A stretch of 64,000 nt of DNA, taken from assembly GCA_963741605.1 (NCBI GenBank), contig CAVUII010000002.1, forward strand, positions 732,662-796,661. Reading direction: 5' to 3'. Positions 1 to 64,000 of the stretch are shown here, one piece after another. A program made the translations under genes and the position numbers. The notes beneath the pieces are model-generated. The model was given only the letters and a program-made list of their open reading frames with translations, had not been told where the DNA came from and made no database searches. The stretch comes from an uncultured Alphaproteobacteria bacterium (lineage in GTDB: Bacteria > Pseudomonadota > Alphaproteobacteria > Sphingomonadales > Sphingomonadaceae). The number at the start of each line of letters is the position of its first letter. Position 1 is the stretch's first letter.

Positions 1-50
1 CATGCCCTTCGGCGGCTGGTACAATTCCCGTTGCATAACGCAACTCTCAA

Positions 51-68
51 GTTGACGTTTACGTAAAC
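51..68. promoter_or_regulatory. LiuR-type (MerR family) operator candidate
   Basis: 18-bp imperfect palindrome GTTGACGTTTACGTAAAC upstream of an acyl-CoA dehydrogenase pair; resembles the LiuR ACGT-NN-ACGT motif. Confidence 0.6.
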
Positions 69-137
69 TGGAACTAGAAATTGAGGAATGCTGCGAATCA
101 AACGTTCGTGGCCGGGTGAGATGAGGAGAGAGTCGCC

Positions 138-1331
138 ATGAACATGGAATTCACCGCCGATGAAATTGCATTCCAGCAGGAAGTGCGAAGCTTCATCGCC
201 GAAAATTATCCTGAAAATTTGCGAGGCAAACAGGATGAGGGCGACGATCTGGATAGAGACGATTATCTCAGTTGGCACCGCGTTCTGGCGAAAAAGGGCT
301 GGGCCGCACCGGCTTGGCCAACCGAATATGGCGGGCCCGGATGGACGCCGACACAGCGTTTTATCTTTTCCGAAGAAATCGCCCGCGCCGATTGCGTGCG
401 CATCCTGCCCTTTGGCGTCACTATGGTTGCTCCGGTCATCTATACATTCGGAACGGCGGAACAAAAGGCACGCTTCTTGCCGCGCATCTTGTCGGGTGAG
501 GATTGGTGGTGTCAGGGATATTCCGAACCCGGATCCGGTTCCGACCTTGCCTCGCTGCGCACCAAAGCTGTGCGCGACGGCGACCATTATATCGTCAACG
601 GGCAGAAAACCTGGACCACATTGGCGCAACATGCCGATTGGGGTTTCTTCCTCGTCCGCACCGATAACGATGCCAAACAACAGGAAGGCATCAGCTTTTT
701 GTTGATCGACATGAAATCGCCCGGTGTCACCGTACGCCCGATCATCACCTTGGGCGGCGAGCATGAAGTGAACGAAGTTTGGCTGGAGGATGTTCGCGTC
801 CCCGTCGAAAATCGCGTTTACGAGGAGAATAAGGGCTGGACTTGCGCCAAATTTTTGCTTGCGCATGAACGCACAGGGATCGCCGCGATTGCCGGATCAA
901 AGCGCGGCGTTGAAAAGATCAAGGCAATTGCCCGCACCGAAATGGATGGTGATCGTCCTTTGCTCGCCAATCCGTTCTTCCGCCGCAAAGTGGCTGAACT
1001 CGAAGTTGATCTGACCGCACTGGAATATACCGAACTGCGTACGCTGGCGGGCGAGGCCGCTGGCAAAGGTCCGGGTGCCGAGGCCAGCATGTTGAAGATC
1101 AAGGGCAGCGAAATCCAGCAGCGCATTACCGAACTCGCGCTGGAAGCGGTCGGCCATTACGGCGCACCTTATTTCCGGGGCTTTGGTGCAGGAGACAATG
1201 AACACCCCATTGGTCCTGATTATGCCCACCATGCAGCACCCGTTTATTTCAACGCCCGTAAAACCACCATTTACGGCGGATCGAACGAGATTCAGCGCAA
1301 CATCATCGCCAAGATGGTCTTGGGTATTTGA
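138..1331 (+). CDS. Acyl-CoA dehydrogenase (pimeloyl-CoA dehydrogenase large-subunit-like)
   Basis: WCQGYSEPGSGSDLASL, NGQKTWTT and IYGGSNEIQRNII motifs. Confidence 0.9.
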   Translation: MNMEFTADEIAFQQEVRSFIAENYPENLRGKQDEGDDLDRDDYLSWHRVLAKKGWAAPAWPTEYGGPGWTPTQRFIFSEEIARADCVRILPFGVTMVAPVIYTFGTAEQKARFLPRILSGEDWWCQGYSEPGSGSDLASLRTKAVRDGDHYIVNGQKTWTTLAQHADWGFFLVRTDNDAKQQEGISFLLIDMKSPGVTVRPIITLGGEHEVNEVWLEDVRVPVENRVYEENKGWTCAKFLLAHERTGIAAIAGSKRGVEKIKAIARTEMDGDRPLLANPFFRRKVAELEVDLTALEYTELRTLAGEAAGKGPGAEASMLKIKGSEIQQRITELALEAVGHYGAPYFRGFGAGDNEHPIGPDYAHHAAPVYFNARKTTIYGGSNEIQRNIIAKMVLGI

Positions 1332-1344
1332 GGGGATAACGACA

Positions 1345-2484
1345 ATGGACTTCACCTATACCGAAACCCAGCAAATGCTCCGCGACATGCTGTCGCGCTT
1401 TCTGGCGGATAATTATGATTTCGATGCGCGGCAAAAAATGCTGGCAATGGATGGCGGCCGTGATCCCGCGATCTGGAAAGCCTTGGCAGGCGAACTGGGC
1501 ATCCTTGGCGCTCCCTTTGCCGCGGCCCATGGCGGACTGGACGGCGGCGCGTTGGAAAACGCGATCATGATGGAAGAATTGGGCAAGGTCATGGCGATCG
1601 AGCCGTATTTGCAAGCCGTGGTCATCGGCGGCGGCGCGTTAAAGGCCGTGGGCGGTGCGCAGGCCGATGCACATATTCCTGCAATCATATCGGGCGAAAT
1701 GATCACCGCCTTTGCCTATGCCGAACCACAAGGCCGTTACAACCTTGCCGATTTGCGGACCATAGCGAAAAAGGATGGCGCGGGCTATATCTTGAACGGT
1801 CACAAGGCCGTTGTCATCGCCGCCCCTTGGGCCACACATTTGCTGGTAACGGCGCGCACCGGCGGCGGACAGCGCGAACGGAATGGCATTTCGCTGTTTT
1901 TGGTCGACGCCAAAACCCCCGGCATCGTCCGCCGCGATTACCCGACCGTCGATGGCTTTCAGGCATCCGAGGTCTATTTCGAAAATGTCAGCATCCCATC
2001 CGACGCCCGTTTGGGCGACGAAGGCGGTGCATTGCCTTTGATCGAACAGATCGTCGATGAAGCCACTGTTGCAGTCTGCGCCGAAGCCACCGGCGTTATG
2101 ACGAAGATGCATGAAGGCACGCTGGATTATGCCAAGCAACGCCAGCAGTTCGGCCAACCCATTTCGCGTTTTCAGGTGTTGCAACACCGGATGGTCGACA
2201 TGTTCATGGAAGTCGAGCAGTCCCGATCGATGGTGATCATGGCCACGCTAAAAATCGATGAGCCCGCCACTCAGCGCATGGCCGCTGTATCGCAGTGCAA
2301 AGCCAAGGTTTCGCGCAGCGCCAATTTCGTCGGGCAGAATGCCGTGCAAACCCATGGTGGTATCGGCATCACGCAAGAGCTGGCCATTGGCCATTATTTC
2401 AAGCGGGCGACGATGATCGAAAGTCAATTTGGTAGTGCGGATCATCATTTCGACCGCTTCGAAAAATTGAGCTACGACACATAG
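1345..2484 (+). CDS. Acyl-CoA dehydrogenase (small-subunit-like partner)
   Basis: MDFTYTETQQML start after GAGGGG; RQQFGQPISRFQVLQHR and QTHGGIG motifs. Confidence 0.88.
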   Translation: MDFTYTETQQMLRDMLSRFLADNYDFDARQKMLAMDGGRDPAIWKALAGELGILGAPFAAAHGGLDGGALENAIMMEELGKVMAIEPYLQAVVIGGGALKAVGGAQADAHIPAIISGEMITAFAYAEPQGRYNLADLRTIAKKDGAGYILNGHKAVVIAAPWATHLLVTARTGGGQRERNGISLFLVDAKTPGIVRRDYPTVDGFQASEVYFENVSIPSDARLGDEGGALPLIEQIVDEATVAVCAEATGVMTKMHEGTLDYAKQRQQFGQPISRFQVLQHRMVDMFMEVEQSRSMVIMATLKIDEPATQRMAAVSQCKAKVSRSANFVGQNAVQTHGGIGITQELAIGHYFKRATMIESQFGSADHHFDRFEKLSYDT

Positions 2485-2510
2485 TCTTGATTTTCCGTCA
2501 TTTTTATTTT

Positions 2511-2571
2511 TGTGCAGCGCACAATAAAAGGTTGACTATGTTGCAGTGCAGCAATATATTGCAGTGCAACA
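2511..2571. promoter_or_regulatory. PhaR/AniA-type TGC-rich operator cluster upstream of phasin
   Basis: Three TGCAG(C/T)GCA motifs: TGTGCAGCGCACA, TGTTGCAGTGCAGCA, ATTGCAGTGCAACA. Confidence 0.6.
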
Positions 2572-2589
2572 AAGGAAATGGTGTTCATC

Positions 2590-3141
2590 ATGGCAAGCAA
2601 ATCTGAAACAAGTGTATCCAAGGCTTCCGCTAAGGCTGCGCCCGTAAAGGCAGAAAAGCTGGTTACGAAAATCGTTTCCGTCAATGAACAACCTGAAACA
2701 CAAGGAACATCTAAAATGACCGAAGCAACAACGAAAGCCACCGAATTCTTCGCCGACATCCGCGAAAAGGCCGGTGAAGCTGCTGAAAAAGGCAAGAAAT
2801 TCGCAACCGACGCCACCGAGTTCAACAAAGCGAACATCGAAGCACTGGTCGAAGCTGGCAAGCTTGTCGCCAAGGGCGCGCAAGATCTGGGCAAGACCAA
2901 CCTGGAATATGCCAAAAAGAATTTCGAAGAAGTCCAAGCCGCAGTGAAAGAAGTCACGGCCGTAAAATCGCCTACCGATTTCGTAAAGCTTCAGGGCGAA
3001 TTCGCGCGCAAGGGTTTTGATATTGCAGTTGCACAGGGTTCGAAGAACACCGAAGCGATGGTTAAGCTGATGGGCGATATGTTCCAGCCGATCTCGAACC
3101 GCATTGCGGTTGCAACCGACTATTTCAAGAAAGCTGCATAA
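2590..3141 (+). CDS. phaP: Phasin family protein (start could be 2578, 2590 or 2716)
   Basis: Ala/Lys-rich helical protein with KANIEALVEAG and VKSPTDFVKLQGEFARK; adjacent to clpS. Confidence 0.8.
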   Translation: MASKSETSVSKASAKAAPVKAEKLVTKIVSVNEQPETQGTSKMTEATTKATEFFADIREKAGEAAEKGKKFATDATEFNKANIEALVEAGKLVAKGAQDLGKTNLEYAKKNFEEVQAAVKEVTAVKSPTDFVKLQGEFARKGFDIAVAQGSKNTEAMVKLMGDMFQPISNRIAVATDYFKKAA

Positions 3142-3278
3142 GCTTTCCTGATATTGCGTCGGCGCGTCAGCGCGCCTGCCCTCTCTCCTCCTCTCCTCCC
3201 TGATGGCAGGAAGGCCCGACGAGCCGGCGCAAATATGAAAGAACCGATCTTCCCAAAAGGAAGGTCGGTTTTTTCTTT
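3142..3278 (+). ncRNA. Candidate 3'UTR-derived sRNA with CU-rich anti-Shine-Dalgarno loop
   Basis: Stem (CC)TGCC/GGCA(GG) encloses CTCTCTCCTCCTCTCCTCCC, followed by an intrinsic terminator. Confidence 0.4.
3241..3278 (+). terminator. Rho-independent terminator
   Basis: AACCGATCTTCC-CAAAA-GGAAGGTCGGTT followed by TTTTCTTT. Confidence 0.8.
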
Positions 3279-3338
3279 GTGACCCTTAACCACGAACAGG
3301 GGTTGCAGAACGCCCTACCCTTATCCTATTTCGGGAAG

Positions 3339-3692
3339 ATGATGGCGTTTAACCCAATTTCGATTACGGCAGGTCCGGACCGCGACGATGATCGCACCCC
3401 CGGCGTTGGCCTTGCCACGCGCACGCGGCCCAAAACCAAAAAGCCCAGCCAATATAAAGTGTTGCTACTCAACGACGATTACACCCCGATGGAATTTGTC
3501 GTCCATGTGCTGAAAGCGTTTTTCCAGATGGATACCGAACAGGCCACGCGGGTGATGCTGCATGTCCACCAAAAAGGCGTCGGTGTGTGCGGTATCTTTA
3601 CGTATGAAGTGGCCGAAACCAAGGTAAACCAGGTGATGGACTTCGCCAAAAAGCACCAGCACCCGCTGCAATGCACGTTGGAAAAGGCTTGA
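3339..3692 (+). CDS. clpS: ATP-dependent Clp protease adaptor ClpS
   Basis: [17 protein letters not shown] and HPLQCTLEK motifs. Confidence 0.95.
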
Positions 3693-4432
3693 ACGCTCCA
3701 TCGCAAAAAGGGGCCGCCCTGATCATAGGAGCCGGTGACGCGACCGGCGGGGCGATTGCCCGCGCCTTTGCAGCCGAAGGCTACACCGCTTGCGTCAACC
3801 GTCGTCCTCGCCATGCCGAAACGCTAGAGGCGTTGGCACAGTCGATCCGCGATGAAGGATTCCAAGCCCGCTCCTTTCCCGCCGATGCGCGCGATGAAGA
3901 AGCGATGGTGGGGCTGATCGACACCGTTGAACGTGAAGTCGGCCCTATCGACGTGGCAGTGTTCAATATTGGTGCCAATGTGCGCTTCAACGTCACCGAC
4001 ACAACTGCGCAAGTGTATCGCAAGGTTTGGGAAATGGCCGCCTTTGCCGGGTTCTTGATGGGTCGCGAAGTGGCCAAGCCTATGATCGTGCGACAGCGCG
4101 GTACAATTATCTTTACAGGGGCGACTGCATCCATTCGCGGCGGTGCAGGATTTTCCGCATTTTCCGGTGCAAAGGCGGCGCTGCGTATGCTTGCCCAATC
4201 GATGGCGCGCGAACTGGGTCCGCAAGGCATTCACGTTGCGCACAGCATTATCGACGGCGGCATCGACACCGAATTCATCCGCAGCATTCGCCCCGATTTT
4301 GAGGATGCAAAGGCCAAGGATCTGGTGCTTTCTCCCGATGCGATTGCTACGGCCTATGTTGCGCTTCACAACCAACATCGCAGCGCCTGGACGCATGAAC
4401 TGGATTTGCGGCCTTGGGGTGAGAGTTTTTGA
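3689..4432 (+). CDS. Short-chain dehydrogenase/reductase (probable TTG start)
   Basis: [44 protein letters not shown]. Confidence 0.88.
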
Positions 4433-4442
4433 CCAAAAACGC

Positions 4443-4502
4443 CGTCGCCCCGTGCTTGACACGGGGCTTGGCTTTATTGCTGGCAGCACTGAAAAAGCCT
4501 AA
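4443..4502. repeat. Left part of a REP doublet (REPIN) split by IS30; contains the left 40-bp direct repeat (4463-4502)
   Basis: CGTCGCCCCGTG-CTTGA-CACGGGG hairpin; intact relative at 35579-35663. Confidence 0.8.
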
Positions 4503-5487
4503 CCCCGGGTGTGGATTCACATTCGAAGTGCAACGGTTGGATAAAGGCTTCTGCTGGAGTTTGGAAGCCGAGACATTTTCTTGGAGTATTATTGTAGTTA
4601 GCGATTATCGCGTTGAAGCGGGCTTTTGGCAGGTTTACGATGTCGGTTTTTCTGGGGAGTGCGCGTCGGAGGCGTCCAATGGCGTTTTCGACGCTTCCTT
4701 TTTGCCACGGCGCGTGTGGATCGCAGAAGTAGGTCTGGATGTTGAGCAGAGTAGAGAGCTGCTGGTGTCGGTAGAACTCGGTGCCGTTGTCGAAGGTGAC
4801 GGATTGGCGGAGGTTTGGCGCGAAGGGTTTGAGCATTTGGACGAGGCTTTGGGCGACGGGATCGGCCTTAAGGTTGGGTTGTGGGAGGGCGATGGTGAAG
4901 CGGGAATGGCGTTCGTGAGCGATCAGGATGGCGGGCCCTGGCTTTGAGAAGAGCATGCAGTCGGCTTCCCAATGGCCGGGCGTTTGGCGTTCAGCGATGT
5001 GTGCGGGGCGGTCGTGTATCGAACATTTTCCGTCGTTTCGGGGCCATCCACCTTTGGTGCGCCATCCGCGTTTGATTTTGGCGCGGGGTAGATAGAGCCG
5101 CCATTTGGTGTCGTTGGTGCGTTTGAGCTGGGTGTAGACGAAGCGGTAGATGGTCTCGTGACTGATGACCTTGTGGCCTTCTTCGCGAGCAAGGCGGCCA
5201 GCGATCTGCTCGGGCGACCAGCCTGCTGTCAGGCGTTTGAGGACAGTCTCGCGCAATGCGTCGTCGCGTTCGAGCTTGTTGCCGGTCCAGCGGCGGGCGG
5301 CAGTCAGCGCCTCGGCATAAGCTGGCTGGTAGCCGATCTTACGCCCGGTATTGCGCTTCAACTCCCGCGCGATGGTTGATGGCTGGCGATCCAAAGTTGC
5401 AGCGATTTGCCGGATCGATTGCCCGTCTTCATGAAGACGGGCAATCGAGCAGCGCTCTTCAAGCGAAAGTTGTGTGTATTTTGACAT
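4474..5487 (-). CDS. IS30-family transposase; reads through the element end and stops in target DNA
   Basis: N-terminal HTH (RQPSTIARELKRN); DDE motifs GHWEAD, TFDNGTEF, QKGSVEN. Confidence 0.95.
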   Translation of the reverse strand: MSKYTQLSLEERCSIARLHEDGQSIRQIAATLDRQPSTIARELKRNTGRKIGYQPAYAEALTAARRWTGNKLERDDALRETVLKRLTAGWSPEQIAGRLAREEGHKVISHETIYRFVYTQLKRTNDTKWRLYLPRAKIKRGWRTKGGWPRNDGKCSIHDRPAHIAERQTPGHWEADCMLFSKPGPAILIAHERHSRFTIALPQPNLKADPVAQSLVQMLKPFAPNLRQSVTFDNGTEFYRHQQLSTLLNIQTYFCDPHAPWQKGSVENAIGRLRRALPRKTDIVNLPKARFNAIIANYNNTPRKCLGFQTPAEAFIQPLHFECESTPGVRLFQCCQQ

Positions 5488-5531
5488 GGCACCACCTGTG
5501 TGAGGTGTTGCACTTCGTTTGTGAACTCAGG
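4503..5531 (-). mobile_element. IS30-family insertion sequence (left end uncertain within 4503-4512)
   Basis: Imperfect 23-bp inverted repeats at 4512-4534 and 5507-5529 (19/23, GAAGTGCAAC core); transposase inside; exact 40-bp flanking direct repeats. Confidence 0.9.
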
Positions 5532-5594
5532 GGGGCTTGGCTTTATTGCTGGCAGCACTGAAAAAGCCTAATCCGTGTCAAGCACGGGGTGACG
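5532..5594. repeat. Right 40-bp direct repeat (5532-5571) plus right REP arm
   Basis: GGGGCTTGGCTTTATTGCTGGCAGCACTGAAAAAGCCTAA is identical to 4463-4502; followed by GTGTCAAGCACGGGGTGACG. Confidence 0.85.
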
Positions 5595-5615
5595 AAATTA
5601 AGGGAAGCGTTTCTC

Positions 5616-6218
5616 ATGACCAAAAACCTAGAATTCCTGTTCGATTTCGGCGGACCTAACAGCTATCTCGCGCACAAAATGCTGCCCGATCTGGCCGCGC
5701 GAACCGGCGCGCAGATTACCTACACACCCATCCTGCTTGGCGGCCTGTTCAAACTCACTAACAACCAAGCGCCATTGATGCGTTACGCCGACACCCCGGC
5801 AAAGCGGAATTACGAGATGCTTGAGTTTGACCGCTTTGTGAAAGCGCAACAGTTGCCGTTCACAATGAACCCGCATTTCCCGATCAACTCGCTTTATTTG
5901 ATGCGCGGCGCGGTGGCGGCGCAACATCTGGGTTGCTTCATGCCCTATGTCGAGGCGATCATGGCCGCGATGTGGGAGGATGGAGCAAACACCGGCGACC
6001 TCGCGGTGGTAGCCGGTGTGCTAGACAAAGCGGGCCTAGACAGCGCCGCTATCCTGACCAAAGCCGAAGACGCGGAAGTCAAAGCCGAACTCGCCACCAA
6101 CACCGAAGCCGCCGCCGCGCGCGGAGCCTTTGGCGTTCCGACTTTCTTTGTAGGTGACGAGATGTTCTGGGGCAAGGAGCGGTTGGCGCAGGTTGAGGTA
6201 GCCTTGACCGAATCATAA
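5616..6218 (+). CDS. 2-hydroxychromene-2-carboxylate isomerase / DsbA-like (GST kappa) protein
   Basis: LEFLFDFGGPNSYLA and GAFGVPTFFV...FWGKERL. Confidence 0.88.
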   Translation: MTKNLEFLFDFGGPNSYLAHKMLPDLAARTGAQITYTPILLGGLFKLTNNQAPLMRYADTPAKRNYEMLEFDRFVKAQQLPFTMNPHFPINSLYLMRGAVAAQHLGCFMPYVEAIMAAMWEDGANTGDLAVVAGVLDKAGLDSAAILTKAEDAEVKAELATNTEAAAARGAFGVPTFFVGDEMFWGKERLAQVEVALTES

Positions 6219-6254
6219 TCTTGCACCGCAAACAATTCCCGCTAAAGCCCGAAT

Positions 6255-7538
6255 ATGGACAAAATCATCATTCGCGGCGGTAACCGCCTTAACGGCAAAA
6301 TTCCCATTTCCGGAGCCAAGAACAGTGCGTTGACGCTGCTGCCCTGTGCGCTGTTGACTGACGAGCCGTTGACGCTGCGTAATTTGCCGCGTTTGGCGGA
6401 TATTGACGGGTTCCAGCATTTGATGAACCAGTTCGGTATTTCCACCACCATCGCCGGAAGCCGTCCCGAAGATTTCGGGCGGGTGATGACGTTGGAGGCG
6501 ACGCGGATTACCTCGTCGGTCGCCCCCTATGAACTGGTGCGCAAAATGCGGGCATCGATTTTGGTGCTGGGACCGATGCTGGCGCGGATGGGCGAGGCGA
6601 CCGTTTCGCTGCCCGGCGGCTGTGCGATTGGCAACCGGCCTATCGATTTGCACTTGAAAGCGTTGGAAGCCATTGGTGCGGAGATTGAGCTGGCGTCGGG
6701 CTATGTAAAGGCGATTGCCCCCAAGGGCGGCTTGCCCGGTGGCAGCTATACCTTCCCCGTGGTGTCGGTCGGCGCGACCGAGAATGTCTTGATGGCCGCT
6801 GTCCTCGCCAAGGGTACCAGCGTGATCCACAATGCGGCGCGCGAACCCGAAATTGTCGATCTGTGCAATATGCTGGTCGCGATGGGCGCGGAGATTGAGG
6901 GCATTGGTTCCTCCGACCTGACCATCCACGGCAAAGACCGGCTGCACGGCGCAACCTATCGCGTGATGTCTGACCGGATTGAGGCGGGCAGCTATGCTTG
7001 CGCGGTTGCCACGACGGGCGGTGATGTTGAGCTGGTCGGCGCGAACGAACCGGAAATGCAGGCGACGGTCGATGCGTTGCGGTCCGCAGGCGTCACAGTT
7101 GAGGCCGTCAAAGGCGGCCTGCGTGTGGCATCGGACGGCAAGCTGCAACCGCTGACCATCTCTACATCACCCTATCCCGGTTTTGCCACCGATATGCAGG
7201 CGCAATTCATGGCGATGCTGTGTATGGCCGAAGGGGCCAGCGTGTTGACCGAAACCATCTTCGAAAACCGCTATATGCACGTGCCCGAACTCAACCGCAT
7301 GGGCGCGCATATCGAAACCAAAGGCCGCACCGCGATTGTCCACGGGGTAAAGGGCATGACCGGCGCACCGGTGATGGCAACCGATTTGCGCGCTTCGATG
7401 AGCCTGATTATTGCCGGACTGGTCGCCGATGGCCAAACCGAAGTCAGCCGCATCTATCACCTAGATCGCGGTTATGAGCGGCTGGAAGAAAAGCTGCAAT
7501 TGGTCGGTGCCGATGTGGAGCGTGTTGGGGCGGATTGA
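6255..7538 (+). CDS. murA: UDP-N-acetylglucosamine 1-carboxyvinyltransferase
   Basis: [31 protein letters not shown]. Confidence 0.98.
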
Positions 7539-7563
7539 CAAAGTCAATAATTTTAGCTATCAA
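7535..7563 (+). promoter_or_regulatory. Candidate sigma70 promoter facing the small ORF 7675-7767 convergently
   Basis: TTGACA-17 nt-TATCAA overlapping the murA stop. Confidence 0.4.
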
Positions 7564-7674
7564 AGCGGCGCTAAAGGCAAGGATATCCTTGTTGATATGG
7601 CCCTCAATCGCGGTAACGGTTGGGGGCCAATTATTTGGAGAGGGCAAGCGGTAACCCGCCCCCTCCGCCTGCAT

Positions 7675-7767
7675 TTACTTGTCGCGTGATAGCTCAACAA
7701 TCTTGATTACAAGAGTTGCAAAGCCGATCATCACGCCAAGCAGAATACAGACTTCTGCTAAAGTCAC
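7675..7767 (-). CDS. 30-aa hydrophobic peptide MTLAEVCILLGVMIGFATLVIKIVELSRDK; candidate type I toxin
   Basis: AAGGAG 8 nt before GTG; one transmembrane-like segment and charged C-terminus; too short for the ORF track. Confidence 0.6.
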   Translation of the reverse strand: MTLAEVCILLGVMIGFATLVIKIVELSRDK

Positions 7768-7879
7768 GAATATTTCTCCTTATCGATATGCAGCTTTATT
7801 GCTGCATCAGTGGTTTAGGAGGGAATTATTTTGTATGTAAGAAAAATCTACAGGCACCAAAGTGAACCGTGGAATTTAA

Positions 7880-8125
7880 CTATGGGTTCTGCGCCACCAA
7901 CCACAACCTGATCGCCCCAGCCAACCCCGGCGGCGTCGCTGATTTAATCCGTTCAGCATCGATTTCGGCAACCAGATTGTTCACCGCTTGCCCGCGCGTA
8001 TCTGCGGCGCGTTTCAGCATGTCCCAGAACAATGGCTCCAGACTGATCGAAGTCTGGTGGCCATTGATTGTAACCGACCGTTTAACGGGAGGGTGGTAGG
8101 GTGTGGCTTTGCTCACGCGATCCAC
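7880..8125 (-). CDS. Ribbon-helix-helix domain protein (RHH_4-like)
   Basis: KRSVTINGHQTSISLEPLFWDML...LAGAIRLW. Confidence 0.85.
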   Translation of the reverse strand: MDRVSKATPYHPPVKRSVTINGHQTSISLEPLFWDMLKRAADTRGQAVNNLVAEIDAERIKSATPPGLAGAIRLWLVAQNP

Positions 8126-8139
8126 CTAACACCCCAATT

Positions 8140-8207
8140 CGTCATCCTGAACTTGTTTCAGGATAACGAGGGGCGGTGCGTTGTGCTGAAACAAGTTCAG
8201 CATGACG
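8140..8207. repeat. REP doublet (GTCATCCTGAACTTGTTTCAG family)
   Basis: 22-bp inverted arms 8140-8161 and 8186-8207, 21/22 complementary, between two minus-strand genes. Confidence 0.85.
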
Positions 8208-8232
8208 ATGGGTTGGAGAAAAGCGCGCCCCC

Positions 8233-8952
8233 TCAATACATATGCTGCCCGCCATTGATCGACAAAGTCGATCCGGTGATGAAGGCCGCATTGTCGCTGG
8301 TGAGGAATTCCACCCCGCGCGCAATTTCTTCGGGTTGCCCCAGCCGCCCGACCGGGATTTGCGCGACGATTTTTTCCATCACATTATCAGGAATCGTCGA
8401 GAGCATTTCAGTGGCGATATAGCCCGGCGCAATGGCATTGGCGGTAACGCCAAACTTCGCGCCTTCAGCGGCCAAAGATTTGGTAAAACCATGGATACCC
8501 GATTTGGCGGCGGCATAATTGACTTGCCCGATTTGCCCGCCCTGGCCGTTGACCGAGCCAACATTCACGATCCGCCCCCAGCGGCGTTCGCGCATGCCAG
8601 GATAGGTGGCCTTTGCCATGTTGAAACAGCCGGTTAAATCAACGCGGATGACTTCGTCCCATTGTTCAAAGCTCATTTTCACCATCGTCGCGTCGCGGGT
8701 GATCCCGGCATTGTTCACCATGATGTCGATCGGGCCGAATTCGGCTTCGATGGCCGCGCAACTATCCATGCATTGTTGATGATTACCAACATCCCATTTG
8801 CGAACGGCAATTCCGGTACGTTCGGAAAATTCCTTGGCCGCAGCATCATTGCCGCCATAATTTGCGACAACAAACCGTCCTTTTTCTTTAAGTTTCAGGC
8901 TGATCGCCTCACCAATACCGCGTGTGCCGCCAGTTACTACTGCTATCCGCAT
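8233..8952 (-). CDS. phbB: Acetoacetyl-CoA reductase
   Basis: VTGGTRGIG, NNAGITRD, GQVNYAAAKSGIHGFTK. Confidence 0.92.
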   Translation of the reverse strand: MRIAVVTGGTRGIGEAISLKLKEKGRFVVANYGGNDAAAKEFSERTGIAVRKWDVGNHQQCMDSCAAIEAEFGPIDIMVNNAGITRDATMVKMSFEQWDEVIRVDLTGCFNMAKATYPGMRERRWGRIVNVGSVNGQGGQIGQVNYAAAKSGIHGFTKSLAAEGAKFGVTANAIAPGYIATEMLSTIPDNVMEKIVAQIPVGRLGQPEEIARGVEFLTSDNAAFITGSTLSINGGQHMY

Positions 8953-9040
8953 CGCACTCTCTCCTTCTTATATTATTGAGAAGAACGATAACGGCGATTT
9001 TTCAAGGCAACAAGTTGACGCGTGCGTTAGGGGCAATTTT

Positions 9041-10039
9041 TCAAAGCCAGCCCGATAATTCCCGCCGCATCAGCGTTTCCAACATCGCCATTCCCGGCGC
9101 GCTGTCGTTCAAACAGGGGATATAGGCAAAATCGCTGCCGCCAGCATGCAAAAACGCTTCCCGCCCCTGTATCGCCAGTTCCTCAAGTGTCTCCAGGCAA
9201 TCCACCGAAAAGCCGGGCGCAAATATCGCAATCCGCTTTTTCCCCTCTGCCGCCAGTCGCAACAGCGTGGCGTCGGTTGCCGGTTCCAGCCATTTGGCTT
9301 TGCCAAAGCGGGATTGGAAAGTGATGGTCAGGTCACGCCCGCTTGCCTCCGACAGCAGCCGTGCGGTTTTCCGGCAATGGCAGTGATAGGGATCGCCCAA
9401 ATGCAAGGTGCGTTCAGGCATGCCGTGAAAACTGGCGACGATGGCGTCTGGTACAAAATCCAGCGCCGCCAATCCGGTTTCAAGGCTTTGGCAAAGGGCT
9501 GCAATATAATCGGGGTCGTCAAAATAAGGCGGTAGGGTACGCAGCGTCGGTTGCCAGCGCATCGCGGCCAAAACTCGGCCCACCTCATCCTGCACCGTCG
9601 CGGTGGTGGCACCGGAATATTGCGGATAAAGCGGCGCGACCAAAATCCGGTCGCACCCGGCATTTTTCATCGCGGAAAGCTGTGCCGCAATCGATGGATT
9701 GCCATAGCGCATGGCATAACGAACATCAATTTCCGGGCCAAACGCGGTTTGCAAGGCGGCGGCCTGCCGCGCCGAATAGACCGCCAGCGGAGACCCTTGC
9801 TCCATCCACACCTTCGCGTAATTTGCTGCGGATTTGGCGGGACGAACATTCAATATAATCCCGCGCAATATCGGCTGCCAGATCAAGGGTGGAATCTCTA
9901 CCACGCGTCTGTCCGATAAAAACTGTTTCAGATAACGCCGCACGGCGGGCGCGGTTGGAGCGTCGGGCGTTCCCAGATTGACCAGTAACAGGCCAATCTT
10001 TGACGGCGAAATAGCCGGATGGCTGACAGGCCGTTCCAT
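9041..10039 (-). CDS. hemH: Ferrochelatase
   Basis: LLVNLGTP, PLYPQYS, SFHG, FQSRFG, DCLETLEE. Confidence 0.96.
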   Translation of the reverse strand: MERPVSHPAISPSKIGLLLVNLGTPDAPTAPAVRRYLKQFLSDRRVVEIPPLIWQPILRGIILNVRPAKSAANYAKVWMEQGSPLAVYSARQAAALQTAFGPEIDVRYAMRYGNPSIAAQLSAMKNAGCDRILVAPLYPQYSGATTATVQDEVGRVLAAMRWQPTLRTLPPYFDDPDYIAALCQSLETGLAALDFVPDAIVASFHGMPERTLHLGDPYHCHCRKTARLLSEASGRDLTITFQSRFGKAKWLEPATDATLLRLAAEGKKRIAIFAPGFSVDCLETLEELAIQGREAFLHAGGSDFAYIPCLNDSAPGMAMLETLMRRELSGWL

Positions 10040-12310
10040 CACAGGCCGCGCGACAATAACGGTAATTCGCGCAGACGAATGCCTGCTGCGGAAAACAGGG
10101 CGTTGGCAATGGCAGGCGCGACCACGGGAACCGATAATTCACCAATTCCGGCAGGTTCGGCATCGCTGCGGATAAATTCGATTTCTATTTCCGGAACATC
10201 GGCCAATTTGGGCAAGTCAACGTCGCGTACCCGTCGCACCATGGGCAACCCCTCTTCATATTCGGTGGAAGAACCCAGGGCCTGGGCCAGCCCGAAAACG
10301 ATACCGCCTTCGATTTGTTGGCGTGCAATTTCTGGATTGATAATCCGGCCGCAATCAACCACCGCCGAAATCCGGTCCACACGCACGCCTTCTTCGGTAT
10401 TGCGCGCTGATGCTATCAGAGCGATGTGGCCGCCGCGCATCGAATGACAGGCGATCCCCTTGCCACTGCCCGATGCACCGCCATCCCAACCGGATAAAGC
10501 CGCCACTCCGGTCAAACAGCGTGCCAGCCGCGTTTGTCCTACCAACATTTGCATGCGATACGACAAAGGCTCGACACCCGCCGAATGCGCCAGTTCATCG
10601 ATAAAGGCTTCGACAAAAAAGGCGGTATAGCTATGCGCATTGCCGCGCCAGCGCCCGGTCGGCAACGGGAGACTGACCGAATAATGGTCAATCGCGATAT
10701 TGGGAATGGCATAAGGCGGAATTGCGCCTTCGACGGCCAATGGATCATGATCGCCCTGCACTGCTGCAATCGCCGCATGCGGTGTTTCACCTTCGAGCCG
10801 CTTGGCAAATTCGCGCATCGTTGGCGGGCAAGCGATGCGGATCGAAAGCCCGCGCAGCAGACCCGAACCATCGATTGCGCCGGTCATTTTCGCTTGGGCT
10901 GGTGCCCGAACCTTGTCGCGGATAAAATCTTCGGGGCGCGACCAGACCAGTTGCACCGGTCGACCCGATTCATGCGCCAGATAGGCAACCTGCGCCGCAA
11001 TATCTGATTCCAGATTGCGCCCAAAGCTTCCCCCGGCCAGCATCGGAATTAAAGTCACATCATTTTCCGACAGGCCAATCGCTTGCGCCGCAGCACGGCG
11101 ACAGGCCACTGGTGCTTGGCTGGCGATCCACAATGTCAGCCGTCCATCGCGAAACTGGGCCGTGGCACTGCGCGTTTCGAGCGCGGTATGCAGCGCCGGG
11201 GCCACGAAATACTGGCTGTGGAACAGCCGCGTTCCCGCTTGTTTGTTGAAAATGGCCCCAATCGAGCCTGCTTCATGTAGCCTTGTACCGTCGCCCTTGA
11301 ACGCTTTTTCCATCTGTTCGTTCATCTGCGCGGTATCCGGCATGCGCCCGCGCGTTTCGAATACCGGAGCCATTGCATCCAGCGCCCGGTTCGCGGCCCA
11401 CCAATTGGTGGCAAGGGCCGCCAGCCAGTTTTTGTGTTTGACGACCCGAACCACGCCCGGAATCGCCTTGCCCGCTTTTGCATCAAAACTTTTCAGTGTC
11501 GTGTCACCAATCGGCCCCCCGCGCACTGATGCGAACAGCATGTCCGGCAACCGGATGTCGCCTGCGAAATTGGCGCTGCCATCCAACTTTGCCGGCACAT
11601 CCAGCCGCGGTGCCTCTTGCCCGGACAAGCGCGTTTATGGGCGATGGATTGAGCGGAATGGGATCAGGCGCATCGAGTAAGGCCGCAGCAGCTGCGAGTT
11701 CGGCAAAGGCGAGCTTCTTTTTGCCAAAGGTGACAAAGCCTGCCGCCGTCTCGCAATTTTCCCAGTTAGTATCCCAGCGTTCAGCCGCCGCCTGACACAA
11801 CAACACGCGCGCCACCGCCCCGGCCTCGCGACAAGATTGTTCGAATTGGCGGACAGAAGAGGAATCCGCTGTCAGCACAAAGGCATCACGCGTGACGAGT
11901 TCGTCGCCAATCTGGTTCCCCAGTCCGCCGAGCGATTGCGTGTTCAGCGCCGCCGGGAAAAATGCTCCGCGCCATTCGCGGGCAAGCAAAGTGTTGGTAA
12001 AAACAGGGTTGGCCATGGCAGGCTGCACCGCAATTGTTCGCCAATGCGCGCCCAGTTCGCCTGCAACGATTTGTGCCAGCAAGGTATAAACGCCCTGCCC
12101 CATTTCCGATTGCGGCACGCCCACGGTTATGCGGCCATCGTCACCAATTTTCAGCCAGCTGCCGAAGCCATGTTCGCCCTTATTAACGGGCAGATTGGAA
12201 CGATATTTGCGCGGCCATAATCCCCATGCCAGCAACAAACCCGCGCCGACACCGCCACCAATCAGCAATTGCCTGCGATTGATGCCGGGCTTTTCGGAAT
12301 TGTCGTTCAT
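10039..12310 (-). pseudogene. Xanthine dehydrogenase/isoquinoline oxidoreductase beta-type molybdopterin subunit, split by a +1 frameshift near 11628 (possibly a sequencing error)
   Basis: Tat-like INRRQLLIGGG and PQSEMGQG in ORF 11504-12337; PRLDVPAKLDG and GGSFG in ORF 10039-11628. Confidence 0.85.
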
Positions 12311-13281
12311 GCTGTCCCGCGCTGTTGATCGATCCATTCGCCCACGCGGCGGCCTATTGCGCCAAAAGCGTTGCCCACGGGACCATCCTCCAACGCCGGT
12401 GGGCGGCCGTCGTCACTTGCCATACGGATGGAAATATCAAGGGGGATGCGGCCCAGAAACGGAATTCCCAGTTCAACCGCTGCGGCTTCCGCGCCGCCCG
12501 AGCCAAAAGGTTCGCTGACTTCGCTGCAATGCGGGCAAATATAGCCTGCCATATTTTCGACCAACCCGATGATCGGCACTTTGGCTTGATTGAAAAAGCC
12601 AATCGCCCGCGCCGCATCCATCAATGCCAGATCCTGCGGGGTGGATACGATGACGGCCCCCAGTGGCTTGTGTTTCTGGATCATCGACAATTGGATGTCG
12701 CCCGTTCCCGGCGGCATGTCGACAATCAGATCACGCACCGCGCCCCAATGGGCGTCAACCAGCTGGGAAAGCGCATTTCCCGCCATCGGTCCGCGCCACG
12801 CAATGGGTTGGCCCGGTTGGACCAATTGCCCCATCGACAAAAACGGAACACCGCCCGCACCCGTCACCGGATACATTTTCTGCCCTTCGGATTCGGGCTT
12901 GATCCCTTCGGCATGCAACAGCCGTGTTTGCGAAGGACCGTAAATATCGGCGTCGACCAAACCCGCCTGCCGCCCCTGTTTGCGCATCGCCGCCGCCAGA
13001 TTGGCCGAAAGCGTGGATTTGCCGACGCCGCCTTTGCCGCTGGCCACTGCAATCAGATTGGGCGCGAATTTTTCCGCTGTCTCAACAATGCGTATCGTAA
13101 CGCCGTGATCAACCGTCACCGCGGCGTGCCGGATCGTATCGCCCAATGTTGAACGCGATGCAGGGTCCAGCCCGGATACGTCAAGGACCAGCGAAACCGC
13201 GCCGTCTTTCAACCGCACTCCGCTTGCCCGACCCTGCGCTACACCGCTGATCGCGGCTTCCAAATTCTCAATCGATGCCAT
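12307..13281 (-). CDS. Mrp/ApbC (NBP35) Fe-S cluster carrier ATPase
   Basis: VASGKGGVGKST, DADIYGPS, DMPPGTGD, ENMAGYICPHC. Confidence 0.93.
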   Translation of the reverse strand: MASIENLEAAISGVAQGRASGVRLKDGAVSLVLDVSGLDPASRSTLGDTIRHAAVTVDHGVTIRIVETAEKFAPNLIAVASGKGGVGKSTLSANLAAAMRKQGRQAGLVDADIYGPSQTRLLHAEGIKPESEGQKMYPVTGAGGVPFLSMGQLVQPGQPIAWRGPMAGNALSQLVDAHWGAVRDLIVDMPPGTGDIQLSMIQKHKPLGAVIVSTPQDLALMDAARAIGFFNQAKVPIIGLVENMAGYICPHCSEVSEPFGSGGAEAAAVELGIPFLGRIPLDISIRMASDDGRPPALEDGPVGNAFGAIGRRVGEWIDQQRGTA

Positions 13282-13354
13282 GTCAAAGGCGAATAGAATC
13301 AGATTCTCTGGAATGACACTGTTTTTCTGCGCAACCGCTCTTATATGTCGAATT

Positions 13355-14509
13355 ATGAGTGATAATGAGGATAAAGGTGCGGCAACGCCCATGAACAACG
13401 ATAACAAAGGCCCATGGGATTTCGGCACCGGCGATGGCGATGCTACTCCACCCAAAAAAGGGGCCGATAAGGCAAAGGACAAACCGGCTGCAAACAGCGC
13501 GCCGGAGGAGCCCAAGCGCCCATCCAACCCGTGGGAGCCCCAATCATCGAACGGCACAAAGCCGCGCGGTCCTTCGCTGGAAGATTTGTTCCGCAAAGGC
13601 GGCGGTGGCGGCAAAGGCGGCGGCTGGAGCGGGCTGCCTCCACGCGCCAATGGCAAAAGCTGGTGGCCGTTAATCGCCGGTGGGCTGGCGCTATTGTGGA
13701 TCAGCTGGACCAGCGTTCATCGCCTGGATTCGCAAGAACAGGGCGTGGTCACATTGTTCGGCAAATATTCGCGGACGGTTGGGTCGGGTATCGCCTTCAC
13801 TTTGCCCGCGCCGATTGAACAGATGACAAAAATCGACACGCAGGGCATTCGTCGCACCACCATTGGCAAACCCAATGCCAGCGATGATAATCTGGTGCTG
13901 ACCAAAGACGAAAGCCTGATCGACATGTCGTACGAAGTGGGCTGGTCGATCCGCGATCCGGAACAATATCTGTTTCAGATCGATCAACCGACCAAAACCG
14001 TCGAGGAAGTGGCCGAAAGCGCGATGCGTGCCGCCGTTGCCAATTTCGGCCTCAATCAGGCATTCGGCAGCGGTCGCGGCGAAATCGAGGCGCAAGTCCG
14101 GCAACGGATGCAAGCTATTTTGGACGAATATCGCGCTGGCATCCGCGTGCAACGCGTCACCATTTTGCAGTCCGATCCCCCAGCCGAAGTGAACGACGCC
14201 TTCCGCGAAGTGAACGCGGCACAGCAACGGCGGGAAAGCTATTTGAACGACGCGCGCGGCTATGCCAGCCGGGTAACCGAATTGGCGATGGGTGAAGTGG
14301 CGGAATTCGACAAGATTTACGAACAATATAAAACCGCGCCCGAAGTAACGCGTCGCCGGCTGTATTATGAAACCATGGAACAGGTGCTAGGCAAAGTGGA
14401 TAAAACCATCGTTGATGGCAATGTGCAGCCCTATTTACCGCTGCCCGAATTGCGCAAAAGCAGACCGGCGTCTGCGCCGGAACCGGTTGTCGTGACGGGG
14501 AAGAAATGA
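13355..14509 (+). CDS. hflK: FtsH modulator HflK (start uncertain, 13355 or 13391)
   Basis: Gly-rich N-terminus, transmembrane segment, SPFH domain, PEVTRRRLYYETME. Confidence 0.92.
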   Translation: MSDNEDKGAATPMNNDNKGPWDFGTGDGDATPPKKGADKAKDKPAANSAPEEPKRPSNPWEPQSSNGTKPRGPSLEDLFRKGGGGGKGGGWSGLPPRANGKSWWPLIAGGLALLWISWTSVHRLDSQEQGVVTLFGKYSRTVGSGIAFTLPAPIEQMTKIDTQGIRRTTIGKPNASDDNLVLTKDESLIDMSYEVGWSIRDPEQYLFQIDQPTKTVEEVAESAMRAAVANFGLNQAFGSGRGEIEAQVRQRMQAILDEYRAGIRVQRVTILQSDPPAEVNDAFREVNAAQQRRESYLNDARGYASRVTELAMGEVAEFDKIYEQYKTAPEVTRRRLYYETMEQVLGKVDKTIVDGNVQPYLPLPELRKSRPASAPEPVVVTGKK

Positions 14510-15369
14510 TGGAACGCTCTTTACTCCGCAACCCGTTGGCATTGGCTGTTGGCGCTTTGGCGCTGGTCATCTTGTTGTCCAAGGCGATTTCGATTGTGCC
14601 CGAAACCAAACAGGCGATCATCAGCAGCTATGGCCAGCCGCTGCGTGTCGTTAATGCCTATCAACCCAAGGAACGTTTCGGTTCGACCAATGCCGGTATC
14701 GCCTTTCGCATTCCTTTTATCGAGCAAATCCATTGGGTCGATAAGCGCATTTTGAGCGTGGAGATGGAGCGGCAGGAGGTATTGTCCACCGATCAGCTGC
14801 GGCTGCAAGTCGATGCCTTTGCCCGGTTCCGCGTGACCAAACCGGTGCTGATGTACAAAACCATCCGCACCGAAGACGGTCTTCGCGATCAGTTGAAAAC
14901 AATCTTGGGTTCACGGTTGCGCAACGAATTGGGCAAACGTTCTTTTGCGACATTGCTCAGCCCCGAACGCGGTGAGGTGATGGAGAATATCCAGACGGCG
15001 CTGAACCGCGAAGCCAAACGCTATGGCGCAGAGGTTATCGACGTGCGCATCAAACGTGCTGACCTGCCCGATGGTGCGCCGCTGGCTGCGGCTTTCACCC
15101 GAATGCAGAGTGCCCGGAAACAGGAAGCCAACGCCATCGACGCAGAGGGCCAAAAAGAGGCGCAATATATCCGTGCCACCGCCCAAGCAGAAGCGGCGCG
15201 AATCTATGCCGTCAGCTTTAACAAGGACACAGAGTTCTACGATTTCTATCGTGCCATGCAGTCGTATCGCAAAACCTTCCAGGAAGAAGGCGCAGACGGC
15301 GCAGCGCGGACGAACATCGTATTATCGCCCAACAACGACTATCTCAAAAAGTTCCGCGATGGCCGCTAA
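14506..15369 (+). CDS. hflC: FtsH modulator HflC
   Basis: SPFH domain, DVRIKRADLP, FYDFYRAMQSY; overlaps the hflK stop. Confidence 0.93.
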   Translation: MMERSLLRNPLALAVGALALVILLSKAISIVPETKQAIISSYGQPLRVVNAYQPKERFGSTNAGIAFRIPFIEQIHWVDKRILSVEMERQEVLSTDQLRLQVDAFARFRVTKPVLMYKTIRTEDGLRDQLKTILGSRLRNELGKRSFATLLSPERGEVMENIQTALNREAKRYGAEVIDVRIKRADLPDGAPLAAAFTRMQSARKQEANAIDAEGQKEAQYIRATAQAEAARIYAVSFNKDTEFYDFYRAMQSYRKTFQEEGADGAARTNIVLSPNNDYLKKFRDGR

Positions 15370-15520
15370 AGGCGTTGGTCGAAGCGCGACGCCTTTTGGT
15401 CGGCGCAACGGGCATGCGGTGATGAATTGTTCAATTGGCGTTCAGTATTGCAAAGCCAGTTAAAAGACGAATTTTGGCCGGACAGTGACCGGTTGACTGT
15501 GAATGAGAGGAAATGACGCC

Positions 15521-17018
15521 GTGCGTTTTGCTTATGGAGTAACCACTTTATTGCTGCTTTCGGGCAGTGCTTTCGCTTTATCCACCGGCACCCCAGCACG
15601 CGGTCCATTGCCTGTCCCCGGAACCGTCGCATTGGCCCAATCTGGTATCGCACCGCGCGGTGCACCAGATAGCTTTGCCGATCTGGTTGATCAATTGCAG
15701 CCTGCCGTGGTCAACATCGCCACCAAGCAAAAGGTACAAGTCCCCGTTGCGGTTAATCCCTTCACCGGCGAACGGCGTTCGGTCACGCAGGAACAGCAAA
15801 GCGGCGGATCTGGCTTTATCATTTCTGCCGACGGTTACATTGTTACCAATAACCATGTCATTGCAGGCGGCCCGAACGGAGACGCGGTTGATCGGGTGAC
15901 GGTGACCTTGTTCAACAGCAAGGAATATACCGCCAAAATCATTGGCCGCGATCCAACCTCCGACGTTGCCTTGCTCAAGATTGAAGCAACGGGCCTTCCG
16001 TTTGTGGAAATGGAAAGTTCAACCAAAAACCGCGTTGGCGACTGGGTGATTGCGATTGGCAATCCGTTGGGCCTCAACAGCTCGGTCACTGCTGGGATCA
16101 TTTCTGCGTTACAGCGCAATATCGGCGCTGGTGGTGCTTATGACCGGTTCATCCAAACCGACACTGCGATCAACCCCGGCAACTCCGGCGGCCCGTTGTT
16201 CAACCTGCAGGGCAAAGTGATCGGCATCAACAACCGGCTGATTTCCCCTATCGGTGCCAACATCGGCGTGGGCTTTGCCATACCGGCTGAAGAAGCCCTG
16301 CCTGTTGTCGAATCGCTGAAAAAGGGCACGCGCCCTGAACGCGGTTATCTGGGCATTGGCATTCAAGCCGTGAACGAACGCGTGGCCGATTCTGTTGGGC
16401 ATCGAAAAGAATATGGGCGAACAGGTTACCAATATTGTAGCCGGACAGGCTGGCGACAAAGCCGGATTGAAAGAAGGCGATATCGTTTTGAAGGTGGACA
16501 ATAAAAATGTCACCCCGGAACAGACTCTGTCGCGCATAGTGGCCAATACAAAGCCCGGCACAAAAATTCCGCTCGACATTTTGCGCGAAGGAAAGCCGAC
16601 GCGACTAACCGCGACGGTCGGCACACGCCCAACCGATGAGCAAATTGCCCAAAGCAATTTCAATCCGGATGAAGAGAAGGATTTCGAAGGCGAAACCAAC
16701 GACGCCAGTGCAAAATATCTGCGCGACACGTTGGGCGTCAGCGTAGTTCCGCTGGACCCATCCATCGCCCGCCGACTTGGCTTGCCAGACACAACGCGCG
16801 GTCTGGTGATTGATATTCCGGGTGCGGGCAGTGCCGCCCAATCGGGCTTGCAGCGGGTCGACATCATCGTGTCGGCCAATTACAAGCCGGTCGCAACGAT
16901 TGAAGAACTGGTTGCTGCCATCAAACAAGCCAAAACGTCGGGCCGTGCCAACATCCTTTTGGGTGTCAAACGCCGTGGCGGACCGACGCAATATGCAGCG
17001 GTGGGGATCGAGGATTAA
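15521..17018 (+). pseudogene. DegP/Do-family serine protease with PDZ domains, split by a +1 frameshift at about 16391-16394 (possibly a sequencing error)
   Basis: TNNHV, DVALLKI, IQTDTAINPGNSGGPL in the first frame; PDZ domains in ORF 16395-17018. Confidence 0.9.
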
Positions 17019-17054
17019 TTCCGACTGACGCGAACTCGAACACTTTATTCAATT

Positions 17055-17106
17055 AACTGCGGCCCGGTGCCTGTCTGCCCAGACAGATTCCGGGCCGCAG
17101 TTTTTT
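17055..17106 (+). terminator. Long hairpin terminator after degP
   Basis: AACTGCGGCCCGG...CCGGGCCGCAGTT followed by a T run. Confidence 0.7.
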
Positions 17107-17167
17107 GCGGATGCTTCATCGCCATTGCCGCTACCCCTTCGCATAAACCGGTGTTATCAAAGCAGCT

Positions 17168-18373
17168 ATGACGTTGACCGATGCACCGTGGCGCGCTGAT
17201 GCCGAAGGCCTGTTGCCTGAATTGATCGCATTGCGCCGCGATATTCACCGTGAGCCCGAACTGGGCCTGCACAATCCCAAAACACTGGCAAAGATTCAGG
17301 CGGCGCTTGCCGGATTGCCGCTGGAATACCGCACCGGACCTTCGACCACCGGACTGATTGCAATCCTGCGCGGCGCAGCCAACGGGCGAACCGTGCTGTT
17401 GCGCGGCGATATGGACGCATTGCCATTAACCGAAGACACAGGGCTCGATTTCAGTTCCCAAACAGCCGGAACCATGCACGCCTGTGGCCATGACAGCCAT
17501 GTCGCGATGCTGGTGGGGGCGGCACGATTGCTGTGCGCCCATCAAGACAGGCTGGCGGGAACAGTGATGTTCATGTTCCAACCCGGCGAAGAAGGCCATC
17601 ATGGCGCGCGCTATATGCTCGACGACGGGCTGATTGATCCGCTGCCCGATGCCGCCTTTGCCCTGCACATCATGCCCAACGCGCCGCATGGGGTGTTTTC
17701 GGGACGCAGCGGCGCGTTGCTGGCATCATCCGATGTGCTCGACATCCGCATTACCGGAGCGGGCGGCCATGCATCGATGCCGCATGGCACCAACGATCCC
17801 ATCCCCATCGCATGCGAGATTGTGACCGCACTGCAAATCATGGTCGCGCGCAAGGTAAATGTGTTCGATCCGGCGGTGGTCACCATTGCCAAGATAGAGG
17901 CAGGCACGACCAATAACGTCATCCCCGAAACGGCCCATCTGCTCGGCACGATCCGCACGCTCTCACCCACAACCCGCGCCTTTGTGCACGCGCAGATCGA
18001 GCAACTGGCCACGTTGATCGCCGCTGCCCATGGCGCGCGCGCGGACGTTACGATTACCAAAGGCTTTCCGGTCACCCTGTGTGCGCCAGACGCTGTGCGT
18101 TTTGGCCAAAAGGTTGTTGAACAGCATTTCGGCAATGAAAGCTGGCAAACGCTGGATGCACCGATCATGGGTGCCGAAGATTTCGCTTATGTGCTGGAAA
18201 AAGTGCCCGGCGCGATGTTCTTTCTGGGGGCCGCGCATGAAGGCACCGATTGGCAGCATTGCTGCGGCCTGCATTCCAACCATATGGTGCTCGACGAAGC
18301 CGTTATGGCACGCGGTGCTGCACTACACGCCGCCCTTGCCGAACGGTTTTTGGCGGAAGGGTTTGCGAATTAG
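17168..18373 (+). CDS. M20-family amidohydrolase
   Basis: RRDIHREPELG, LRGDMDAL, MHACGHD, QPGEE, GAEDF. Confidence 0.93.
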   Translation: MTLTDAPWRADAEGLLPELIALRRDIHREPELGLHNPKTLAKIQAALAGLPLEYRTGPSTTGLIAILRGAANGRTVLLRGDMDALPLTEDTGLDFSSQTAGTMHACGHDSHVAMLVGAARLLCAHQDRLAGTVMFMFQPGEEGHHGARYMLDDGLIDPLPDAAFALHIMPNAPHGVFSGRSGALLASSDVLDIRITGAGGHASMPHGTNDPIPIACEIVTALQIMVARKVNVFDPAVVTIAKIEAGTTNNVIPETAHLLGTIRTLSPTTRAFVHAQIEQLATLIAAAHGARADVTITKGFPVTLCAPDAVRFGQKVVEQHFGNESWQTLDAPIMGAEDFAYVLEKVPGAMFFLGAAHEGTDWQHCCGLHSNHMVLDEAVMARGAALHAALAERFLAEGFAN

Positions 18374-18430
18374 CTTTTCCCGTCCATTACCGCAGCCCAG
18401 CGACGCATTTAACAACACAAAGGTTTCATC

Positions 18431-19342
18431 ATGCCATCCGGCCTAGCCGCACTTCTCGACGACATTGCCACCATAACCAAAGTTGCCGCTGCATCGATTG
18501 ACGATGTCGCCGCCGCTGCGGGCAAAGCCAGCACAAAAGCGGCGGGCGTGGTGATTGATGATACTGCCGTCACCCCGCAATATGTGACTGGCTTTACCCC
18601 TGATCGTGAATTGCCGATCATCTGGCGCATTGCCAAAGGGTCGATGGTCAACAAAATCCTGTTCATCCTGCCCGCTGCATTGCTGCTCAGTGCCTTTATA
18701 CCGTGGATGATCACACCAATCCTGATGATTGGCGGCGCGTATTTGTGTTTCGAAGGCGCAGAAAAAGTCTTCGAAAAATTCCGCGATGCAACCGACGATG
18801 ACGAAGAAACCTTGGCCGAAGAAGTCGCAGAATTATCCAGCGCCGATCACGAAAAAAACATGGTGGCGGGCGCCGTCCGCACCGATTTTATCCTTTCCGC
18901 CGAAATCATGGCCATCGCGCTGAAGGAAGTGGCAGACCAATATCCGTCGATCTGGATGCAAGGGGCAGCTTTGGTCATTGTCGCCATCGGCATCACCATC
19001 GCGGTTTACGGCGTGGTCGGATTGATCGTGAAGATGGACGACATCGGCCTGCATATGGCGAAAAGCAGCAATGGCGGATCGCAAGCATTGGGACGCGGTC
19101 TGGTGCTGGGCATGCCCAAATTGCTGACCGCGTTGTCGCTTGTTGGCACCGCCGCGATGTTGTGGGTTGGCGGCCAGATTATTGTGCATGGATTTGGCAT
19201 CCATCCGGCAGAATATTTCGGCCTGCACGAAGGCGCACTCGCCTGGTTCGCCGATGCCGCCGCGTGCGGTGTGTTCGGGCTAGCCGTTGGCGGCGTGATT
19301 GTGTGGGTTCATCACTTATGGGTGGCGCGAAAGGCGGGTTAG
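18431..19342 (+). CDS. DUF808 (YedI-like) membrane protein
   Basis: LAALLDDIA, GVVIDDTAVTPQYV, RTDFILSAEIM. Confidence 0.9.
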   Translation: MPSGLAALLDDIATITKVAAASIDDVAAAAGKASTKAAGVVIDDTAVTPQYVTGFTPDRELPIIWRIAKGSMVNKILFILPAALLLSAFIPWMITPILMIGGAYLCFEGAEKVFEKFRDATDDDEETLAEEVAELSSADHEKNMVAGAVRTDFILSAEIMAIALKEVADQYPSIWMQGAALVIVAIGITIAVYGVVGLIVKMDDIGLHMAKSSNGGSQALGRGLVLGMPKLLTALSLVGTAAMLWVGGQIIVHGFGIHPAEYFGLHEGALAWFADAAACGVFGLAVGGVIVWVHHLWVARKAG

Positions 19343-19644
19343 TCTTTGGCGGCTAATTTGGCCGATTCGCGCTTCAATGGCCCAGAAACCGGACAGACCT
19401 GTTGTAAATAACCGTTGAGCACATTGGCAACCGCATCGGGCACCAAGCGATAATAGACAAATTGCCCACGCTTTTCACTTTCAACCAGTCCGGCATTTTC
19501 CAGCACGTTCAAATGCTGCGAAACGGCTGATTTCGTCATTGAAAAGCGTTCCGCGATTTCCCCAGCGTTCAATTCGGCATGTGCCAAAAACGCCAATATC
19601 TTGCGTCGGGGCGCGGATGACAGCGCCTGAAATTCCTTTTGCAT
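19339..19644 (-). CDS. ArsR/SmtB-family transcriptional regulator
   Basis: FQALSSAPRRKIL, AVSQHLNVLENAGLV. Confidence 0.9.
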   Translation of the reverse strand: MQKEFQALSSAPRRKILAFLAHAELNAGEIAERFSMTKSAVSQHLNVLENAGLVESEKRGQFVYYRLVPDAVANVLNGYLQQVCPVSGPLKRESAKLAAKD

Positions 19645-19650
19645 AACGTC

Positions 19651-19713
19651 TATTTAAGGAATCACTTAAGCACTTGACAAGAAGAATATCATTTTAGTAT
19701 TTACTTAAATACT
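19651..19713. promoter_or_regulatory. AT-rich palindromic operators between the divergent ArsR gene and the desaturase
   Basis: AGTATTT-ACTT-AAATACT palindrome, ATTTAAG-N6-CTTAAG and TTGACA. Confidence 0.5.
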
Positions 19714-19731
19714 GAATGAAGGGCAATTGCT

Positions 19732-20685
19732 ATGCATGCAGACGCACCAAGCGACGATCCGCACGCCGTAAATTATCTTAGAGATGACGGCAAAGGCGAC
19801 CCTGTCCATGGCGTTGTCGAATTAGACGGGGCCAGCGTGTTTTGGAACGGAGGCATGTTGGCGACTGCGTTAATTTTAGGGCCATTATTTTTCAGCTGGT
19901 CCGCCTTCGCGCTTTTTATCGGTACTACCGCCATCGCTCTGCTTTTGGGCCATAGCGTAGGCTATCACCGCAAAATGATCCATGGCAGTTTTGATTGTCC
20001 GCTTTGGGTAGAACGGACGCTGATTTGGTTCGGAGCATGGGTCGGCATGGCGGGTCCACAGGGTATTATTCGCGCGCATGACAGCCGCGATTGGGCGCAG
20101 CGACAAGCGGACTGCCATCCCTATTTTGCCCATCGCTCAAACCCATTACGCGATGCATACTGGCAGATCTATTGTCGGATAATACTTGATCATCCGCCGC
20201 ATTTTGATTTCCGCCGTATCGGAAGCGATCCCTTTTATCGTTGGTTGGAAAAGACGTGGCGGTGGCAGCAGCTGCCAGTTGCTATACTCTTCTTCATAAT
20301 CGGTGGATGGAGTTGGGTCGTTTGGGGCATTGCAGCTCGGGTTGCAATTTGCACTCACGGGCATTGGCTGGTTGGCCATTTGGCCCACAGGCGCGGCCCG
20401 CAAAGCTGGTTGGTTTCCGATGCCGGTGTTCAGGCGCATGACGTGCCGTGGGCGGCCATTCTTACGATGGGCGAAGCATGGCACAATAACCATCATGCCT
20501 ATCCAGGTTCAGCGAAAATTGGCTTAACTCCGGGCCAAAGCGACTGGGGTTTTGCTTTCATCCGTATGTTACAAAGAATGCATCTGGTGTGGGATGTGCA
20601 AACACCGGAAACACTAGGCACGCGGCCAAGTCTGTTCGCTGCACCAACGGTGCCTTCATCCCCCAAAAATTCAATCCGAATTTGA
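19732..20685 (+). CDS. Fatty acid (acyl-CoA) desaturase family protein
   Basis: His boxes GHSVGYHR, HDSRD (variant) and GEAWHNNHH. Confidence 0.85.
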   Translation: MHADAPSDDPHAVNYLRDDGKGDPVHGVVELDGASVFWNGGMLATALILGPLFFSWSAFALFIGTTAIALLLGHSVGYHRKMIHGSFDCPLWVERTLIWFGAWVGMAGPQGIIRAHDSRDWAQRQADCHPYFAHRSNPLRDAYWQIYCRIILDHPPHFDFRRIGSDPFYRWLEKTWRWQQLPVAILFFIIGGWSWVVWGIAARVAICTHGHWLVGHLAHRRGPQSWLVSDAGVQAHDVPWAAILTMGEAWHNNHHAYPGSAKIGLTPGQSDWGFAFIRMLQRMHLVWDVQTPETLGTRPSLFAAPTVPSSPKNSIRI

Positions 20686-20695
20686 TCCAAGTCAA
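20682..20695. promoter_or_regulatory. FNR/FixK box
   Basis: TTGAT-CCAA-GTCAA, about 55 nt upstream of ORF 20749 and next to an Fnr-type regulator. Confidence 0.7.
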
Positions 20696-20748
20696 AGCGG
20701 GAAGACACAGTAATCGGTAACCAAGGCTCCGAACTTAAGGAGCAAATC

Positions 20749-21171
20749 ATGTCTGTCCATTTTCCCGCTGAAACCTTTTCTACCGTCGCTGACCGTGTTG
20801 ACCTGGCAAAGCACAGCGTTCACGTTGATCGAAATTTCGGTTTGCCATCGCGGCTTTATGTCGCGACCTTTGGACTTTATTTGTCCTTTTTGGCCGTGAT
20901 GACGCTGGGATTTGGTACGCGGGAAATGGCCATCCCGCTGGCGATTTGCGTCGTGTTTCTGGTGATGGCATTTTCGGTGCCACGGCTTTGGGCAAAAATG
21001 GGTCCGGCGAACACCACCAAGCCCATGCGCTGGGACGATTACCAGCGGAAGGGCATTGAAACCTATACCGGAACAGTCAAGGCCCGCGACGCCAATGCTC
21101 AGGTTTTGATCCTGCCCATATTGATCCTGTTTTGGGGTCTCGCTGTGGTCAGCATAACCGCGATCGTTTAA
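20749..21171 (+). CDS. Hypothetical membrane protein (about three hydrophobic segments)
   Basis: AAGGAG RBS; hydrophobic helices; convergent overlap with the Fnr gene. Confidence 0.75.
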   Translation: MSVHFPAETFSTVADRVDLAKHSVHVDRNFGLPSRLYVATFGLYLSFLAVMTLGFGTREMAIPLAICVVFLVMAFSVPRLWAKMGPANTTKPMRWDDYQRKGIETYTGTVKARDANAQVLILPILILFWGLAVVSITAIV

Positions 21172-21866
21172 CCGGACGCTGCATCCTCCAGCACGGCAAC
21201 GTCACGCAGCATTATCCCACGACTGCCATTGCGTTCAATCGCGCCCATTTTCGCAAGCTTGCTGATCTGGCGGCTGACGGTTTCGATTGTCAGCCCCAGC
21301 ATCGATGCAATTTCACCGCGCGTTAGCAACAGGTCAAACTCCGTCGCCGGGTGACAGGGCGAATGGCTGGCAGCGCGGGCCAACGCCAGGATTAACCCCG
21401 CCACCCGTTGCTGCGCACTGTTGCGCCCCGCCAGTGCCAACAGGTTGCGGGCAGCGATCAAATCTTCATCCGACCGCCGCAACAACGCCTGGGTCAGCGC
21501 GGGGAACTCCGCCATCGCCGCCTGATATTGGCTTTGCGAAAAAAAGCACAACCGGCTGTCGGTCAACGCGATAACATCATGCTGGGCGACGGGAGCAAAC
21601 ATTTCTCCCACAAATCCGGCTGGGTGGATGATCGACAAAATATGTTCATCGCCATTGGCATCAAAACGGGTGATTTTCAGTGCACCAGTTACCAATGTCG
21701 CGCAGGATGTAATGTCATCGCCAAGGGCAAAAACTGTTTCGCCGCGCTTTATAATGCTGTGCCGCCCCATCGCCGCCAGCCGTTCACGCGCATCGGGTGC
21801 AAGCGCAGCACAGGCGGCGCGATCCTTTACCGGGCAGCTTTGGCATTGCAGCGGAACGGCGGTCAC
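21168..21866 (-). CDS. Crp/Fnr-family regulator with an N-terminal Cys cluster (Fnr-like)
   Basis: CQSC...AC; LTRGEIASMLGLTIETVSR HTH. Confidence 0.92.
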   Translation of the reverse strand: MTAVPLQCQSCPVKDRAACAALAPDARERLAAMGRHSIIKRGETVFALGDDITSCATLVTGALKITRFDANGDEHILSIIHPAGFVGEMFAPVAQHDVIALTDSRLCFFSQSQYQAAMAEFPALTQALLRRSDEDLIAARNLLALAGRNSAQQRVAGLILALARAASHSPCHPATEFDLLLTRGEIASMLGLTIETVSRQISKLAKMGAIERNGSRGIMLRDVAVLEDAASG

Positions 21867-23455
21867 GGCACCAACACCGTATCCACCGCCTGTTCCAGCG
21901 TCTTGGGGAAATCCAGCGTGTAATGCAGCCCCCGGCTTTCATGACGATGCAGCGCGGATCGGATGATCAAGTCCGCGACCTCGACCAGATTACGCAGCTC
22001 GATCAAATCAGGGGTGACGCGGAAATTGCTGTAATATTCGCTCACTTCATTACGCAATAAGTCGATACGATGCTGCGCGCGTTCCAGCCGCTTGGTGGTG
22101 CGGACGATGCCGACAAAATTCCACATAAACTGCCGGATTTCGCGCCAACACTGCGCGATGACCACCTCTTCGTCGCTGTCGGTGACGCGGCTTTCATCCC
22201 ATGGCCGTATCGATGGCGGTGGCGGCAGGCGGTCCCAATCGGCATTGATATGCGCCGCGCAGGCATCGCCAAAAACAAAGCATTCGAGCAGCGAATTGGA
22301 CGCCAACCGGTTCGCGCCGTGCAGACCACTTTGCGTGACTTCACCCGCCGCATATAAACCCGGTGCATCGGTGCGTCCATCCAGATCGACCACGACGCCG
22401 CCACAGGTATAATGTTGAGCGGGCACGACAGGGATCGGCTCTTTGGTAATATCGATGCCCAGCCCCAGCAGCTTTTCATAGATATTGGGGAAATGCCCCT
22501 TCACGAATTCGGGGTCTTTATGGCTGATGTCGAGATGGACAAAGTCCAAACCATCACGCTTGATTTCAGCATCATTCGCGCGGGCGACCACGTCGCGCGG
22601 GGCCAATTCGGCGCGTTCGTCATAATCGGGCATATAGCGATGCCCGGTTTTGGGGTTTTTCAATATGCCGCCCTCGCCGCGCACCGCCTCTGTAATCAGA
22701 AAGTTTTTGACCTCCAGATTATACAGGCACGTGGGGTGGAACTGCATGAATTCCATGTTTGAAATCCGGCATCCTGCGCGCCAGGCCATCGCAATACCAT
22801 CACCGGTCGCGCCGCGCGGGGCGGTTGAGTACAGATAGGTCCGCCCTGCCCCGCCGCACGCCAATATCGTGGCGCGCGCGGTAAACACCTCCACCTTTCC
22901 GCTTTTGCGATTCAGTGCATAAACGCCGTGGATGCGGCCCGATGTCGAGAACCGTTCCTGATGCCGCCCCAAGATCAAATCAATGGCGACCATATCGGGC
23001 ACCAATGTGATGTTGGGATTGGCCAATGCTGCAGACTCCAATGCTTGCTGCACGGCCCAGCCGGTCGCATCATCGACATGCACGATGCGGCGGTGACTAT
23101 GCCCGCCTTCACGGGTCAAATGCCAATTTTCGCCGAATTCATTGGTCGGCCCGCCCATGTTGAACGGCACCCCCAATTTCGCCAATCGCTCAATCGCCTT
23201 GGGCGCGTTTTCGATGACGAATTCTACCGCCTCACGATTGTTCAGCCCGCCGCCTGCGACCATCGTATCGCGGATATGATCGTCAAAGGTGTCGCCGGGT
23301 TCCAGCACCGCGGCGATCCCGCCCTGTGCCCATGCCGTCGCGCCGTCGGACAGCGACCCCTTGGCCAGCACAGCAACCTTCTTGGTCGCGGCCAATTGCA
23401 ATGCCGCTGTCAGCCCTGCTGCGCCTGAACCAATGATGAGGACGTCTGCGTTCAT
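21863..23455 (-). CDS. nadB: L-aspartate oxidase
   Basis: IIGSGAAGL, WAQGGIAAV, REGGHS, QFHPT, HGANRLASNSLLEC. Confidence 0.97.
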   Translation of the reverse strand: MNADVLIIGSGAAGLTAALQLAATKKVAVLAKGSLSDGATAWAQGGIAAVLEPGDTFDDHIRDTMVAGGGLNNREAVEFVIENAPKAIERLAKLGVPFNMGGPTNEFGENWHLTREGGHSHRRIVHVDDATGWAVQQALESAALANPNITLVPDMVAIDLILGRHQERFSTSGRIHGVYALNRKSGKVEVFTARATILACGGAGRTYLYSTAPRGATGDGIAMAWRAGCRISNMEFMQFHPTCLYNLEVKNFLITEAVRGEGGILKNPKTGHRYMPDYDERAELAPRDVVARANDAEIKRDGLDFVHLDISHKDPEFVKGHFPNIYEKLLGLGIDITKEPIPVVPAQHYTCGGVVVDLDGRTDAPGLYAAGEVTQSGLHGANRLASNSLLECFVFGDACAAHINADWDRLPPPPSIRPWDESRVTDSDEEVVIAQCWREIRQFMWNFVGIVRTTKRLERAQHRIDLLRNEVSEYYSNFRVTPDLIELRNLVEVADLIIRSALHRHESRGLHYTLDFPKTLEQAVDTVLVP

Positions 23456-23523
23456 TCTTTGCCTTAATGTCCGCTTTTTAGCGGTTTATGGATTGAACAG
23501 GATAACTAGCATCTGGCAAAAGC

Positions 23524-23552
23524 TTGACAAGTGGCAGTATCTGATTTACCTA
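23524..23552 (+). promoter_or_regulatory. Candidate sigma70 promoter convergent on the PBECR3-like gene
   Basis: TTGACA-17 nt-TACCTA; predicted start site falls at the first base of the 23559 hairpin. Confidence 0.4.
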
Positions 23553-23558
23553 AATCGA

Positions 23559-23628
23559 TGAGCCTGCCGTCATGGGTTAGGCCGTTGGGTTCGGGGTAGA
23601 GCAATCTGCATTGGACACCGCAGGCTCA
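23559..23628 (+). ncRNA. Candidate structured RNA overlapping the stop of the PBECR3-like gene
   Basis: Perfect 9-bp closing stem TGAGCCTGC/GCAGGCTCA, inner CAAT/ATTG hairpin, then AAC and T-rich sequence. Confidence 0.4.
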
Positions 23629-24060
23629 AACATTTCCTTTATTCTGTTGTTCGATCCGCATGGTCCATAGCTCAAGGCGCTTGTCGTTGGCACCGACCGT
23701 TTCAATATAAACATATGTTCGCCCATCAATCGTTGCGCGATGTTCCAAACGCGCCGGCTTTCGTGCTCCGGTTGTTCCAATCAAACGCGGCACACCTTGT
23801 AAGGCAATCTTTGGGATCAGGCAAAAATCCTGAGGCGTCACTGAATATTGCCGCTGCTCTGCTTCCCTGACCGCATCACTGTGATTGTTTTTGACATGGC
23901 GCACACCGCGTGTTGCCATGAATTGGCGGTAGCCAGAAATGTTGACGCCTGTGTCTTGTAATATTTTTTGCGCCTCCTCGCCGGTTACCGTGCCAAAGTC
24001 GTAAACTTGATGCCCAGTGTGCTGCCACATCCGTAATGCGGCCAATATAGCCGCCTTCAT
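23626..24060 (-). CDS. Stand-alone PBECR3-like (Barnase/EndoU/ColE5-D/RelE fold) putative ribonuclease
   Basis: TGVNISGY...VRHVKNNH...Q..VTPQDF..IPKI and IDGRTYVYIETV pattern; AT-richer than neighbours; ATGA overlap with the ABC gene. Confidence 0.7.
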   Translation of the reverse strand: MKAAILAALRMWQHTGHQVYDFGTVTGEEAQKILQDTGVNISGYRQFMATRGVRHVKNNHSDAVREAEQRQYSVTPQDFCLIPKIALQGVPRLIGTTGARKPARLEHRATIDGRTYVYIETVGANDKRLELWTMRIEQQNKGNV

Positions 24061-24995
24061 TGCATTGATGGTTCTGCATTGGCGGCTCGCGTCAACGAAA
24101 GGAACACATCCTCAAGGTCAGGTTCCTTGGTGGTCACGTCGATGATGCCAAAGCCTTGCGCCTGAACAGCGGCCAGAACTTCGCCTGCGTTCATGCGGTC
24201 TTTGTTGTAGGATATTTCGACCATCCGCGCGCCTCTTTGCTCCACCTTTTCAAAGCTATTATGCACAGGCAAGGCACTCAAATCTTTGTCAAAAGTCAAC
24301 ACAACTGCCTTTTCGCGCGCCATGCCCACCAATTCCGCCGTCGGCTGATTGGTGATCAGCTTACCGTGGTTGATAATCGCAATCCGGTCACATAATTGTT
24401 CGGCTTCTTCCAGATAATGCGTGGTCAATACCACCGTTGTCCCACCCTTGTTGAGCTCAACCACATAATCCCATAATTGTTGGCGCAATTCGATGTCGAC
24501 CCCGGCGGTGGGCTCGTCGAGAACAATCACCGGCGGGCTGTGGACCATGGCCTTTGCCACCAGCAACCGGCGCTTCATGCCGCCAGACAGCGTGCGGGCA
24601 TAGGCGTCGGCTTTATCCTCCAGCCGCACCGCGCGCAGCAATTCCATCGATCGGCGTTGGCCTTTGGGCACGCCATAAAGGCCCGCGAACAGCTCCAGCG
24701 TTTCCAGCGGTGTGAAGAAAGGATCGAACATAATCTCTTGCGGCACGATACCGATGGACGCCTTGGCGTTGCGCGGGTTGGCATCGATGTCGAAACCCCA
24801 GATCGACGCCTGCCCACCCGATTTGTTCACCAATCCGGCAAGGATATTGATCAGCGTTGATTTGCCAGCGCCATTGGGGCCCAACAGCCCAAAAATCGAA
24901 CCTTGCGGCACATCAAAGCTGACATCATCCAGCGCCACTTTTCCAGTGGAATAGGTTTTGCTGAGATTGCGAATGGAAATGGCAGGGTCGGTCAT
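24057..24995 (-). CDS. ABC transporter ATP-binding protein (YadG-like)
   Basis: GPNGAGKST, LSGGMKRR, LDEPTAG, TTHYLEEA. Confidence 0.95.
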   Translation of the reverse strand: MTDPAISIRNLSKTYSTGKVALDDVSFDVPQGSIFGLLGPNGAGKSTLINILAGLVNKSGGQASIWGFDIDANPRNAKASIGIVPQEIMFDPFFTPLETLELFAGLYGVPKGQRRSMELLRAVRLEDKADAYARTLSGGMKRRLLVAKAMVHSPPVIVLDEPTAGVDIELRQQLWDYVVELNKGGTTVVLTTHYLEEAEQLCDRIAIINHGKLITNQPTAELVGMAREKAVVLTFDKDLSALPVHNSFEKVEQRGARMVEISYNKDRMNAGEVLAAVQAQGFGIIDVTTKEPDLEDVFLSLTRAANAEPSMQ

Positions 24996-25147
24996 AGTCG
25001 ACAGTCGATAGCCGACGGCTCGGCGCGGTGCAATGATGGCCGCGTATCCTGCAGCGACAAGGGAGTGCCAAACGGTCATGGCTTAAGCGGCGTTAACCAT
25101 ATCCGGAAGCCTTTCTGTTATCGGCCTATAACTATGGGCATATTCCA

Positions 25148-25698
25148 ATGAACGGGGCAATTTCGGTTTTGCGCAATATGGGGCGCTTGGCATTCGCGGC
25201 TGCGGCTTTGGCGGCGACGCCGTCTTATGCGCAATTTGCGACGGAAAAAGTCGACGCCGAAGTGGTCGGTGGTCAGGCCTTTATCCTTCATCGAAGTCGA
25301 TAGTCTGCATTTCGGCAACATATCTGGCGAGCAATGTTGCGGGGTCTGTGGTTATCGCACCCAATGGAGCGCGTACCCGAACGGGCGGTGTAACTTTGGC
25401 GGGCGGATCACCCCATGCGGCTGCTTTTGCCGGGATGGGAACGCCCAACCAGCGGGTGGACATTTCGCTCAGTTCAAATGCCATCTGGATCTATGGCCCC
25501 GGCACCCGCATGCGCGTGCGCGCCTTTGTGATTGGCAGCACGCCGACCGCCGTACTCACCACCACGCCGCGCCGCTTTCGCATCGCAACCAGCAATGGCC
25601 TGTTCAATTTTCCCGTTGGCGCAACATTGGACGTGGGGGCCAGCCAATTACCGGGCATTTACACCGGTACCTGGAACATCACGCTGCAATATCAGTAA
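25148..25698 (+). pseudogene. DUF4402-like secreted protein with two +1 frameshifts (about 25268 and 25323)
   Basis: Removing two bases gives signal peptide + VVVRPLSFIEVDSLHFGNILAS + C-terminal [19 protein letters not shown], collinear with its neighbour. Confidence 0.75.
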
Positions 25699-25798
25699 GA
25701 ATTGCAGGCCCGGAAATCGGCAGTTTCTGGGGCATTGTTAAATTATTAACCCCGTTTCCTAAGCCATTCTTCGCAGCTTGGGTGGCATGGCAATCGTT

Positions 25799-26371
25799 AT
25801 GAAGCGGGTATTTTACAGGATGGTACAGCATTTTACTGTGCTTGCCGCAGCGATCCTTACGGTCGCGGCGGTGCCTGCCTGTGCGCAAGGCATTCCTGCG
25901 GTTTTGCCCACCGAAGTGACCACCACGATCATCACGCCGGGCAGCTTTTTCAACATTGACGACCTGTATTTCGGCAAGATTTTGGCGAGCAATACTGCGG
26001 GCACCGTTACCGTCACCAGTGCAGGTGCACGCACCGCAACCGGCGGCGTTACTTTGGTCGATAACGATCACCACCCGGCCCATTTCGCCGGACGCACGCC
26101 CAACACCCGCCCCGGCAACCGCCCGATCCGCCTGTCCATCGCCAGCAATACGATCCAGCTGATCGGCCCCGGCGCGCCGATGACGGTGCGCAATTTCCTG
26201 CCCGGCGCATCGCCCGGTCAGTTTTTGCGCACCAACCCGCGCAATTACCAGATCAATGGCGCGGTCAACGGCATGTTCAATCTGTTTGTCGGGGCAGAAC
26301 TGGTGGTGAATGCCAGCCAGCTTCCGGGCATCTATACCGGTACATGGACGATCACCGCCGATTTTCCCTGA
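25799..26371 (+). CDS. DUF4402-like secreted protein
   Basis: Signal peptide; DDLYFGKI; [20 protein letters not shown]. Confidence 0.8.
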
Positions 26372-26424
26372 ATAGCGCGTTCAGGCGGTTGCGGGGCCAT
26401 GCGTGCTTTGCTATCGCCCATGAC

Positions 26425-26631
26425 ATGATCGAAGCACCCGAAACCATCCTGATCCGCAGCACTCGCATCGCCTGTGACGGCAGCGGCGACGACGTACCCG
26501 CCGCGCTGGGCCATCCGCGCGTTTGGCTGGAGATTGACGATAGCGGCGCGGTGGAGTGCGGCTATTGCGACCGGCGTTTTGTGCTGGTGGGCGGGGCCGC
26601 CGATAACGCGCCTGCAAAAAAGAAACGCTAA
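26425..26631 (+). CDS. Zinc-finger (CHCC-type) domain protein
   Basis: IACDG...LGHPRVWL...CGYCDRRF. Confidence 0.9.
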
Positions 26632-26670
26632 TCCGCTTTCGTTCATGGTTTTTGTGCCTATATCGGGTGC

Positions 26671-28098
26671 ATGACTATTTCTGATCCCCGCTCGTTTCTT
26701 TACCAACCCGGCCTGCTTGACCCCGATGCCGCGCAACGCCTGACCCGCGACGCCCTGCGCGCGTGCGACGATGGCGAGCTGTATTTGCAATATAGCGCCA
26801 GCGAAAGTTTCGGTTTTGACGATGGCCGCCTGAAAATGGCCGATTATTCGACCGCCTCTGGCTTTGGCCTGCGCGGTGTTTCGGGCGAGATGACCGGGTT
26901 CAGCCACGCCAATGATATGAGCGAAGGCGCCATTCGCCGTGCCGCAGAAACGCTGCAACTGCTCGATCCGGCAAAAGGCCAGCCTTCGCCGCCACCGCGT
27001 CAGAACAACCGGCATTTATATACCGATGGCAATCCGCTCGAGCTGGTGCCGTTCGCCAAAAAGGTGGCATTGTGCCAGCAAGTGGACGCCGCCGCCCGTG
27101 CCCGCGACCCGCGTGTTGCTCAAGTTTCGGCGACTTTGGCGGGCAGTTGGACCGTGGTCGAAATCGTCCGCGCCGACGGCTTTATTGCAACCGACGTCCG
27201 TCCGCTTGTGCGCCTGAACATCAGCATCGTGGTGGAGGAAAATGGCCGCCGCGAAACCGGCAGCTATGGCTTTGGCGGGCGTTATTTATACGACAATCTG
27301 TTCGACGAAGCACAATGGAACCACGGCATTGATGAGGCGCTTGCGCAGGCATTGACGAACCTGCGTTCCGTTGACGCGCCTGCGGGTGAATTCACCGTTT
27401 TGCTTGGCCCCGGCTGGCCCGGCGTGTTGCTGCACGAAGCCGTCGGCCATGGACTGGAAGGCGATTTCAACCGCAAGGGCACATCGGCCTTTGCGGGCAA
27501 GATCGGCCAACGCGTTGCCGCGCCCGGCGTGACGGTGGTCGATGATGGCACCATGGCCAATCGGCGCGGATCACTCTCCATCGATGATGAAGGCACGCCA
27601 ACGCGCGAAAATGTGTTGATCGAAGATGGCATCTTAAAAGGCTATATGCAGGATCGGTTGAACGCGCGGCTGATGGGGGTTGAACCCACCGGCAATGGTC
27701 GCCGCCAAAGCTATGCCCATGCCCCTATGCCGCGCATGACCAACACCTTTATGCGCGGCGGCAACGATGACCCCGCCGAATTGCTATCCCGCGTGAAAGA
27801 CGGTATTTTCGCCAAAAGCTTTGGCGGCGGTCAGGTTGATATTGTGTCGGGCAAATTCGTATTCAGCTGCACAGAGGCGTATCGCGTCAAAAACGGCAAA
27901 TTGGGTGATCCTATCAAAGGCGCGACTTTGATCGGCGACGGCCCGACCGCGATGAACAAAGTCATCGGCATCGGCAACGACATGGCGCTGGACGAAGGTA
28001 TTGGCGTGTGCGGGAAGGCCGGACAAAGCGTGCCAGCAGGCGTTGGTCAACCGACCACATTGGTCAGCGCGCTGACGGTGGGCGGCACGGCTGCATGA
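26671..28098 (+). CDS. tldD: Metalloprotease TldD
   Basis: LLHEAVGHGLEGDFNRKG, GVCGKAGQSVPAGVGQPT. Confidence 0.97.
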   Translation: MTISDPRSFLYQPGLLDPDAAQRLTRDALRACDDGELYLQYSASESFGFDDGRLKMADYSTASGFGLRGVSGEMTGFSHANDMSEGAIRRAAETLQLLDPAKGQPSPPPRQNNRHLYTDGNPLELVPFAKKVALCQQVDAAARARDPRVAQVSATLAGSWTVVEIVRADGFIATDVRPLVRLNISIVVEENGRRETGSYGFGGRYLYDNLFDEAQWNHGIDEALAQALTNLRSVDAPAGEFTVLLGPGWPGVLLHEAVGHGLEGDFNRKGTSAFAGKIGQRVAAPGVTVVDDGTMANRRGSLSIDDEGTPTRENVLIEDGILKGYMQDRLNARLMGVEPTGNGRRQSYAHAPMPRMTNTFMRGGNDDPAELLSRVKDGIFAKSFGGGQVDIVSGKFVFSCTEAYRVKNGKLGDPIKGATLIGDGPTAMNKVIGIGNDMALDEGIGVCGKAGQSVPAGVGQPTTLVSALTVGGTAA

Positions 28099-29447
28099 CG
28101 CCTGCCCGCTATTCCAAAAGCGCGATGGCGCTGCATTGGCTGATCGCGGCGTTGATGGCGTTCCAATATGGGCTGGGCGAAGCGTTTGAACATATGCCGC
28201 GCGGCAAGGCACTGTACGATGTTGCGCAGTTTCACAAATCCATTGGCATTGCGATATTGCTGTTCACGGTCGTTCGGCTGGGCGTGCGTTTCGTAAAGCC
28301 GCGACCCGCAATGCTATCGGACAGCGGATGGGCAACAACGTTTGCCAAAATCGTTCATTGGGGATTTTATGGTATCCTGATCGCGGTGCCGCTGACAGGC
28401 TGGCTCGCGGTATCGACCGCCAATCTGAACATTCCAACGGTGCTGTTCAATATCGTCCCGTGGCCCGATTTTCCCTTTGTAAAGGGAATGGAGGCCGCCG
28501 CCAAAATCGGGCTGCACGAATGGGCGGAAAATGCTCATGGCATTACCGCCAAGCTGGCATTGTTGCTGTTCATATTGCACATTGTCGGCGCGTTGCGGCA
28601 CCAGTTTCTGCTGAAAGAAGCGGTGATTGAACGGATGCTGCCCTTGCGCCCATTATCACCATTGATCGGCAGTGCGTTGATCGTTGCGCTCGCGGGCGGC
28701 GCGTTCGGGTTGATGCAATTGGCCAAGATGCCGGGGATCGCCCCCGCTGCGAAAAGCGCAGCCATCGCCAAAGCCCCTGCCCCGCCTGCCGAAGCATCGG
28801 TCGAAGCGGAAACCGAAACTCCCGTCGATGATGCCGAAAAATTGGCCGCTGAAGAAAAGGCAAAAATCGACGCGGAACTGGCCAAGGCCGAAGACGCGAA
28901 AACGGCTGAAGCAGAAGAAGCAGTTGATGCCAATGCCATTGCAGCGGGAGAAACCCCGCGCTGGGCAGTTGCGCCGGGCGGGCAATTGGGCTTTGCCACA
29001 TCGTGGACGGGTACGCCGGTAAGCGGCAGTTTCAGCAATTGGAGCGCCGACATCCGGTTCAATCCCGACGCCCTGCCGCAATCCAAAATCCGCGTGTCGA
29101 TAAACATAAGTTCCGCCAACACCGGCGATGGCGAACGCGATACGATGTTGAAAGGCAGCGACTTTTTCAACAGCGGCAACCACGCACAAGCGACATGGAC
29201 ATCCAGCGCCATCAAGCATCTGGGTGGGGGCCGTTATCGTGCAGATGGACAATTGAACCTGCGCGGGGTCAGCAAACCGGTGCCTTTAACCTTCACGCTC
29301 GACATTAAGGGCAAGGAAGCCCGAGTTTCGGGCAATGCTTCGCTCCGCCGATTGGCCTTTGGTGTCGGCCAAGGGGAGTTTGCGGCCACGACAGACATAC
29401 CCGACCCGGTGTCCGTGCGTTTCAGTTTCCGCGCCAATCGGCCGTGA
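28095..29447 (+). CDS. Cytochrome b561 - YceI fusion protein
   Basis: LHWLIA and HKSIG heme helices, Ala/Glu linker, YceI domain (GSFSNW, RDTMLKGSDFF). Confidence 0.88.
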   Translation: MTPARYSKSAMALHWLIAALMAFQYGLGEAFEHMPRGKALYDVAQFHKSIGIAILLFTVVRLGVRFVKPRPAMLSDSGWATTFAKIVHWGFYGILIAVPLTGWLAVSTANLNIPTVLFNIVPWPDFPFVKGMEAAAKIGLHEWAENAHGITAKLALLLFILHIVGALRHQFLLKEAVIERMLPLRPLSPLIGSALIVALAGGAFGLMQLAKMPGIAPAAKSAAIAKAPAPPAEASVEAETETPVDDAEKLAAEEKAKIDAELAKAEDAKTAEAEEAVDANAIAAGETPRWAVAPGGQLGFATSWTGTPVSGSFSNWSADIRFNPDALPQSKIRVSINISSANTGDGERDTMLKGSDFFNSGNHAQATWTSSAIKHLGGGRYRADGQLNLRGVSKPVPLTFTLDIKGKEARVSGNASLRRLAFGVGQGEFAATTDIPDPVSVRFSFRANRP

Positions 29448-29531
29448 TGGACTACCCCCTTGCGCGCATTGCCCTCCAAGCTATAAAGTTCCAAAAAAAG
29501 AAGGTCGCGCTCAAATAATTCAGGAGATTGA

Positions 29532-30740
29532 ATGATGCGCCGCCATGTCCTTTTTTTGACAACAGCCACATTGTGCGGATTGTCATTAGCCACCACCGGA
29601 TCGGCCCAGAAAACCACAGGCCCCAAGGCGCAATATGCCATGGACGTGTCCACCATGTCGGGCATGGGAATGGGCGCGATGATGGGCGGAGGTCTTGGCG
29701 GATTGCTAGGTGGGGGCGGCGACAATTATATGCTCGACCTGCGGCTTTCCGCCACAAAGCCCGCTCCGCAACAGCCCGAAACGGGTGACCATTACTTTTT
29801 GCCCGCCGCCAAAATGGGCAAATCGGTTCCGTTGCTGGGGGATGCTCCCGGTCAGACCAAGCCCACGCGCGATTATGATCCCAATCAGCCCGGCGGCACG
29901 ATGGAAAAGCCCAAAGGGCGCATCCTGATGTTCTGGGGTTGCCACGCCAACGCGCCCAAAGGTCAGCCTTTCATTATTGATTTTGCAAAAATGCCGACGG
30001 CCAAAATGCCCGCAGGCATGCCCGCCCAAATGCGCAATTATCAGGCCGCTGCGCAAGCGCGCGATGCCAATGCTGCATGGTGGCCCAATAGCAAAAATGG
30101 AAAGCAGCCCAAATCGGGTTCGTCGTTACGCGGCGAACACCGGATCGCCAGCATCTTCACGCCCGAAATCAAATTTTCGCTGACCAATGATTATATGGCG
30201 GCATTAAAGGTCGATCCATCGGATCAGGGGGCCGCGATTCTGCTCAACTGGAATTCCGTTCCCACTGCAACGGGCTATGCCGCATGGGCTATGGGCGGAA
30301 TGGAACGTGCGGGCCAAGGCGGCGATATGGTGATGTGGACATCGGCCAGCACCCGCGAATTCGGCGAAGCGATGGGCTGGCTTTCGCCCGCCGAGGTGCA
30401 ACGCGCAATCGCTGCGAAAAATGTCATGCCGCCTTCGCAAACCAGTTGCCACATTCCAGCCGAAGCCAAAACCGCTGCGGGCGGCATGATGTTTGGCAGC
30501 ATGAATGGATTTGGCCCCGAAGAAAATTTCGCCTTTCCTGCCAAGCCTGCGGACCCGAAAGCGGTTTGGAATATTGAATGGACCGCCAAGGCCCGCTTCA
30601 AAACCTTTGCCAGTTTCATGACCGGCATGGGCAGCGGCGGCATGGGTGGATCTGGCGGTTCTGGCCCGGCATCGGAACCCCGCAAGAAAAAACCGTGCAA
30701 GGGGCCGTTCGGCGTTCCCATTCCCGGAACGCAATGTTGA
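29532..30740 (+). CDS. Hypothetical secreted protein
   Basis: Signal peptide, RBS CAGGAG, 402-aa ORF with host-like codon usage. Confidence 0.75.
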   Translation: MMRRHVLFLTTATLCGLSLATTGSAQKTTGPKAQYAMDVSTMSGMGMGAMMGGGLGGLLGGGGDNYMLDLRLSATKPAPQQPETGDHYFLPAAKMGKSVPLLGDAPGQTKPTRDYDPNQPGGTMEKPKGRILMFWGCHANAPKGQPFIIDFAKMPTAKMPAGMPAQMRNYQAAAQARDANAAWWPNSKNGKQPKSGSSLRGEHRIASIFTPEIKFSLTNDYMAALKVDPSDQGAAILLNWNSVPTATGYAAWAMGGMERAGQGGDMVMWTSASTREFGEAMGWLSPAEVQRAIAAKNVMPPSQTSCHIPAEAKTAAGGMMFGSMNGFGPEENFAFPAKPADPKAVWNIEWTAKARFKTFASFMTGMGSGGMGGSGGSGPASEPRKKKPCKGPFGVPIPGTQC

Positions 30741-30783
30741 ATTGCGCACTAGACGCTGCGCCCGGCATTTGCCACATTAAGGC

Positions 30784-31365
30784 ATGGCCGAATTCAGCGA
30801 AACCCTGAGCGAAAAACATGTGGAGATGATTGGCAAACAGCCGATTTTCTTTACCGCAACCGCCGCCGAAAATGCGCGCATCAACCTGAGCCCCAAGGGG
30901 CTGGATTGTTTTCGCGTTTTGGCACCGGATCGTGTCGCCTATCTTGACCTGGGCGGTTCGGGCAATGAAACCCATGCACATTTGGTTGCCGATGGGCGGA
31001 TCACCATCATGTTCTGCAATTTCGAACAGCCCGCATTGATCCTGCGGATCTATGGTCGCGGTGTCCCGGTGTTGCCGCAGGATGATGATTGGGACGGCTT
31101 GGCGGCGCATTTTGATTTGCTCCCCGGCACACGGCAAATTTTCGACATCCAGGTTGAAAGTGTGCAGACCAGTTGCGGCTGGGGCGTTCCCATTATGCAG
31201 GTGGAGCGGCAGCGGACGACTTTGACCAAGGCCCATGCCAATTTTGCCGAAGATGCATGGCTGGAAAGAGCAAGAAGCCGCAACATAAGCATCGATGGCC
31301 TGCCCACGCGCGCCACCACGCGCTATTTCGGATCAGAAACCGGTGGTGGCGATGCCGCTGGTTGA
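30784..31365 (+). CDS. Pyridoxamine 5'-phosphate oxidase-like FMN-binding protein
   Basis: INLSPKG, DLGGSGNET, VQTSCGWGVP. Confidence 0.9.
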   Translation: MAEFSETLSEKHVEMIGKQPIFFTATAAENARINLSPKGLDCFRVLAPDRVAYLDLGGSGNETHAHLVADGRITIMFCNFEQPALILRIYGRGVPVLPQDDDWDGLAAHFDLLPGTRQIFDIQVESVQTSCGWGVPIMQVERQRTTLTKAHANFAEDAWLERARSRNISIDGLPTRATTRYFGSETGGGDAAG

Positions 31366-31564
31366 ACTGGGGCGGTATCCCTTTTCCTTTCAGGCAGACA
31401 TTGCCCGCACTTTTCTGGAATCGCACGGCATTGGCGCACTGGTATTCGACAGCGGCATGAACATTGCCGACAGTTCCGCCATCGCCATTCCCGTGCGGCT
31501 GATGGTGCTGGATGAGGATTATGATGCGGCAAAGGCATTGCTGGTTGAGGCGGACATCGCCTGA
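31352..31564 (+). CDS. DUF2007-like small protein
   Basis: ADIARTFLESHGI...VRLMVLDED. Confidence 0.75.
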   Translation: MPLVELGRYPFSFQADIARTFLESHGIGALVFDSGMNIADSSAIAIPVRLMVLDEDYDAAKALLVEADIA

Positions 31565-32265
31565 TGCCCATTATCAAGGTGGCGACCTATAATATCCGCA
31601 AATGCATCGGCACCGATCGCAAGCGCGATCCGGCGCGGATCATGCAGATATTGCAGGAAATCGATGCCGACATAGTGGCGTTGCAAGAAGCCGACCGTCG
31701 TTTTGGCCAGCGTTTGAGCGCAATTCCGCGTCAGATGTTTCAAGACCATAGCGATTACGAACCCGTGGTGCTGGATGGCCAACGCAATGGCATTGGCTGG
31801 CATGGCAATGCGATATTGGTGCGGCGCGGGGCGAAGGTGCGGCATGCCCAAATATTGCCGCTGCCCACGCTGGAGCCACGCGGCGCGGTGATTGCCGAAG
31901 TGCAGATGGGCGGATCTCATTTGCGCATTATCGGCACCCATCTGGATCTGTCTGGCCTTTGGCGCAGGCGACAAATTCGCGCGTTGCTCACTTATTTGGA
32001 CAGCGCCCCCAGCCACATCCCCACGGTGATCATGGGCGATTTCAACCAATGGTCCAATCGCGGCGCATTGTCTGAATTTGCCTTTCACCACCACCGGCTG
32101 GTCAGCACCCCGCCCAGCTATCACAGCCGCCGCCCGATAGCCCGGTTGGATCGCATCATCGTCAGCCATGATTTGCTGGTGGACGAAGCCGATGTCCACA
32201 GCACCGCATTGTCGCGGATGGCATCGGACCACTTGCCGTTATGGGCCAATATTCGGCATGCCTGA
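31564..32265 (+). CDS. Endonuclease/exonuclease/phosphatase family protein
   Basis: ATYNIRK, ALQEAD, GDFN, LDRI, ASDHLP. Confidence 0.92.
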   Translation: MPIIKVATYNIRKCIGTDRKRDPARIMQILQEIDADIVALQEADRRFGQRLSAIPRQMFQDHSDYEPVVLDGQRNGIGWHGNAILVRRGAKVRHAQILPLPTLEPRGAVIAEVQMGGSHLRIIGTHLDLSGLWRRRQIRALLTYLDSAPSHIPTVIMGDFNQWSNRGALSEFAFHHHRLVSTPPSYHSRRPIARLDRIIVSHDLLVDEADVHSTALSRMASDHLPLWANIRHA

Positions 32266-32286
32266 TTTTTGAACAATAAAGCTCTC

Positions 32287-32337
32287 TGACTAATTATTAA
32301 GCAATCGCGCTTTTTGTGACTGCCTATAATTTAGGCA
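32287..32337. promoter_or_regulatory. NtrC-like upstream activator sites
   Basis: 17-bp dyads TGCCT-N7-AGGCA (32321-32337) and TGACT-N7-AAGCA (32287-32303) upstream of a sigma54 promoter. Confidence 0.6.
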
Positions 32338-32379
32338 AAAATGCCATGCCATTTTGCCAAATTCCCCCATTTCCGCGTT

Positions 32380-32395
32380 TGGCACACCCCTTGCT
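32380..32395 (+). promoter_or_regulatory. Sigma54 promoter of glnK-amtB
   Basis: TGGCAC-ACCCC-TTGCT matches the -24/-12 consensus. Confidence 0.9.
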
Positions 32396-32428
32396 CTTAT
32401 GGATGGGCTAACCAATCAGGGGGCAAGC

Positions 32429-32767
32429 ATGAAGTATATCATTGCCATTATTAAACCGCACAAGCTCGATGCCGTGCGTGAAGCATTAACGGGGCTGGGC
32501 GTTTCCGGCATGACCGTCACCGAAGTTAAAGGCTTTGGCCGTCAAAAAGGCCAGACCGAGATCTATCGCGGTGCTGAATACAGCACCAACATGGTTCCTA
32601 AAATCAAAGTCGAAGTTGCCTGCTCCACAGAATCTGCACCTGCAGTGATTGAAGCACTGCAAGCCGCCGCCGCAACCGGTTCAATCGGTGATGGCAAAAT
32701 CTTCGAATTGGACCTGGCAGGTGCCACCCGCATCCGCACCGGGGAAACCGACGGCGCGGCGCTGTAA
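32429..32767 (+). CDS. glnK: PII nitrogen regulatory protein
   Basis: AIIKPHKLD, GFGRQKGQTEIYRGAEY, IGDGKIF; upstream of amtB. Confidence 0.95.
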   Translation: MKYIIAIIKPHKLDAVREALTGLGVSGMTVTEVKGFGRQKGQTEIYRGAEYSTNMVPKIKVEVACSTESAPAVIEALQAAAATGSIGDGKIFELDLAGATRIRTGETDGAAL

Positions 32768-32805
32768 AAGCCCGCCGCACAAAAACAGACATAGGGAAGA
32801 AGCAC

Positions 32806-34251
32806 ATGAAGAAAATGGTCACATGGATGGGAGCCGCAGGGGCAAGCCTGTTTGCCGCGCTCCCGGCATTTGCGCAGGAGGCGGCCGAAGCGACCGCTGC
32901 TGCTGCTACAGAAGCGGCACCTGCCGCAGCCGCGGCCTTTGTTCCGACGGCGGAAATGGTCAATAAAGGCGACGTTGCCTGGATGCTGACATCGTCGGTG
33001 TTGGTATTGTTGATGTCGGTTCCGGCATTGGCGCTGTTTTACGGCGGCCTTGTCCGCACCAAAAACATGCTCAGCGTGCTGATGCAGGTTTTCATGATTG
33101 TTTCGGTTGCCGCCCTTGTCTGGGTTGGCTGGGGCTATTCCATGGCCTTCACCAGCGGCAGCCCCTATGTCGGTGGCTTTGATAAAGTGCTGTTGATGGG
33201 CGTGGATGCGACCACATTGGCCGCAACCTTTTCCAACAGTGTCTATCTGCCCGAATATGTGTTCATCATATTCCAGATGACCTTTGCCTGCATTACCCCG
33301 GCGTTGATCGTGGGTGCCTTTGCAGAGCGGGTGAAGTTCAGTTCGCTGATGGTCTTTACCGTCGCATGGCTCACGGTCTGCTATTTCCCGATTGCGCACA
33401 TGGTATGGTATTGGGCTGGCCCAGACTTCCTGCACGCTGCACCCGATGATATGGGACTGCTCTGGGGCATGGGCGCGCTCGATTTTGCTGGTGGCACCGT
33501 TGTCCACATCAACGCAGGGATCGCTGGTCTTGTCGGCTGCCTGATGATTGGCAAGCGTCTGGGTTACGGCAAAGAAGCAACACCACCGCACAGCATGACC
33601 ATGACCATGATCGGCGCTTCGCTGCTCTGGGTGGGTTGGTTCGGCTTTAACGCTGGATCGAACCTTGAAGCCAATGGCATTGCAGGCGTCGCCTTTATCA
33701 ACACCTTCGTTGCCACCGCTGCTGCCGCTGTCAGTTGGTCCATCGTTGAGCAAATCAAGCACGGCAAACCGTCGTTGCTGGGTGCCGTTTCCGGCGCGGT
33801 TGCTGGCCTTGTTGCCATCACCCCGGCCAGTGGCTTTGCCCACCCCGGAACGTCGATCATCCTCGGCTTCATCGTATCGCCCATTTGCTACATCTTTGTC
33901 TCCACGGTGAAGAGCAAGTTCAAATATGACGATACGCTCGACGTGTTCGGCATCCACTGCATCGGCGGCATCATCGGTGCCATCGCCACTGGCATTGTTG
34001 CCGACCCTGCTTTGGGCGGCCAAGGCTGGATCGATTACACCGCTGCCGTTGCCAAGGCCGGCGAATATGACATGGCAGGGCAGGTGATCACCCAGATCAA
34101 GGCCGTGCTGATCACGCTGTTGTGGTCGGGTATTGGTTCCGCCGTTCTGTTCTTCATCATCGACAAGACCATGGGTCTGCGTCCTACCGAAGATGCCGAA
34201 CGCGAAGGTCTGGACCTCTCCAGCCACGGCGAACGCGCCTACAACATGTAA
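32806..34251 (+). CDS. amtB: Ammonium transporter
   Basis: FQMTFA, DFAGGTVVHINAG, WVGWFGFNAGS, DDTLDVFGIH. Confidence 0.97.
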   Translation: MKKMVTWMGAAGASLFAALPAFAQEAAEATAAAATEAAPAAAAAFVPTAEMVNKGDVAWMLTSSVLVLLMSVPALALFYGGLVRTKNMLSVLMQVFMIVSVAALVWVGWGYSMAFTSGSPYVGGFDKVLLMGVDATTLAATFSNSVYLPEYVFIIFQMTFACITPALIVGAFAERVKFSSLMVFTVAWLTVCYFPIAHMVWYWAGPDFLHAAPDDMGLLWGMGALDFAGGTVVHINAGIAGLVGCLMIGKRLGYGKEATPPHSMTMTMIGASLLWVGWFGFNAGSNLEANGIAGVAFINTFVATAAAAVSWSIVEQIKHGKPSLLGAVSGAVAGLVAITPASGFAHPGTSIILGFIVSPICYIFVSTVKSKFKYDDTLDVFGIHCIGGIIGAIATGIVADPALGGQGWIDYTAAVAKAGEYDMAGQVITQIKAVLITLLWSGIGSAVLFFIIDKTMGLRPTEDAEREGLDLSSHGERAYNM

Positions 34252-34411
34252 AGTTTAGGGAGGACGAGGCCTCACTCCGGCGGCGTCCTCCACCAATTTC
34301 AACAGTTTGGCGGGGAGTTTCACCCTCTCCCGAACTCCCCGCCTCCCGATGTTCCTCCCGCGAACGTCCAACTCTATGAGCCCGGATCAGAAATGGTCCG
34401 GGCCTTTTTTT
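34252..34411 (+). ncRNA. Candidate amtB 3'UTR sRNA: three CU-loop hairpins plus terminator
   Basis: Stems 34259-34291, 34309-34343 and 34348-34368 (TTCCTCCC); GAAA-capped terminator 34380-34411. Confidence 0.5.
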
Positions 34412-34413
34412 GG

Positions 34414-34442
34414 TTGCCGATGGTAACCCATTGGGCTATATA
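34414..34442 (+). promoter_or_regulatory. TA operon promoter with palindromic operator
   Basis: TTGCCG-17 nt-TATATA with a CCCA-T-TGGG dyad in the spacer; ATG 5 nt after the -10. Confidence 0.55.
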
Positions 34443-34447
34443 AGGCC

Positions 34448-34783
34448 ATGCAAAGCGTTGCAGAAACTCCTATAATTACGCGGCAGTCAGAAAAGCTGTT
34501 TGATGAAGTCGAAAAGTTTGAATTGATTTCGTTTCTATCAACCAATCCGTTGGCCGGTGATGTGATTCTGGATACGGGCGGCATCAGAAAACTTCGTTTT
34601 GCTGCATCGGGTAGGGGCAAACGCGGGGGCGCCAGGATTATCTATTATTATCTGGATGGCGACATGCCCCTCTACGCATTGTTGGCCTATCCGAAAAATG
34701 CAAAGGTGGATTTGTCACCGGACGAGAAGCGCGGCGTGACCGCATTTGTGAACGCCATCAAGGCGGAAAGAAGGGTACGATGA
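34448..34783 (+). CDS. RelE/HigB-family type II toxin
   Basis: GDVILDTGGIRKLRF, RGKRGGARIIYY, YALLAYPKN. Confidence 0.92.
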   Translation: MQSVAETPIITRQSEKLFDEVEKFELISFLSTNPLAGDVILDTGGIRKLRFAASGRGKRGGARIIYYYLDGDMPLYALLAYPKNAKVDLSPDEKRGVTAFVNAIKAERRVR

Positions 34784-35058
34784 CTGGTTTTGGTAACGAT
34801 CTCATGCAATCGTTGGGTGAGGCGCTCGCGCATGTAAAGGGCAAAGGCCCTGCCTTGGTCCATGCGCCCGTCGACCCGCGCATGATCCGCACACAGGCTG
34901 GTCTGACACAGGCACAGATGGCCCCGATCATGGGAATGAGCGTTTCTGGCTATCGAAAGTGGGAACAAGGCAAACGTGCGGTCAGCGGCCCTGCGGAGAC
35001 GCTGCTCCGCCTGATTGAGAAAGAGCCCGAAGCGGTGAAACGGGCACTGGCCGCTTGA
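34780..35058 (+). CDS. HigA-like HTH antitoxin
   Basis: IRTQAGLTQAQMA...RKWEQGKR..SGPA; ATGA overlap, toxin-first order. Confidence 0.9.
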   Translation: MTGFGNDLMQSLGEALAHVKGKGPALVHAPVDPRMIRTQAGLTQAQMAPIMGMSVSGYRKWEQGKRAVSGPAETLLRLIEKEPEAVKRALAA

Positions 35059-35063
35059 AGAGC

Positions 35064-35091
35064 TGTTATTCCCGCAAAGGCGGGGATAACA
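35064..35091. repeat. Single REP-like hairpin
   Basis: TGTTATTCCCGC-AAAG-GCGGGGATAACA. Confidence 0.55.
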
Positions 35092-35144
35092 CATTTACGG
35101 TGGTGCTTATGTTTTTCGCACAATTCACAACAGGGCTTTTTCGA

Positions 35145-35516
35145 ATGAATACCCGAATAGTATTCACGCTTGCCGCTTTGGCCCTGTGCACACCCGTGCA
35201 CGCCATCAAAAAAGCCGCCCCCTGCCCGGCAAACGCCACCCAATTGATCGGCGCATGGACATCAGAGAAATCCGGCAGCTTCGAACAATTCGAACTCGCG
35301 AAAGAGGATGGCGCGCATGTGTTCCGATCATGGTTGCACGACCGGCCCGAAATCACCGACGCCCGCTGGACATACCGCGCATGCCAGTTGCAGATTATCA
35401 CCCGCGATAAAGCGTTGGGCACCAGCTTCACGGTTGTATCGGTATCGCCCAAACGGCTGGTGCTGATGGAGCGCGGCGATAAAGCGCGACAGGTTTACCG
35501 CCGTATTATCGGGTAA
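35145..35516 (+). CDS. Hypothetical secreted protein (lipocalin-like GAW motif)
   Basis: Signal peptide; QLIGAWTSE. Confidence 0.65.
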   Translation: MNTRIVFTLAALALCTPVHAIKKAAPCPANATQLIGAWTSEKSGSFEQFELAKEDGAHVFRSWLHDRPEITDARWTYRACQLQIITRDKALGTSFTVVSVSPKRLVLMERGDKARQVYRRIIG

Positions 35517-35578
35517 AGTTCGGCGGTTGCCATAGTCTGGATTTGCCCATCGCCGCCGCAATCAGACCACACCACCCC

Positions 35579-35663
35579 CGTCTCCCCGTGCTTGACACAG
35601 GGTTAGGCTTTTAACTGGGAGTGGGAAAAATCAGCCAAGCCCCGTGTCAAGCACGGGGAGACG
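35579..35663. repeat. Intact REP doublet of the family targeted by IS30
   Basis: Perfect 20-bp inverted arms CGTCTCCCCGTGCTTGACAC/GTGTCAAGCACGGGGAGACG with imperfect inner extension. Confidence 0.88.
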
Positions 35664-35933
35664 AAATAAGGCGCTTCATCTGCGACCTTACCAAAGTGCC
35701 ATGTTTTTAGATAAAGAGGCGCAAAGGAAAAAGAGGTGAAGGGAATTAGCGCGATCCCTCTGCGCCTCCTTTTTCCACTTTTTCTCTTTATTTGAAATGG
35801 GCGCATCGACAAATCTCGCGCGCTACCTGCCTGCACCGCTAACGCCAAGGCATTCCGTAAGATTCCACTTTTGCGCGCTGACCTCTAACGCCCGTCGTCC
35901 TGTAAACGCTGCAATTCTAAAATTGCAAACCCA

Positions 35934-37049
35934 TCACACCCGCATGGGCATCAGCACATACAGCGCCGCCGATTTGTCGTTCTCGCGGATCAGCGTCGGG
36001 GCGCTGGCGTCGGCCAGATGCAGTTCCACCACATCGCTTTTAATCTCGCCCAGAATGTCGAGCAGATAGCGGGCGTTGAAGCCGATTTCGAAACCGTCGC
36101 TTGCATATTCACCCGACACTTCTTCGGCCGCCGTGCCGTTTTCAGGCGAAGTTACCGACAGGGTAATCTTGTCTTTATCCAGCGCCATTTTGACCGCGCG
36201 GGTTTTTTCGGTGGCAATGGTCGCCACGCGGTCCACGCCCTCGGCAAAGGCTTTGGGGTCGATCCGCAGCAGCTTGTCGTTGCCCGTCGGGATGACGCGC
36301 GTGTAATCTGGGAAGGTGCCGTCGATCAGTTTCGATGTCAGGATCGCATTGTCAAAAGTGAAGCGGATTTTGGAAGCCGACAGGTCAACCTGAATGTTGT
36401 TGTCACCGCTTTCGTCGAGCAGCTTACGCACTTCAGCCACGCATTTGCGCGGGATGATGATGTCGGGCATGCCGTCTGCCCCTTCGGGACGTGGCAAGGA
36501 TACCCGCGCCAAACGGTGGCCATCGGTGGCGGCAGCGCGCAAAGTTGGGCCATTGTCTTCGGTGACGTGCAGGAAAATACCGTTCAAATAATAACGCGTT
36601 TCTTCGGTTGAAATCGCAAAGCGCGTTTTGTCGATAATCTGTACCAAAGATGACGCAGGGATTTCGAAACTGGTGGGCAGTTCGCCTTCAGCAATCATCG
36701 GAAAATCGTCGCGCGGCAATGTGGACAGGCTAAACCGGGCGCGACCGGCGTTCACCGCCATGCGGCCATCGGCGGCGTTCAATTGGATCTGGCTGCCGTC
36801 CGCCATTTTGCGGGCGATTTCAAACAGGGTATGCGCCGAAACCGTTGTCGAGCCTGCAACTTCGACGTCGCCGGTAATGGTTTCGACAATTTGCAGATCC
36901 AGGTCGGTCGCGGTGAATTTGATCGCGCCATTTTCGCTCGCCTCAATCAGCACATTCGACAGGATGGGAATGGTGTTGCGCCGCTCCACCACCGATTGCA
37001 CATGGCCCAGACTCTTCAGCAGAGTTGCCCGTTCGATCGTTGCTTTCAT
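35934..37049 (-). CDS. dnaN: DNA polymerase III beta clamp
   Basis: VERRNTIPILSNV, ATDGHRL, SKLIDGTFPDY, YVLMPMRV. Confidence 0.98.
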   Translation of the reverse strand: MKATIERATLLKSLGHVQSVVERRNTIPILSNVLIEASENGAIKFTATDLDLQIVETITGDVEVAGSTTVSAHTLFEIARKMADGSQIQLNAADGRMAVNAGRARFSLSTLPRDDFPMIAEGELPTSFEIPASSLVQIIDKTRFAISTEETRYYLNGIFLHVTEDNGPTLRAAATDGHRLARVSLPRPEGADGMPDIIIPRKCVAEVRKLLDESGDNNIQVDLSASKIRFTFDNAILTSKLIDGTFPDYTRVIPTGNDKLLRIDPKAFAEGVDRVATIATEKTRAVKMALDKDKITLSVTSPENGTAAEEVSGEYASDGFEIGFNARYLLDILGEIKSDVVELHLADASAPTLIRENDKSAALYVLMPMRV

Positions 37050-37200
37050 GGTCTGCCTATCCCCTATTGGCCGCGCTGGCTTTAATCTCGTCATCGCCGG
37101 AATCGCTTAATAATCCGGCGAATCTTCCTTACCAACTCTCCTCCCAAGGGCAAGCCGATTGGCTTTGCGCTGGACAATATTCTGTGGAAGAAGCGGCAGC

Positions 37201-37845
37201 ATGATATTCTCAACCAACGGAAAAACGCTTTTCATCGCGCGCCATGGCGAAACGGTGTTCAACGCCGCAGGGCGGATGCAGGGCATGTACGCGCATACGC
37301 CGCTGACGCGCGAAGGATGCGAGCAGGGCACCGATATGGGCGTCGCGCTGTCGCGGCATATTGACGCGGCGGCACCGTTGGCGCTGATCTCGTCGCCGGC
37401 GGGGCGCACGCTGCAAACACTGGCATTGGTGGCCGAGGAATTGGGGCGCGACTGGCACACGCATGACACCGATGTGCGCTTGCGCGAAATCGATGTGGGT
37501 GTTTGGGAAGGGCAATATTATTCCGAAGTCGCCCCCGACATCAAAACCCTGATGGACCCCGAACACCGGCTGTTCATCGTCAAAGCCCCCGGCGGTGAAG
37601 ATTATGCCGATGTGTCCGAACGGCTGGTCGAATGGTTGGGGGAGCAAAAGTTCGAAACCGACATGTTGATCATCACCCATGGCATGACCGCGCGGGTTTT
37701 GCGCGGGATATTGCTTGGCCTGCCCAAAATGGACCGCTTCAACGCCTCCATCGCCCCCAGCCTGGCGCAGGGCAGCATGGTTGCGGTGTGCGACGGCGTG
37801 GAGCAATTGGTGATTGACGGCGCAGGTGTTGGGGAACGCGCGTGA
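37201..37845 (+). CDS. Histidine phosphatase (phosphoglycerate mutase family)
   Basis: FIARHGET, SSPAGRT, LREI, ITHG. Confidence 0.9.
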   Translation: MIFSTNGKTLFIARHGETVFNAAGRMQGMYAHTPLTREGCEQGTDMGVALSRHIDAAAPLALISSPAGRTLQTLALVAEELGRDWHTHDTDVRLREIDVGVWEGQYYSEVAPDIKTLMDPEHRLFIVKAPGGEDYADVSERLVEWLGEQKFETDMLIITHGMTARVLRGILLGLPKMDRFNASIAPSLAQGSMVAVCDGVEQLVIDGAGVGERA

Positions 37846-38315
37846 AACGAATTTGCGTTTTTGCTTTGTTGCTGATTTCAGCCCCCCTGCTCGCCAAAGA
37901 CCGGCTTGGCGCGTGGCAAAGCTGGGCCGCGTTCAAGGACGCAGAAACGCCGCGCTGCTACGCCATTGGCGCGCCCGAGGAATCGAGCGGGGAAGGCGGT
38001 TATCTGTCGGTCGGCTTTTGGCCCAAACGTGGGCTCGGCCATCAAATCTACGTCCGCCTGTCGCGCGAACGATCCAGCAATGGCAGCATCACTTTGAGCG
38101 CGGGCGGACGGCGTTTCCGGCTGGTTCCCAAGGGCAATGGCGGCTGGGCCAAAGACCGGACCATGGACCTCGCCATCATCGCCGCCATCCGCTCCTCCCA
38201 GTCAATGAGCATCGAAAGCGTGGGCCGCAACGGCGGAAATATCATCGACGCCTATGCCCTGCGCGGGGCCGCCAGCGCGATTGACGCGGCGGCTTTGGGG
38301 TGTGCGGGTCGGTAA
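37842..38315 (+). CDS. IalB-like (invasion associated locus B) exported protein
   Basis: Signal peptide; WAAF...CYAI; DAYALRGAASAIDAA. Confidence 0.75.
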   Translation: MKRICVFALLLISAPLLAKDRLGAWQSWAAFKDAETPRCYAIGAPEESSGEGGYLSVGFWPKRGLGHQIYVRLSRERSSNGSITLSAGGRRFRLVPKGNGGWAKDRTMDLAIIAAIRSSQSMSIESVGRNGGNIIDAYALRGAASAIDAAALGCAGR

Positions 38316-38355
38316 GATCGTTGACTTTTTGTTTCCATTTCGGTAACAACGATAA

Positions 38356-38437
38356 ACATCAGTCCCCGGCATGTCCGTCTTGAGGCGCTCGCAAGAGCAG
38401 ATATCAACTCAAGGCCGATCCCGGGGACAACTTTTTT
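38356..38437 (+). ncRNA. Candidate stand-alone sRNA or leader of about 80 nt
   Basis: TTGACT-17-TAACAA promoter (38321-38349); nested stems GTCCCCGG/CCGGGGAC, CTTGAG/CTCAAG, GCTC-GCAA-GAGC; T6 tail. Confidence 0.45.
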
Positions 38438-39251
38438 CCGGTGAACCATAGATATAATGCCCGAACTGCAAAAGCTGTTGACGGACGCTTATTTTCTAAG
38501 CGATTCAAGCATCGTTCGCCTGGATACTTGATCGCCGAAAATACCACCAGTAGTGACGGCGACCCAGCTTGACGCATTGCACTGATTTCAACACCGGCAT
38601 TCGGCATCGATGCCATCACCGATGTGGACGGCCCTGAAACTGCAGGTCGATATTCACTGATCGGAGTTTCAGACGCGACGGTGATGAACGTTTTACAATT
38701 GTCGCACCACTGCAATGAAGCGGATGACAGTACCAGTCTCAGAGCGGCGATTGACTTTTTCCAAAATGGCCAAATCCTCGAGCTAAACCAATTACTGAGC
38801 GAGTTGAACGATCAGTAAAACCGCGTGGGTCTGGGGCGATTTAAGATACGGCATGGCGGTTGAACGTGAGCGGCAGCGCAATATCAGTCGGCTAGCAGCT
38901 GTTTTTCATTTTATGCTGACTGCCGAGCAGATCGATTTTCGAAATGGATACCGTACAAAAAGGCGTACGACTATGCGTATTGGGGCTCGACGTGGCATCG
39001 CATGGAAATTTCAAATGGCCAAGTCGAACAAATTGTCATAGTAGCAGCATGATGCTGATTTCGTCCCAGCGGTGAAACTTCAGGCCCGCACGCGAAGAAT
39101 TGACGTTGTCGCTTGAGAACCGAATGCGCGATTATGATCCGCCATGCAAATTGCAGACTCTATGCAGTCGCTGCACGTTGATGGCCAGTTTGAAAATCGC
39201 CGCAAGACGAGACCAAGACCGTCCTTCACTACCGACGATTACACTAACGCT

Positions 39252-40499
39252 ATGCAAATCCCCGGCCATATTGATCCCGTCGTCACCCCGCGCGCTGTCA
39301 CCCCTCGTCCTGATGGGCGGATTGACCTGTTGGGGCTCAGCCATCTGCAAATCCGGCAGGCGTTTGAAGAATCGCAGCTGGATGAAAAGGCGGCAAAGCT
39401 GCGGTCGAAACAGGTGTTCCACTGGATTTACCACCGCGGCGTCACCGATTTTGCCCTGATGACCGACATTGCCAAAACCATGCGACCATGGCTTGCCGAC
39501 CGCTTTGTCATTGGCCGCCCCGAAGTGATTGAAGCGCAGGTTAGCACCGATGGCACGCGCAAATGGTTGCTGCGATCAGACGACGGGCAGGATTATGAAA
39601 TGGTCTTCATCCCCGATGCGGACCGGGGAACATTGTGTGTGTCCAGCCAGGTCGGCTGCACACTCAATTGCCGTTTCTGCCACACCGGCACCATGCGGCT
39701 GGTGCGCAACCTGACCCCCGGCGAAATCGTTGGCCAAGTCATGCTGGCGCGCGATGCCCTGGGCGAATGGCCAAAGGGCAATATGGCGGGCTTTGGTGCC
39801 GAAGACGCAGATGATGAGGACGACGACAGCGGCCATTACACATCCGACGGACGGATGCTGACCAACATCGTGATGATGGGCATGGGCGAGCCGCTGTATA
39901 ATTTCGACAATGTCCGCGACGCGTTGAAAATCGTGATGCACGGCGACGGTCTGGGCCTGTCGCGCCGCCGCATCACCTTGTCCACCAGCGGCGTGGTGCC
40001 GATGATGGAGCGCGCAGGCGTGGAAATCGGTGTCAATCTGGCGGTGTCGCTGCACGCAGTGACCAAGGAAATCCGTGACGAGATAGTGCCCTTAAACCGC
40101 AAATACGGCATTCACGAATTGCTAAAGGCATGTTCCGATTATCCCGGTGCCACCAATGCGCGGCGGATAACGTTCGAATATGTGATGTTGAAAGACAAAA
40201 ACGACAGCGACGAAGACGCGCGTGAACTGGTGTCGCTGATCAAACAATACAGCCTGCCGGCAAAGGTCAATCTGATCCCGTTCAACCCCTGGCCGGGCAG
40301 CGATTATGAATGCAGCACGCCTGCACGGATCAAGCGGTTTTCCGAAATCGTCTTCGAAAACGGCATCAGCGCCCCGGTGCGCACGCCGCGCGGCCGCGAC
40401 ATCATGGCAGCATGCGGGCAGTTAAAATCATCGAGCGAAAAGAAAAGCCGCGCGGAATTGGACCGACTGGCGGAGGAAAAACAGGCGGCGTTGGGGTGA
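39252..40499 (+). CDS. rlmN: 23S rRNA m2A2503 methyltransferase (start uncertain)
   Basis: [39 protein letters not shown]. Confidence 0.96.
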
Positions 40500-41104
40500 G
40501 CGGTTCGGAAGACCAGACACTTGCGTTCTACGAGAAAGACGCATCCACATATCTGAACGCCAGGCCCGATTTCGTCAGCCCGTTTTTGGATGGCTTTCTT
40601 GACCTGCTGCCTGCGGGTGCCACCATATTAGAGCTCGGGTGCGGCGGTGGAAGGGATGCGCTGCACATGATTGAACGCGGTTTTGATGTCGACCCCACCG
40701 ATGGTGCGGCGTCTATGGTCGAACACGCGGCATTCAATATCGGTCGTCCGGTTCGGCTAATGCGATATAGCGAATTGGACACGCATAACGCTTATGATGC
40801 GGTGGTAGCGATTAATGCGCTGCTGCATGTTCCGCGCAAAGAACTCACTGGAATCCTGATGCGCGTTTGGCACGCGCTAAAACCCGGCGGCTGGCATTTT
40901 GCGAATTATAAGGCCTGCGGTACCGAAGCATTCGACGATTTCGGTCGATACTATAACCATCTAACGCGCGCCGACGTTGAAATGTACTATCGCGCAGCAG
41001 GCAATTGGGAAACCCTCGCATTGGGTGAAACAATGAGTGCCGGACATTTGAACAAGGCGGCTCCTGTCATTACTATCACAGCAAAAAAGGCAAAATTTGC
41101 GTAA
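40496..41104 (+). CDS. Class I SAM-dependent methyltransferase
   Basis: [12 protein letters not shown]; GTGA overlap with rlmN. Confidence 0.88.
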
Positions 41105-41112
41105 TTGCCGCC

Positions 41113-41508
41113 TCAAACCACCAGCACAAAATCCCCATAATCTGCCAGCGCGGCATCATGCGTCAGAAATATCATGCCTTCATGCTTGGCGGTCGCCAGC
41201 AGGAACCGGTCGAACGGATCGCCGTGAAGCGGGGGTAGACCATCGACCGCAGCGGCGTGAATCGGCTGGACAGGCATAGGTTCGATCATCGCCCGTTCCA
41301 TTGCACGCAAGAAGTCGCCACCAGACATTGGCATATCATCGGCGCGGCCCTTGCGAAGCGACCATTTGACAGCGACTTCCCATATTGAAATTGCGCTGAC
41401 GTCAATCGAAATCGCTTCCTCATCCATGATGTGCACGGCGCGTTTCGGCAAGCGCGGGCTCGCCGTCAGCCTCCACAGGATAATGTGCGTGTCAAGGAGT
41501 AGCCTCAA
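41113..41508 (-). CDS. PIN-domain (VapC-like) toxin
   Basis: LLLDTHIILW, SIWEVAVK, HGDPFDRFL. Confidence 0.93.
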   Translation of the reverse strand: MRLLLDTHIILWRLTASPRLPKRAVHIMDEEAISIDVSAISIWEVAVKWSLRKGRADDMPMSGGDFLRAMERAMIEPMPVQPIHAAAVDGLPPLHGDPFDRFLLATAKHEGMIFLTHDAALADYGDFVLVV

Positions 41509-41762
41509 TCCCCTCCCCCAACATTGGCGCGTCCAGCAAACAACGCCTCTATCTCCGGATTCAAGGCATCAATATCGTCAGGAATGACATATTTCCCCTT
41601 CTCCAAGCCCCATTTTATCTTGGGCTTTTTCACCAGCGGCACCAGCCGCGCCGCAGGCACGCCATTTTGCGCGATGATCACTTCGGCCTCCGCGCCAGAT
41701 TTAATGGCAGCTATCAACCGTGAAAGGTGGGTTTTGGCTTCATGGATGTTGACCGTTTGCAT
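41505..41762 (-). CDS. Phd/YefM-family antitoxin
   Basis: MQTVNIHEAKTHLSRLI...VIIAQNGVPAARLVP. Confidence 0.92.
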   Translation of the reverse strand: MQTVNIHEAKTHLSRLIAAIKSGAEAEVIIAQNGVPAARLVPLVKKPKIKWGLEKGKYVIPDDIDALNPEIEALFAGRANVGGGD

Positions 41763-41769
41763 GATGTAG

Positions 41770-41798
41770 AACTTAGTCCAACTTAGTCTATATGTCAA
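41770..41798 (-). promoter_or_regulatory. TA promoter with tandem operator repeats
   Basis: TTGACA-17-TAAGTT on the minus strand; AACTTAGTC at 41770-41778 and 41780-41788; ATG 7 nt after the -10. Confidence 0.6.
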
Positions 41799-41800
41799 TC

Positions 41801-41815
41801 GTTCCCATTTTGTTC
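41801..41815. promoter_or_regulatory. Alphaproteobacterial LexA (SOS) box
   Basis: GTTC-CCATTTT-GTTC is an exact GTTC-N7-GTTC. Confidence 0.7.
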
Positions 41816-41850
41816 TTGCAAAATAGGATTTGCTTTGCTTCATACTATTG

Positions 41851-42591
41851 ATGGAACAGAATCACACACATCTCGCCCCCGCCCCTATCCCTTATGAAGC
41901 TGCCGCGCAGGTGGTGGCGGCTTTTCCCCCTGCCCTTATGCGATCCCGCGCGGATGGGTGGACGGCGGCGCGGCAGCGCGGGTTTTGTGAGGCGCTGGCT
42001 GATTGCGGGTTGGTGCGAGAGGCAGCGGCGGCTGTCGGCCTGTCGGCGCAATCGGCCTATCGGTTGAAACGGCGGGCAGAGGGCAAGGGATTTTCGCTGG
42101 CGTGGGATGCGGCTTTGCTGCTCGCGCGGCAACGGTTGATCGACCTTGCCATCGAACGCGCAGTCGATGGCAATTGCGACGAATATTACAGGGATGGCGA
42201 ACTGGCGGGTGAACACCGCAAAAAGGACGTGCGCCATTTGCTCGCCGCGATTACCAAATTGGAAAATGCCCAAAGCGGCCATGTGATGGTGCACGCAGTC
42301 GCCGACGAATTCGACGCCTTCCTCGATTGCATGGAGGCCGAAGTGCAGGCGCAGGCGACGGCCCCCGATACCGCAGCCAAAAAAGGCAAAGGAAAGAAAG
42401 CCACGTCTCCACTGCAACAGTTTTTTGAGGATCGCGAAGGCGAAGCCGGAATGGATTGGCAGGAATGCGAGCAACTAATGGGCCAGCTGTCACGCCACCG
42501 GCAACTAGCGACGCACAAGATTGGCAGCGGAAAACCAAAGGCCGATGACGATGATTTATGGGGTGAAGGCCCGTTTGACTTTGGACTGTAA
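41851..42591 (+). CDS. Orphan HTH protein resembling phage/GTA terminase small subunits
   Basis: WTAARQRGFCEALA...AAAAVGLSAQSAYRLKRR...FSLAWDAAL...ERAVDG...RDGE pattern. Confidence 0.55.
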   Translation: MEQNHTHLAPAPIPYEAAAQVVAAFPPALMRSRADGWTAARQRGFCEALADCGLVREAAAAVGLSAQSAYRLKRRAEGKGFSLAWDAALLLARQRLIDLAIERAVDGNCDEYYRDGELAGEHRKKDVRHLLAAITKLENAQSGHVMVHAVADEFDAFLDCMEAEVQAQATAPDTAAKKGKGKKATSPLQQFFEDREGEAGMDWQECEQLMGQLSRHRQLATHKIGSGKPKADDDDLWGEGPFDFGL

Positions 42592-42886
42592 CCGGGCTGT
42601 CTGGGGGGATATTCGGATTAAAAGTGTCTGAAATTCAATAATAAATCACATAATTACAGTATGTTAATAATACTTGCGGACGCGGGAACCCGTGGCCGGG
42701 AGCCAATTTTTCGTTCAACATCGTTTGCACAAGCAAGACAAGCAATCCATGGATTCGCGCCTTCGCGGGTATGCCATTTTTGGACGTCCGTTATCGCAGG
42801 CAACGTACAACACCCCCCACCAGACACTGTAACCCTGTGTAACCTTTCGGCTTAAAATAGTCACATTTTCATAGGAACGACACGCA

Positions 42887-42928
42887 AACAAAAACCCCGC
42901 CGAAATCGCTTTCGGCGGGGTTTTTGTT
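42887..42928. terminator. Bidirectional terminator downstream of rpoC
   Basis: AACAAAAACCCCGCCGAAA-TCGC-TTTCGGCGGGGTTTTTGTT. Confidence 0.9.
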
Positions 42929-42946
42929 CATGTGGTGGACGAAGGA

Positions 42947-45900
42947 TTATGCTTCGTCGCCAGCGGGTTCCAGATCATCAGTGGTGAATTCTTCACCGAT
43001 CACTTTGCCCAATGGATCGTCGCCCATCGCAGCTTCGGGGCCTTGTGCCAGTTCCGCTGCATGCTCTTCCGCTGCCGTTTCCGGAGCGATCAGGCTTTCC
43101 TGCAGCTTCTTGTAACTGGCGCGCAAGGCCGCGTCACGGCTGCTGGCGGTTACGCGCATACGGTTCATGGCAGAGCCAGTACCCGCAGGAATCAGTCGAC
43201 CCACGATCACGTTTTCCTTCAGGCCGGTCAGAATGTCCTTCTTACCTTCAACCGCCGCCTGCGTCAGCACGCGAGTGGTTTCCTGGAAAGACGCCGCCGA
43301 GATGAATGAACGCGTTTGCAGCGATGCTTTGGTGATCCCCAAAAGAACCGGCTTACCAACCGCTGGCTTTTGGTTTGGAGCCAGCTTTGCGTTGATGGCA
43401 TCCATTTCTTCACGGTCAACCTGTTCGGCGGCCAGCAAAGTCGTATCGCCGCCATCGGTGATTTCAACCTTTTGCAGCATCTGGCGAACAATCGTTTCGA
43501 TGTGCTTATCGTTGATTTTCACGCCCTGCAGACGGTAAACTTCCTGAATTTCCGCAACCAGATATTCGGCCAATGCCTCTACACCCATCACTTCAAGGAT
43601 GTCGTGCAGATCAGGCGAACCCGCGATCAGGCTGTCGCCCTTGCGCACAAGATCGCCTTCCTGAACGTCAAGAACCTTGGACTTTGGAATCAGATATTCA
43701 ATCCGATCGCCTTCTTCCGGAACAATCGCAATTTTGCGCTTGGCCTTGTAATCACGGACGAATTCAATGCGGCCCGAAATCTTGGCGATGACCGCGCAAT
43801 CCTTTGGCTTACGCGCTTCGAACAGCTCGGCAACGCGCGGCAGACCACCGGTGATGTCGCGGGTCTTGGCGGATTCGCGGATCACACGAGCGAGAACATC
43901 GCCTGCCTGAACCTCTGCACCATCTTCAACCGACAACATCGTGCCAACAGCCAGCAGATACCGTGCCGCTTCGCCGCTTGTATCGTCAAGCAGGGTCAGG
44001 CGGGGACGCAAATCTTCTTTCTTGGCACGGGCGATACCACGGAATTCGGTAACGACGCGCTGGGCAATGCCTGTTGCTTCGTCGGTCTGTTCGATCAGCG
44101 TTTGCCCCTCGATCAGATCCTGGAATTTCACGATACCGGCTTTTTCGGTGATAACCGGCATGGTGAATGGATCCCATTCCGCCAGACGGTCGCCGATGCT
44201 TACCTTGTCGCCTTCAGCGTAATGCAAGGTCGCGCCAAATGGCAGACGGTGCACTTCCATCTCGCGACCTTCATGGCCGACGATCACCAGATCGCCGCTG
44301 CGCGCCATGGCGACACGGCGGCCGCGTTTGTCGACAATCGTCGGCAGATCGCGATAGTTGACGACACCATCAGCCGACGCATCAAGATTTGATGTTTCGT
44401 TCAACTGCGCCGCACCACCAATGTGGAAGGTACGCATGGTCAACTGGGTTCCGGGTTCACCGATGGACTGTGCGGCAATGACGCCGACAGCTTCACCGAT
44501 GTTAACCGGCGTACCCCGGGCCAGATCGCGGCCATAGCAGGTGCCGCAAACACCAACCTTGGATTCGCACACCAATGGGCTGCGGATCTTCAGGGCTTGC
44601 AGGCCGATTTCCTCAATCGCGGTGATTGCGGGTTCGTCCAGCAAGGTCCCCGTTGGGAACAGCACCTTGTTGTCTGCACCGATAATGTCCTCTGCCGTGG
44701 TACGGCCCAACACACGCTCACCGAGCGATGCGATGGTCGAGCCACCTTGGACGATCGAACGCATTTCCAGCGCCCGTTCGGTACCGCAGTCGATTTCGAC
44801 AATCGTGCAGTCCTGCGAAACGTCGACCAAACGACGGGTCAAATAACCCGAGTTTGCCGTTTTCAACGCGGTATCGGCCAGACCCTTACGGGCACCATGG
44901 GTCGAGTTGAAATATTCGAGAACCGTCAGACCTTCTTTAAAGTTCGAAATGATCGGGGTTTCGATGATTTCGCCCGAAGGTTTGGCCATCAGCCCGCGCA
45001 TTCCGCCCAGCTGCTTCATCTGCGCTGGCGAACCACGTGCGCCGGAGTGCGCCATCATGTAGATCGAGTTAATGGGCGCTTCGCGGCCATGTTCGTCCTT
45101 TGGTGTGGCTTTCAACTTGTCCATCATCGCGTTGGCAACACGATCACCACAGCCTGACCAGGCATCGATGACTTTGTTGTATTTTTCCTGCTGCGTGATC
45201 AGGCCGTCCTGATATTGCTGTTCGAAATCAGCAACAATCGCCTTGGTTTCGGCAACCAGACCATCCTTTTCTTCAGGGATGATCATGTCGTCTTTACCAA
45301 AGGAAATGCCCGCCTTGAACGCGTGGCGGAAACCAAGGCCCATGATCGCATCGGCGAACAAGACCGTGTCTTTCTGGCCGGTGTGGCGGTAAACCTGATC
45401 GATAACGTCGCCGATTTCCTTTTTGGTCAAAAGGCGGTTTACGGTTTCAAAAGGCACCTTGTGCGATTTAGGCAGGCATTCGCCCAACAGCATACGACCC
45501 GGCGTAGTTTCGAAACGCACCATGCGTTCCACACCATCTTCGCCGGTTTGCGGCACGCGGCTGGTGATTTTGGAGTGCAGCGTAACCGCACCCACTTCCA
45601 GCGCCTGATGCACTTCGGCCATATCCGAAATCAGCATGCCTTCGCCGGGTTCGCCTTCGCGGTCCATCGACAGATAATAAAGACCCAACACCATATCCTG
45701 CGAAGGAACGATGATCGGCTTACCATTGGCTGGCGACAGGATGTTGTTGGTTGACATCATCAATACGCGCGCTTCCAGCTGGGCTTCCAGCGAAAGCGGA
45801 ACGTGAACGGCCATTTGGTCACCGTCAAAGTCGGCGTTAAACGCAGCGCAGACCAATGGGTGAAGCTGAATGGCCTTCCCTTCGATCAGGACGGGTTCAA

Positions 45901-47212
45901 ATGCCTGGATGCCCAAACGGTGAAGCGTTGGCGCGCGGTTCAGCAGAACCGGATGCTCGCGGATCACCTCGTCGAGGATGTCCCAAACTTCCTTGCGTTC
46001 CTTTTCAACCCATTTCTTCGCCTGTTTCAGGGTCATCGAAAGACCCTTGGCATCGAGACGCGAATAGATGAACGGCTTGAACAGTTCGAGCGCCATTTTC
46101 TTGGGCAAACCGCACTGATGCAATTTCAATTCAGGGCCGGTCACGATGACCGAACGACCCGAATAATCGACGCGCTTACCGAGCAAGTTCTGACGGAAGC
46201 GGCCCTGCTTACCCTTCAGCATGTCGCTGAGTGATTTCAATGGACGCTTGTTCGCACCGGTGATGGTGCGACCGCGGCGACCGTTGTCGAACAGCGCGTC
46301 GACGGCTTCTTGCAGCATGCGCTTTTCGTTGCGAACGATGATGTCCGGTGCGCGCAGTTCGATCAAACGCTTCAAACGGTTGTTGCGGTTGATCACGCGG
46401 CGATACAGATCGTTCAAATCAGAGGTCGCAAACCGGCCACCATCCAATGGCACCAGCGGGCGCAGTTCGGGCGGAATGACGGGGATAACGTCCAGGATCA
46501 TCCATTCGGGGCGGTTGCCTGAATCGATGAAGCTTTCGACGACCTTCAAACGCTTGATGATCTTCTTGGGCTTCAGTTCCGACTTGGTTGTCGCCAGTTC
46601 TTCCAGCAAATCAGACCGCTCGGTTTCGAGGTCGAGGTCCATCAGCATCTGCTTGACGGCTTCAGCACCGATGCTGGCGGTGAAGGCGTCTTCGCCATAT
46701 TCATCCTGCGCAGTCAGCAGTTCGTCTTCGGTCAACAGCTGGAATTTTTCCAGTGCTGTCAGGCCGGGTTCGGTGACAATGTAATGTTCGAAATACAGCA
46801 CGCGCTCCAGCTGCTTCAACTGCATGTCGAGCAACAGGCCGATGCGCGAAGGCAGCGATTTCAGGAACCAGATATGCGCAACCGGCGCGGCCAGTTCGAT
46901 ATGGCCCATGCGTTCACGACGCACCTTGGTGACGGTAACTTCAACGCCGCATTTTTCGCAAACGACGCCCTTATACTTCATGCGCTTGTACTTGCCGCAC
47001 AGGCACTCATAATCCTTTACCGGACCAAAGATGCGCGCACAGAACAGGCCGTCGCGTTCGGGTTTGAAGGTACGATAGTTGATGGTTTCCGGCTTTTTGA
47101 TTTCGCCGAACGACCAACTGCGGATTTTTTCTGGGCTCGCGATGCCGATCTGGATTTGGTCGAAAGTTTCAACCTTGGCGATCGGATTGCTGAATTTGGA
47201 AAGTTCGTTCAT
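42947..47212 (-). CDS. rpoC: RNA polymerase beta' subunit
   Basis: [12 protein letters not shown] and the other conserved regions. Confidence 0.99.
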
Positions 47213-47294
47213 CTTCATTTCCTTGCGGGGTTATGCACCCCAAAAATTTCGGGTTAGCGGGTAGGTTGGGCGACGCTTCCGCCGCCCACTCTCC

Positions 47295-50200
47295 TTATTC
47301 CGCCGCCTCGGGCAGTTCGTCTTCGCCATCGTTGAGCGATTTCAGATCCACGTTCAGACCCAAAGAGCGCATTTCCTTGACCAACACGTTGAAGCTTTCA
47401 GGAATGCCCGCTTCGAAAGTATCGTCGCCCTTGACGATTGCTTCGTACACTTTGGTACGGCCAACCACGTCATCGGATTTCACCGTTAGCATTTCCTGCA
47501 AGGTATAGGCGGCACCATAAGCTTGTAGCGCCCAGACCTCCATTTCCCCGAAACGCTGACCACCGAACTGCGCCTTACCACCCAGCGGTTGCTGCGTGAC
47601 CAAGCTATAGGGTCCGATGGAACGGGCGTGAATCTTGTCATCAACCAAGTGATGCAGTTTCAACATGTAGATATAACCCACGGTCACCTTACGGTCGAAC
47701 TTGTCGCCGGTGCGGCCATCATACAGATCGCTTTGCCCTGACGTATCAAGACCCGCCTTGTTCAGCATGAACGACACATCAGCTTCGCGGGCACCATCGA
47801 ACACCGGCGTACCCATGGGGACGCCAAAGGTCAGATGTTCTGCCAAATCGATAATGTCACCATCCGAACGACGGGCGATTTCTTCGGCATAATTTTCGCC
47901 GTAAATGTCCGCAAGTCGATCCCGAATTGCCGCCGGAGGTGCACCCGCCTGCGCATTCGGATTGGCTTCACGCCATTCCTCAAGCCCGGCCTCTATCTGT
48001 TTGCCCAGGCCGCGCGCGGCCCAGCCCAGATGCGTTTCGAAAATCTGCCCGACGTTCATGCGGCTTGGAACGCCCAACGGGTTGAGCACGATGTCGACAT
48101 GGGTACCATCGGCAAGGAAAGGCATGTCTTCGCATGGCAGAATGCGCGAAATCACACCCTTGTTACCATGGCGGCCTGCCATTTTGTCGCCCGGCTGCAG
48201 CTTACGCTTCACAGCCACAAACACCTTGACCATTTTCAGCACGCCCGGAGCAAGCTCATCGCCACGCTCCAGCTTTTCACGACGGTCTTCGAACTTTTCG
48301 ACGATCAATTTGACGGCGTCGTCATATTGCACCTTCACGGCTTCGAGATCGCCCTGCACCTTGTCGTCTGCGACGGCGATTTTCCACCATTCATGGCGTT
48401 CGACTTCGGCCAGATTGTCTTCCGAAATCGTTTCGCCCTTTTTAATGCCTTTCGGACCAGCAGCAAAAACCTGCCCGATCAGCATGTCTTTCAGGCGGTT
48501 GTACGACGCACGGTTAAGGATCGAGCGTTCGTCTTCGCGGTCCTTTGCAAGACGTTCGATTTCTTCGCGCTCAATCGCCATAGCCCGTTCGTCTTTGTCG
48601 ATACCGTGGCGGTTGAACACGCGCACTTCGACGACCGTTCCGGAAACACCCGGCGGCAGACGCAGCGAAGTATCGCGAACGTCCGATGCCTTTTCACCGA
48701 AAATGGCGCGGAGCAATTTTTCTTCCGGTGTCATCGGCGATTCACCCTTGGGGGTGATTTTACCGACAAGGATGTCGCCCGGATGCACTTCGGCACCGAT
48801 GTACACAATCCCGGCTTCGTCAAGGCTGCGCAATGCTTCCTCGCCGACATTGGGAATATCCCGCGTGATGTCTTCAGGGCCAAGCTTGGTATCGCGAGCC
48901 ATAACTTCGAATTCATCGATGTGGATCGACGTAAACACGTCGTCCTTCACGATGCGTTCCGAAATCAGGATCGAATCTTCATAGTTGTAACCATTCCACG
49001 GCATAAACGCGACCAGGCTGTTTTTGCCCAGCGCCAGTTCGCCCAATTCGGTGGAGGGACCATCGGCGATGATGTCACCAGCTTCAATCGCATCACCCAC
49101 CTGAACCAATGGTTTCTGGTTGATGCAGGTATTCTGGTTCGACCGCTGGAATTTCTGCAGCGTGTAGATGTCCACACCCGATTGGCCGGGTTCGACTTCG
49201 CCGGTTACGCGGACAACGATACGGGTTGCATCCACCTGATCGACGATACCCGTGCGGCGAGCGCCGATGGCAGCGCCGGAATCACGCGCAACGGTTTCTT
49301 CCATGCCGGTGCCGACCAGCGGCGCTTCTGCACGCAGCAAAGGCACAGCCTGACGTTGCATGTTCGAACCCATGAGCGCGCGGTTGGCGTCATCGTTTTC
49401 CAGGAACGGGATCAGCGAAGCAGCAACCGAAACCAGCTGTTTGGGGCTGACGTCCATCAAAGTGATAATGTCGCGCGGCGCCATCAGGAATTCGCCTGCC
49501 TGACGGGCGGAGATCAGCTCTTCGACAAAGCTGCCGTCTTCGGTCAGCTCTGCGTTAGCCTGTGCAATGGTGTGCTTCTGCTCTTCCATCGCCGACAGAT
49601 AAACAACGTCGGCGGTCACTTTGCCGTCCACAATCTTGCGATAGGGGGTTTCGATGAAGCCATATTTGTTGACCCGGCTGAACGACGCCAGCGAGTTGAT
49701 CAGACCGATATTCGGTCCTTCAGGCGTTTCAATCGGACAGATACGGCCATAATGGGTCGGGTGAACGTCGCGAACTTCGAAACCAGCACGTTCGCGGGTC
49801 AAACCGCCAGGCCCAAGCGCAGAAACGCGACGCTTATGCGTCACTTCCGAAAGCGGATTGGTCTGATCCATAAACTGCGACAGCTGCGAGCTGCCAAAGA
49901 ATTCGCGGACAGCGGCTACCGCAGGCTTGGCGTTGATCAGATCGTTTGGCATCACGGTCGACACATCGACCGATGACATACGCTCTTTAACCGCACGCTC
50001 CATCCGCAACAGGCCGACGCGATACTGGTTTTCCAGCAATTCGCCCACCGAGCGAACACGGCGGTTGCCAAGGTTATCGATATCGTCGATTTCGCCCTTG
50101 CCATCCTTCAGGTTGACCAGTTCCTTGACCACGGCAAGAATATCTTCGTTGCGCAATGTGGTCAGCGTATCGGCGGCATCCAGTTGCAGACGCATGTTCA

Positions 50201-51446
50201 GCTTAACACGGCCCACCGCCGACAGATCGTAGCGGTCGGGATCAAAGAACAGGCCAGCGAACAGTGCCTCTGCGGTTTCGCGGGTTGGCGGTTCACCGGG
50301 GCGCATGACGCGATAGATCGCATCCAGACCCATGTCGCGGTTTTCAGCCTTATCAGCCTTCAGCGTGTTGCGCATCCAAGCGCCGGTGATGACATGATCG
50401 ATGTCGAGCAGCTCAAGGCTATCAACCCCAGCCTTGTCCAATGCTTCCAGATTTTCAGCGGTGATTTCGTCACCAGCTTCAACAAAGATCCGGCCAGTTT
50501 TGTCATCGACCAGATCGAATGCGGAATAACGGCCAAAGATTTCTTCGGTCGGGATCAGCAATTCGGTCAGGCCTTCTTTCACTGCCTTATTGGCGGCGCG
50601 CGGCGTGATTTTCTGCCCCGAAGGGAAGATCACTTCACCCGATTTGGCATCAACAATGTCAAAGGTTGGCTTTGACGCGCGCCATTGATCGGCATTGAAC
50701 GGAATTTTCCAGCCACCCTTTGCACGGGCAAAGGTCACTTTGTCATAGAAATGGTTCAGGATTTCTTCGTCATTCATGCCCAGCGAATAGAGCAAAGTCG
50801 TGACCGGCAATTTGCGCTTACGGTCGATACGGACGTTGACGATGTCCTTGGCGTCGAATTCAAAATCGAGCCACGAACCGCGATACGGAATGACGCGAGC
50901 GGCAAACAGGAACTTGCCCGACGAATGCGTTTTACCGCGGTCATGGTCGAACAGAACGCCCGGCGAACGGTGCATCTGCGAAACGATAACGCGCTCTGTG
51001 CCGTTCACGAAGAACGTGCCGTTGTGCGTCATCAGCGGCATGTCGCCCATGTAAACGTCTTGTTCTTTAATATCGAGAACCGAACGCGCTTCGGTTTCAG
51101 GATCAACTTCGAACACGATCAAACGCAACGTGACCTTCATCTGCGCCGCATAAGTAATCCCGCGCTGACGGCATTCTTCCACGTCATATTTGGGATCTTC
51201 GAGCTCGTAATGGACGAAATCCAGTTCCGATGTTCCGGCAAAATCGCGGATCGGGAAAACGCTGCGCAGCGTCTTTTCCAGACCGGAGACATAACCGATC
51301 GACGGGTCCGAGCGCAGGAACTGCTCATAAGACTCGCGCTGAACCTCGATCAGGTTCGGCATTTCGATCACTTCGTGAATGTCGCCAAAGATTTTGCGGA
51401 TACGCTTTTTACGGGAAAGCGCGTGGGAATGTGCTTGGTTCGCCAT
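47295..51446 (-). CDS. rpoB: RNA polymerase beta subunit
   Basis: [32 protein letters not shown]. Confidence 0.99.
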
Positions 51447-51704
51447 GTGAATGCTCAGCCTTGCTAATCAAAAGGTCAAAAAATGCGAGCGCGGATTATT
51501 TCGACAACGAAAAGGCCGCATAGCACCACCCCGATGAGTCGGAGAAAGCCAGCAGCCTATCGCGTCGAAAAAGCCAATTTTTTCTATTCGTTAGGGCAAT
51601 GCGCGTTCATGCCCCGGTCCCGAAAAAAACAGCTGTTAGAAAGGTCTATAGGATTGGTAGGCGCCTTGGTCAAGCCGGGAGGGCCGCCAAAGCCTTGGCA
51701 AGTG

Positions 51705-52376
51705 CTAATCCTGACCAGCCCCTTGCACAATCGCGACCAACGCCTCGATCGATAACGCTGCCAGCCGTGCAGCGTCGGTCAGGTTCGCCGCAAAGTCCTC
51801 TTTTCCGGTGCCATCGCCTTTGTCGGTCATCGCCTTGATCGCTGCCCAAGGCACGCCCAAAGTTGCCGCCGCTTGTGCAACCGCAGCCACTTCCATATCA
51901 ACCAATTGTGCCTGATGACGTTTTGCCAAATGTACGGATGTTTCCGAGCATGCCAAAAAAAGATCGCCGCTGACGATACGCGCGCTTGGTAGGCCAAGTC
52001 CCGGATCGGGCATCGCTGCAAAGTCGGTTTCCCCCGGCAACCCCAGCGGCCATTCACCGGCCAGAAAGGGCTGGAACCCGTGCGGCAGCCGCGCACCATA
52101 ATCATGTTGCACGGCGTGGCTGATCCAGAAACAATCGCCTGCAATTGGCGCAATCCGTCCGCAGGTTCCCGTCATTGCAATCAACTGAGTTTGCGGATCA
52201 GCCAGCATCCCAACCGCCAAAGCCGCGCGCACTTTGCCAAGCCCACAGGTTGCAATCCGCAGATTGCCAATCGAGCGCACCGGCAAATGTGCCGAGATAT
52301 AACGCTCCCCCAAATCCGGAAAAACCGCATCCGCCTCTTCGGGAAGCGCGGCAAGTATCAATATGTTGGTCGGCAT
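51705..52376 (-). CDS. MTA/SAH nucleosidase-like (purine phosphorylase superfamily) protein
   Basis: CGLGKVRAA, IVSGDLF, VDMEVAAVAQ, IKAMTD. Confidence 0.85.
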   Translation of the reverse strand: MPTNILILAALPEEADAVFPDLGERYISAHLPVRSIGNLRIATCGLGKVRAALAVGMLADPQTQLIAMTGTCGRIAPIAGDCFWISHAVQHDYGARLPHGFQPFLAGEWPLGLPGETDFAAMPDPGLGLPSARIVSGDLFLACSETSVHLAKRHQAQLVDMEVAAVAQAAATLGVPWAAIKAMTDKGDGTGKEDFAANLTDAARLAALSIEALVAIVQGAGQD

Positions 52377-52619
52377 GTGAGTCCATAATCATCAATATGG
52401 GTCCAGCGGCCTTGGCAAATTTGGCCAAAGCACGCGGGCAGGATTTCAAACATGCCGATTAACACTGAATCCGCAACCGTTCGTTCCCATTAAAGGTCAA
52501 ATTTTACTTACTCGATTGAAAGTAGAGCGCAGCCTAGTGAGGAGTGGCAACAAGCTTTTCGGCAAAATCACTGCTGCGGACATCAAAGGCCGATTGGACG
52601 AGAACGGGATTGTCAGTGA

Positions 52620-52770
52620 TTAGAGCATGATGACATTAAGTTAAACCGTAGCCCTGAGCCTGTCGAAGGGCGTTTCGCAGTTCCGCGAGACGTGGTTCAC
52701 CTGCGGTGGCCTTCGGCTCGACAAGCTCAGCACTAACGGTGTGATTCAGCCGAATGCCATCATACTCTAA
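52620..52770. repeat. Composite element: TAGAG-ended MITE-like shell around a REP doublet (52645-52740)
   Basis: Outer 18-bp inverted repeats 52620-52637 and 52753-52770 (16/18); inner CCGTAGCCCTGAGCCTGTCGAAG and TCGACAAGCTCAGCACTAACGG arms. Confidence 0.75.
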
Positions 52771-52912
52771 ACGTGCCAGGCTTTGATACGAAATACGCCG
52801 TCGGATGCGGAAAAGTGTGGCGGAATTGACCACGAAAAAGGGCGGCCCATTGCTGGACCGCCCTTCCCAATTCCCCCGTCGGGGAAAACTTGATCGCTGT
52901 ACGCGAACCGAA

Positions 52913-53284
52913 TTACTTCAGTTCTACGGTACCGCCAGCAGCAAGGATTTTCGCCTTGATGTCTTCGGCTTCAGCCTTGTTAACGCCTTCCTTGATCGCC
53001 TTAGGAGCCGATTCAACCAAAGCCTTGGCTTCGGTCAGGCCCAGAGCGGTGATCGCGCGGACTTCCTTGATGACAGCAATCTTGTTGCCGCCGTCGCCCG
53101 TCAGGATGACGTCGAATTCAGTCTGTTCTTCAGCAGCAGGAGCCGCAGCACCGGCAGGAGCGGCAACAGCCACAGCAGCGGCAGCCGAAACGCCCCATGC
53201 TTCTTCCAGAGCCTTTGAAAGGTCAGCCGCTTCGAGAACGGTCAATTTGCTCAGTTCTTCAACGAGCTTTGCAATGTCAGCCAT
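52913..53284 (-). CDS. rplL: 50S ribosomal protein L7/L12
   Basis: [32 protein letters not shown]. Confidence 0.99.
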
Positions 53285-53355
53285 ATTAAAAACACTCCAA
53301 TTTCTTTGCTATACTACCCGCGCGATCGCTCGCCACGCAGGGGATGTTAAAAGGA

Positions 53356-53871
53356 TTAAGCAGCTTCTTTCGCTGCATAGGCACCAAAGACCCGAGCCAG
53401 CTGTCCTGCAGGCGCGACAATAACCTGAGCAACCTTGGTAGCTGGAGCCTGAATAAGGCCGATCAGCTTGGCGCGCAGTTCATCGAGCGACGGCAACGAA
53501 GCCAGTGCCTTAACGCCATCGACGTTCAGAACAGTATCACCCATCGCACCGCCAACTATTTCTAGCTTGGCGTTGGTTTTGGCAAATTCGACAGCAACCT
53601 TGGCGGCGGCAACCGGATCACCCGATGTGGCAAGCGCAGTAGGCCCGGTCAGCAGATCGCTGAGCCCGGCATATTGCGTGTCTGCAAGCGCGATTTTGGT
53701 AAGGCGGTTCTTGGCGACCTTATACGTGGCACCGGCATCGCGCATCTTGTTACGAAGATCGGTAGATTGTGCGACCGTCAATCCCAGATTCCGGGTGACG
53801 ACGACAACAGCCGATTCGTTAAAAGTTGCGTTCAACACAGCAACCGCGTCGGTCTTTTCAGAACGGTTCAT
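53356..53871 (-). CDS. rplJ: 50S ribosomal protein L10
   Basis: [27 protein letters not shown]. Confidence 0.98.
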
Positions 53872-53889
53872 GCATTACTCCATCACATG

Positions 53890-54090
53890 AGTTGGCGTTT
53901 AACGGCCAACCCGACACGAATTGACGAACCACCCAAATGGGCGATCCGCATATTAGTCCGTGGGGAAGGTTCTTGGCCAGTGCACAAAGGCAATGGCCGG
54001 GCGCACAAAGCGCCGGTGAATTTCTATCCCCGCCTAGGCTGGAAATTAAGAGAGGCAAATCCCCCTCACCAACTGTCTCGGACGGTGACA
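53890..54090 (-). promoter_or_regulatory. L10 leader (autogenous regulatory RNA), approximate limits
   Basis: CCGTCCGAGACAGTTGGT...TTAAT..CCAGCCTAGGCGGGG upstream of rplJ. Confidence 0.6.
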
Positions 54091-54213
54091 TGAGAGGCAA
54101 GCCCCTCGGTCGAGGGGGCGGATAGCAGGATGTGAGTGGGAGTCAAGGGGTGGAGCGGGTGCAGCCGGGCGATTGCTCTATCGCGTCCAAAACATCGCAA
54201 CACCGCTTGACGG

Positions 54214-54228
54214 GAACATCGATAGAAC
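54214..54228. promoter_or_regulatory. Alphaproteobacterial LexA (SOS) box upstream of the methyltransferase
   Basis: GAAC-ATCGATA-GAAC is an exact GAAC-N7-GAAC, between TTGACG and CATAAT. Confidence 0.72.
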
Positions 54229-54242
54229 ATAATCAGAGAGTT

Positions 54243-55196
54243 ATGGACTCTATCGAATTTTGCGCAGGCGCTGGTGGACAAGCGCTCGGACTGGAACAGG
54301 CTGGTTTCCGTCACAATGCACTTATTGAAATTGAGCCGGATTATGCAGCTACACTGCGGCTCAACCGTCCAAATTGGGATGTTCGGTGCGCTGATATGAA
54401 TCAGTTTGATGGACGACCATTTTTTGGAACAGAACTATTTGCGGGCGGGCTGCCTTGCCCGCCTTTCTCTATTGCTGGAAAGCAATTGGGTGAGCGGGAC
54501 GAACGGAACCTGTTTCCTGCGGCCATCCGCCTAATTGACGAAATTCGGCCCAAAGCGATTATGATCGAAAATGTCCGTGGCTTTTTGTCCGCAGTATTTG
54601 AGGATTATCGCAACGGGCTGAAAAGCCAACTCGAAAAACTCGGTTATAAAACCGATTGGCGATTGTTGAACGCATCCGACTTTGGCGTTCCCCAGCTCCG
54701 ACCTCGCGTGGTGATTGTGGCGATCAGAAAGGATTATGTCGATGCGTTCGACTGGCCGACAGCAAATCCACATAACCCGCCTACGGTCGGCGAAACACTG
54801 CGGGACCTCATGGGTGCCAATGGCTGGTTAGGCGCCAAAAATTGGGCCAAACGCGCAAATGATATTGCTCCCACCATTGTTGGTGGGTCGAAAAAACATG
54901 GCGGGCCAGACCTTGGCCCCACCCGGGCTCGTGCTGCTTGGGCGACACTGGGCGTTGAAGGCAAAAGCCTGTTTAACGAGGCTCCATCTTCGGACTTTGT
55001 CGGTGCGCCACGCCTGACTGTCCGCATGGTCGCGCGGCTGCAAGGCTTTCCAGACAGTTGGCAGTTCCATGGTGGTAAAACTGCTAGTTACCGCCAAGTT
55101 GGCAACGCTTTCCCTCCGCCTGTTGCACGTGCTGTTGCCAAAAATTTGCAAATCGCTTTGTCAGTGCAAAAACACTTTCTGGTCAAAGCTGCGTGA
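54243..55196 (+). CDS. DNA (cytosine-5) methyltransferase, M.NaeI-like
   Basis: FCAGAGG, GGLPCPPFS, ENVRG, PQLRPR, QVGNAFPP. Confidence 0.95.
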   Translation: MDSIEFCAGAGGQALGLEQAGFRHNALIEIEPDYAATLRLNRPNWDVRCADMNQFDGRPFFGTELFAGGLPCPPFSIAGKQLGERDERNLFPAAIRLIDEIRPKAIMIENVRGFLSAVFEDYRNGLKSQLEKLGYKTDWRLLNASDFGVPQLRPRVVIVAIRKDYVDAFDWPTANPHNPPTVGETLRDLMGANGWLGAKNWAKRANDIAPTIVGGSKKHGGPDLGPTRARAAWATLGVEGKSLFNEAPSSDFVGAPRLTVRMVARLQGFPDSWQFHGGKTASYRQVGNAFPPPVARAVAKNLQIALSVQKHFLVKAA

Positions 55197-56086
55197 ACCT
55201 GTTTCCCGATAGCGGTTATCGGGCACTGTCTTCCGAACATCCTGACCATCAGGAGCTTTCGGAATTGGAAGGCGATCTTTTGAATGCCGTTGGCGGCAAA
55301 CTTCTCTTCGAAGAAAAACTCCGCTCCTTTTTCCGTTCGGCGATTGACGAAGTGATCGACACCGCACGGACTGGAAGGTTTTTTCTCAAGGACTTGGAAA
55401 AGACCGAAAAGACTTATCTTGGCACAAAATTCGAAAATCTGCTTCGTGATTGGTTGCAAGTTCCCCGAGGGGTGGTACTTGATCTTCATATTGGCGGCAG
55501 GGAAGTTGATGTCAAATCGACAACAGGTGGCAAATCCGATTGGATGATCCCGCGAGAAGCAATCGACCAATTTTGTGTCCTACTCCGTGTCAATGAAGTC
55601 CTTTCCAAATGTGCAGTTGGGCTCGTGAGGGCGAGGCCTGATTATCTGCGGAGCAGCGTTAATCAGGATAAGAAAACATCGTTTTCTGCGGCTGGTACTG
55701 CGAACATTTGGTGGCTCGTTTCCGACTTTGATTATACACCAAACTTTTGGCTCCTAATTGACAAGGAGTTGCGAGAAAAAATCATGCTAAGCGGCAAGGG
55801 TACCAGACGGTTGGCGACCCTTTTCGAAAATTGCCTCGGCATGCCGATCTCTCGTGTTCAGGTTGCAGCAGTTGCAGCGCAAGACGACTTTATGAAGCGC
55901 CTCAGGAAAAACGGCGGGGCACGTGATATTCTCGCCCCGAAAGGCATTGCTATCCTATATTCAGAAACAGACCGAGCGTTGATGCGCCAATTGGGTTTGA
56001 ACTTTGGCTATCGAGAATTCATGTCGCATCGTGCGGTTGATGCCAAACAAGCAAAGTTGCTGCGTGATGCGGGAAAAATCGACTAG
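55193..56086 (+). CDS. NaeI-family type II restriction endonuclease
   Basis: RTGRF...LEKTEKTYLGT, VDVK, WMIP; C-terminal AQDDFMKRLRKNGGARDIL matches the NaeI pattern. Confidence 0.85.
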   Translation: MNLFPDSGYRALSSEHPDHQELSELEGDLLNAVGGKLLFEEKLRSFFRSAIDEVIDTARTGRFFLKDLEKTEKTYLGTKFENLLRDWLQVPRGVVLDLHIGGREVDVKSTTGGKSDWMIPREAIDQFCVLLRVNEVLSKCAVGLVRARPDYLRSSVNQDKKTSFSAAGTANIWWLVSDFDYTPNFWLLIDKELREKIMLSGKGTRRLATLFENCLGMPISRVQVAAVAAQDDFMKRLRKNGGARDILAPKGIAILYSETDRALMRQLGLNFGYREFMSHRAVDAKQAKLLRDAGKID

Positions 56087-56097
56087 CTAAGCCACCC

Positions 56098-57474
56098 TTA
56101 CCCCAACCCACTCACCACCATCCCCGCAACCGCAGCCACCGCTAGCGTCTTTATAATGTTCCACTTAAACCGGAACAGCAGCACGGCGGCTCCTGCGCCG
56201 ATCACCAACGTTCGCCAGTCAAAGCTGCTCCATTCGGGCCAATAGATGCGCGCGGGGCCGAAATGGAGTTGGCCGACTTCGCGGAACAACACATGCAATG
56301 CGAACCATAATGACAAATTGGCGATTACGCCCACCACCGCTGCGGTAATCATCGACAGGCTGCCCTGTAACCACGCAATACCGCGCAGCCGGTCCATCGC
56401 GGGGGCGAGCGCGAAAATCCAGAGGAAGCAGGGCGCAAAGGTGACCCATGTGGTCAGCATCGCGGCCAGTATTCCCGCTGTCCATGCGTCGAACGGCGCG
56501 GGCGAGCGGAAACCAGCGAGGAAGCCCACAAACTGCGTCACCAAAATCAACGGCCCGGGCGTAGTTTCGGCAAGGCCCAAGCCATCCGCCATCTCGCCCG
56601 CGTTCAGCCATGCGAAACCCGTGACCGCTTCTTGCGCCATATAAGCAAGCACTGCGTAAGCGCCGCCAAAGGTGACCACCGCCAGTTGCGAGAAAAACGC
56701 GCCTATATCCCACAACACATGGTCCGGTCCCAGCGTTGTATAGATCAGCACCATGGGGGCGGCCCAGATGCTGCCCCAGATAAAAATGGTTTTCAGGATG
56801 TGGGTGAGTAAGCTTGGTGGACGCAACTCCTCCACCGTTTGTGCTGAGCTTGTTGAAGCACCGCTTTCCTGCACAATACGTCCTTCGACAGGCTCAGGAC
56901 TAACGGAGAGAGGGGCGGATTTGATCCCGAGAAGCTCTGGCGACCGACGCGCAATCAACGCGCCAATCGCCCCCGCCCCCAATATCACCAACGGAAACGG
57001 CGCGCTGAACAGGAACAGCAGCACGAACGACAGCACCGCCATCGCCTGTTTGGCGCGCGTGTTGAGCGCCCGTCCCGCAATGCGGATCAACGCCTGCGCG
57101 ACAATCGCCAGCACAGCCGCTTTGATGCCCAAGAATATCCCCGCCAGCCAGCTGACCTGAAACGCCAGCACATAGAGCGCCGACAGGCCGAGCATCACCA
57201 GTGCGCCGGGCAGGACAAACAGCAATCCGGCGATCAATCCGCCGAGCGTGCCGTGCAATCGCCAGCCGATCCAGGCGGCAAGCTGCTGCGCCTCAGGCCC
57301 AGGCAACAAATGGCACAGGTTCAATGCTTGCAGATATTCGTCTTCGGAAACCCAGCGATGTTTTTCGACCACCTCTTCGTGCATCAGCGCGATTTGCCCG
57401 GCGGGGCCGCCAAAGCTGATCAGGCCGATCTTACTGAACAGGCGAGTCAGGTCTTTAAGGGTTATTTCAGTCAC
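56098..57474 (-). CDS. chrA: Long-chain chromate ion transporter with an in-frame REP insertion
   Basis: SFGGPAGQ, LPGPEAQQLA, TFGGAYAVL, AETTPGPLI. Confidence 0.95.
   Translation of the reverse strand: MTEITLKDLTRLFSKIGLISFGGPAGQIALMHEEVVEKHRWVSEDEYLQALNLCHLLPGPEAQQLAAWIGWRLHGTLGGLIAGLLFVLPGALVMLGLSALYVLAFQVSWLAGIFLGIKAAVLAIVAQALIRIAGRALNTRAKQAMAVLSFVLLFLFSAPFPLVILGAGAIGALIARRSPELLGIKSAPLSVSPEPVEGRIVQESGASTSSAQTVEELRPPSLLTHILKTIFIWGSIWAAPMVLIYTTLGPDHVLWDIGAFFSQLAVVTFGGAYAVLAYMAQEAVTGFAWLNAGEMADGLGLAETTPGPLILVTQFVGFLAGFRSPAPFDAWTAGILAAMLTTWVTFAPCFLWIFALAPAMDRLRGIAWLQGSLSMITAAVVGVIANLSLWFALHVLFREVGQLHFGPARIYWPEWSSFDWRTLVIGAGAAVLLFRFKWNIIKTLAVAAVAGMVVSGLG
56835..56906. repeat. 72-bp REP doublet inside the chrA coding sequence
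   Basis: 26-bp inverted arms (21/26), same family as 52645-52740. Confidence 0.85.
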
Positions 57475-57606
57475 ACAAACGCTCCTTCATCCGCTGTAGG
57501 ACGGACAATGGCAACGCTTGGGCCAAAATGCTGGCCTGACCGGGGGGTTGCGACGCCCCGATCTTAATGGGGTATCGCGCCGCGCGTGCTTGCGCAACGG
57601 CTAAAT

Positions 57607-57801
57607 TCAGGCTTCTGCCAAAGCGCGTTTCTCGGCTTCGTTGGCTTCGCGGCCCTTGACGGTGCTTTCGGCTTTTTCGGCCATTTCGATCCAGGTGTCG
57701 CGGGCGACGATATGGCGGTCGCGGACATTGTCCAGCGTTGCATTGTCGGCGTCGCGCTGCGCCTGTGCTGCGCGTTCACGGAAAAATACGGAAGTTGCCA
57801 T
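57607..57801 (-). CDS. Small helical hypothetical protein downstream of infA
   Basis: MATSVFFRERAAQAQRDADNATLDNVRDRH...; AAAGGA RBS. Confidence 0.75.
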   Translation of the reverse strand: MATSVFFRERAAQAQRDADNATLDNVRDRHIVARDTWIEMAEKAESTVKGREANEAEKRALAEA

Positions 57802-57928
57802 TGCTTTATCCTTTGCAGTTTTGCGATGTTTTACGGCAACAGCGTGAGCCCACTTTCTTTGATGATCCTGAAATCGGGATCGATCCATGGAAAGCGGGCT
57901 AACGGTGTTTCGACGCCCGTCGAATATC

Positions 57929-58189
57929 CTACCGCCGACGCGGTGGTCCGCCGCCAAAGCCAGAGCCTGGCGTGCGTTCGCGGAAAATAATGCGACCCTT
58001 TGACAAGTCGTAGGGCGTCATTTCGACATGGACACGGTCGCCCACGACGGAGCGGATGCGAAATTTGCGCATCTTCCCCGCCGTGTAAGCGATGATTCGG
58101 TGATCATTTTCCAGCGTAACGCCAAAGCGTCCATCCGGATAAATTTCGTCGATCACCCCTTCGAGCGTCAGTAGCTCTTCTTTTGCCAA
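57929..58189 (-). CDS. infA: Translation initiation factor IF-1 (probable paralogue)
   Basis: [32 protein letters not shown]. Confidence 0.92.
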
Positions 58190-58193
58190 TGGC

Positions 58194-58403
58194 TTAGTCA
58201 GCAGCCGAAAGGTTCACGGCAGATTCTTTGCCGTTTTTGCCGGATTCGATTTCGTAATTGACGCGCTGATCTTTATCGAGCGTCATCATGCCTGCGGCTT
58301 GAACAGCCGAGATGTGCACAAAGCTGTCATTGCCGCCGCCATCGGGAGCAATAAAGCCATAGCCCTTGTCGGTATTGAAGAATTTTACGGTGCCTGTTGG
58401 CAT
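58194..58403 (-). CDS. Cold-shock protein
   Basis: [24 protein letters not shown]. Confidence 0.96.
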
Positions 58404-58520
58404 GGGATGTTCCTTTCACGAAACGGTTACCGCACGACAACAGCGCCGCACGGGGGAGCCAGGGTCGTGTCAGAAAAGCCGTTGCGCGCGCCCGGGTTAC
58501 CCCGAATCAACACCTCAAAT
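58404..58520 (-). promoter_or_regulatory. Long cspA-type 5' leader (possible thermosensor), approximate limits
   Basis: About 120-nt GC-rich leader ending GAAAGGAACATCCC-ATG. Confidence 0.4.
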
Positions 58521-58688
58521 TTCCATCGCGTTCGACGATAGCGTCAGGCCCCATAGACTAGATATGAAAATTACGCAAATCGGCATAAAGTTGCATTTGC
58601 CCTTGCCGAAGTAAATCCCACATTGCTCCGTTTGCGGATGCGCCTTAGCCTTTGAAACTTGAGAGGGTGAACGCGAAGGGATTCGCCA

Positions 58689-59465
58689 ATGCTTGATTTT
58701 TTTCACCAAATCGATTGGGCTGCAATCGCTCCCTATATCGCAGTCGGATTCGTCGCGCAGATCGTTGACGGCGCGTTGGGCATGGCATTTGGCGTCATCT
58801 GTTCAACCCTGTTGGTCAGTGTGATGGGTGTGCCGCCAGCGCGCGCTTCGGCGGGGGTCCATTTGGTGGAAATGTTTACCACCGGAGCCTCTGGGATCAG
58901 CCATGTTCTGCACAAAAACGTCGATTGGAAACTCTTCTCCAAAATCGCCATTCCGGGGGTAATCGGCGGCATATTGGGGGCGTATGTTTTGTCGAATATC
59001 GACAGTTCTGCGGCCAAACCCTTCGTCATGCTGTACCTGACCTGCATCGGTTTTTACTTACTGTATAAGGCGCTTACCTACCCCACTGTCCCCAAGGTAA
59101 AAGACCCCAAAGTCGCAATCCCATTGGGGCTGTTTGGCGGATTTATGGACGCATCGGGCGGCGGTGGATGGGGGCCGGTGGTTACCTCTAACCTGTTGAT
59201 CCAGGGCACAGACCCGCGCAAAACCATTGGCACCGTCAACACGGCGGAATTTTTCCTGACCCTCACCGTATCGGCCACCTTCATTGCAACGATCGGACTG
59301 GAGGCGTTCACTGTGGTGACCGGCGGCCTATTGGTTGGTGGGTTGTTGGCGGCCCCGTTCGGCGGCTATATCGCGAAACGGATCGAGGCGAAAAACCTGT
59401 TGACCATGGTCGGTGTCGTTTTGACAGCAACGAGCCTTTTCAGCCTGTACAAGGCATTGAGCTGA
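58689..59465 (+). CDS. TauE/SafE-family sulfite exporter
   Basis: AQIVDGALGMAFG, GFMDASGGGGWGP, IGTVNTAEF. Confidence 0.9.
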   Translation: MLDFFHQIDWAAIAPYIAVGFVAQIVDGALGMAFGVICSTLLVSVMGVPPARASAGVHLVEMFTTGASGISHVLHKNVDWKLFSKIAIPGVIGGILGAYVLSNIDSSAAKPFVMLYLTCIGFYLLYKALTYPTVPKVKDPKVAIPLGLFGGFMDASGGGGWGPVVTSNLLIQGTDPRKTIGTVNTAEFFLTLTVSATFIATIGLEAFTVVTGGLLVGGLLAAPFGGYIAKRIEAKNLLTMVGVVLTATSLFSLYKALS

Positions 59466-59503
59466 TCGCTTGAATTGATAATGGCAGCGCGGTAGTCCGT
59501 GAT

Positions 59504-60028
59504 ATGCTGCGCGCTGCTTCCACGCTTGCCGAAAAGATGATCAAGGTTGATCATGCGGGAGAGAATGGGGCGGTAAATATCTATCGGGCGCAGGCCATGG
59601 TTTCACGGATGTTGCGTCCGAAGCTTGTTTCACCACTGCGCGAAAACCAGCGGCATGAAGAACATCATCGCCGCATTTTTGCCGATTATCTCTGCGCGCG
59701 CAACATCCGGCGCTGTATCAGTTATCATATGTGCGGAATTGGCGGCTTTGCGTTGGGCTTTGTTACGGGGGTGATGGGCCGCAAGGCCATTTTTGCAACC
59801 ACTTATGCTGTGGAGCATGTGGTTCTGGCGCATCTCAACCACCAGATGACCTATTTGCGCGAAGCAGAGCCGCAGGCCTTTGCCTGTGTTGCAGATATAT
59901 ATGCCGATGAAAAAGCGCACCATGATTCCGCAGAGGTGGGAATGGGCGCACCAGATGCGTTAACACGGTCGTTAATCTTTATCGTCCGGCTTTGCACAGA
60001 GGCCGTGATCCGATTTGGGATGCGATAG
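59504..60028 (+). CDS. Coq7-like demethoxyubiquinone hydroxylase family di-iron protein
   Basis: KVDHAGENGAVNIY, EEHH, VEHVVLAHL, DEKAH. Confidence 0.85.
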   Translation: MLRAASTLAEKMIKVDHAGENGAVNIYRAQAMVSRMLRPKLVSPLRENQRHEEHHRRIFADYLCARNIRRCISYHMCGIGGFALGFVTGVMGRKAIFATTYAVEHVVLAHLNHQMTYLREAEPQAFACVADIYADEKAHHDSAEVGMGAPDALTRSLIFIVRLCTEAVIRFGMR

Positions 60029-60051
60029 TTTCGACCGACCCATTCCAAACG

Positions 60052-60083
60052 AAAAGGCCGGAGCGTTTCCACCCCGGCCTTTT
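60052..60083. terminator. Bidirectional terminator after rplA
   Basis: AAAAGGCCGG...CCGGCCTTTT. Confidence 0.75.
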
Positions 60084-60104
60084 GTCGTTATCAACCGCAA
60101 AGGC

Positions 60105-60800
60105 TTAAGCGCCAGCGACGTCCGATACGTTCACTTTCAAGCCGGGGCCCATCGAAGAACTGATCGCAACCTTACGGACATATTTGCCCTTCGATCCCGA
60201 TGGCTTCGATTTGATAACCGCATCGACCAGCGCGTCAAAGTTGCTGCGCAGATCAGCGTCGGAGAAGCTCTTCTTGCCGATACCGCTGTGAATGATGCCC
60301 TGTTTTTCAACGCGGAATTCAACCTGACCGGCTTTCGCGGCGGCAACCGCTGCGGCAACGTCCATGGTCACGGTTCCCAGTTTCGGGTTTGGCATCAGGC
60401 CCTTTGGACCCAATGTCTTACCCAAACGGCCAACGATGCCCATCATGTCAGGAGTTGCGATCACGCGGTCGTAATTCAGGTTACCGGCCAACATGTCTTC
60501 CATCAGGTCTTCGGCACCAACCTTGTCGGCCCCAGCAGCAGTCGCTGCTTCGGCCTTGTCACCGCGTGCGAACACGGCGACCTTCATGTCTTTACCGGTG
60601 CCTGCGGGCAGCGATACCATGCCACGGACCATCTGGTCAGCATGACGGGGATCAACGCCCAGGTTCAGCGCGACTTCGATGGTTTCGTCGAACTTGGCTG
60701 TTGCCAATGCCTTGATCGTCTTGATCGCGTCATCGACAGTGTACAGTTGTTCACGGTCAAGCGTGCTCAACGATTTTGCTTTTTTGGTTAGCTTTGCCAT
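60105..60800 (-). CDS. rplA: 50S ribosomal protein L1
   Basis: [29 protein letters not shown]. Confidence 0.99.
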
Positions 60801-60804
60801 TGGT

Positions 60805-61236
60805 TCAGCCCTCCACGATTTCGAGGCCCATGGCTGTCGCCGAACCTGAGATGATTTTTACGGCCGCGTCCATGTCGTTCGCGTTGAGGTCAGCCATTTT
60901 CAAAGTGGCGACTTCTTCCAATTGCTTGCGCGTGATTTTGCCAGCGGACAATTTGCCGGGCTCTTTCGAACCCGATTTCAGGCCAAGCACTTTCTTGATC
61001 AAGAAAGTCGCCGGGGGCGCTTTCATGATGAAAGTGAAGCTCTTGTCCGAAAACACGGTGATCTTGGTTGGAATGGGCGTGCCCTTTTCCAGATCGCCGG
61101 TGGCGGCATTGAACTGTTTGCAGAATTCCATGATGTTCACGCCGCGTTGGCCCAATGCAGGGCCGATTGGCGGGGACGGGGTTGCAGAGCCAGCGGCTAC
61201 CTGCAGGCTAATATAGCCGTCAATTTTCTTGGCCAC
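60805..61236 (-). CDS. rplK: 50S ribosomal protein L11
   Basis: [23 protein letters not shown]. Confidence 0.99.
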
Positions 61237-61380
61237 GAAAGGCCTCCTTTCATTCTATCGCCACCCAAGCATGCGCGAAGGCAGGTCAAATTAAGCGGTC
61301 AAACGGCTTTATACCAAATTGCTTTGGTCCAAACCTCCCGCACGGGAATCACTGGAACAAGCCCCAAGCGAAGGCGCGCG
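61237..61380 (-). promoter_or_regulatory. rplK leader (possible L1-binding RNA), approximate limits
   Basis: GTGCGGGAGG...GACCGC upstream of rplK. Confidence 0.35.
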
Positions 61381-61448
61381 ATTAGGGAGCGTGTGATAAA
61401 AATGCAAGCGGAAACCACTTTTTCCGCGGTTCATCGCACAAAGCCTTG

Positions 61449-62249
61449 TCAAACAAACAGCGCCACTGCCTGCATTCCTGTCAACATCGGCTTGCCTTCA
61501 CTGTTCCACGCCATCATTCGCTGGCTGCTGCCGCCGTGGACCGCATGATCGGCGTCGCTTTGCAAATACCACCAGCCGCGTTCGGTTTGCGGATTGGCTT
61601 CCAGAACATTGACCTGCCAGTTTATCGAGCTGACCGGCGCTTTTTCTGGCATTAGCCCCATCGCCGCTGGTGGCAAAGCATCACCGATGCACAATAATTC
61701 GGCCATCGGGTCGAGTCCGTCTCGCTCCTTGAAGCGATGCCATGCGCCAATGCAGGTGTCACCCTTCACCAACGCTGCACGGCTTTCGGAATATTCCATA
61801 TTGTGGGTGAAAAATTGCGGCGGTCCGCTGCGTACCTGTTCTTCGGTGGGCAGCGGCGGAAGCGCGGGCACGGGGAAGCCATCATAATCCAATTTGCTTT
61901 CGCGGCGTGTCATGAACACAAAAGTAGCGGATAGGGCAATGTCATCTCCCACATGGATGTCAGAACGCACAAAGGCGCTATTGCGGCCGCGACGCAACAC
62001 TGTCGATTGGATCTCAACCGTCCCGGCAATTGGCCCTGAAAATGCAATTTGTGCGGAAAGCAATGGCGGTGTGTCTGTCGCGACCAGCCTTGCTGATTGA
62101 TAGGCAAGCGCGGTGCTGAGCCCGCCATAGGCGGTGCGTCCCTGATGCCAAGTCGTGGGAATATGGATAGTGTGCCGATCGGCGGCGGGTTGCAATTGAG
62201 CAAAAAGCGAAGCTAAGTCCATAAGCAATGCCGCTACCGCGTGATCCAT
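61449..62249 (-). CDS. Acyl-CoA thioesterase (double hot-dog) family protein (alternative start 62222)
   Basis: WHQGRTAYGG, IGDALPP, SSINW. Confidence 0.85.
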   Translation of the reverse strand: MDHAVAALLMDLASLFAQLQPAADRHTIHIPTTWHQGRTAYGGLSTALAYQSARLVATDTPPLLSAQIAFSGPIAGTVEIQSTVLRRGRNSAFVRSDIHVGDDIALSATFVFMTRRESKLDYDGFPVPALPPLPTEEQVRSGPPQFFTHNMEYSESRAALVKGDTCIGAWHRFKERDGLDPMAELLCIGDALPPAAMGLMPEKAPVSSINWQVNVLEANPQTERGWWYLQSDADHAVHGGSSQRMMAWNSEGKPMLTGMQAVALFV

Positions 62250-62290
62250 GCGAAGGCCAGAGGGAAACAGGAAGGGAAAGCAAGATCGCG

Positions 62291-63313
62291 ATGTACGCTT
62301 GGCTGCCTAAGCTGCTCCGCATGGTTGGCTCCGACGCGCCGGATACCATTCTGGCCGACATCGCTCTGCGGCTGGTGGAAATGGGCGTGACTATGGGCAT
62401 ATCGCGTCCACAAATGTTGCGCGATCTGCAGATAGATGAAGTCATTGCGCGTAATCCAATGGCGCGGTTGCCGTTGGCCGATGTGCTGCAACTGACCGCC
62501 CGGATCGAAGCGCGGACGGACAATCCGGTATTGGGCTTGCAAATCGCGGAGAGGATCAAGCCTGACGGTTTTTCAGACATCACCTATCCCATCATGTTCG
62601 CGCCCGATGTGGCCACCGCTTTCCAGTTGTTAAGTTCGATGCATCCGCATTACCAAAACGTGCTGCGTGCCGATTTTGCGATTGAAGATGACATCGCCAC
62701 ACTCACATTTCGATCCCCATCGGGCGACGCGCGCGACCTGGGTCCTGTCGCCGAATGGGCGGTCGCGGGGCAAACGGGACTGGGCGGAGTGATGCTAGGG
62801 CGACCCTTGGCCATCCGCCACCTTGCCTTTGCCCATGAACCGCGCCGGCCAATTGCCCTTTACGAATCCCATTTCGAATGCCCGGTCTCGTTTGAAGCAC
62901 CCGAAACGCAAATGACGCTGGATACCGCAGAGATGCTCCGTCCTTCGCCGCATGCACGGCCTGAGCTGCTCGCAGCAGCCCGTGCCGCGCACGCCATGTT
63001 GACCGATTGGTTCGATCAAGGAAAGCCGCACCTTGCCTGCGCCTATATGTTTGCGCTGATGCAACTTGATCGGCGGCCTGTATCGCTCGATCGGATGGCG
63101 ATTGCCTTTGGCTTTAGCGAACGGACTTTGCGGCGACATTTGCATGATGAAGGCCTGTCGTTTCGCACGCTGACCGATATGGCGCGGCAATCCTTGTGCA
63201 CATTATATCGTATGGAGGGCAAATTGCCGCTGAGCGAAATTGCGACCCGACTGGGCTATGGCGAACCCAGTGCGCTCAGCCGATCATTGCGGCGCTGGCA
63301 AAAGCCACAATAA
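62291..63313 (+). CDS. AraC-family regulator (arabinose-binding-like N-terminus)
   Basis: SERTLRRHL...SEIATRLGYGEPSALSR. Confidence 0.9.
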   Translation: MYAWLPKLLRMVGSDAPDTILADIALRLVEMGVTMGISRPQMLRDLQIDEVIARNPMARLPLADVLQLTARIEARTDNPVLGLQIAERIKPDGFSDITYPIMFAPDVATAFQLLSSMHPHYQNVLRADFAIEDDIATLTFRSPSGDARDLGPVAEWAVAGQTGLGGVMLGRPLAIRHLAFAHEPRRPIALYESHFECPVSFEAPETQMTLDTAEMLRPSPHARPELLAAARAAHAMLTDWFDQGKPHLACAYMFALMQLDRRPVSLDRMAIAFGFSERTLRRHLHDEGLSFRTLTDMARQSLCTLYRMEGKLPLSEIATRLGYGEPSALSRSLRRWQKPQ

Positions 63314-63332
63314 AGCGCGGCGTTTGGGTCGG

Positions 63333-64000
63333 TCAGTCGATTTCGATCCAGACTGGCGCATGGTCGCTTGGCGTGTCCCTGCCGCGATGATCTTTGTCGA
63401 CACCACAGCCACGCAGACGATCCGCAACGACAGGGCTCAACAAATGATGGTCAATGCGGAAACCATGGTCCTGCTGCCAAGCTCCCGCCTGATAATCCCA
63501 ATAGGTCCAGATGCCGCCTGCGGGATAATGCGTGGCCAAGGCATCGGTCCAACCACGCGCCAATAGCCTGCGATAGGCAGCGCGCGATTCAGGCTGGGTC
63601 AGCGCATCATCGCGCATCGCCTTTGACGACCAGATATCGTGTTCAAATGGGATGACATTAAAATCACCCGTCAGCACCACAGGCAGCTCTGTTGCCATTA
63701 ACGCATCGGCGCGATCCTGCAGTCGCTTCATCCAGCGCAGTTTGAAATCGAATTTAGGCCCAGGCTGCGGGTTGCCATTGGGCAAATAGATGCTGGCAAC
63801 GCGTATTACCCCACCTTTTCCATCCGCCACGTCGGCTTCTAAATAACGGCTATGCTCATCCTCAGGCTCCCCTGCCAATCCGCGTGCCGTTTCCACCGGC
63901 TGCTCCTTGTGCGCCAATATGGCGACGCCATTGAAACTTTTTTGGCCGTGCCAAATCGCGCCATATCCCAGCCGTTCGAACTCAGCGATGGGAAAGCCTT
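63333..64000 (-). CDS. xth: Exodeoxyribonuclease III, 5' end outside the window
   Basis: HGQKSFNGVAIL, SIYLPNGNP, GDFNV, RIDHHL, PSDHAPV. Confidence 0.95.
   Translation of the reverse strand, partial: GFPIAEFERLGYGAIWHGQKSFNGVAILAHKEQPVETARGLAGEPEDEHSRYLEADVADGKGGVIRVASIYLPNGNPQPGPKFDFKLRWMKRLQDRADALMATELPVVLTGDFNVIPFEHDIWSSKAMRDDALTQPESRAAYRRLLARGWTDALATHYPAGGIWTYWDYQAGAWQQDHGFRIDHHLLSPVVADRLRGCGVDKDHRGRDTPSDHAPVWIEID

Follow-up and report, generated by a model that had tools for sequence, protein, structure and literature searches.

The locus described here raises the question of how an insertion sequence of the IS30 family, whose close relatives make 3-bp target duplications, came to lie between two exact copies of a 40-nt sequence. 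IS30 prefers palindromic targets and possesses a dedicated target-binding HTH. The window, that is, the whole 64,000-nt stretch of DNA from an uncultured alphaproteobacterium that was analysed, carries the element between a short-chain dehydrogenase (SDR) gene (3671-4432) and a gene for a DSBA-family protein (about 5616-6218). The repeat finder agreed with the initial annotation that 4463-4502 and 5532-5571 are identical over 40 nt, and the chance of such an exact repeat within 1.45 kb was about 1e-18. With one mismatch (C4503 versus T5572) the direct repeat, D1, comprised 43 nt (4463-4505 and 5532-5574). The two block copies bracket a 1,022-bp IS30-family element, and the whole lies inside a REP doublet, of which the outer inverted arms (I1, 4443-4464 and 5573-5594) were 95% complementary. 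On the + strand, the left half reads CGTCG-CCCCGTG-CTTGA-CAC (4443-4462), GGGG-36-nt spacer-CCCC (4463-4506) and GGG (4507-4509). The right half follows with the IS (4510-5531), GGGG-same spacer-TCC (5532-5574) and GTG-TCAAG-CAC-GGGG-TGACG (5575-5594). The features of the window were as follows.

4443-4466, + strand: left REP arm, CGTCG followed by the core CCCCGTG-CTTGA-CACGGGG (core 4448-4466), supported by I1 and the core motif matches
4463-4506, no strand: left block copy, GGGG, 36-nt spacer (4467-4502) and CCCC, part of D1 and single-copy in the empty alleles
4507-4509, no strand: GGG triplet separating the left block from the right end of the IS
4510-5531, - strand: IS30-family insertion sequence of 1,022 bp, where similarity to 30+ related elements begins and ends
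4510-4534, - strand: IRR, GTTGCACTTCGAATGTGAATCCACA on the transposase strand
4474-5487, - strand: transposase ORF of 337 aa, with 326 codons within the IS
5507-5531, - strand: IRL, CCTGAGTTCACAAACGAAGTGCAAC on the transposase strand
5532-5574, no strand: right block copy, GGGG, spacer (5536-5571) and TCC, part of D1
5572-5594, + strand: right REP arm, TCC-GTG-TCAAG-CAC-GGGG followed by TGACG
35579-35663, + strand: another REP doublet of this family, unoccupied and different in its spacer

The limits of the block mirror each other, CAC/GGGG on one side and CCCC/GTG on the other (a slash marks a junction), so that the block runs between symmetry-related points as had been proposed. The right copy ends TAA-TCC, and the left copy ends TAA-CCCC. 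The GGG at 4507-4509 corresponds to the CCC that nearly all relatives have beyond the right end, and it is also identical with 5532-5534. In the initial annotation the block had been drawn correctly, while this triplet was left unaccounted for; the IS itself was refined here to 4510-5531.

The ends of the element were fixed by comparison with its relatives. The 2 nt preceding TGAGTT differed among lineages (CC, TC, AC, CT or GC) and are therefore part of the IS; with these included, and with the conserved inverted-repeat core GTTGCACTT lying 16 nt from both ends, the termini were placed at 4510 and 5531. IRR and IRL agreed at 19 of 25 positions and are thus imperfect 25-bp inverted repeats, which the repeat finder detected as 4516-4534 and 5507-5525. 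The transposase matched the NCBIfam model of IS30 transposases, NF033563 (3e-71, 240 bits, cut-off 80), and the Pfam domains HTH_38 and rve, which bears out the family assignment made at the outset. The size, in the range of about 1.0-1.25 kb, the one ORF and the imperfect inverted repeats, in the range of 20-30 bp, were also those of the IS30 family. The ORF possesses no stop codon of its own: the last 11 codons (PGVRLFQCCQQ) and the TAA (4474-4476) lie in the flanking triplet and spacer, and the earlier observation that the stop comes from the target was thus correct. The search of the plasmid collection gave weak partial matches only, to other IS30 elements.

Compared with IS30 of E. coli and its family, the element was alike in its single transposase of about 330 aa with N-terminal HTH domains and a DDE (rve) core (NF033563), in its length of about 1 kb, in its imperfect terminal inverted repeats of about 25 bp and in the 3-bp duplications of its relatives. 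It was different in its target, which lies at the edge of a REP hairpin of the host, whereas that of IS30 is the centre of a 24-bp hot spot, and in its ORF without a stop inside the element and its 40-44-bp duplication.

A separate observation concerned the transposase gene itself. A perfect 34-bp palindrome, TCGATTGCCCGTCTTCA/TGAAGACGGGCAATCGA, was present at 5415-5448, at codons about 14-25, and nearly all relatives have a palindrome in this position. It was kept perfect by paired changes (CGTCTTCA/TGAAGACG, CGGCTTCA/TGAAGCCG and CGGCTTCG/CGAAGCCG), so the structure looks selected. Judged from its sequence, it could be a hairpin in the mRNA or DNA that controls transposase expression, or a putative binding site.

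The target was characterized next to the element. The REP core CCGTGCTTGACACGGGG, of 19 nt with a 7-bp stem, had four occurrences in the window against 0.21 expected, at both IS flanks and at 35586 and 35640. The doublet at 35579-35663 was as initially described and folded into one hairpin (-31.8 kcal/mol, z -7.2). The reconstructed empty site of the element, a doublet of 84 bp, also formed one long hairpin, with a perfect outer stem of 24 bp (-38.9 kcal/mol, z -10.5), and the 44-nt block by itself was not notably structured (z -1.2). The read depth over 4396-4482 was examined in eight metagenome runs (X1-X8). The left REP together with the adjoining 9-12 nt of spacer (GGGGCTTGGCTTT) stood, in X1 and X4, at 130-160 times the depth of the flanking genes, indicating that the left REP is a high-copy repeat. 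Since the raised depth continued 9-12 nt into the spacer, what is conserved in this repeat family runs past the REP core into the spacer stem.

The sequence is thus a short imperfect palindrome, intergenic and of high copy number, and it is paired in inverted orientation around a spacer within a single hairpin. These properties resemble those of REPINs, the RAYT-mobilised doublets, which have two inverted palindromic units of 19-24 nt, a variable spacer, an intergenic position, high copy number and one long hairpin; for the doublet in the window, REPIN is used as a structural description only. The idea that the REP might mimic the IS ends, in the manner of IS30-style targeting of its own inverted repeats, was dropped, as local alignments of the REP with the IS ends were no better than those of shuffled sequences (p 0.35-0.78).

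The locus without the insertion was found in public metagenome runs mapped onto 3700-6300 of the window. In a 458-nt contig of run X3 and in a contig of run X2, 4504 was joined directly to 5573, giving the dehydrogenase gene, the left REP, one spacer, CCCC-GTG.. of the right REP and the DSBA gene. The X3 contig had 8 differences from the window in 458 aligned positions (about 98% identical). The same IS-free allele was present in run X6, reading ..TAACCCCG and then TGTCAAGCACGGGGTGACGAAATTAAGGGA. The empty alleles show that without the IS the site consists of a REP doublet holding one block, which had earlier been deduced from the doublet at 35579-35663 and was here seen directly. Because three runs carried one block copy without the IS, the block is local target DNA that was duplicated at this site. 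The opposite reading, which the initial annotation had named as an objection to its own, is that the 40 bp are cargo travelling with the element. Its position at the IS ends is all that recommends it, and the IS-free alleles, with the same spacer between the same genes, refute it; in addition, doublets differ in their spacers and the relatives of the element have no such block. We regard cargo as having practically no chance of being the explanation.

The locus was also variable in the doublet itself. In run X1, representing a related strain, it carried a lone REP hairpin (CGTCGCCCCGTGCTTGACACGGGGTGACG), with 4459 joined to 5583. Since X2, X3 and X6 had the full doublet, the REP is polymorphic at this locus, and single-REP and doublet alleles coexist. 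A further 11-nt exact direct repeat, TGACCAAAAAC, at 4430-4440 and 5617-5627, brackets the whole doublet, with one copy across the stop codon of the dehydrogenase gene and the other across the start of the DSBA gene. This repeat could be due to chance, or it could be a trace of the arrival of the doublet.

The insertion sites of related elements showed what the clade ordinarily does. Flanking repeats were scored at 32 related loci, using 90-nt flanks and the IS ends as fixed here. Of the loci compared for their layout, ten were from sphingomonad genomes (71-90% amino-acid identity; Novosphingobium, Sphingomicrobium and other Sphingomonadales), and twenty further loci were reached via two widespread protein variants. 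Both sets displayed a common layout, which in the orientation of the transposase reads left REP, spacer, CCCC / NN-TGAGTTCAC .. GTGAATCCACA / CCC-GNN-TCAAG-NNC-GGGG-TGACG. The ordinary arrangement was confirmed in two isolate genomes, N. colocasiae (L009) and Sphingopyxis panaciterrulae (L139). The flanking repeat anchored at the IS ends was CCC at 26 of the 32 loci, GG at one and none at five. No locus shared more than 8 nt between its 90-nt flanks, and hence no long flanking repeat was found among the 32. In the same comparison, the window copy showed the anchored CCC triplets plus the 40-nt word, within a block of 40-44 bp. The junction of the window copy at IRL (5531/5532, ..CTCAGG/GGGG-spacer) is the ordinary junction of the clade and was present in most loci.

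Accordingly, the 40-44-bp duplication is an infrequent side product of an IS30 clade specific for REP edges and not the rule of the clade. Long duplication as the usual behaviour of the element is contradicted by the relatives. The initial annotation had proposed that copies with short duplications in unrelated targets would speak against its reading; copies with short duplications do exist, but their targets are of the same kind.

The transposase provided a second record of the insertion sites. As the ORF runs out of the IS, the tail of the protein reads the right-hand flank. Homologues of the transposase numbered 6,540 at E<=1e-60, and 137 were compared. The tail was ST-P-(G/V/A)-(S/T)-x-(P/T/A)-G in 126 of the 137, which is the translation of CCC and a REP hairpin, with the REP directly after the right end. 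The REP stems that encode the tails covaried (GGA..TCC, GTG..CAC and GCG..CGC), and the usual stop was the TGA of the REP-flanking TGACG. Within the 90% cluster of the window protein, the tails were PVSSTG, PASSAG, PVSRTG, PVSGTG and PVSNTG, and the three copies compared over the IS-borne part had 1-3 residue differences. The tails varied while the IS-borne part was nearly constant, which indicates that the REP belongs to the target and not to the IS.

The triplet at the right end behaved in the same way. It is mostly CCC, but the codons of variant tails together with the X6 junction GGGA/TGTGG implied TCC, CAC or GAC. Since the triplet varies in this manner, it is derived from the target too. 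Throughout the clade the IS contains no stop codon of its own, and the target REP supplies the stop and at least the last 6 residues; copies beside GGGG-CGACG read through for up to about 45 extra residues. Two proteins, P0001 and P0126, differed from the window protein by 2-3 residues and had ordinary tails, i.e., an ordinary right-end junction. Their records come from the same sources as the window protein, on contigs of 299 kb and 465 kb, and the two are probably other copies in the genome of the window. With 126 of 137 tails encoded by REPs and CCCC/IS/CCC-REP at 26 of 32 loci, the element behaves as a REP-specific IS in the sense of Tobes and Pareja.

An alternative origin of the window copy is that the apical 44 bp had already been duplicated (..spacer-CCCC/GGGG-spacer..), for example by slippage, and that an ordinary 3-bp CCC insertion then took place at the CCCC/GGGG joint. 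This order of events gives exactly the sequence observed, with the CCC/GGG triplets that flank the IS, and calls for the usual chemistry only. However, one more rare event is required, and none of the four IS-free alleles was tandem (a single REP in X1, one block each in X2, X3 and X6). Moreover, the joint CCCCGGGG occurred nowhere else in the window, and the IS would have entered at a distance of 40 bp from the nearest REP core, whereas in nearly every relative one end abuts such a core. A tandem that preceded the insertion is therefore considered unlikely.

Several related copies departed from the common layout. Five tails began with G, meaning that the right end was followed by GGG. At locus L137, where there is a single REP, the IS had entered at its outer edge in the opposite polarity, with a GG repeat. 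In run X8 the order was left REP, GGGG, spacer, CCCC/TGTGG, and in runs X1 and X4 the junction CTCAGG/CCC-GTGTCAAGCACGGGG was found. These junctions, like those of the G-initial tails, are most simply ordinary 3-bp insertions in reverse polarity at the edge of a REP. In X1 and X4 (joints 4461 to 4506 and 5531 to 5573) and at locus L010, the REP core was directly at both ends of the IS, with no spacer. This spacer-less form, REP-GGG/IS/CCC-REP, is the reciprocal of the window structure. It could have resulted from two-site capture with loss of the spacer, or from recombination between two IS copies.

Such forms agree with another origin of the window copy, in which two ordinary insertions of opposite polarity occurred at the inner edges of the two REPs on sister chromosomes, and an exchange within the IS left two blocks. 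The parental junctions are both known (spacer-CCCC/TGTGG in X8 and CTCAGG/GGGG-spacer at most loci), and the reciprocal product, REP/IS/REP without a spacer, is that of X1, X4 and L010. On the other hand, an IS present in few copies would have had to hit the same one of roughly 100-160 doublets twice, and the GGG at 4507-4509 is not accounted for, both parental junctions being ordinary. We consider this double insertion quite improbable.

The reliability of the contigs was also assessed. Short-read metagenome contigs are often chimeric across this IS, and the pairing of flanks in such contigs is unreliable. In metagenome contigs, the same IS flank was paired with differing opposite flanks (L014/L135, L142/L143, L153/L155/L156 and L149/L154/L155); in the first three sets one right flank was joined to different left flanks. 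One flank with several partners means that the contigs are chimeric, or the genomes recombined, across the 1-kb IS repeat. L014, L135, L136 and L138 had been candidates for further odd events; since their right flank was shared among different left flanks, they were set aside as chimeras or recombinants that are unscorable. A metagenome search for odd right-end junctions with the short pattern TGTGAATCCACAN{0,3}GGGG gave at least 120 chance matches, and none of those listed had the IS repeat upstream.

The chimeric contigs of the relatives raise the question of whether the second copy of the block, in whole or in part, or at least the GGG and the CCCC/TCC difference, came from misassembly around the 1-kb IS or from homopolymer errors. 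The odd left junction matched none of the public runs searched, which counts in favour of an artefact. However, the empty alleles place both flanks at one locus, and the left junction, TAACCCCGGG/TGTGG, is no splice of two ordinary junctions. Furthermore, P0127, with the same protein and the same odd tail, is on record from an 832-kb contig. The CCCC/TCC difference could be a homopolymer error, and an artefact of the whole structure is judged very improbable.

The explanation that we prefer, and to which we give about an even chance, is one insertion by the REP-edge-specific IS30 clade, in which the two ends would have attacked the two mirror-image CAC^GGGG steps of the doublet and a bridge triplet would have been carried over. 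In the usual event, one end, usually the right, is joined 3 nt from the REP core at C^CCCGNN on one strand, and CAC^GGGG, 3 bp away on the other strand, receives the second end. The outcome is a CCC duplication and a stop-less transposase ORF that closes inside the REP. In the window copy, the 3' end on the IRL side would have been joined at CAC^GGGG, as ordinarily. For the right end, with CCC set aside, the point of joining would have been the CAC^GGGG step 44 bp away, which lies on the opposite strand where the other REP has its inner edge. Filling of the two 44-nt gaps would then have produced the direct duplication of the apical GGGG-spacer-CCCC. The GGG at 4507-4509 may represent the 3-nt CCC bridge of a circular or abutted-end intermediate (right end-CCC-left end) from an ordinary donor. 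Such a bridge would appear on the + strand of the window as GGG joined to TGTGG, as was observed, and because the right-end triplet of the relatives is mostly CCC, an ordinary donor would supply exactly this triplet. Bending of the DNA, extrusion of the palindrome or a pair of transposase subunits bound to the REPs might bring the two sites together; cruciform-directed cutting, which the initial annotation favoured, would be one possible geometry.

This single-insertion model places both strand transfers beside a REP core, which fits the near-obligate REP adjacency of the clade, and the inverted-repeat duplications of 16-29 bp made by IS1630 and ISMfau-2 are a precedent from the same family. 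Several points weigh against it. There is one example only, with no other long duplication at the 32 related loci. On straight DNA a normal transposase complex would fall far short of spanning 44 bp, so the model has to suppose that the DNA was bent or extruded, and the extra GGG demands an additional assumption. The block copies are unlike at the C-run (CCCC versus TCC), and the evidence is that of an assembly. An attack on a hairpin within the same strand, or a template switch, was also considered and rejected: either predicts an inverted spacer on one side, and the repeat finder gave both spacer copies in direct orientation.

Long duplications have been reported previously for IS30-family elements. 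IS1630 of Mycoplasma fermentans duplicates inverted repeats of 19-26 bp, with 16, 23, 25 and 26 bp in strain M64 (PMC2853133, PMC3317919), and the duplications of ISMfau-2 of M. faucium are 19-29 bp (PMC11062135). The window element is alike in family and in the duplication of an inverted-repeat or hairpin-forming segment of the target, here the apical part of the doublet hairpin. ISMfau-2 also has the repeat core GTTGCACTT 16 bp from the end (PMC11062135). In contrast, the duplications of those elements are long and variable (16-29 bp) at most copies (PMC3317919, PMC11062135), whereas here 3 bp is the rule with a lone exception, and 126 of 137 tails were ordinary at the right end. Furthermore, the target here is one defined repeat family, and theirs are assorted terminator-like repeats.

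The REP-targeting ISs listed in previous surveys belong to the IS3, IS110, IS4, IS256 and IS5 families, and IS30 is absent from the list (PMC1525189; see also PMC8450116); a weak REP association was recorded for the IS30-family IS1655 (PMC1525189). The literature thus agreed with the initial annotation, both on the long duplications of IS1630 (PMC2853133, PMC3317919) and on the families of REP-targeting ISs (PMC1525189). Compared with IS1397 and ISKpn1 (IS3), ISPpu9, ISPpu10, ISPa11 and IS621 (IS110) and ISRm22 (IS4), the window element is alike in its near-exclusive fixed position in the REP and its constant orientation to it (PMC1525189, PMC8450116). It is different in being an IS30 element that enters the base of the stem, whereas those elements enter the loop or the symmetry axis, and in that its transposase gene is completed by the target. 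Targeted literature searches, which covered papers but not ISfinder, brought up no description of REP-specific IS30 elements, of this clade or of a transposase gene that ends in its target REP, and a looser search gave no paper that names the IS30 family; the clade may already have been named.

We tentatively propose, with rather less than even confidence, that the large IS30 clade of sphingomonad genomes is an obligate REP-edge specialist whose gene is closed by the target, and that the two REPs of a doublet can each capture one IS end independently of the other. If this is true, one enzyme would yield a 3-bp duplication, a 44-bp apex duplication or the loss of the spacer, and would remodel REP doublets and clusters; the target REP would supply the C-terminal 6-8 residues and the stop codon. 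The findings suggest that ISs may duplicate or delete parts of REP doublets in this way.

With this clade, IS30 joins the transposase families that home to REP sequences. The clade is a clean natural system, with a target defined to the nucleotide, a strong orientation bias and a reading frame that is closed only in the target. The window copy and its empty allele are a rare documented case of a 40-44-bp duplication with mirror-image limits by an element that normally duplicates 3 bp. Therefore, long duplications at palindromes by IS30-type enzymes, a question since IS1630, are now testable on a simple substrate. The more general result is the behaviour of the clade, namely its REP specificity, target-completed gene and orientation bias, for which the window copy is a useful natural test case.

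Follow-up and report, generated by a model that had tools for sequence, protein, structure and literature searches.

To our knowledge, type I toxin-antitoxin systems have rarely been reported outside enterobacteria, a few other Gram-negatives and Firmicutes, and their tiny genes make them notoriously difficult to detect. One of the described systems closest to the module that we report here is the par locus (Fst/RNAII) of the Enterococcus faecalis plasmid pAD1. [quoted passage not shown] This convergent design, with the antisense gene on the 3' side of the toxin, is listed only for Gram-positive families in the T1TAdb paper (PMC8594479), and we found no published description of a type I system in Sphingomonadales in the literature that we searched.

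Here we analyze a 64,000-nucleotide stretch of DNA from an uncultured Alphaproteobacteria bacterium (the window, to which all positions refer unless a homologue is named), which probably holds one copy of a type I toxin-antitoxin-like module found throughout the Sphingomonadales. As judged by sequence comparison, the features of this module are far beyond chance, and a convergently transcribed antisense RNA appears to hold each copy in the family silent. A preliminary description of the window had proposed a type I architecture with an unannotated membrane peptide, and this proposal now has strong comparative support. The elements of the module are as follows.

7535..7563 (+): antisense promoter TTGACA-17-TATCAA, -35 hexamer at 7535-7540 and -10 hexamer at 7558-7563
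7569..7638 (+): predicted antisense (antitoxin) RNA, short form of ~70 nt, placed from the promoter, from the tail that follows H2' and from the strand bias of H2
7569..7599 (+): predicted antisense 5' tail, able to pair in trans with toxin positions -21 to +12 (SD and GTG)
7578-7591: palindrome CAAGGATATCCTTG, perfect over 14 bp, within the antisense 5' tail
7598..7629 (+): H2', hairpin of the predicted antisense RNA, with GCGGTAAC in its loop and ATTATTTGG after it; terminator-like, with covariation
7596..7809 (-): predicted toxin mRNA, ~210 nt, in the order 5' hairpin, SD, ORF, H1, H2
7637..7666 (-): hairpin H1 in the toxin 3' UTR, loop GTTACCGC; covariation, selected to fold on the toxin strand
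7675..7767 (-): peptide ORF, the predicted toxin, 30 codons and TAA, GTG start at 7767-7765
7776..7781 (-): Shine-Dalgarno sequence AAGGAG, 8 nt 5' of the GTG, read at 7781-7776
7788..7807 (-): 5' hairpin of the toxin mRNA, ATGCAGC-AATAAA-GCTGCAT, which folds; transcription start predicted at its base
7812..7860 (-): putative toxin promoter region, candidate hexamers TTACAT-17-TAAACC and TTGGTG-17-CATACA, the exact ones uncertain
7817-7823 (minus strand 7823-7817): CCCTCCT, inside the putative toxin promoter region

The peptide gene and its family

The ORF that had been described behind an AAGGAG is present at 7675-7767 on the minus strand. Its translation, MTLAEVCILLGVMIGFATLVIKIVELSRDK, has a GRAVY of 1.36 and is predicted to form one transmembrane helix with a charged C-terminal tail and to be the toxin of the module. 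Our conservation analyses used 81 non-redundant loci, the window included; the ORF is open in all of them and is 29-30 codons long, its start codon always lies exactly six codons 5' of an invariant Cys7, and an SD-like core is found no more than 20 nt upstream of the start in 76. The consensus of the family peptide, MxxADLCLxLGVLxAFATLILKVVEVxRxK, contains neither Pro nor Trp, with Cys7, Phe16-Ala17-Thr18, Lys22 and Glu25 strongly conserved. Comparison of the loci indicates that the family ORF is under purifying selection (dN/dS = 0.20; codon-position entropies of 0.86, 0.27 and 1.29). Because the loci were gathered with a pattern that fixes 11 residues, the apparent protein conservation is inflated; dN/dS was recomputed as a correction over the codons left free by this pattern, giving 0.33. 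A hydrophobic peptide of fewer than 60 amino acids with its own ribosome-binding site and a conserved coding sequence is what is generically expected of a type I toxin gene.

The opposite strand carries a longer ORF (7679-7840 (+) in the window), which is the one annotated in the homologous locus L003. We rejected it as a real gene; the entropy pattern matches the minus-strand frame, and the start codon and SD are conserved on the minus strand only. The antisense frame stays open because TAx and CAx codons are rare in a hydrophobic peptide. Current annotation pipelines miss the peptide gene or place it on the wrong strand.

Relatives were collected by phmmer against representative proteins, by a degenerate DNA pattern and by a profile built from an alignment headed by a 40-aa mis-called member. 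The pattern scan of genomes returned at least 119 stretches; among the matches listed, nearly all are labelled Sphingomonadales and all except one chance match (L021) bear the module. With the three plasmid loci found by tblastn, the family comprises at least 121 loci beyond the window. The profile search returned 487 clusters of proteins of ~30 aa, with no Pfam domain in any, so that the homologues with a conserved ORF that had been asked for number in the hundreds across tblastn, pattern scan and profile search. The figure of at least three plasmid copies is a lower bound, because tblastn with a consensus-like peptide gave no match in plasmids or phages (the low-complexity filter is probably to blame) and blastn with the module of L001 matched L001 alone. 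Neither the peptide nor the module had a significant match in Pfam, NCBIfam, PHROGs, PADLOC, PDB or Rfam, and the peptide has no match above threshold to known toxin families. Rfam gave no relevant match at E <= 10 on window positions 7000-8400 and none at E <= 1 on positions 5400-6400 of the Sphingomonas homologue L090; no Pfam, NCBIfam or Rfam model spans the family.

The plasmids that carry copies are conjugative or large, and the copies sit in their transfer or leading-type regions, beside mobF/traG and parB/antirestriction genes. The chromosomal sites are diverse (90 neighbor clusters, 58 of them singletons), one copy sits inside a GTA/phage-tail-like contig, and some copies are decaying. 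This population pattern of plasmid carriage, scattered sites and decay is like that of toxin-antitoxin systems. The same RNA architecture could instead gate a non-toxic peptide, a small physiological membrane protein such as a complex modulator or stress-response peptide. Such a role would suit the observations that most copies are chromosomal, that many Sphingomonas genomes share a single conserved location for the module, with a PNPOx-like general stress gene on one side and a thiolase gene on the other, that the mRNA is detectable in environmental metatranscriptomes, and that the residues Cys7, Phe16-Ala17-Thr18, Lys22 and Glu25 are conserved beyond the apparent need of a generic membrane-disrupting helix. 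We nevertheless consider it unlikely. Across the loci no protein-coding partner gene is conserved and the contexts vary widely; the plasmid locations, the decayed copies and the possibility of several orthogonal paralogues in one genome all speak against a physiological membrane protein, and a dedicated repressor RNA over the SD and start codon is the hallmark of type I toxins (PMC8594479, PMC7472228).

Structure of the predicted toxin mRNA

The ATGCAGC/GCTGCAT hairpin noted in the leader is present at 7807-7788 and covaries in the family, with compensatory changes at all six of its base pairs and, on the sense strand, 39 G.U against 4 A.C. The family has a CATGAT-like -10 element that ends ~43 nt before the start codon, which sets the predicted transcription start at this hairpin. 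The predicted mRNA as a whole folds at -93.2 kcal/mol (z = -7.07). The loop of the 5' hairpin (CAAU) and the spacer between H1 and H2 (AUUG) form a candidate 5'-3' lock, which offers no covariation because both segments are conserved.

The preliminary description had combined a CCCTCCT able to pair with the SD with a convergent, 3'-overlapping antisense RNA, as in TxpA/RatA-, BsrG/SR4- and Fst-type systems. Taken as a specific mechanism, the mRNA would silence itself through CCCTCCT, and the antisense RNA would act through its 3' overlap only, promoting degradation as in TxpA/RatA or BsrG/SR4. The CCCTCCT is present, and in the minimum-free-energy fold of the window leader (-16.9 kcal/mol, z = -3.1) CCUCC and AGGAG form a 5-bp helix, provided that this stretch is transcribed; the two RNAs would also share complementarity over H2, which a long antisense RNA would extend to H1. 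The pairing is not conserved, however. In the closest relative (L123/L124) ACTGCCG takes the place of CCCTCCT, within a module that is otherwise ~90% identical; no equivalent was seen among the 80 other loci. The promoter geometry of the family places the transcription start downstream of CCCTCCT, which may thus, by analogy with the other loci, sit in the spacer of the toxin promoter, and the complementarity that co-evolves lies at the SD/start region, outside the overlap. On these grounds a mechanism of self-silencing by CCCTCCT, with an antisense RNA that acts only through its overlap, is very improbable.

The RNA runs that we used consist of unstranded assembled contigs. Contigs from a phyllosphere metatranscriptome cover L090 at 5971-6178, 5980-6181 and 5982-6187, and a fourth starts at 5979. 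They run from just past the predicted -10 element (5961-5966) to the end of H2, with zero depth at 5884-5967, and their starts fall at the 5' hairpin, again downstream of the position of CCCTCCT. These contigs fit a toxin mRNA of ~208 nt, and by analogy a similar span may hold for the toxin mRNA of the window. The region of the antisense 5' tail in L090 (6179-6207) is mostly uncovered, and the small RNA was therefore either uncaptured or not abundant there. In runs that contain the window sequence itself (study P3) depth is patchy, at 3-6x, and contigs break near the murA stop, probably through strain variation.

Two 3' hairpins had been reported to share GCGGTAAC, and this sequence indeed occurs at 7610-7617 and 7648-7655, in the loops of the hairpins at 7598-7629 and 7637-7666; both are conserved with covariation. 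H2, the complement of H2', lies with H1 in the toxin 3' UTR. Over the 81 loci, compensatory changes occur at 18 of 18 pairs in H1 and H2; 96.8% of the cells are paired, as against 76.9% in shuffles and at most 50% in slid controls, and both sides have changed in 246 cells against 69 in shuffles. The strand signatures of the two hairpins are opposite. On the sense strand H1 has 85 G.U against 1 A.C and H2 has 1 G.U against 24 A.C, an asymmetry which shows that H1 folds in the toxin mRNA and H2 in the antisense RNA. The computed folds in the window are -16.3 kcal/mol (sense) and -10.8 kcal/mol (antisense) for H1, and -22.5 kcal/mol (antisense) and -15.8 kcal/mol (sense) for H2; H2 is stabler on the antisense strand in 61 of 70 loci (p ~1e-11). 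Within a locus the two loops vary together, and their sequence differs between loci, with at least 14 variants across the family, CGGCAA and CTGACA among them. The toxin strand has no U-tract at either 3' hairpin and the tail after H2' is only moderately U-rich, so the RNA ends are uncertain.

The convergent promoter and the antisense RNA

The TTGACA-17-TATCAA promoter that had been described at the murA stop is present, with the stop codon TGA (7536-7538) lying within its -35 hexamer. Our promoter scan omitted it because the scan demands T at position 6 of the -10 hexamer. The element recurs as TTGAAA-17-TATnnn, convergent to the toxin, at 72 of the 81 loci; L123 has TTGACA-17-TATGAG at the equivalent position. 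The distance from the edge of the -10 to the toxin stop has a median of 109 nt in the family and is 111 nt in the window. The antisense RNA is predicted to terminate beyond H2' and no further than the toxin stop codon; a longer form reaching H1' (to ~7675) could conceivably occur. The promoter/terminator scan listed the hairpin at 7598-7629 as terminator-like on the plus strand, and H2' is likely to be the terminator of both the antisense RNA and murA.

Immediately downstream of this promoter lies a copy of the toxin's own SD/start region, ~35 nt long, from which the antisense 5' tail derives its complementarity to the toxin mRNA; the complementary tail begins a median of 5 nt after the -10 element. 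The 14-bp palindrome at 7578-7591, singled out earlier as a separate element, is present and is simply part of this anti-SD tail. Cognate toxin/antisense duplexes average -38.5 kcal/mol, compared with -23.7 kcal/mol (sd 5.5) for non-cognate pairs and -22.7 kcal/mol for shuffled sequences. The antisense partner from the same locus is the best of 81 for 46 toxins and among the top three for 63; in the window, where the duplex is computed at -29.0 kcal/mol, the own partner ranks first among the 81. Paralogues that reside together in one genome are orthogonal. By this comparison, the complementarity of the tail is co-evolving with the SD/start region of the toxin. At the level of sequence, the module thus contains an adjacent small-RNA gene with extended complementarity to the toxin mRNA, as is expected of a type I system.

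A simpler account would dispense with a functional antisense RNA, and treat the hairpins as ordinary terminators of murA and the peptide gene and the SD/start copy as a relic of duplication. H2' is terminator-like on the murA strand, a convergent gene ends right at the module in ~60% of loci, and the antisense RNA is a prediction from sequence set beside unstranded RNA runs. A relic, however, would not co-evolve with the SD/start region across 81 diverged loci, nor would it keep a constant spacing of 3-7 nt from the TTGAAA-17-TAT promoter. The antisense preference of H2 and its G.U signature hold at L002, whose record annotates no convergent gene downstream, and in each locus the two hairpin loops co-vary. 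We regard this account as very improbable. Of the mechanism first proposed for the window, the convergent antisense RNA is supported by the comparative evidence; it is not only a 3'-overlapping RNA of the RatA/SR4 type, and its conserved, co-evolving part is the 5' tail on the SD and start. With this tail and the strand signatures of its hairpins, the predicted module is built like Fst/RNAII and SprA1/SprA1as and not like TxpA/RatA.

A model for the module and its relation to known systems

These data suggest a model for control of the peptide, in which we infer that the antisense transcript exists, in what order the two RNAs make contact, and that the peptide is toxic. A weak minus-strand promoter would give an mRNA of ~210 nt with the 5' hairpin, the SD, the 30-codon ORF and the GC-rich stem-loops H1 and H2, and a stronger, convergent plus-strand promoter would give an antisense RNA of ~70 nt, with a single-stranded 5' tail followed by H2', which would double as terminator. 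We propose that H2' makes the first contact, its loop kissing the two identical loops on the toxin mRNA, those of H1 and H2. Pairing of the 5' tail with toxin positions -21 to +12 would follow, blocking ribosome binding and probably also triggering cleavage of the duplex. The peptide would be made only once the antisense RNA runs out, and membrane damage would then be expected.

A broader interpretation is possible, and we put it forward tentatively: that the loci form an undescribed, order-wide alphaproteobacterial type I family that has independently come to use the 'Gram-positive' par/SprA1 design and has added to it a programmable specificity code. Under such a code the single stem-loop of the antitoxin would have to match two identical loops in the toxin mRNA, and the loop variants, together with the matching SD/start tails, would stop cross-talk between paralogues in one cell. 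The antitoxin gene would typically be docked on a housekeeping gene at its 3' end (murA here, thiolase elsewhere); read-through from that gene would then supply antitoxin-sense RNA as well. With hundreds of diverged natural copies, the rules of the RNA-RNA interaction may be readable from covariation alone, and the family offers candidate orthogonal RNA-RNA pairs usable as regulatory parts. Sphingomonas aurantiaca, whose strain MA101b carries L090, the Leaf isolates, of which Sphingomonas sp. Leaf198 carries L079, and Sphingopyxis granuli RW412, with L001 on its plasmid pRW412b, would provide cultivable models for chromosomal type I roles in environmental bacteria.

The described systems differ in how far they share this architecture. 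In Hok/Sok, Ldr/Rdl, TisB/IstR-1, Zor/Orz and Ibs/Sib, too, a small RNA that is antisense or partly complementary represses a small membrane peptide, but none of them has a sequence or Rfam match to the module. The small RNA of these gammaproteobacterial systems is found at the 5' end of the toxin mRNA, upstream of that end, or over the ORF (PMC8594479). TxpA/RatA shares the small single-helix peptide and the convergent, 3'-side antisense RNA; RatA, however, overlaps the ORF (T1TAdb paper, PMC8594479), whereas the predicted sphingomonad antisense RNA stops before it and would act on the SD and start. Some likeness to Hol_Tox (PF16935, 'putative holin-like toxin') is seen in that UniRef gives the name 'Holin-like toxin' to a few members of the family and that the ...MIAFATL... 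stretch is weakly matched in 4 of 35 members. Even the best of these matches (E = 0.03, 14 bits) falls short of the Pfam cut-off of 23.3, and the window peptide has no match.

SprA1/SprA1as (PepA1) of Staphylococcus aureus has its antisense gene on the 3' side with no overlap of the ORF (PMC8594479), which is the geometry predicted here. Its functional contact is made outside the overlap, at the translation initiation region of the toxin (PMC8594479), a resemblance of mechanism only. The peptide is unrelated in sequence, with no match to a family or in PDB, the host phylum and the structures differ, and the loop-kissing step belongs to the model for the sphingomonad module.

The resemblance to par takes in several features. 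Both have convergent promoters, complementary 3' stem-loops, a direct repeat that lets the small RNA cover the SD and start, a toxin mRNA with a 5' stem-loop, a peptide of ~30 aa that combines a hydrophobic helix with a charged tail at the C-terminus, and copies on plasmids as well as chromosomes. The sphingomonad peptide differs from Fst in having no Fst Pfam match (E <= 1-10), no PXXXG(C) motif and no conserved Trp. Its module has one repeat of ~35 nt where par has DRa and DRb, and two strand-specialized hairpins where par has one shared bidirectional terminator; the loop sequence is duplicated in each locus and varies between loci, and the listed loop variants, inspected by eye, show no consistent YUNR U-turn. 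The host, finally, is a high-GC alphaproteobacterial order, and the module would present a clear case of a regulatory design that is convergent or shared across phyla.

A peptide gene family in the Sphingomonadales

The ORF adjoining murA encodes a 30-residue peptide, MTLAEVCILLGVMIGFATLVIKIVELSRDK, in which a single, strongly hydrophobic helix lies between a short polar N-terminus and a charged C-terminal tail (GRAVY 1.36). All of the sequence features listed in the preliminary description are present in the window:

Features of the module in the window
7823-7817, minus strand: CCCTCCT, upstream of the 5' hairpin
7807-7788, minus strand: 5' hairpin ATGCAGC/GCTGCAT, upstream of the SD
7781-7776, minus strand: Shine-Dalgarno sequence (SD) AAGGAG, 8 nt before the GTG
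7767-7765, minus strand: start codon GTG, opening the 30-codon ORF
7677-7675, minus strand: stop codon TAA, closing the ORF
Downstream of the ORF, minus strand: two GC-rich hairpins (H1 and H2), GTTACCGC common to both loops
7535-7563, plus strand: promoter TTGACA-17-TATCAA, facing the ORF from beyond the hairpins, the murA stop inside its -35 hexamer

GC content falls to 0.40-0.49 at the module against about 0.57 in its surroundings, and no model in Pfam, NCBIfam or Rfam matches the window peptide or RNAs. A tblastn search with the peptide returned three full-length plasmid matches, all from Sphingomonadales: between mobF and traG on Sphingopyxis granuli pRW412b, beside parB and an antirestriction gene on a Novosphingobium plasmid, and on an 853-kb Sphingomonas replicon. 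Searching 1.8 billion representative proteins with phmmer gave six matches, four of exactly 30 residues. A degenerate DNA pattern (Cys7 plus FATL[IV]x[KE][IVM][VI]E), run against a single genome from each species, matched at least 119 stretches, and the module is found in all of those listed except one chance match in Sporomusa. Nearly all of the matches listed come from Sphingomonas, Sphingobium, Novosphingobium, Erythrobacter, Allosphingosinicella or Stakelama, or from metagenome-assembled genomes whose labels are broader. A typical sphingomonad module on a 2.9-kb contig labelled Arthrobacter sp. probably reflects contamination of that assembly. A profile search yielded 487 protein clusters, of which the 120 listed are mostly about 30 residues long and lack a Pfam domain; a few clusters bear the automatic UniRef name 'Holin-like toxin'.

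The start codon lies exactly six codons before the cysteine in 120 of 121 further loci, the exception (L081) having ATT, and 85 of 92 distinct sequences encode 29-30 residues. We assembled a non-redundant set of 81 modules with pairwise identity below 85%, near-duplicates having been removed, in which no other locus exceeds 57% identity with the window copy. All 81 have an open reading frame, codon-position entropies are 0.86, 0.27 and 1.29, and dN/dS is 0.20 overall, or 0.33 using only codons outside the positions fixed by the search pattern. The spread of the scan matches, the conserved start and the purifying dN/dS establish the peptide ORF of the preliminary description as a gene family and not a chance ORF. 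A long ORF on the opposite strand (7679-7840, plus) is probably a mis-call: the antisense frame is open in 79/81 loci because stop-creating codons there are rare in a hydrophobic peptide, and its openness is thus compositional. One plasmid record (L003) annotates a hypothetical protein in this position (2893-3156, minus).

Directly upstream of the module, 7880-8125 (minus) encodes an 81-residue ribbon-helix-helix protein (PF13467 RHH_4, E = 9e-25). In the nearest relative this gene is likewise syntenic with an SDR gene, with a YjeF_N gene intervening before the peptide; it therefore probably does not belong to the module. Compared with the window, a near-identical environmental strain (run X69) has 17 differences in 7903-8133, the RHH_4 gene, and one only (7819) across 7533-7902; the module is either more tightly constrained than its neighbour or recently exchanged. 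Between the RHH_4 and SDR genes lies a near-perfect inverted repeat of about 70 nt (8135-8209; -47.5 kcal/mol, z = -5.85), for which Rfam gave only spurious miRNA matches. Four environmental runs cover it at 100-1250x and its flanks at 3-6x, and many different flanks are attached; it is therefore a multi-copy REP/MITE-like element.

Conserved RNA architecture and a predicted antisense RNA

Side-by-side reading of the loci reveals a common layout: a 5' hairpin adjoining the SD on its upstream side, then the ORF, then H1 and H2 with a short A-rich spacer between them, followed by a repeat of the toxin's own SD/start region and a promoter on the opposite strand. (Toxin and antitoxin here denote the predicted roles of the peptide and the antisense RNA.) Compensatory changes occur at 6/6 pairs of the 5' hairpin and 18/18 pairs of H1 and H2; in the latter, the paired share of cells is 96.8%, compared with 76.9% after column shuffling and at most 50% in slid controls, and 246 cells are altered on both sides, against 69 in column shuffles. 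The convergent promoter noted previously in the window has an equivalent (TTGAAA-like, 17 nt, TATnnn) at a fixed distance in 72 of 81 loci, the median from -10 edge to toxin stop codon being 109 nt (111 nt in the window). The toxin promoter is weaker and departs further from the canonical form; its -10 element in the largest class of loci resembles CATGAT and ends about 43 nt short of the start codon, so that transcription would begin at the base of the 5' hairpin.

The preliminary description assigned an anti-SD role to CCCTCCT. Although this pairing appears in the minimum-free-energy fold of the window leader, it is not conserved: the closest relative, two metagenome contigs with the synteny SDR, RHH_4, (YjeF_N), peptide, murA and about 90% identity across the module, has ACTGCCG there, and no equivalent anti-SD occurs elsewhere in the family. 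In that relative the 5' hairpin, H1 (with a double change that is compensatory), H2, the tail and a promoter, TTGACA-17-TATGAG, are all retained. Judged by the family geometry, transcription may start downstream of CCCTCCT.

G.U pairs are tolerated only on the folding strand and appear as A.C mismatches on the other. On the toxin strand, H1 has 85 G.U against 1 A.C and the 5' hairpin 39 against 4, whereas H2 has 1 G.U against 24 A.C. Correspondingly, H1 is stabler as toxin-strand RNA in 61/70 loci (Wilcoxon p ~1e-10) and H2 as antisense RNA in 61/70 (p ~1e-11); in the window, sense and antisense folds score -16.3 and -10.8 for H1, and -15.8 and -22.5 for H2. The H2 bias is also seen at L002, in whose record no downstream convergent gene is annotated, and is therefore not merely due to a neighbouring gene's terminator. 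This signature is the strongest, if indirect, support for the predicted antisense RNA, and suggests a molecule made up of a 5' tail and the complement of H2 (H2'), then a moderately U-rich tail. In the window the tail after H2' is ATTATTTGG, and the hairpin was flagged as terminator-like by the scan.

Since the toxin strand carries the SD/start repeat, RNA from the convergent promoter would begin with its complement. When toxin positions -22 to +15 are paired with the antisense sequence from beyond H2 in all 81 x 81 combinations, computed duplex energies average -38.5 kcal/mol for cognate pairs, against -23.7 (sd 5.5) for non-cognate pairs and -22.7 for shuffled sequences. Among 81 partners the cognate antisense ranks first for 46 toxins and within the top three for 63; the window duplex (-29.0 kcal/mol) ranks first. 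In genomes with two copies, cognate energies of -36 to -45 kcal/mol against -19 to -26 for crossed pairs indicate orthogonal pairs. The complementary stretch begins at the predicted RNA 5' end, at a median distance of 5 nt past the -10 box, and spans approximately -21 to +14 of the toxin mRNA. The 14-bp palindrome remarked on earlier is present, and corresponds to the anti-SD part of this tail.

The loop hexamers of H1 and H2 are identical within each of the 70 aligned loci while their stems differ. There are at least 14 variants (including CGGCAA, CTGCAA, CTGACA, CTGGCA, CTAGCA, TTGCCG and TTGCAG), the GTTACC of the window being unique among aligned loci, and the loop-shared stretch averages 7.3 nt within a locus against 4.1 nt between loci. 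Such identity goes beyond what simple cis-antisense complementarity requires. We propose that a single antisense-RNA loop contacts both toxin loops, and that the H1 loop would be a trans target held matched by selection; this putative step would resemble the loop-loop kissing with which par RNA I and RNA II begin to interact (PMC7472228).

Transcripts, genomic sites and population behaviour

At 38 of 122 collected loci (e.g. L079, L090 and L024) the module occupies one conserved Sphingomonas site, where a convergent thiolase gene (ending ...GGGMGAAGLFEVL and stop) terminates at the antisense promoter -35. This arrangement mirrors murA in the window, and read-through from the housekeeping gene would yield antitoxin-sense RNA. 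The same part of the Sphingomonas aurantiaca locus (L090) is contained in several phyllosphere metatranscriptomes, as unstranded assembled contigs.

Features of the S. aurantiaca locus
5961-5966: predicted -10, CATGAT
5973-5990: 5' hairpin
6011-6103: ORF
6178: end of H2

Contigs cover 5971-6178, 5980-6181 and 5982-6187, a fourth begins at 5979, and 5884-5967 has no depth; this fits a discrete toxin mRNA of about 208 nt with the predicted start and both hairpins included. The antisense 5' tail region (6179-6207) is mostly uncovered; an RNA of about 70 nt may be lost from such libraries, or scarce. Runs containing the window's own sequence gave patchy, low-depth contigs. In the phyllosphere data an RNA end with depth in the thousands (L090 5800-5865) matches the 5' end of a divergent PNPOx-like gene ('general stress protein'); a gene of this kind also adjoins the module in L002.

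Some copies are decaying: three (L062, L015 and L058) have lost the 5' arm of H1 and the stop codon, extending the ORF to 38-46 residues, and L081 has the ATT start. The only match in the viral collection, an IMG/VR contig (L127), holds a complete module at about 2200-2300 with CGGCAA loops, in the gap separating a tape-measure-like gene from the following gene in a GTA- or phage-tail-like cluster.

The module is a real, widespread, unannotated gene pair. A TA-like element of selfish or defence type is favoured by its population behaviour: there are copies on plasmids and one on the GTA/phage-tail-like contig, insertion sites are many, paralogues are orthogonal and some copies have decayed. 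The main alternative, a non-toxic membrane peptide under the control of the same RNA switch, we consider improbable. A new type I toxin-antitoxin family with par/SprA1-like regulation is the reading we hold to be probable; comparative evidence favours the type I assignment made previously, without its CCCTCCT component.

Comparison with known type I systems

According to the T1TAdb paper, families with a 3'-side antisense RNA are all Gram-positive, and among them only Fst/RNAII and SprA1/SprA1as combine the absence of ORF overlap with interaction outside the overlap (PMC8594479). Our literature search, of incomplete coverage and thus no proof of novelty, found no type I system in Sphingomonadales or, specifically, Alphaproteobacteria. 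The preliminary description had named TxpA/RatA-, BsrG/SR4- and Fst-type systems as models. Four of 35 members of the sphingomonad family match Hol_Tox below threshold and the window peptide does not match, so that a relationship to TxpA/Hol_Tox is at best marginal. The par locus of pAD1 has convergent promoters, a 5' stem-loop in the toxin mRNA, complementary terminator stem-loops that initiate interaction, and direct repeats through which RNA II can cover the SD and the GUG start codon (PMC7472228); as predicted from its sequence, the sphingomonad module agrees on every testable point. It is nevertheless not a member of the par family, since its peptide has neither the PXXXG(C) motif nor Trp and matches no Fst model, and since it has two strand-specialised hairpins where par has one bidirectional terminator, and one long repeat where par has two short ones.

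Follow-up and report, generated by a model that had tools for sequence, protein, structure and literature searches.

Small terminase subunits (TerS) of the HTH type collected in PHROG 4044 include gp58 of the Alphaproteobacteria phage PhiJL001 and the proteins of Pseudomonas phage Ab18/PaMx28 and Roseobacter phage RDJL Phi 2; the gene of gp58 lies directly before that of the large terminase, gp59, and overlaps its start. The small terminase of SaPI is encoded under a LexA operator and outside a complete phage, and in RcGTA, g1 is located directly before the GTA large terminase. Sets of direct repeats make up the pac site of phage SPP1, where they cover the beginning of terS together with the promoters (PMC4737164). 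In Caulobacter, GTTCN7GTTC is the SOS box (PMC9578287), and LexA is reported to influence the production of RcGTA (PMC9638019).

Here, we analyzed a 64,000-nt stretch of DNA (the window; contig CAVUII010000002.1, positions 732,662–796,661) from the metagenome-assembled genome of an uncultured sphingomonad, in which ORF X encodes a protein resembling small terminases. In the reading that we prefer, to which we give an even chance of being right, X would be derived from a small terminase, repressed by LexA, and site-specific in its DNA binding, docking on the repeats 3' of its own gene. Judged from its sequence, X belongs to a very large chromosomal family that extends throughout the Sphingomonadales. 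This family is unnamed and lacks a model in Pfam and NCBIfam as well as a literature of its own; our literature search returned nothing relevant on a described family, the motif, or an SOS-linked terminase-like gene in sphingomonads.

Terminase homology and chromosomal setting of ORF X

The genes, protein domain, and terminator of the locus are as follows.

41113–41508, minus strand: PIN toxin gene (Pfam PF01850, E 3.5e-8)
41505–41762, minus strand: Phd antitoxin gene (Pfam PF02604, PhdYeFM, E 2.2e-8)
41851–42591, plus strand: ORF X from the ORF list, 246 aa, small-terminase-like HTH protein
41959–42270, plus strand: conserved family domain of X, aa 37–140 (HTH, aa 39–74, with the recognition helix AQSAYRLKR at aa 66–74; long helix, 76–106; beta-hairpin, 109–123; helix, 127–139)
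42887–42928, no strand assigned: bidirectional intrinsic terminator, 19-bp stem between A and T runs

X is surrounded by chromosomal housekeeping genes; dnaN, rlmN, a methyltransferase gene, the Phd/PIN pair, rpoC, and rpoB lie around it in the window, and the next gene on its 3' side is the convergent rpoC. The terminator (−41 kcal/mol, z = −5.8) is that of rpoC on the minus strand and presumably also of the X transcript; an Rfam search of positions 41000–43200 gave only sub-threshold matches, all on this terminator. The Phd and PIN genes are adjacent and overlap by 4 nt, which is the layout of a type II toxin–antitoxin (TA) pair.

In Pfam, X gave only sub-threshold matches to HTH_28/29/23, it had no match in NCBIfam, a sequence-profile search of the PDB returned nothing, and all 89 of its homologues were named "hypothetical". 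PHROG 4044 ("terminase small subunit") matched X with an E-value of 6e-7 and was matched by 33 of 33 diverse family members (best E 1.3e-22), and HHalign against PhiJL001 gp58 gave a probability of 92% (E 5.6e-7). In the AlphaFold2 monomer models (pLDDT 82.6 for full-length X and 90.7 for the domain), a long helix and a beta-hairpin follow the HTH, and the best Foldseek matches in BFVD were TerS proteins (E 7e-5 to 2e-3). The N-terminal domain of X is homologous to phage TerS, and the homology takes in the region after the HTH; PHROG 4044, HHalign, and BFVD agree with the original prediction of a TerS-like N-terminal part over approximately 105–130 aa. The structural resemblance that it had also expected was found for predicted TerS structures and was not significant for solved ones: against the PDB, neither the full-length nor the domain model had a significant match (best E 0.5), and the TerS entries 3zqq, 7joq, 4dzj, and 3hef appeared only weakly (TM 0.26–0.48, E above 0.5).

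X shares with the HTH-type TerS of PHROG 4044 the core of HTH, long helix, and beta-hairpin, but unlike phage TerS, it is chromosomal and vertically inherited, has a special promoter of its own, and carries an unrelated and variable C-terminal half with an acidic/aromatic tail (DDDDLWGEGPFDFGL); C-termini are highly variable across the family. Furthermore, X does not lie directly before a large terminase gene (TerL), and it is not a gene of a phage, prophage, satellite, or GTA. In tblastn searches, a phage TerL and gp60, the 62-kDa structural protein next to it, had no match in the window or any locus; the family domain likewise had none when searched against 50,697 phage records and 72,556 plasmids. 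No integrase, replication, helper-interference, or capsid-remodelling gene was found within 6 kb on either side of X or in the orthologue loci, no large terminase in the gene-called orthologue loci, no TerL, portal, or capsid gene near any of approximately 170 family loci, and no GTA gene and no second paralogue of the family within the window. X is thus the orphan gene it was originally taken to be, with neither TerL nor a phage module beside it, and gene neighbors, Pfam, and tblastn agree that terminase, capsid, and integrase genes are missing nearby. Like RcGTA g1 and GafA/GafYZ, to which we liken it by description, X appears to be an alphaproteobacterial, domesticated, phage-derived DNA-binding protein, but unlike g1, it does not precede a GTA large terminase.

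HMMER places 11,869 cluster representatives in the family with a cutoff of E ≤1e-3, and 5,048 with a cutoff of E ≤1e-10. In genomes, it has at least 551 loci, almost all of them in Sphingomonadales; a metagenome scan with the single X protein yielded no confirmed locus. For the comparisons below, we used a set of 161 loci, namely the profile-scan matches listed, to which the closest X orthologues were added individually. Across the 161 loci, no neighboring gene was conserved. In Sphingosinicella microcystinivorans, RNA-seq contigs extend over a family homologue without showing where its transcripts end; for the homologue of Novosphingobium naphthalenivorans (L040), only metagenomic poly-A libraries matched, and for the window sequence itself no RNA run was found, the matching runs being metagenomic DNA only. 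TerS homology without partner genes would also suit a decaying, functionless leftover of the packaging module of a prophage or GTA. We regard this state of the present gene as scarcely credible: hundreds of species carry the ORF intact, with 14 residues invariant; orthologues at 50–60% protein identity still have the promoter, the operator, and the 3' element in common; the synteny beside rlmN is stable among orthologous loci; and, as a weak point, a homologue occurs in the S. microcystinivorans RNA-seq contigs.

Promoter block and predicted LexA operator

Between the divergent TA pair and X, the following elements were identified.

41770–41788, beside the divergent TA promoter: Phd/PIN operator direct repeat, two copies of AACTTAGTC
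41798–41793 and onward, minus strand: Phd/PIN promoter, TTGACA, N17, TAAGTT; the TA promoter/operator region reaches to 41798
41801–41815, plus strand: SOS box GTTCCCATTTTGTTC, direct repeat GTTC-N7-GTTC, exact match
41816–41850, plus strand: conserved promoter block of X, ending at the ATG, with no Shine–Dalgarno sequence
41816–41821, plus strand: TTGCAA, part of this block
41822–41829, plus strand: AATAGGAT, the family motif CCTACA reversed, alternatively readable as a −10 element, TAGGAT
41839–41844, plus strand: TTCATA, part of this block, ahead of the ATG

A sigma-70 scan found no plus-strand promoter for X. Nevertheless, TTGCAAnnTAGGATTTGCTTTGCT is present in all nine orthologues, and the arrangement TTGCAA-N17-hexamer-N6/7-ATGGAA has constant spacing among them, which suggests that the mRNA of X may be leaderless. 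Family-wide, the promoter has (T)TTCCTACA at the −35 position and a −10-like hexamer approximately 17 nt farther on; the ATG follows after another 5–7 nt, a distance that makes a leaderless mRNA probable for the family as well. The family operator takes one of two forms, the palindrome (T)AACC-N5-6-GGTT(A) and an SOS box, the latter in about one-fifth of the lineages; most members have no LexA box. The upstream palindrome is common to the family and does not vary with the recognition helix.

The exact GTTC-N7-GTTC at 41801–41815 had been noted in the original prediction and is present in the sequence as described. Within the window, four matches to the box occur against 1.9 expected, which is unremarkable by itself, and its significance therefore comes from the comparison with relatives rather than from window counts. 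Among the nine orthologues, the box is exact in five, has one mismatch in three, and is lost in one, with the same promoter block abutting it, and the 45-bp block of SOS box and promoter is kept in the nine orthologous loci. In the 161 homologous loci listed, 25 exact boxes were counted at a distance of 60–260 nt ahead of the codon for the conserved Trp37, where 0.72 would be expected; related, nonindependent loci contribute to this count, and approximately half of the family's exact boxes (those in the GAAC orientation) overlap codons 2–6 (M-E-Q/H-x-x-N) and are therefore confounded with coding. The boxed loci, which come from metagenome contigs or metagenome-assembled genomes, have no neighboring genes in common, and the boxes are spread over several family clades. 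Furthermore, the GTTC-N6-TGTTC form of the box also precedes uvrD and uvrA in Sphingomonadales loci.

The box might instead be a chance match or an operator of the Phd/PIN pair: the count in the window is unexceptional, just 2 nt separate the box from TTGACA, the −35 element of the TA promoter, and the TA pair with its operator accompanies X in five of the nine orthologous loci. Orthologues without the pair nevertheless retain the box region (exact in L163, one mismatch in L161 and L166), and boxes at the corresponding relative position are also seen in unrelated family members whose surroundings differ. The spacing between the box and the TA −35 element ranges from 0 to 28 nt across orthologues, whereas its distance to the X promoter is invariant, indicating that the box was not placed for the TA promoter. 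We therefore consider a chance match or an operator of the TA pair very unlikely. Its conservation in orthologues, its fixed spacing, and the uvrD/uvrA form uphold the earlier view of the box as the SOS operator of X, and an operator at the promoter that is kept in orthologues is a feature of genes in the LexA regulon. LexA would thus be predicted to bind here and X to be induced by DNA damage. A leaderless mRNA would leave the box ahead of the best −35 candidate, a less classical place for repression, and the alternative −10 element (TAGGAT) would set the box over the −35 element and the spacer. X has GTTC-N7-GTTC at its promoter, like the alphaproteobacterial SOS genes (uvrA, uvrD, and the Caulobacter LexA targets; PMC9578287), but unlike known SOS genes, its product is not of a known repair, mutagenesis, or division-control class.

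Repeats downstream of X and across the family

The 3' side of X contains three further features.

42586–42593, plus strand: third copy of CTGTAACC, overlapping the stop codon TAA (42589–42591), with TGTAACC at 42587
42748–42776, no strand assigned: REP-like palindrome; similar palindromes in L161, L035, L097, and L027 by blastn
42820–42850, plus strand: phased element CCAGACA-CTGTAACC-CT-GTGTAACC-TTTCGG, two head-to-tail units with a 10-bp period

The two TGTAACC of the phased element, at 42828 and 42838, are 10 bp apart, as first reported, and the copy at 42587 had been overlooked. TGTAACC occurs seven times in the window against 2.9 expected, a mild enrichment, and TGTAACC-N3-TGTAACC is single there even when two mismatches are allowed, with 0.11 chance matches expected. 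A spacer of approximately 240 nt (42595–42819), which includes an AT-rich stretch (42620–42680) and the REP-like palindrome, has been inserted between X and the element. In orthologues without this insert, the repeats directly follow the stop codon, and in L001, L167, and L168, the element starts at the stop codon or within approximately 5 nt of it; the copy at 42586–42593 is probably what remains of the element where it ancestrally stood. The form CAGACA-nTGTAAmC-N3-TGTAAmC-TTyCGG is kept in nine of nine orthologues, 1–297 nt past the stop codon.

The association of the repeats with X-like genes, which the original prediction had named as a check, proved far broader than was guessed and extends to most clades of the family. 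The typical family cassette consists of the CCTACA promoter motif, the ORF, and two to four head-to-tail repeats of 9–10 bp that lie directly past the stop codon and end in TTYCG. Tandem 9–10-bp units after the stop codon were found on the plus strand in 57 loci and on the minus strand in 5 (4 and 2 in the controls), and a tandem 8-mer was present in 82 of 155 downstream windows compared with 20% of control windows; the enrichment of the downstream repeats is approximately 21-fold and strand-specific. Most clades carry repeats, and the units are clade-specific; even two paralogues of one metagenome-assembled genome differ in their unit (CTAAACTT in L002 and CTAAAAAC in L005). In the large NMSxEGAY clade, named for its recognition helix and of Sphingorhabdus/Erythrobacter-like membership, the promoter motif is present and obvious repeats are absent.

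The distance between repeat units correlated with the divergence of aa 63–74 (rho ~0.2, reached in 0 of 300 Mantel permutations), a modest co-variation in which some automatically called units are noise. No such correlation was found for aa 37–52, 76–106, or 107–135 (rho −0.03 to 0.07), and in sliding 8-aa windows outside approximately aa 55–86, rho ranged from −0.10 to 0.07, except for 0.14 at aa 31–38. The repeats are therefore linked to the family, fixed in orientation relative to the gene, and co-varying with the recognition helix. We infer that they are the putative docking site of X rather than that of another factor.

The repeats could also be the promoter or operator of the next gene (e.g., that of a CMAS-family methyltransferase), a signal for termination or for the 3' end, or a place where some other factor binds, with X a conventional transcription factor that acts elsewhere. 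The units resemble ECF-type −35 elements (GAACTT/GTAACC), and in seven of the nine orthologous loci, a co-directional gene begins 40–160 nt past the repeats, so that a promoter or operator role is possible there. In addition, the independence of the upstream palindrome from the recognition helix means that other factors clearly act on family cassettes. However, the element stays beside X although the downstream gene changes (a CMAS-family methyltransferase in five loci, ArsC, IspA, and the convergent rpoC in the window), and in the Sphingomonas clade (L031, L085, and L098), as in the window, X seems to be followed by a convergent gene. The fixed orientation relative to X and the peak of co-variation on its recognition helix likewise speak against this alternative, which we consider rather unlikely. 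A sigma-70 or ECF promoter was rejected for the repeats, as no conserved −10 element was found after the units. Other candidates were also discarded: an RNA hairpin, since structure was seen at the terminator alone; an element limited to the X clade, for which a weight matrix had given no match in other clades, since every clade has its own unit; and a match of the generic motif at 20865 as a family site, since it lies inside a coding region.

Proposed mode of action and meaning for the family

In the preferred reading of X as a DNA-binding protein docking on its own 3' repeats, LexA on GTTC-N7-GTTC, abutting or overlapping the core promoter, would hold the gene off, and removal of LexA after DNA damage would allow X to be produced. 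According to the monomer models, X may then oligomerize through the long helix and the beta-hairpin, as small terminases do, and its HTH motifs would fill the phased TGTAACC units at 42827–42844, in the manner of TerS on pac repeats beside its own gene. A local regulatory or architectural role seems to us more likely for such a complex than DNA packaging, and candidate roles would be a roadblock, 3'-end control, or the control of flanking transcription.

Alternatively, X made after SOS induction might recruit the TerL of a helper prophage or of a resident GTA, with the TGTAACC repeats serving as a pac-like site, resulting in the packaging of adjacent chromosome or in an anti-phage decoy. The true TerS homology of X, which extends beyond the HTH, would suit this function, and the acidic/aromatic tail of the orthologues could be a partner-binding peptide. 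As at TerS pac sites (SPP1; PMC4737164), phased direct repeats form an array in cis that adjoins the gene. Nevertheless, we regard packaging as distinctly improbable: TerL, portal, and capsid genes are absent near the approximately 170 loci, the phage and plasmid records contain no match, and the C-termini differ strongly among members, although conservation would be expected if they all had TerL as a partner. X, PIN, and Phd were all without a match among the defence models of PADLOC-DB 2.0 at E ≤0.01, most family members are not under SOS control, and GTA packaging has been described as random (PMC9638019). The original suggestion of a packaging-specificity or anti-phage factor is thus not sustained, as PADLOC, phage, and plasmid matches are absent.

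It had also been modelled on SaPI terS. This gene is reportedly LexA-controlled, which lends the packaging hypothesis some plausibility, and X resembles the LexA-controlled operon I of SaPI/PICI in being a TerS-like gene behind a predicted LexA operator outside a complete phage. Unlike SaPI/PICI, however, X has no island context (int, rep, or capsid-remodelling genes), belongs to another taxon with another type of operator, and has no helper relationship in evidence. As a one-off domestication, the parallel fails against a huge chromosomal family with mostly unboxed members. More speculatively, the cassettes could be chromosomal pac-like modules, in which each paralogue marks its own site for the terminase of a resident GTA or prophage to begin cutting and packaging, and the SOS-boxed members, such as X beside rpoBC, give damage-induced, site-directed transduction of the flanking chromosome or, conversely, titrate the terminase of an invading phage as a defence; we think this a long shot.

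If the preferred reading is correct, a phage DNA-recognition module would have been adopted by a whole bacterial order and have diversified there into thousands of forms, every one with a short repeat array of its own in cis and all under a common, unusual promoter. These matched pairs of HTH protein and repeat would constitute a natural specificity library for how TerS-type rings or filaments read DNA, and more than 5,000 clusters (E ≤1e-10) that are presently nameless would gain an annotation. X would also represent a new class of SOS-induced protein in the alphaproteobacterial SOS response, with a possible connection of DNA damage to packaging or gene transfer in sphingomonads.

ORF X and its small-terminase homology

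ORF X, which encodes a small-terminase-like helix-turn-helix (HTH) protein, lies in the gene order dnaN, phosphatase, rlmN, methyltransferase, a divergent Phd/PIN toxin–antitoxin (TA) pair, X, and then convergent rpoC and rpoB. The features of the locus are as follows:

41113–41508, minus strand: PIN toxin gene (Pfam E 3.5e-8)
41505–41762, minus strand: Phd antitoxin gene (Pfam E 2e-8)
41801–41815: SOS (LexA) box GTTCCCATTTTGTTC, an exact match, between the Phd/PIN pair and X
41851–42591, plus strand: ORF X, 246 aa
42587, 42828, and 42838: copies of TGTAACC, the first overlapping the stop codon of X
42748–42776: REP-like palindrome (GGATTCGCGCCTTCGCGGGTATGCC type, GC); similar intergenic palindromes occur in the sphingomonad loci L161, L035, L097, and L027

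The sequence confirmed the exact GTTC-N7-GTTC between Phd/PIN and X and the TGTAACC pair at 42828 and 42838 on which the original prediction was built, and added the copy at 42587. The window contains four matches to the SOS-box motif (1.9 expected), seven copies of TGTAACC (2.9 expected), and a single TGTAACC-N3-TGTAACC (0.11 expected); neither the SOS box nor TGTAACC is compelling from the window by itself. The window sequence was present in metagenomic DNA runs only.

Pfam returned only sub-threshold matches of X to HTH_28/29/23, and NCBIfam and PADLOC gave no match. Meanwhile, PHROG 4044 (“terminase small subunit”) matched residues 37–125 (E 6e-7), and it also matched all 33 diverse relatives scanned one by one (best E 1.3e-22). 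A profile of the family domain aligned with gp58 of PhiJL001 (HHalign probability 92%, E 5.6e-7, 91 columns) across the HTH, the long helix, the hairpin, and the next helix; in this phage of Alphaproteobacteria, the end of gp58 and the start of gp59, the annotated large terminase, overlap. AlphaFold2 models (pLDDT 82.6 for full-length X and 90.7 for aa 30–176) predicted an HTH (aa 39–74), a 30-residue helix, a beta-hairpin, and more helices. When these were compared by Foldseek with predicted viral structures, small terminases ranked at the top (E 7e-5 to 2e-3), whereas no solved structure matched significantly, the small terminases of SF6, NV1, and Sf6 recurring at TM 0.26–0.48. The PHROG, gp58, and viral-structure matches therefore show that the N-terminal half of X is homologous to a phage small terminase (TerS) family, as anticipated, although the expected structural match was obtained against predicted and not solved folds. 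The C-terminal half has no TerS homology and varies strongly between relatives. The tail of X (42550–42588, aa 234–246) is acidic/aromatic (DDDDLWGEGPFDFGL) and takes the form DDDIWSDWDRDPFDxxxF in others of the orthologue group (P0002–P0010); it is lacking in more distant members and recalls tails that bind partner proteins, for example the C-terminus of SSB.

A first search gave 89 relatives, every one named “hypothetical,” and the cluster representatives returned by an exhaustive HMMER search numbered 11,869 with a cutoff of E ≤1e-3 and 5,048 with one of E ≤1e-10. With one genome scanned per species, at least 551 loci were found, essentially all in Sphingomonadales. Some genomes have more than one paralogue: L002 and L005 come from the same metagenome-assembled genome (MAG), and L028 has two copies. 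In some proteins, including P0030, P0045, P0064, and P0210–P0213, the terminase-like domain is duplicated in tandem. The clades differ in genomic context, with subsets beside nrdB, uvrA, uvrD, or DUF952, and no neighbour gene is common to the whole family. In different lineages, the gene immediately before a family member is uvrA (12 loci), uvrD (9), or nrdB (21). In one SOS-boxed clade (L016 3893–6901, L041 4001–6991, and L086), the family ORF runs in frame and without a stop into a FadB/FadJ-type gene (enoyl-CoA hydratase/3-hydroxyacyl-CoA dehydrogenase), giving a joint ORF of about 1,000 aa, which may reflect either a genuine fusion or a stop codon missing from high-GC sequence. By tblastn, the phage and plasmid collections contained no match to the family. 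Gene calls and Pfam found no phage-like gene among the window neighbours of X, and a homologue of a phage large terminase (TerL) was absent from every fetched locus.

SOS box and promoters

Across 161 family loci (0.93 Mb), we found 46 exact GTTC- or GAAC-N7 boxes, 25 of which lay 60–260 nt upstream of the conserved Trp37 codon; this zone is 3.3% of the sequence, with 0.72 boxes expected, and close relatives among the loci are not independent in this count. The boxed loci share no neighbours and are spread over several clades. GAAC-orientation boxes overlap codons 2–6 (ATG GAA CAx xxx xxG AAC), so that their signal cannot be separated from that of a conserved N-terminal peptide; the non-coding boxes, in GTTC orientation, still come from 10 or more different contexts. 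Most members lack the box, which is exact in 17 of 91 members of a non-redundant set.

The comparison of the window's orthologue group took in eight further loci (L001 and L161–L168); the usual synteny is His_Phos_1, x, RlmN, an optional PIN-Phd pair, X, CMAS-family methyltransferase, 4HBT_3, and AraC. A 45-bp block, [GTTC-N7-GTTC]TTGCAAnnTAGGATTTGCTTTGCT...ATGGAA, is common to the nine orthologues, and the DNA upstream of it is unrelated; the box is exact in five, has one mismatch in three, and is lost in one. Its distance to X is constant, that to the TA promoter ranges from 0 to 28 nt, and the box region is kept in orthologues without the TA pair, which assigns the SOS box to X. GTTCN7GTTC is the Caulobacter SOS box (PMC9578287), and in Sphingomonadales loci GTTC-N6-TGTTC lies just upstream of uvrD (L127 351–365, L055 241–255) and uvrA (L009 298–312). 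At the level of sequence, X has the marks of an SOS regulon gene, and we infer LexA binding and induction by DNA damage.

The TA promoter on the minus strand is well conserved (TTGACA at 41798–41793, N17, TAAGTT, about 7 nt, and ATG at 41762–41760) and, with its operator, is also found in L001, L162, L167, and L168. Its −10 element lies inside a tandem repeat, AACTTAGTC x2 (41770–41788), which is probably the antitoxin operator, and the short distance from TAAGTT to ATG makes the Phd/PIN mRNA look leaderless.

Upstream of family genes (40–300 nt before the Trp37 codon), the motif (T)TTCCTACA was present in 104 of 161 members, against 4.8 expected. In L041, L079, and L100, among others, it occupies the −35 position in CCTACA-N17-TAnnnT-like hexamer-N5-ATG, a spacing that implies leaderless mRNAs in such members; this family-specific motif at the −35 position also points to a sigma factor, activator, or repressor that would be dedicated to the whole family. 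The spacer of most clades contains a palindrome, (T)AACC-N5-6-GGTT(A), in place of which SOS clades have the LexA box beside or after CCTACA. The motif is reversed in the window clade ((T/A)(G/A)TAGGA at 41822–41829), and in L001 copies in both orientations flank the SOS box. The best plus-strand reading in the window is TTGCAA-N17-TTCATA-N6-ATG without a Shine-Dalgarno sequence, and its spacing does not vary among the nine orthologues if their starts are set at the conserved ATGGAA. Alternatively, TAGGAT would be the −10 element, and the SOS box would then lie across the −35 element and spacer.

Beside rplJ/rplL, the window encodes a C5 cytosine methylase (54243–55196) and a NaeI-family endonuclease (55193–56086), which form a restriction-modification pair of the NaeI type; a GAAC-N7-GAAC box (GAACATCGATAGAAC, 54214–54228) precedes the methylase ATG by 14 nt. 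In L071, GAACAACTCATGAAC (328–342) likewise lies 14 nt upstream of the start of an unrelated C5 methylase; these boxes could reflect chance or SOS control of methylases.

Downstream repeats and the recognition helix

All nine orthologues carry the element CAGACA-nTGTAAmC-N3-TGTAAmC-TTyCGG, 1 to 297 nt past the stop codon. In the window, about 240 nt, including an AT-rich stretch and the REP-like palindrome, separate it from X; CTGTAACC at the X stop codon, the position of the elements in L001, L167, and L168, reads as a relic. A matrix from the window-clade element found no match in other clades; by inspection, almost all clades carry a version of their own immediately past the stop codon, usually with a 9-bp period and TTYCG(C)G at the end, such as GTGACCTTT x2–4 or units of TGTGAACTT, CTGACCTT, CGGACTTT, GTTACCTT, GTGTGAAG, TGTCAAAA, CTAAACTT, and CTAAAAAC. 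A large clade with the recognition helix NMSxEGAY has no obvious repeats. A tandem 8-mer was present in 82 of 155 downstream windows, compared with 20% of control windows, and a generic repeat pattern was enriched 21-fold after family stop codons, occurring on the gene strand at 57 loci and on the opposite strand at 5 (4 and 2 in control windows). The proposed association of the repeat with homologues was therefore upheld.

The gene after the element is a CMAS-family methyltransferase (five orthologues), ArsC (one), IspA (one), or, in the window, convergent rpoC. Because the next gene is convergent in several clades as well as in the window, the element is probably more than a promoter of the downstream gene. 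A strong bidirectional rpoC terminator lies at 42887–42928, so RNA from any promoter in the repeat region would run about 50–60 nt before it; Rfam gave no family match there (42860–42928). In two separate clades (L036, L052, L053, L090, L103, L031, L085, and L098), alternating (CG)n with GTAGG at its end lies between the stop codon and the repeats, in the first ~25 nt, and this tract could form a hairpin or Z-DNA.

The paralogues L002 and L005 of one MAG have different repeat units. Among 62 non-redundant members, unit distance correlated with divergence of aa 53–74, the HTH turn and recognition helix (rho 0.21; reached by 0 of 300 Mantel permutations), with a sliding-window peak at aa 63–74, but not with that of the first helix (aa 37–52), the long helix, or the hairpin (rho −0.03 to 0.07). 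Sliding 8-aa windows outside about aa 55–86 gave rho −0.10 to 0.07, except for 0.14 at the first (aa 31–38). This co-variation, a modest signal, is the main argument that X itself may read the repeats.

Proposed role of the cassette

X has TerS homology, but it is not classed as a functional small terminase, having no TerL neighbour and not lying on a phage; we class it as a predicted domesticated terminase-type DNA recogniser under LexA. Pfam and NCBIfam contain no model for the family, and the papers searched described neither the family nor the CCTACA motif nor the repeat cassette; as an architecture shared across the family, the cassette appears to be undescribed. In the best-supported model, LexA on the promoter box would repress X, DNA damage would relieve this repression, X would oligomerise through its terminase-like helix and hairpin core, and its HTH motifs would dock on the phased units immediately beyond the 3′ end of the gene. 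This proposed layout echoes that of small terminases and their pac repeats; in the SPP1 pac site, direct-repeat sets span promoters and the start of terS (PMC4737164). The packaging or anti-phage role originally proposed for X is improbable. Because no locus has a terminase partner or phage context, the C-termini are not conserved, and most family members are not SOS genes, we rate above packaging a local regulatory or architectural effect of the X–repeat complex.
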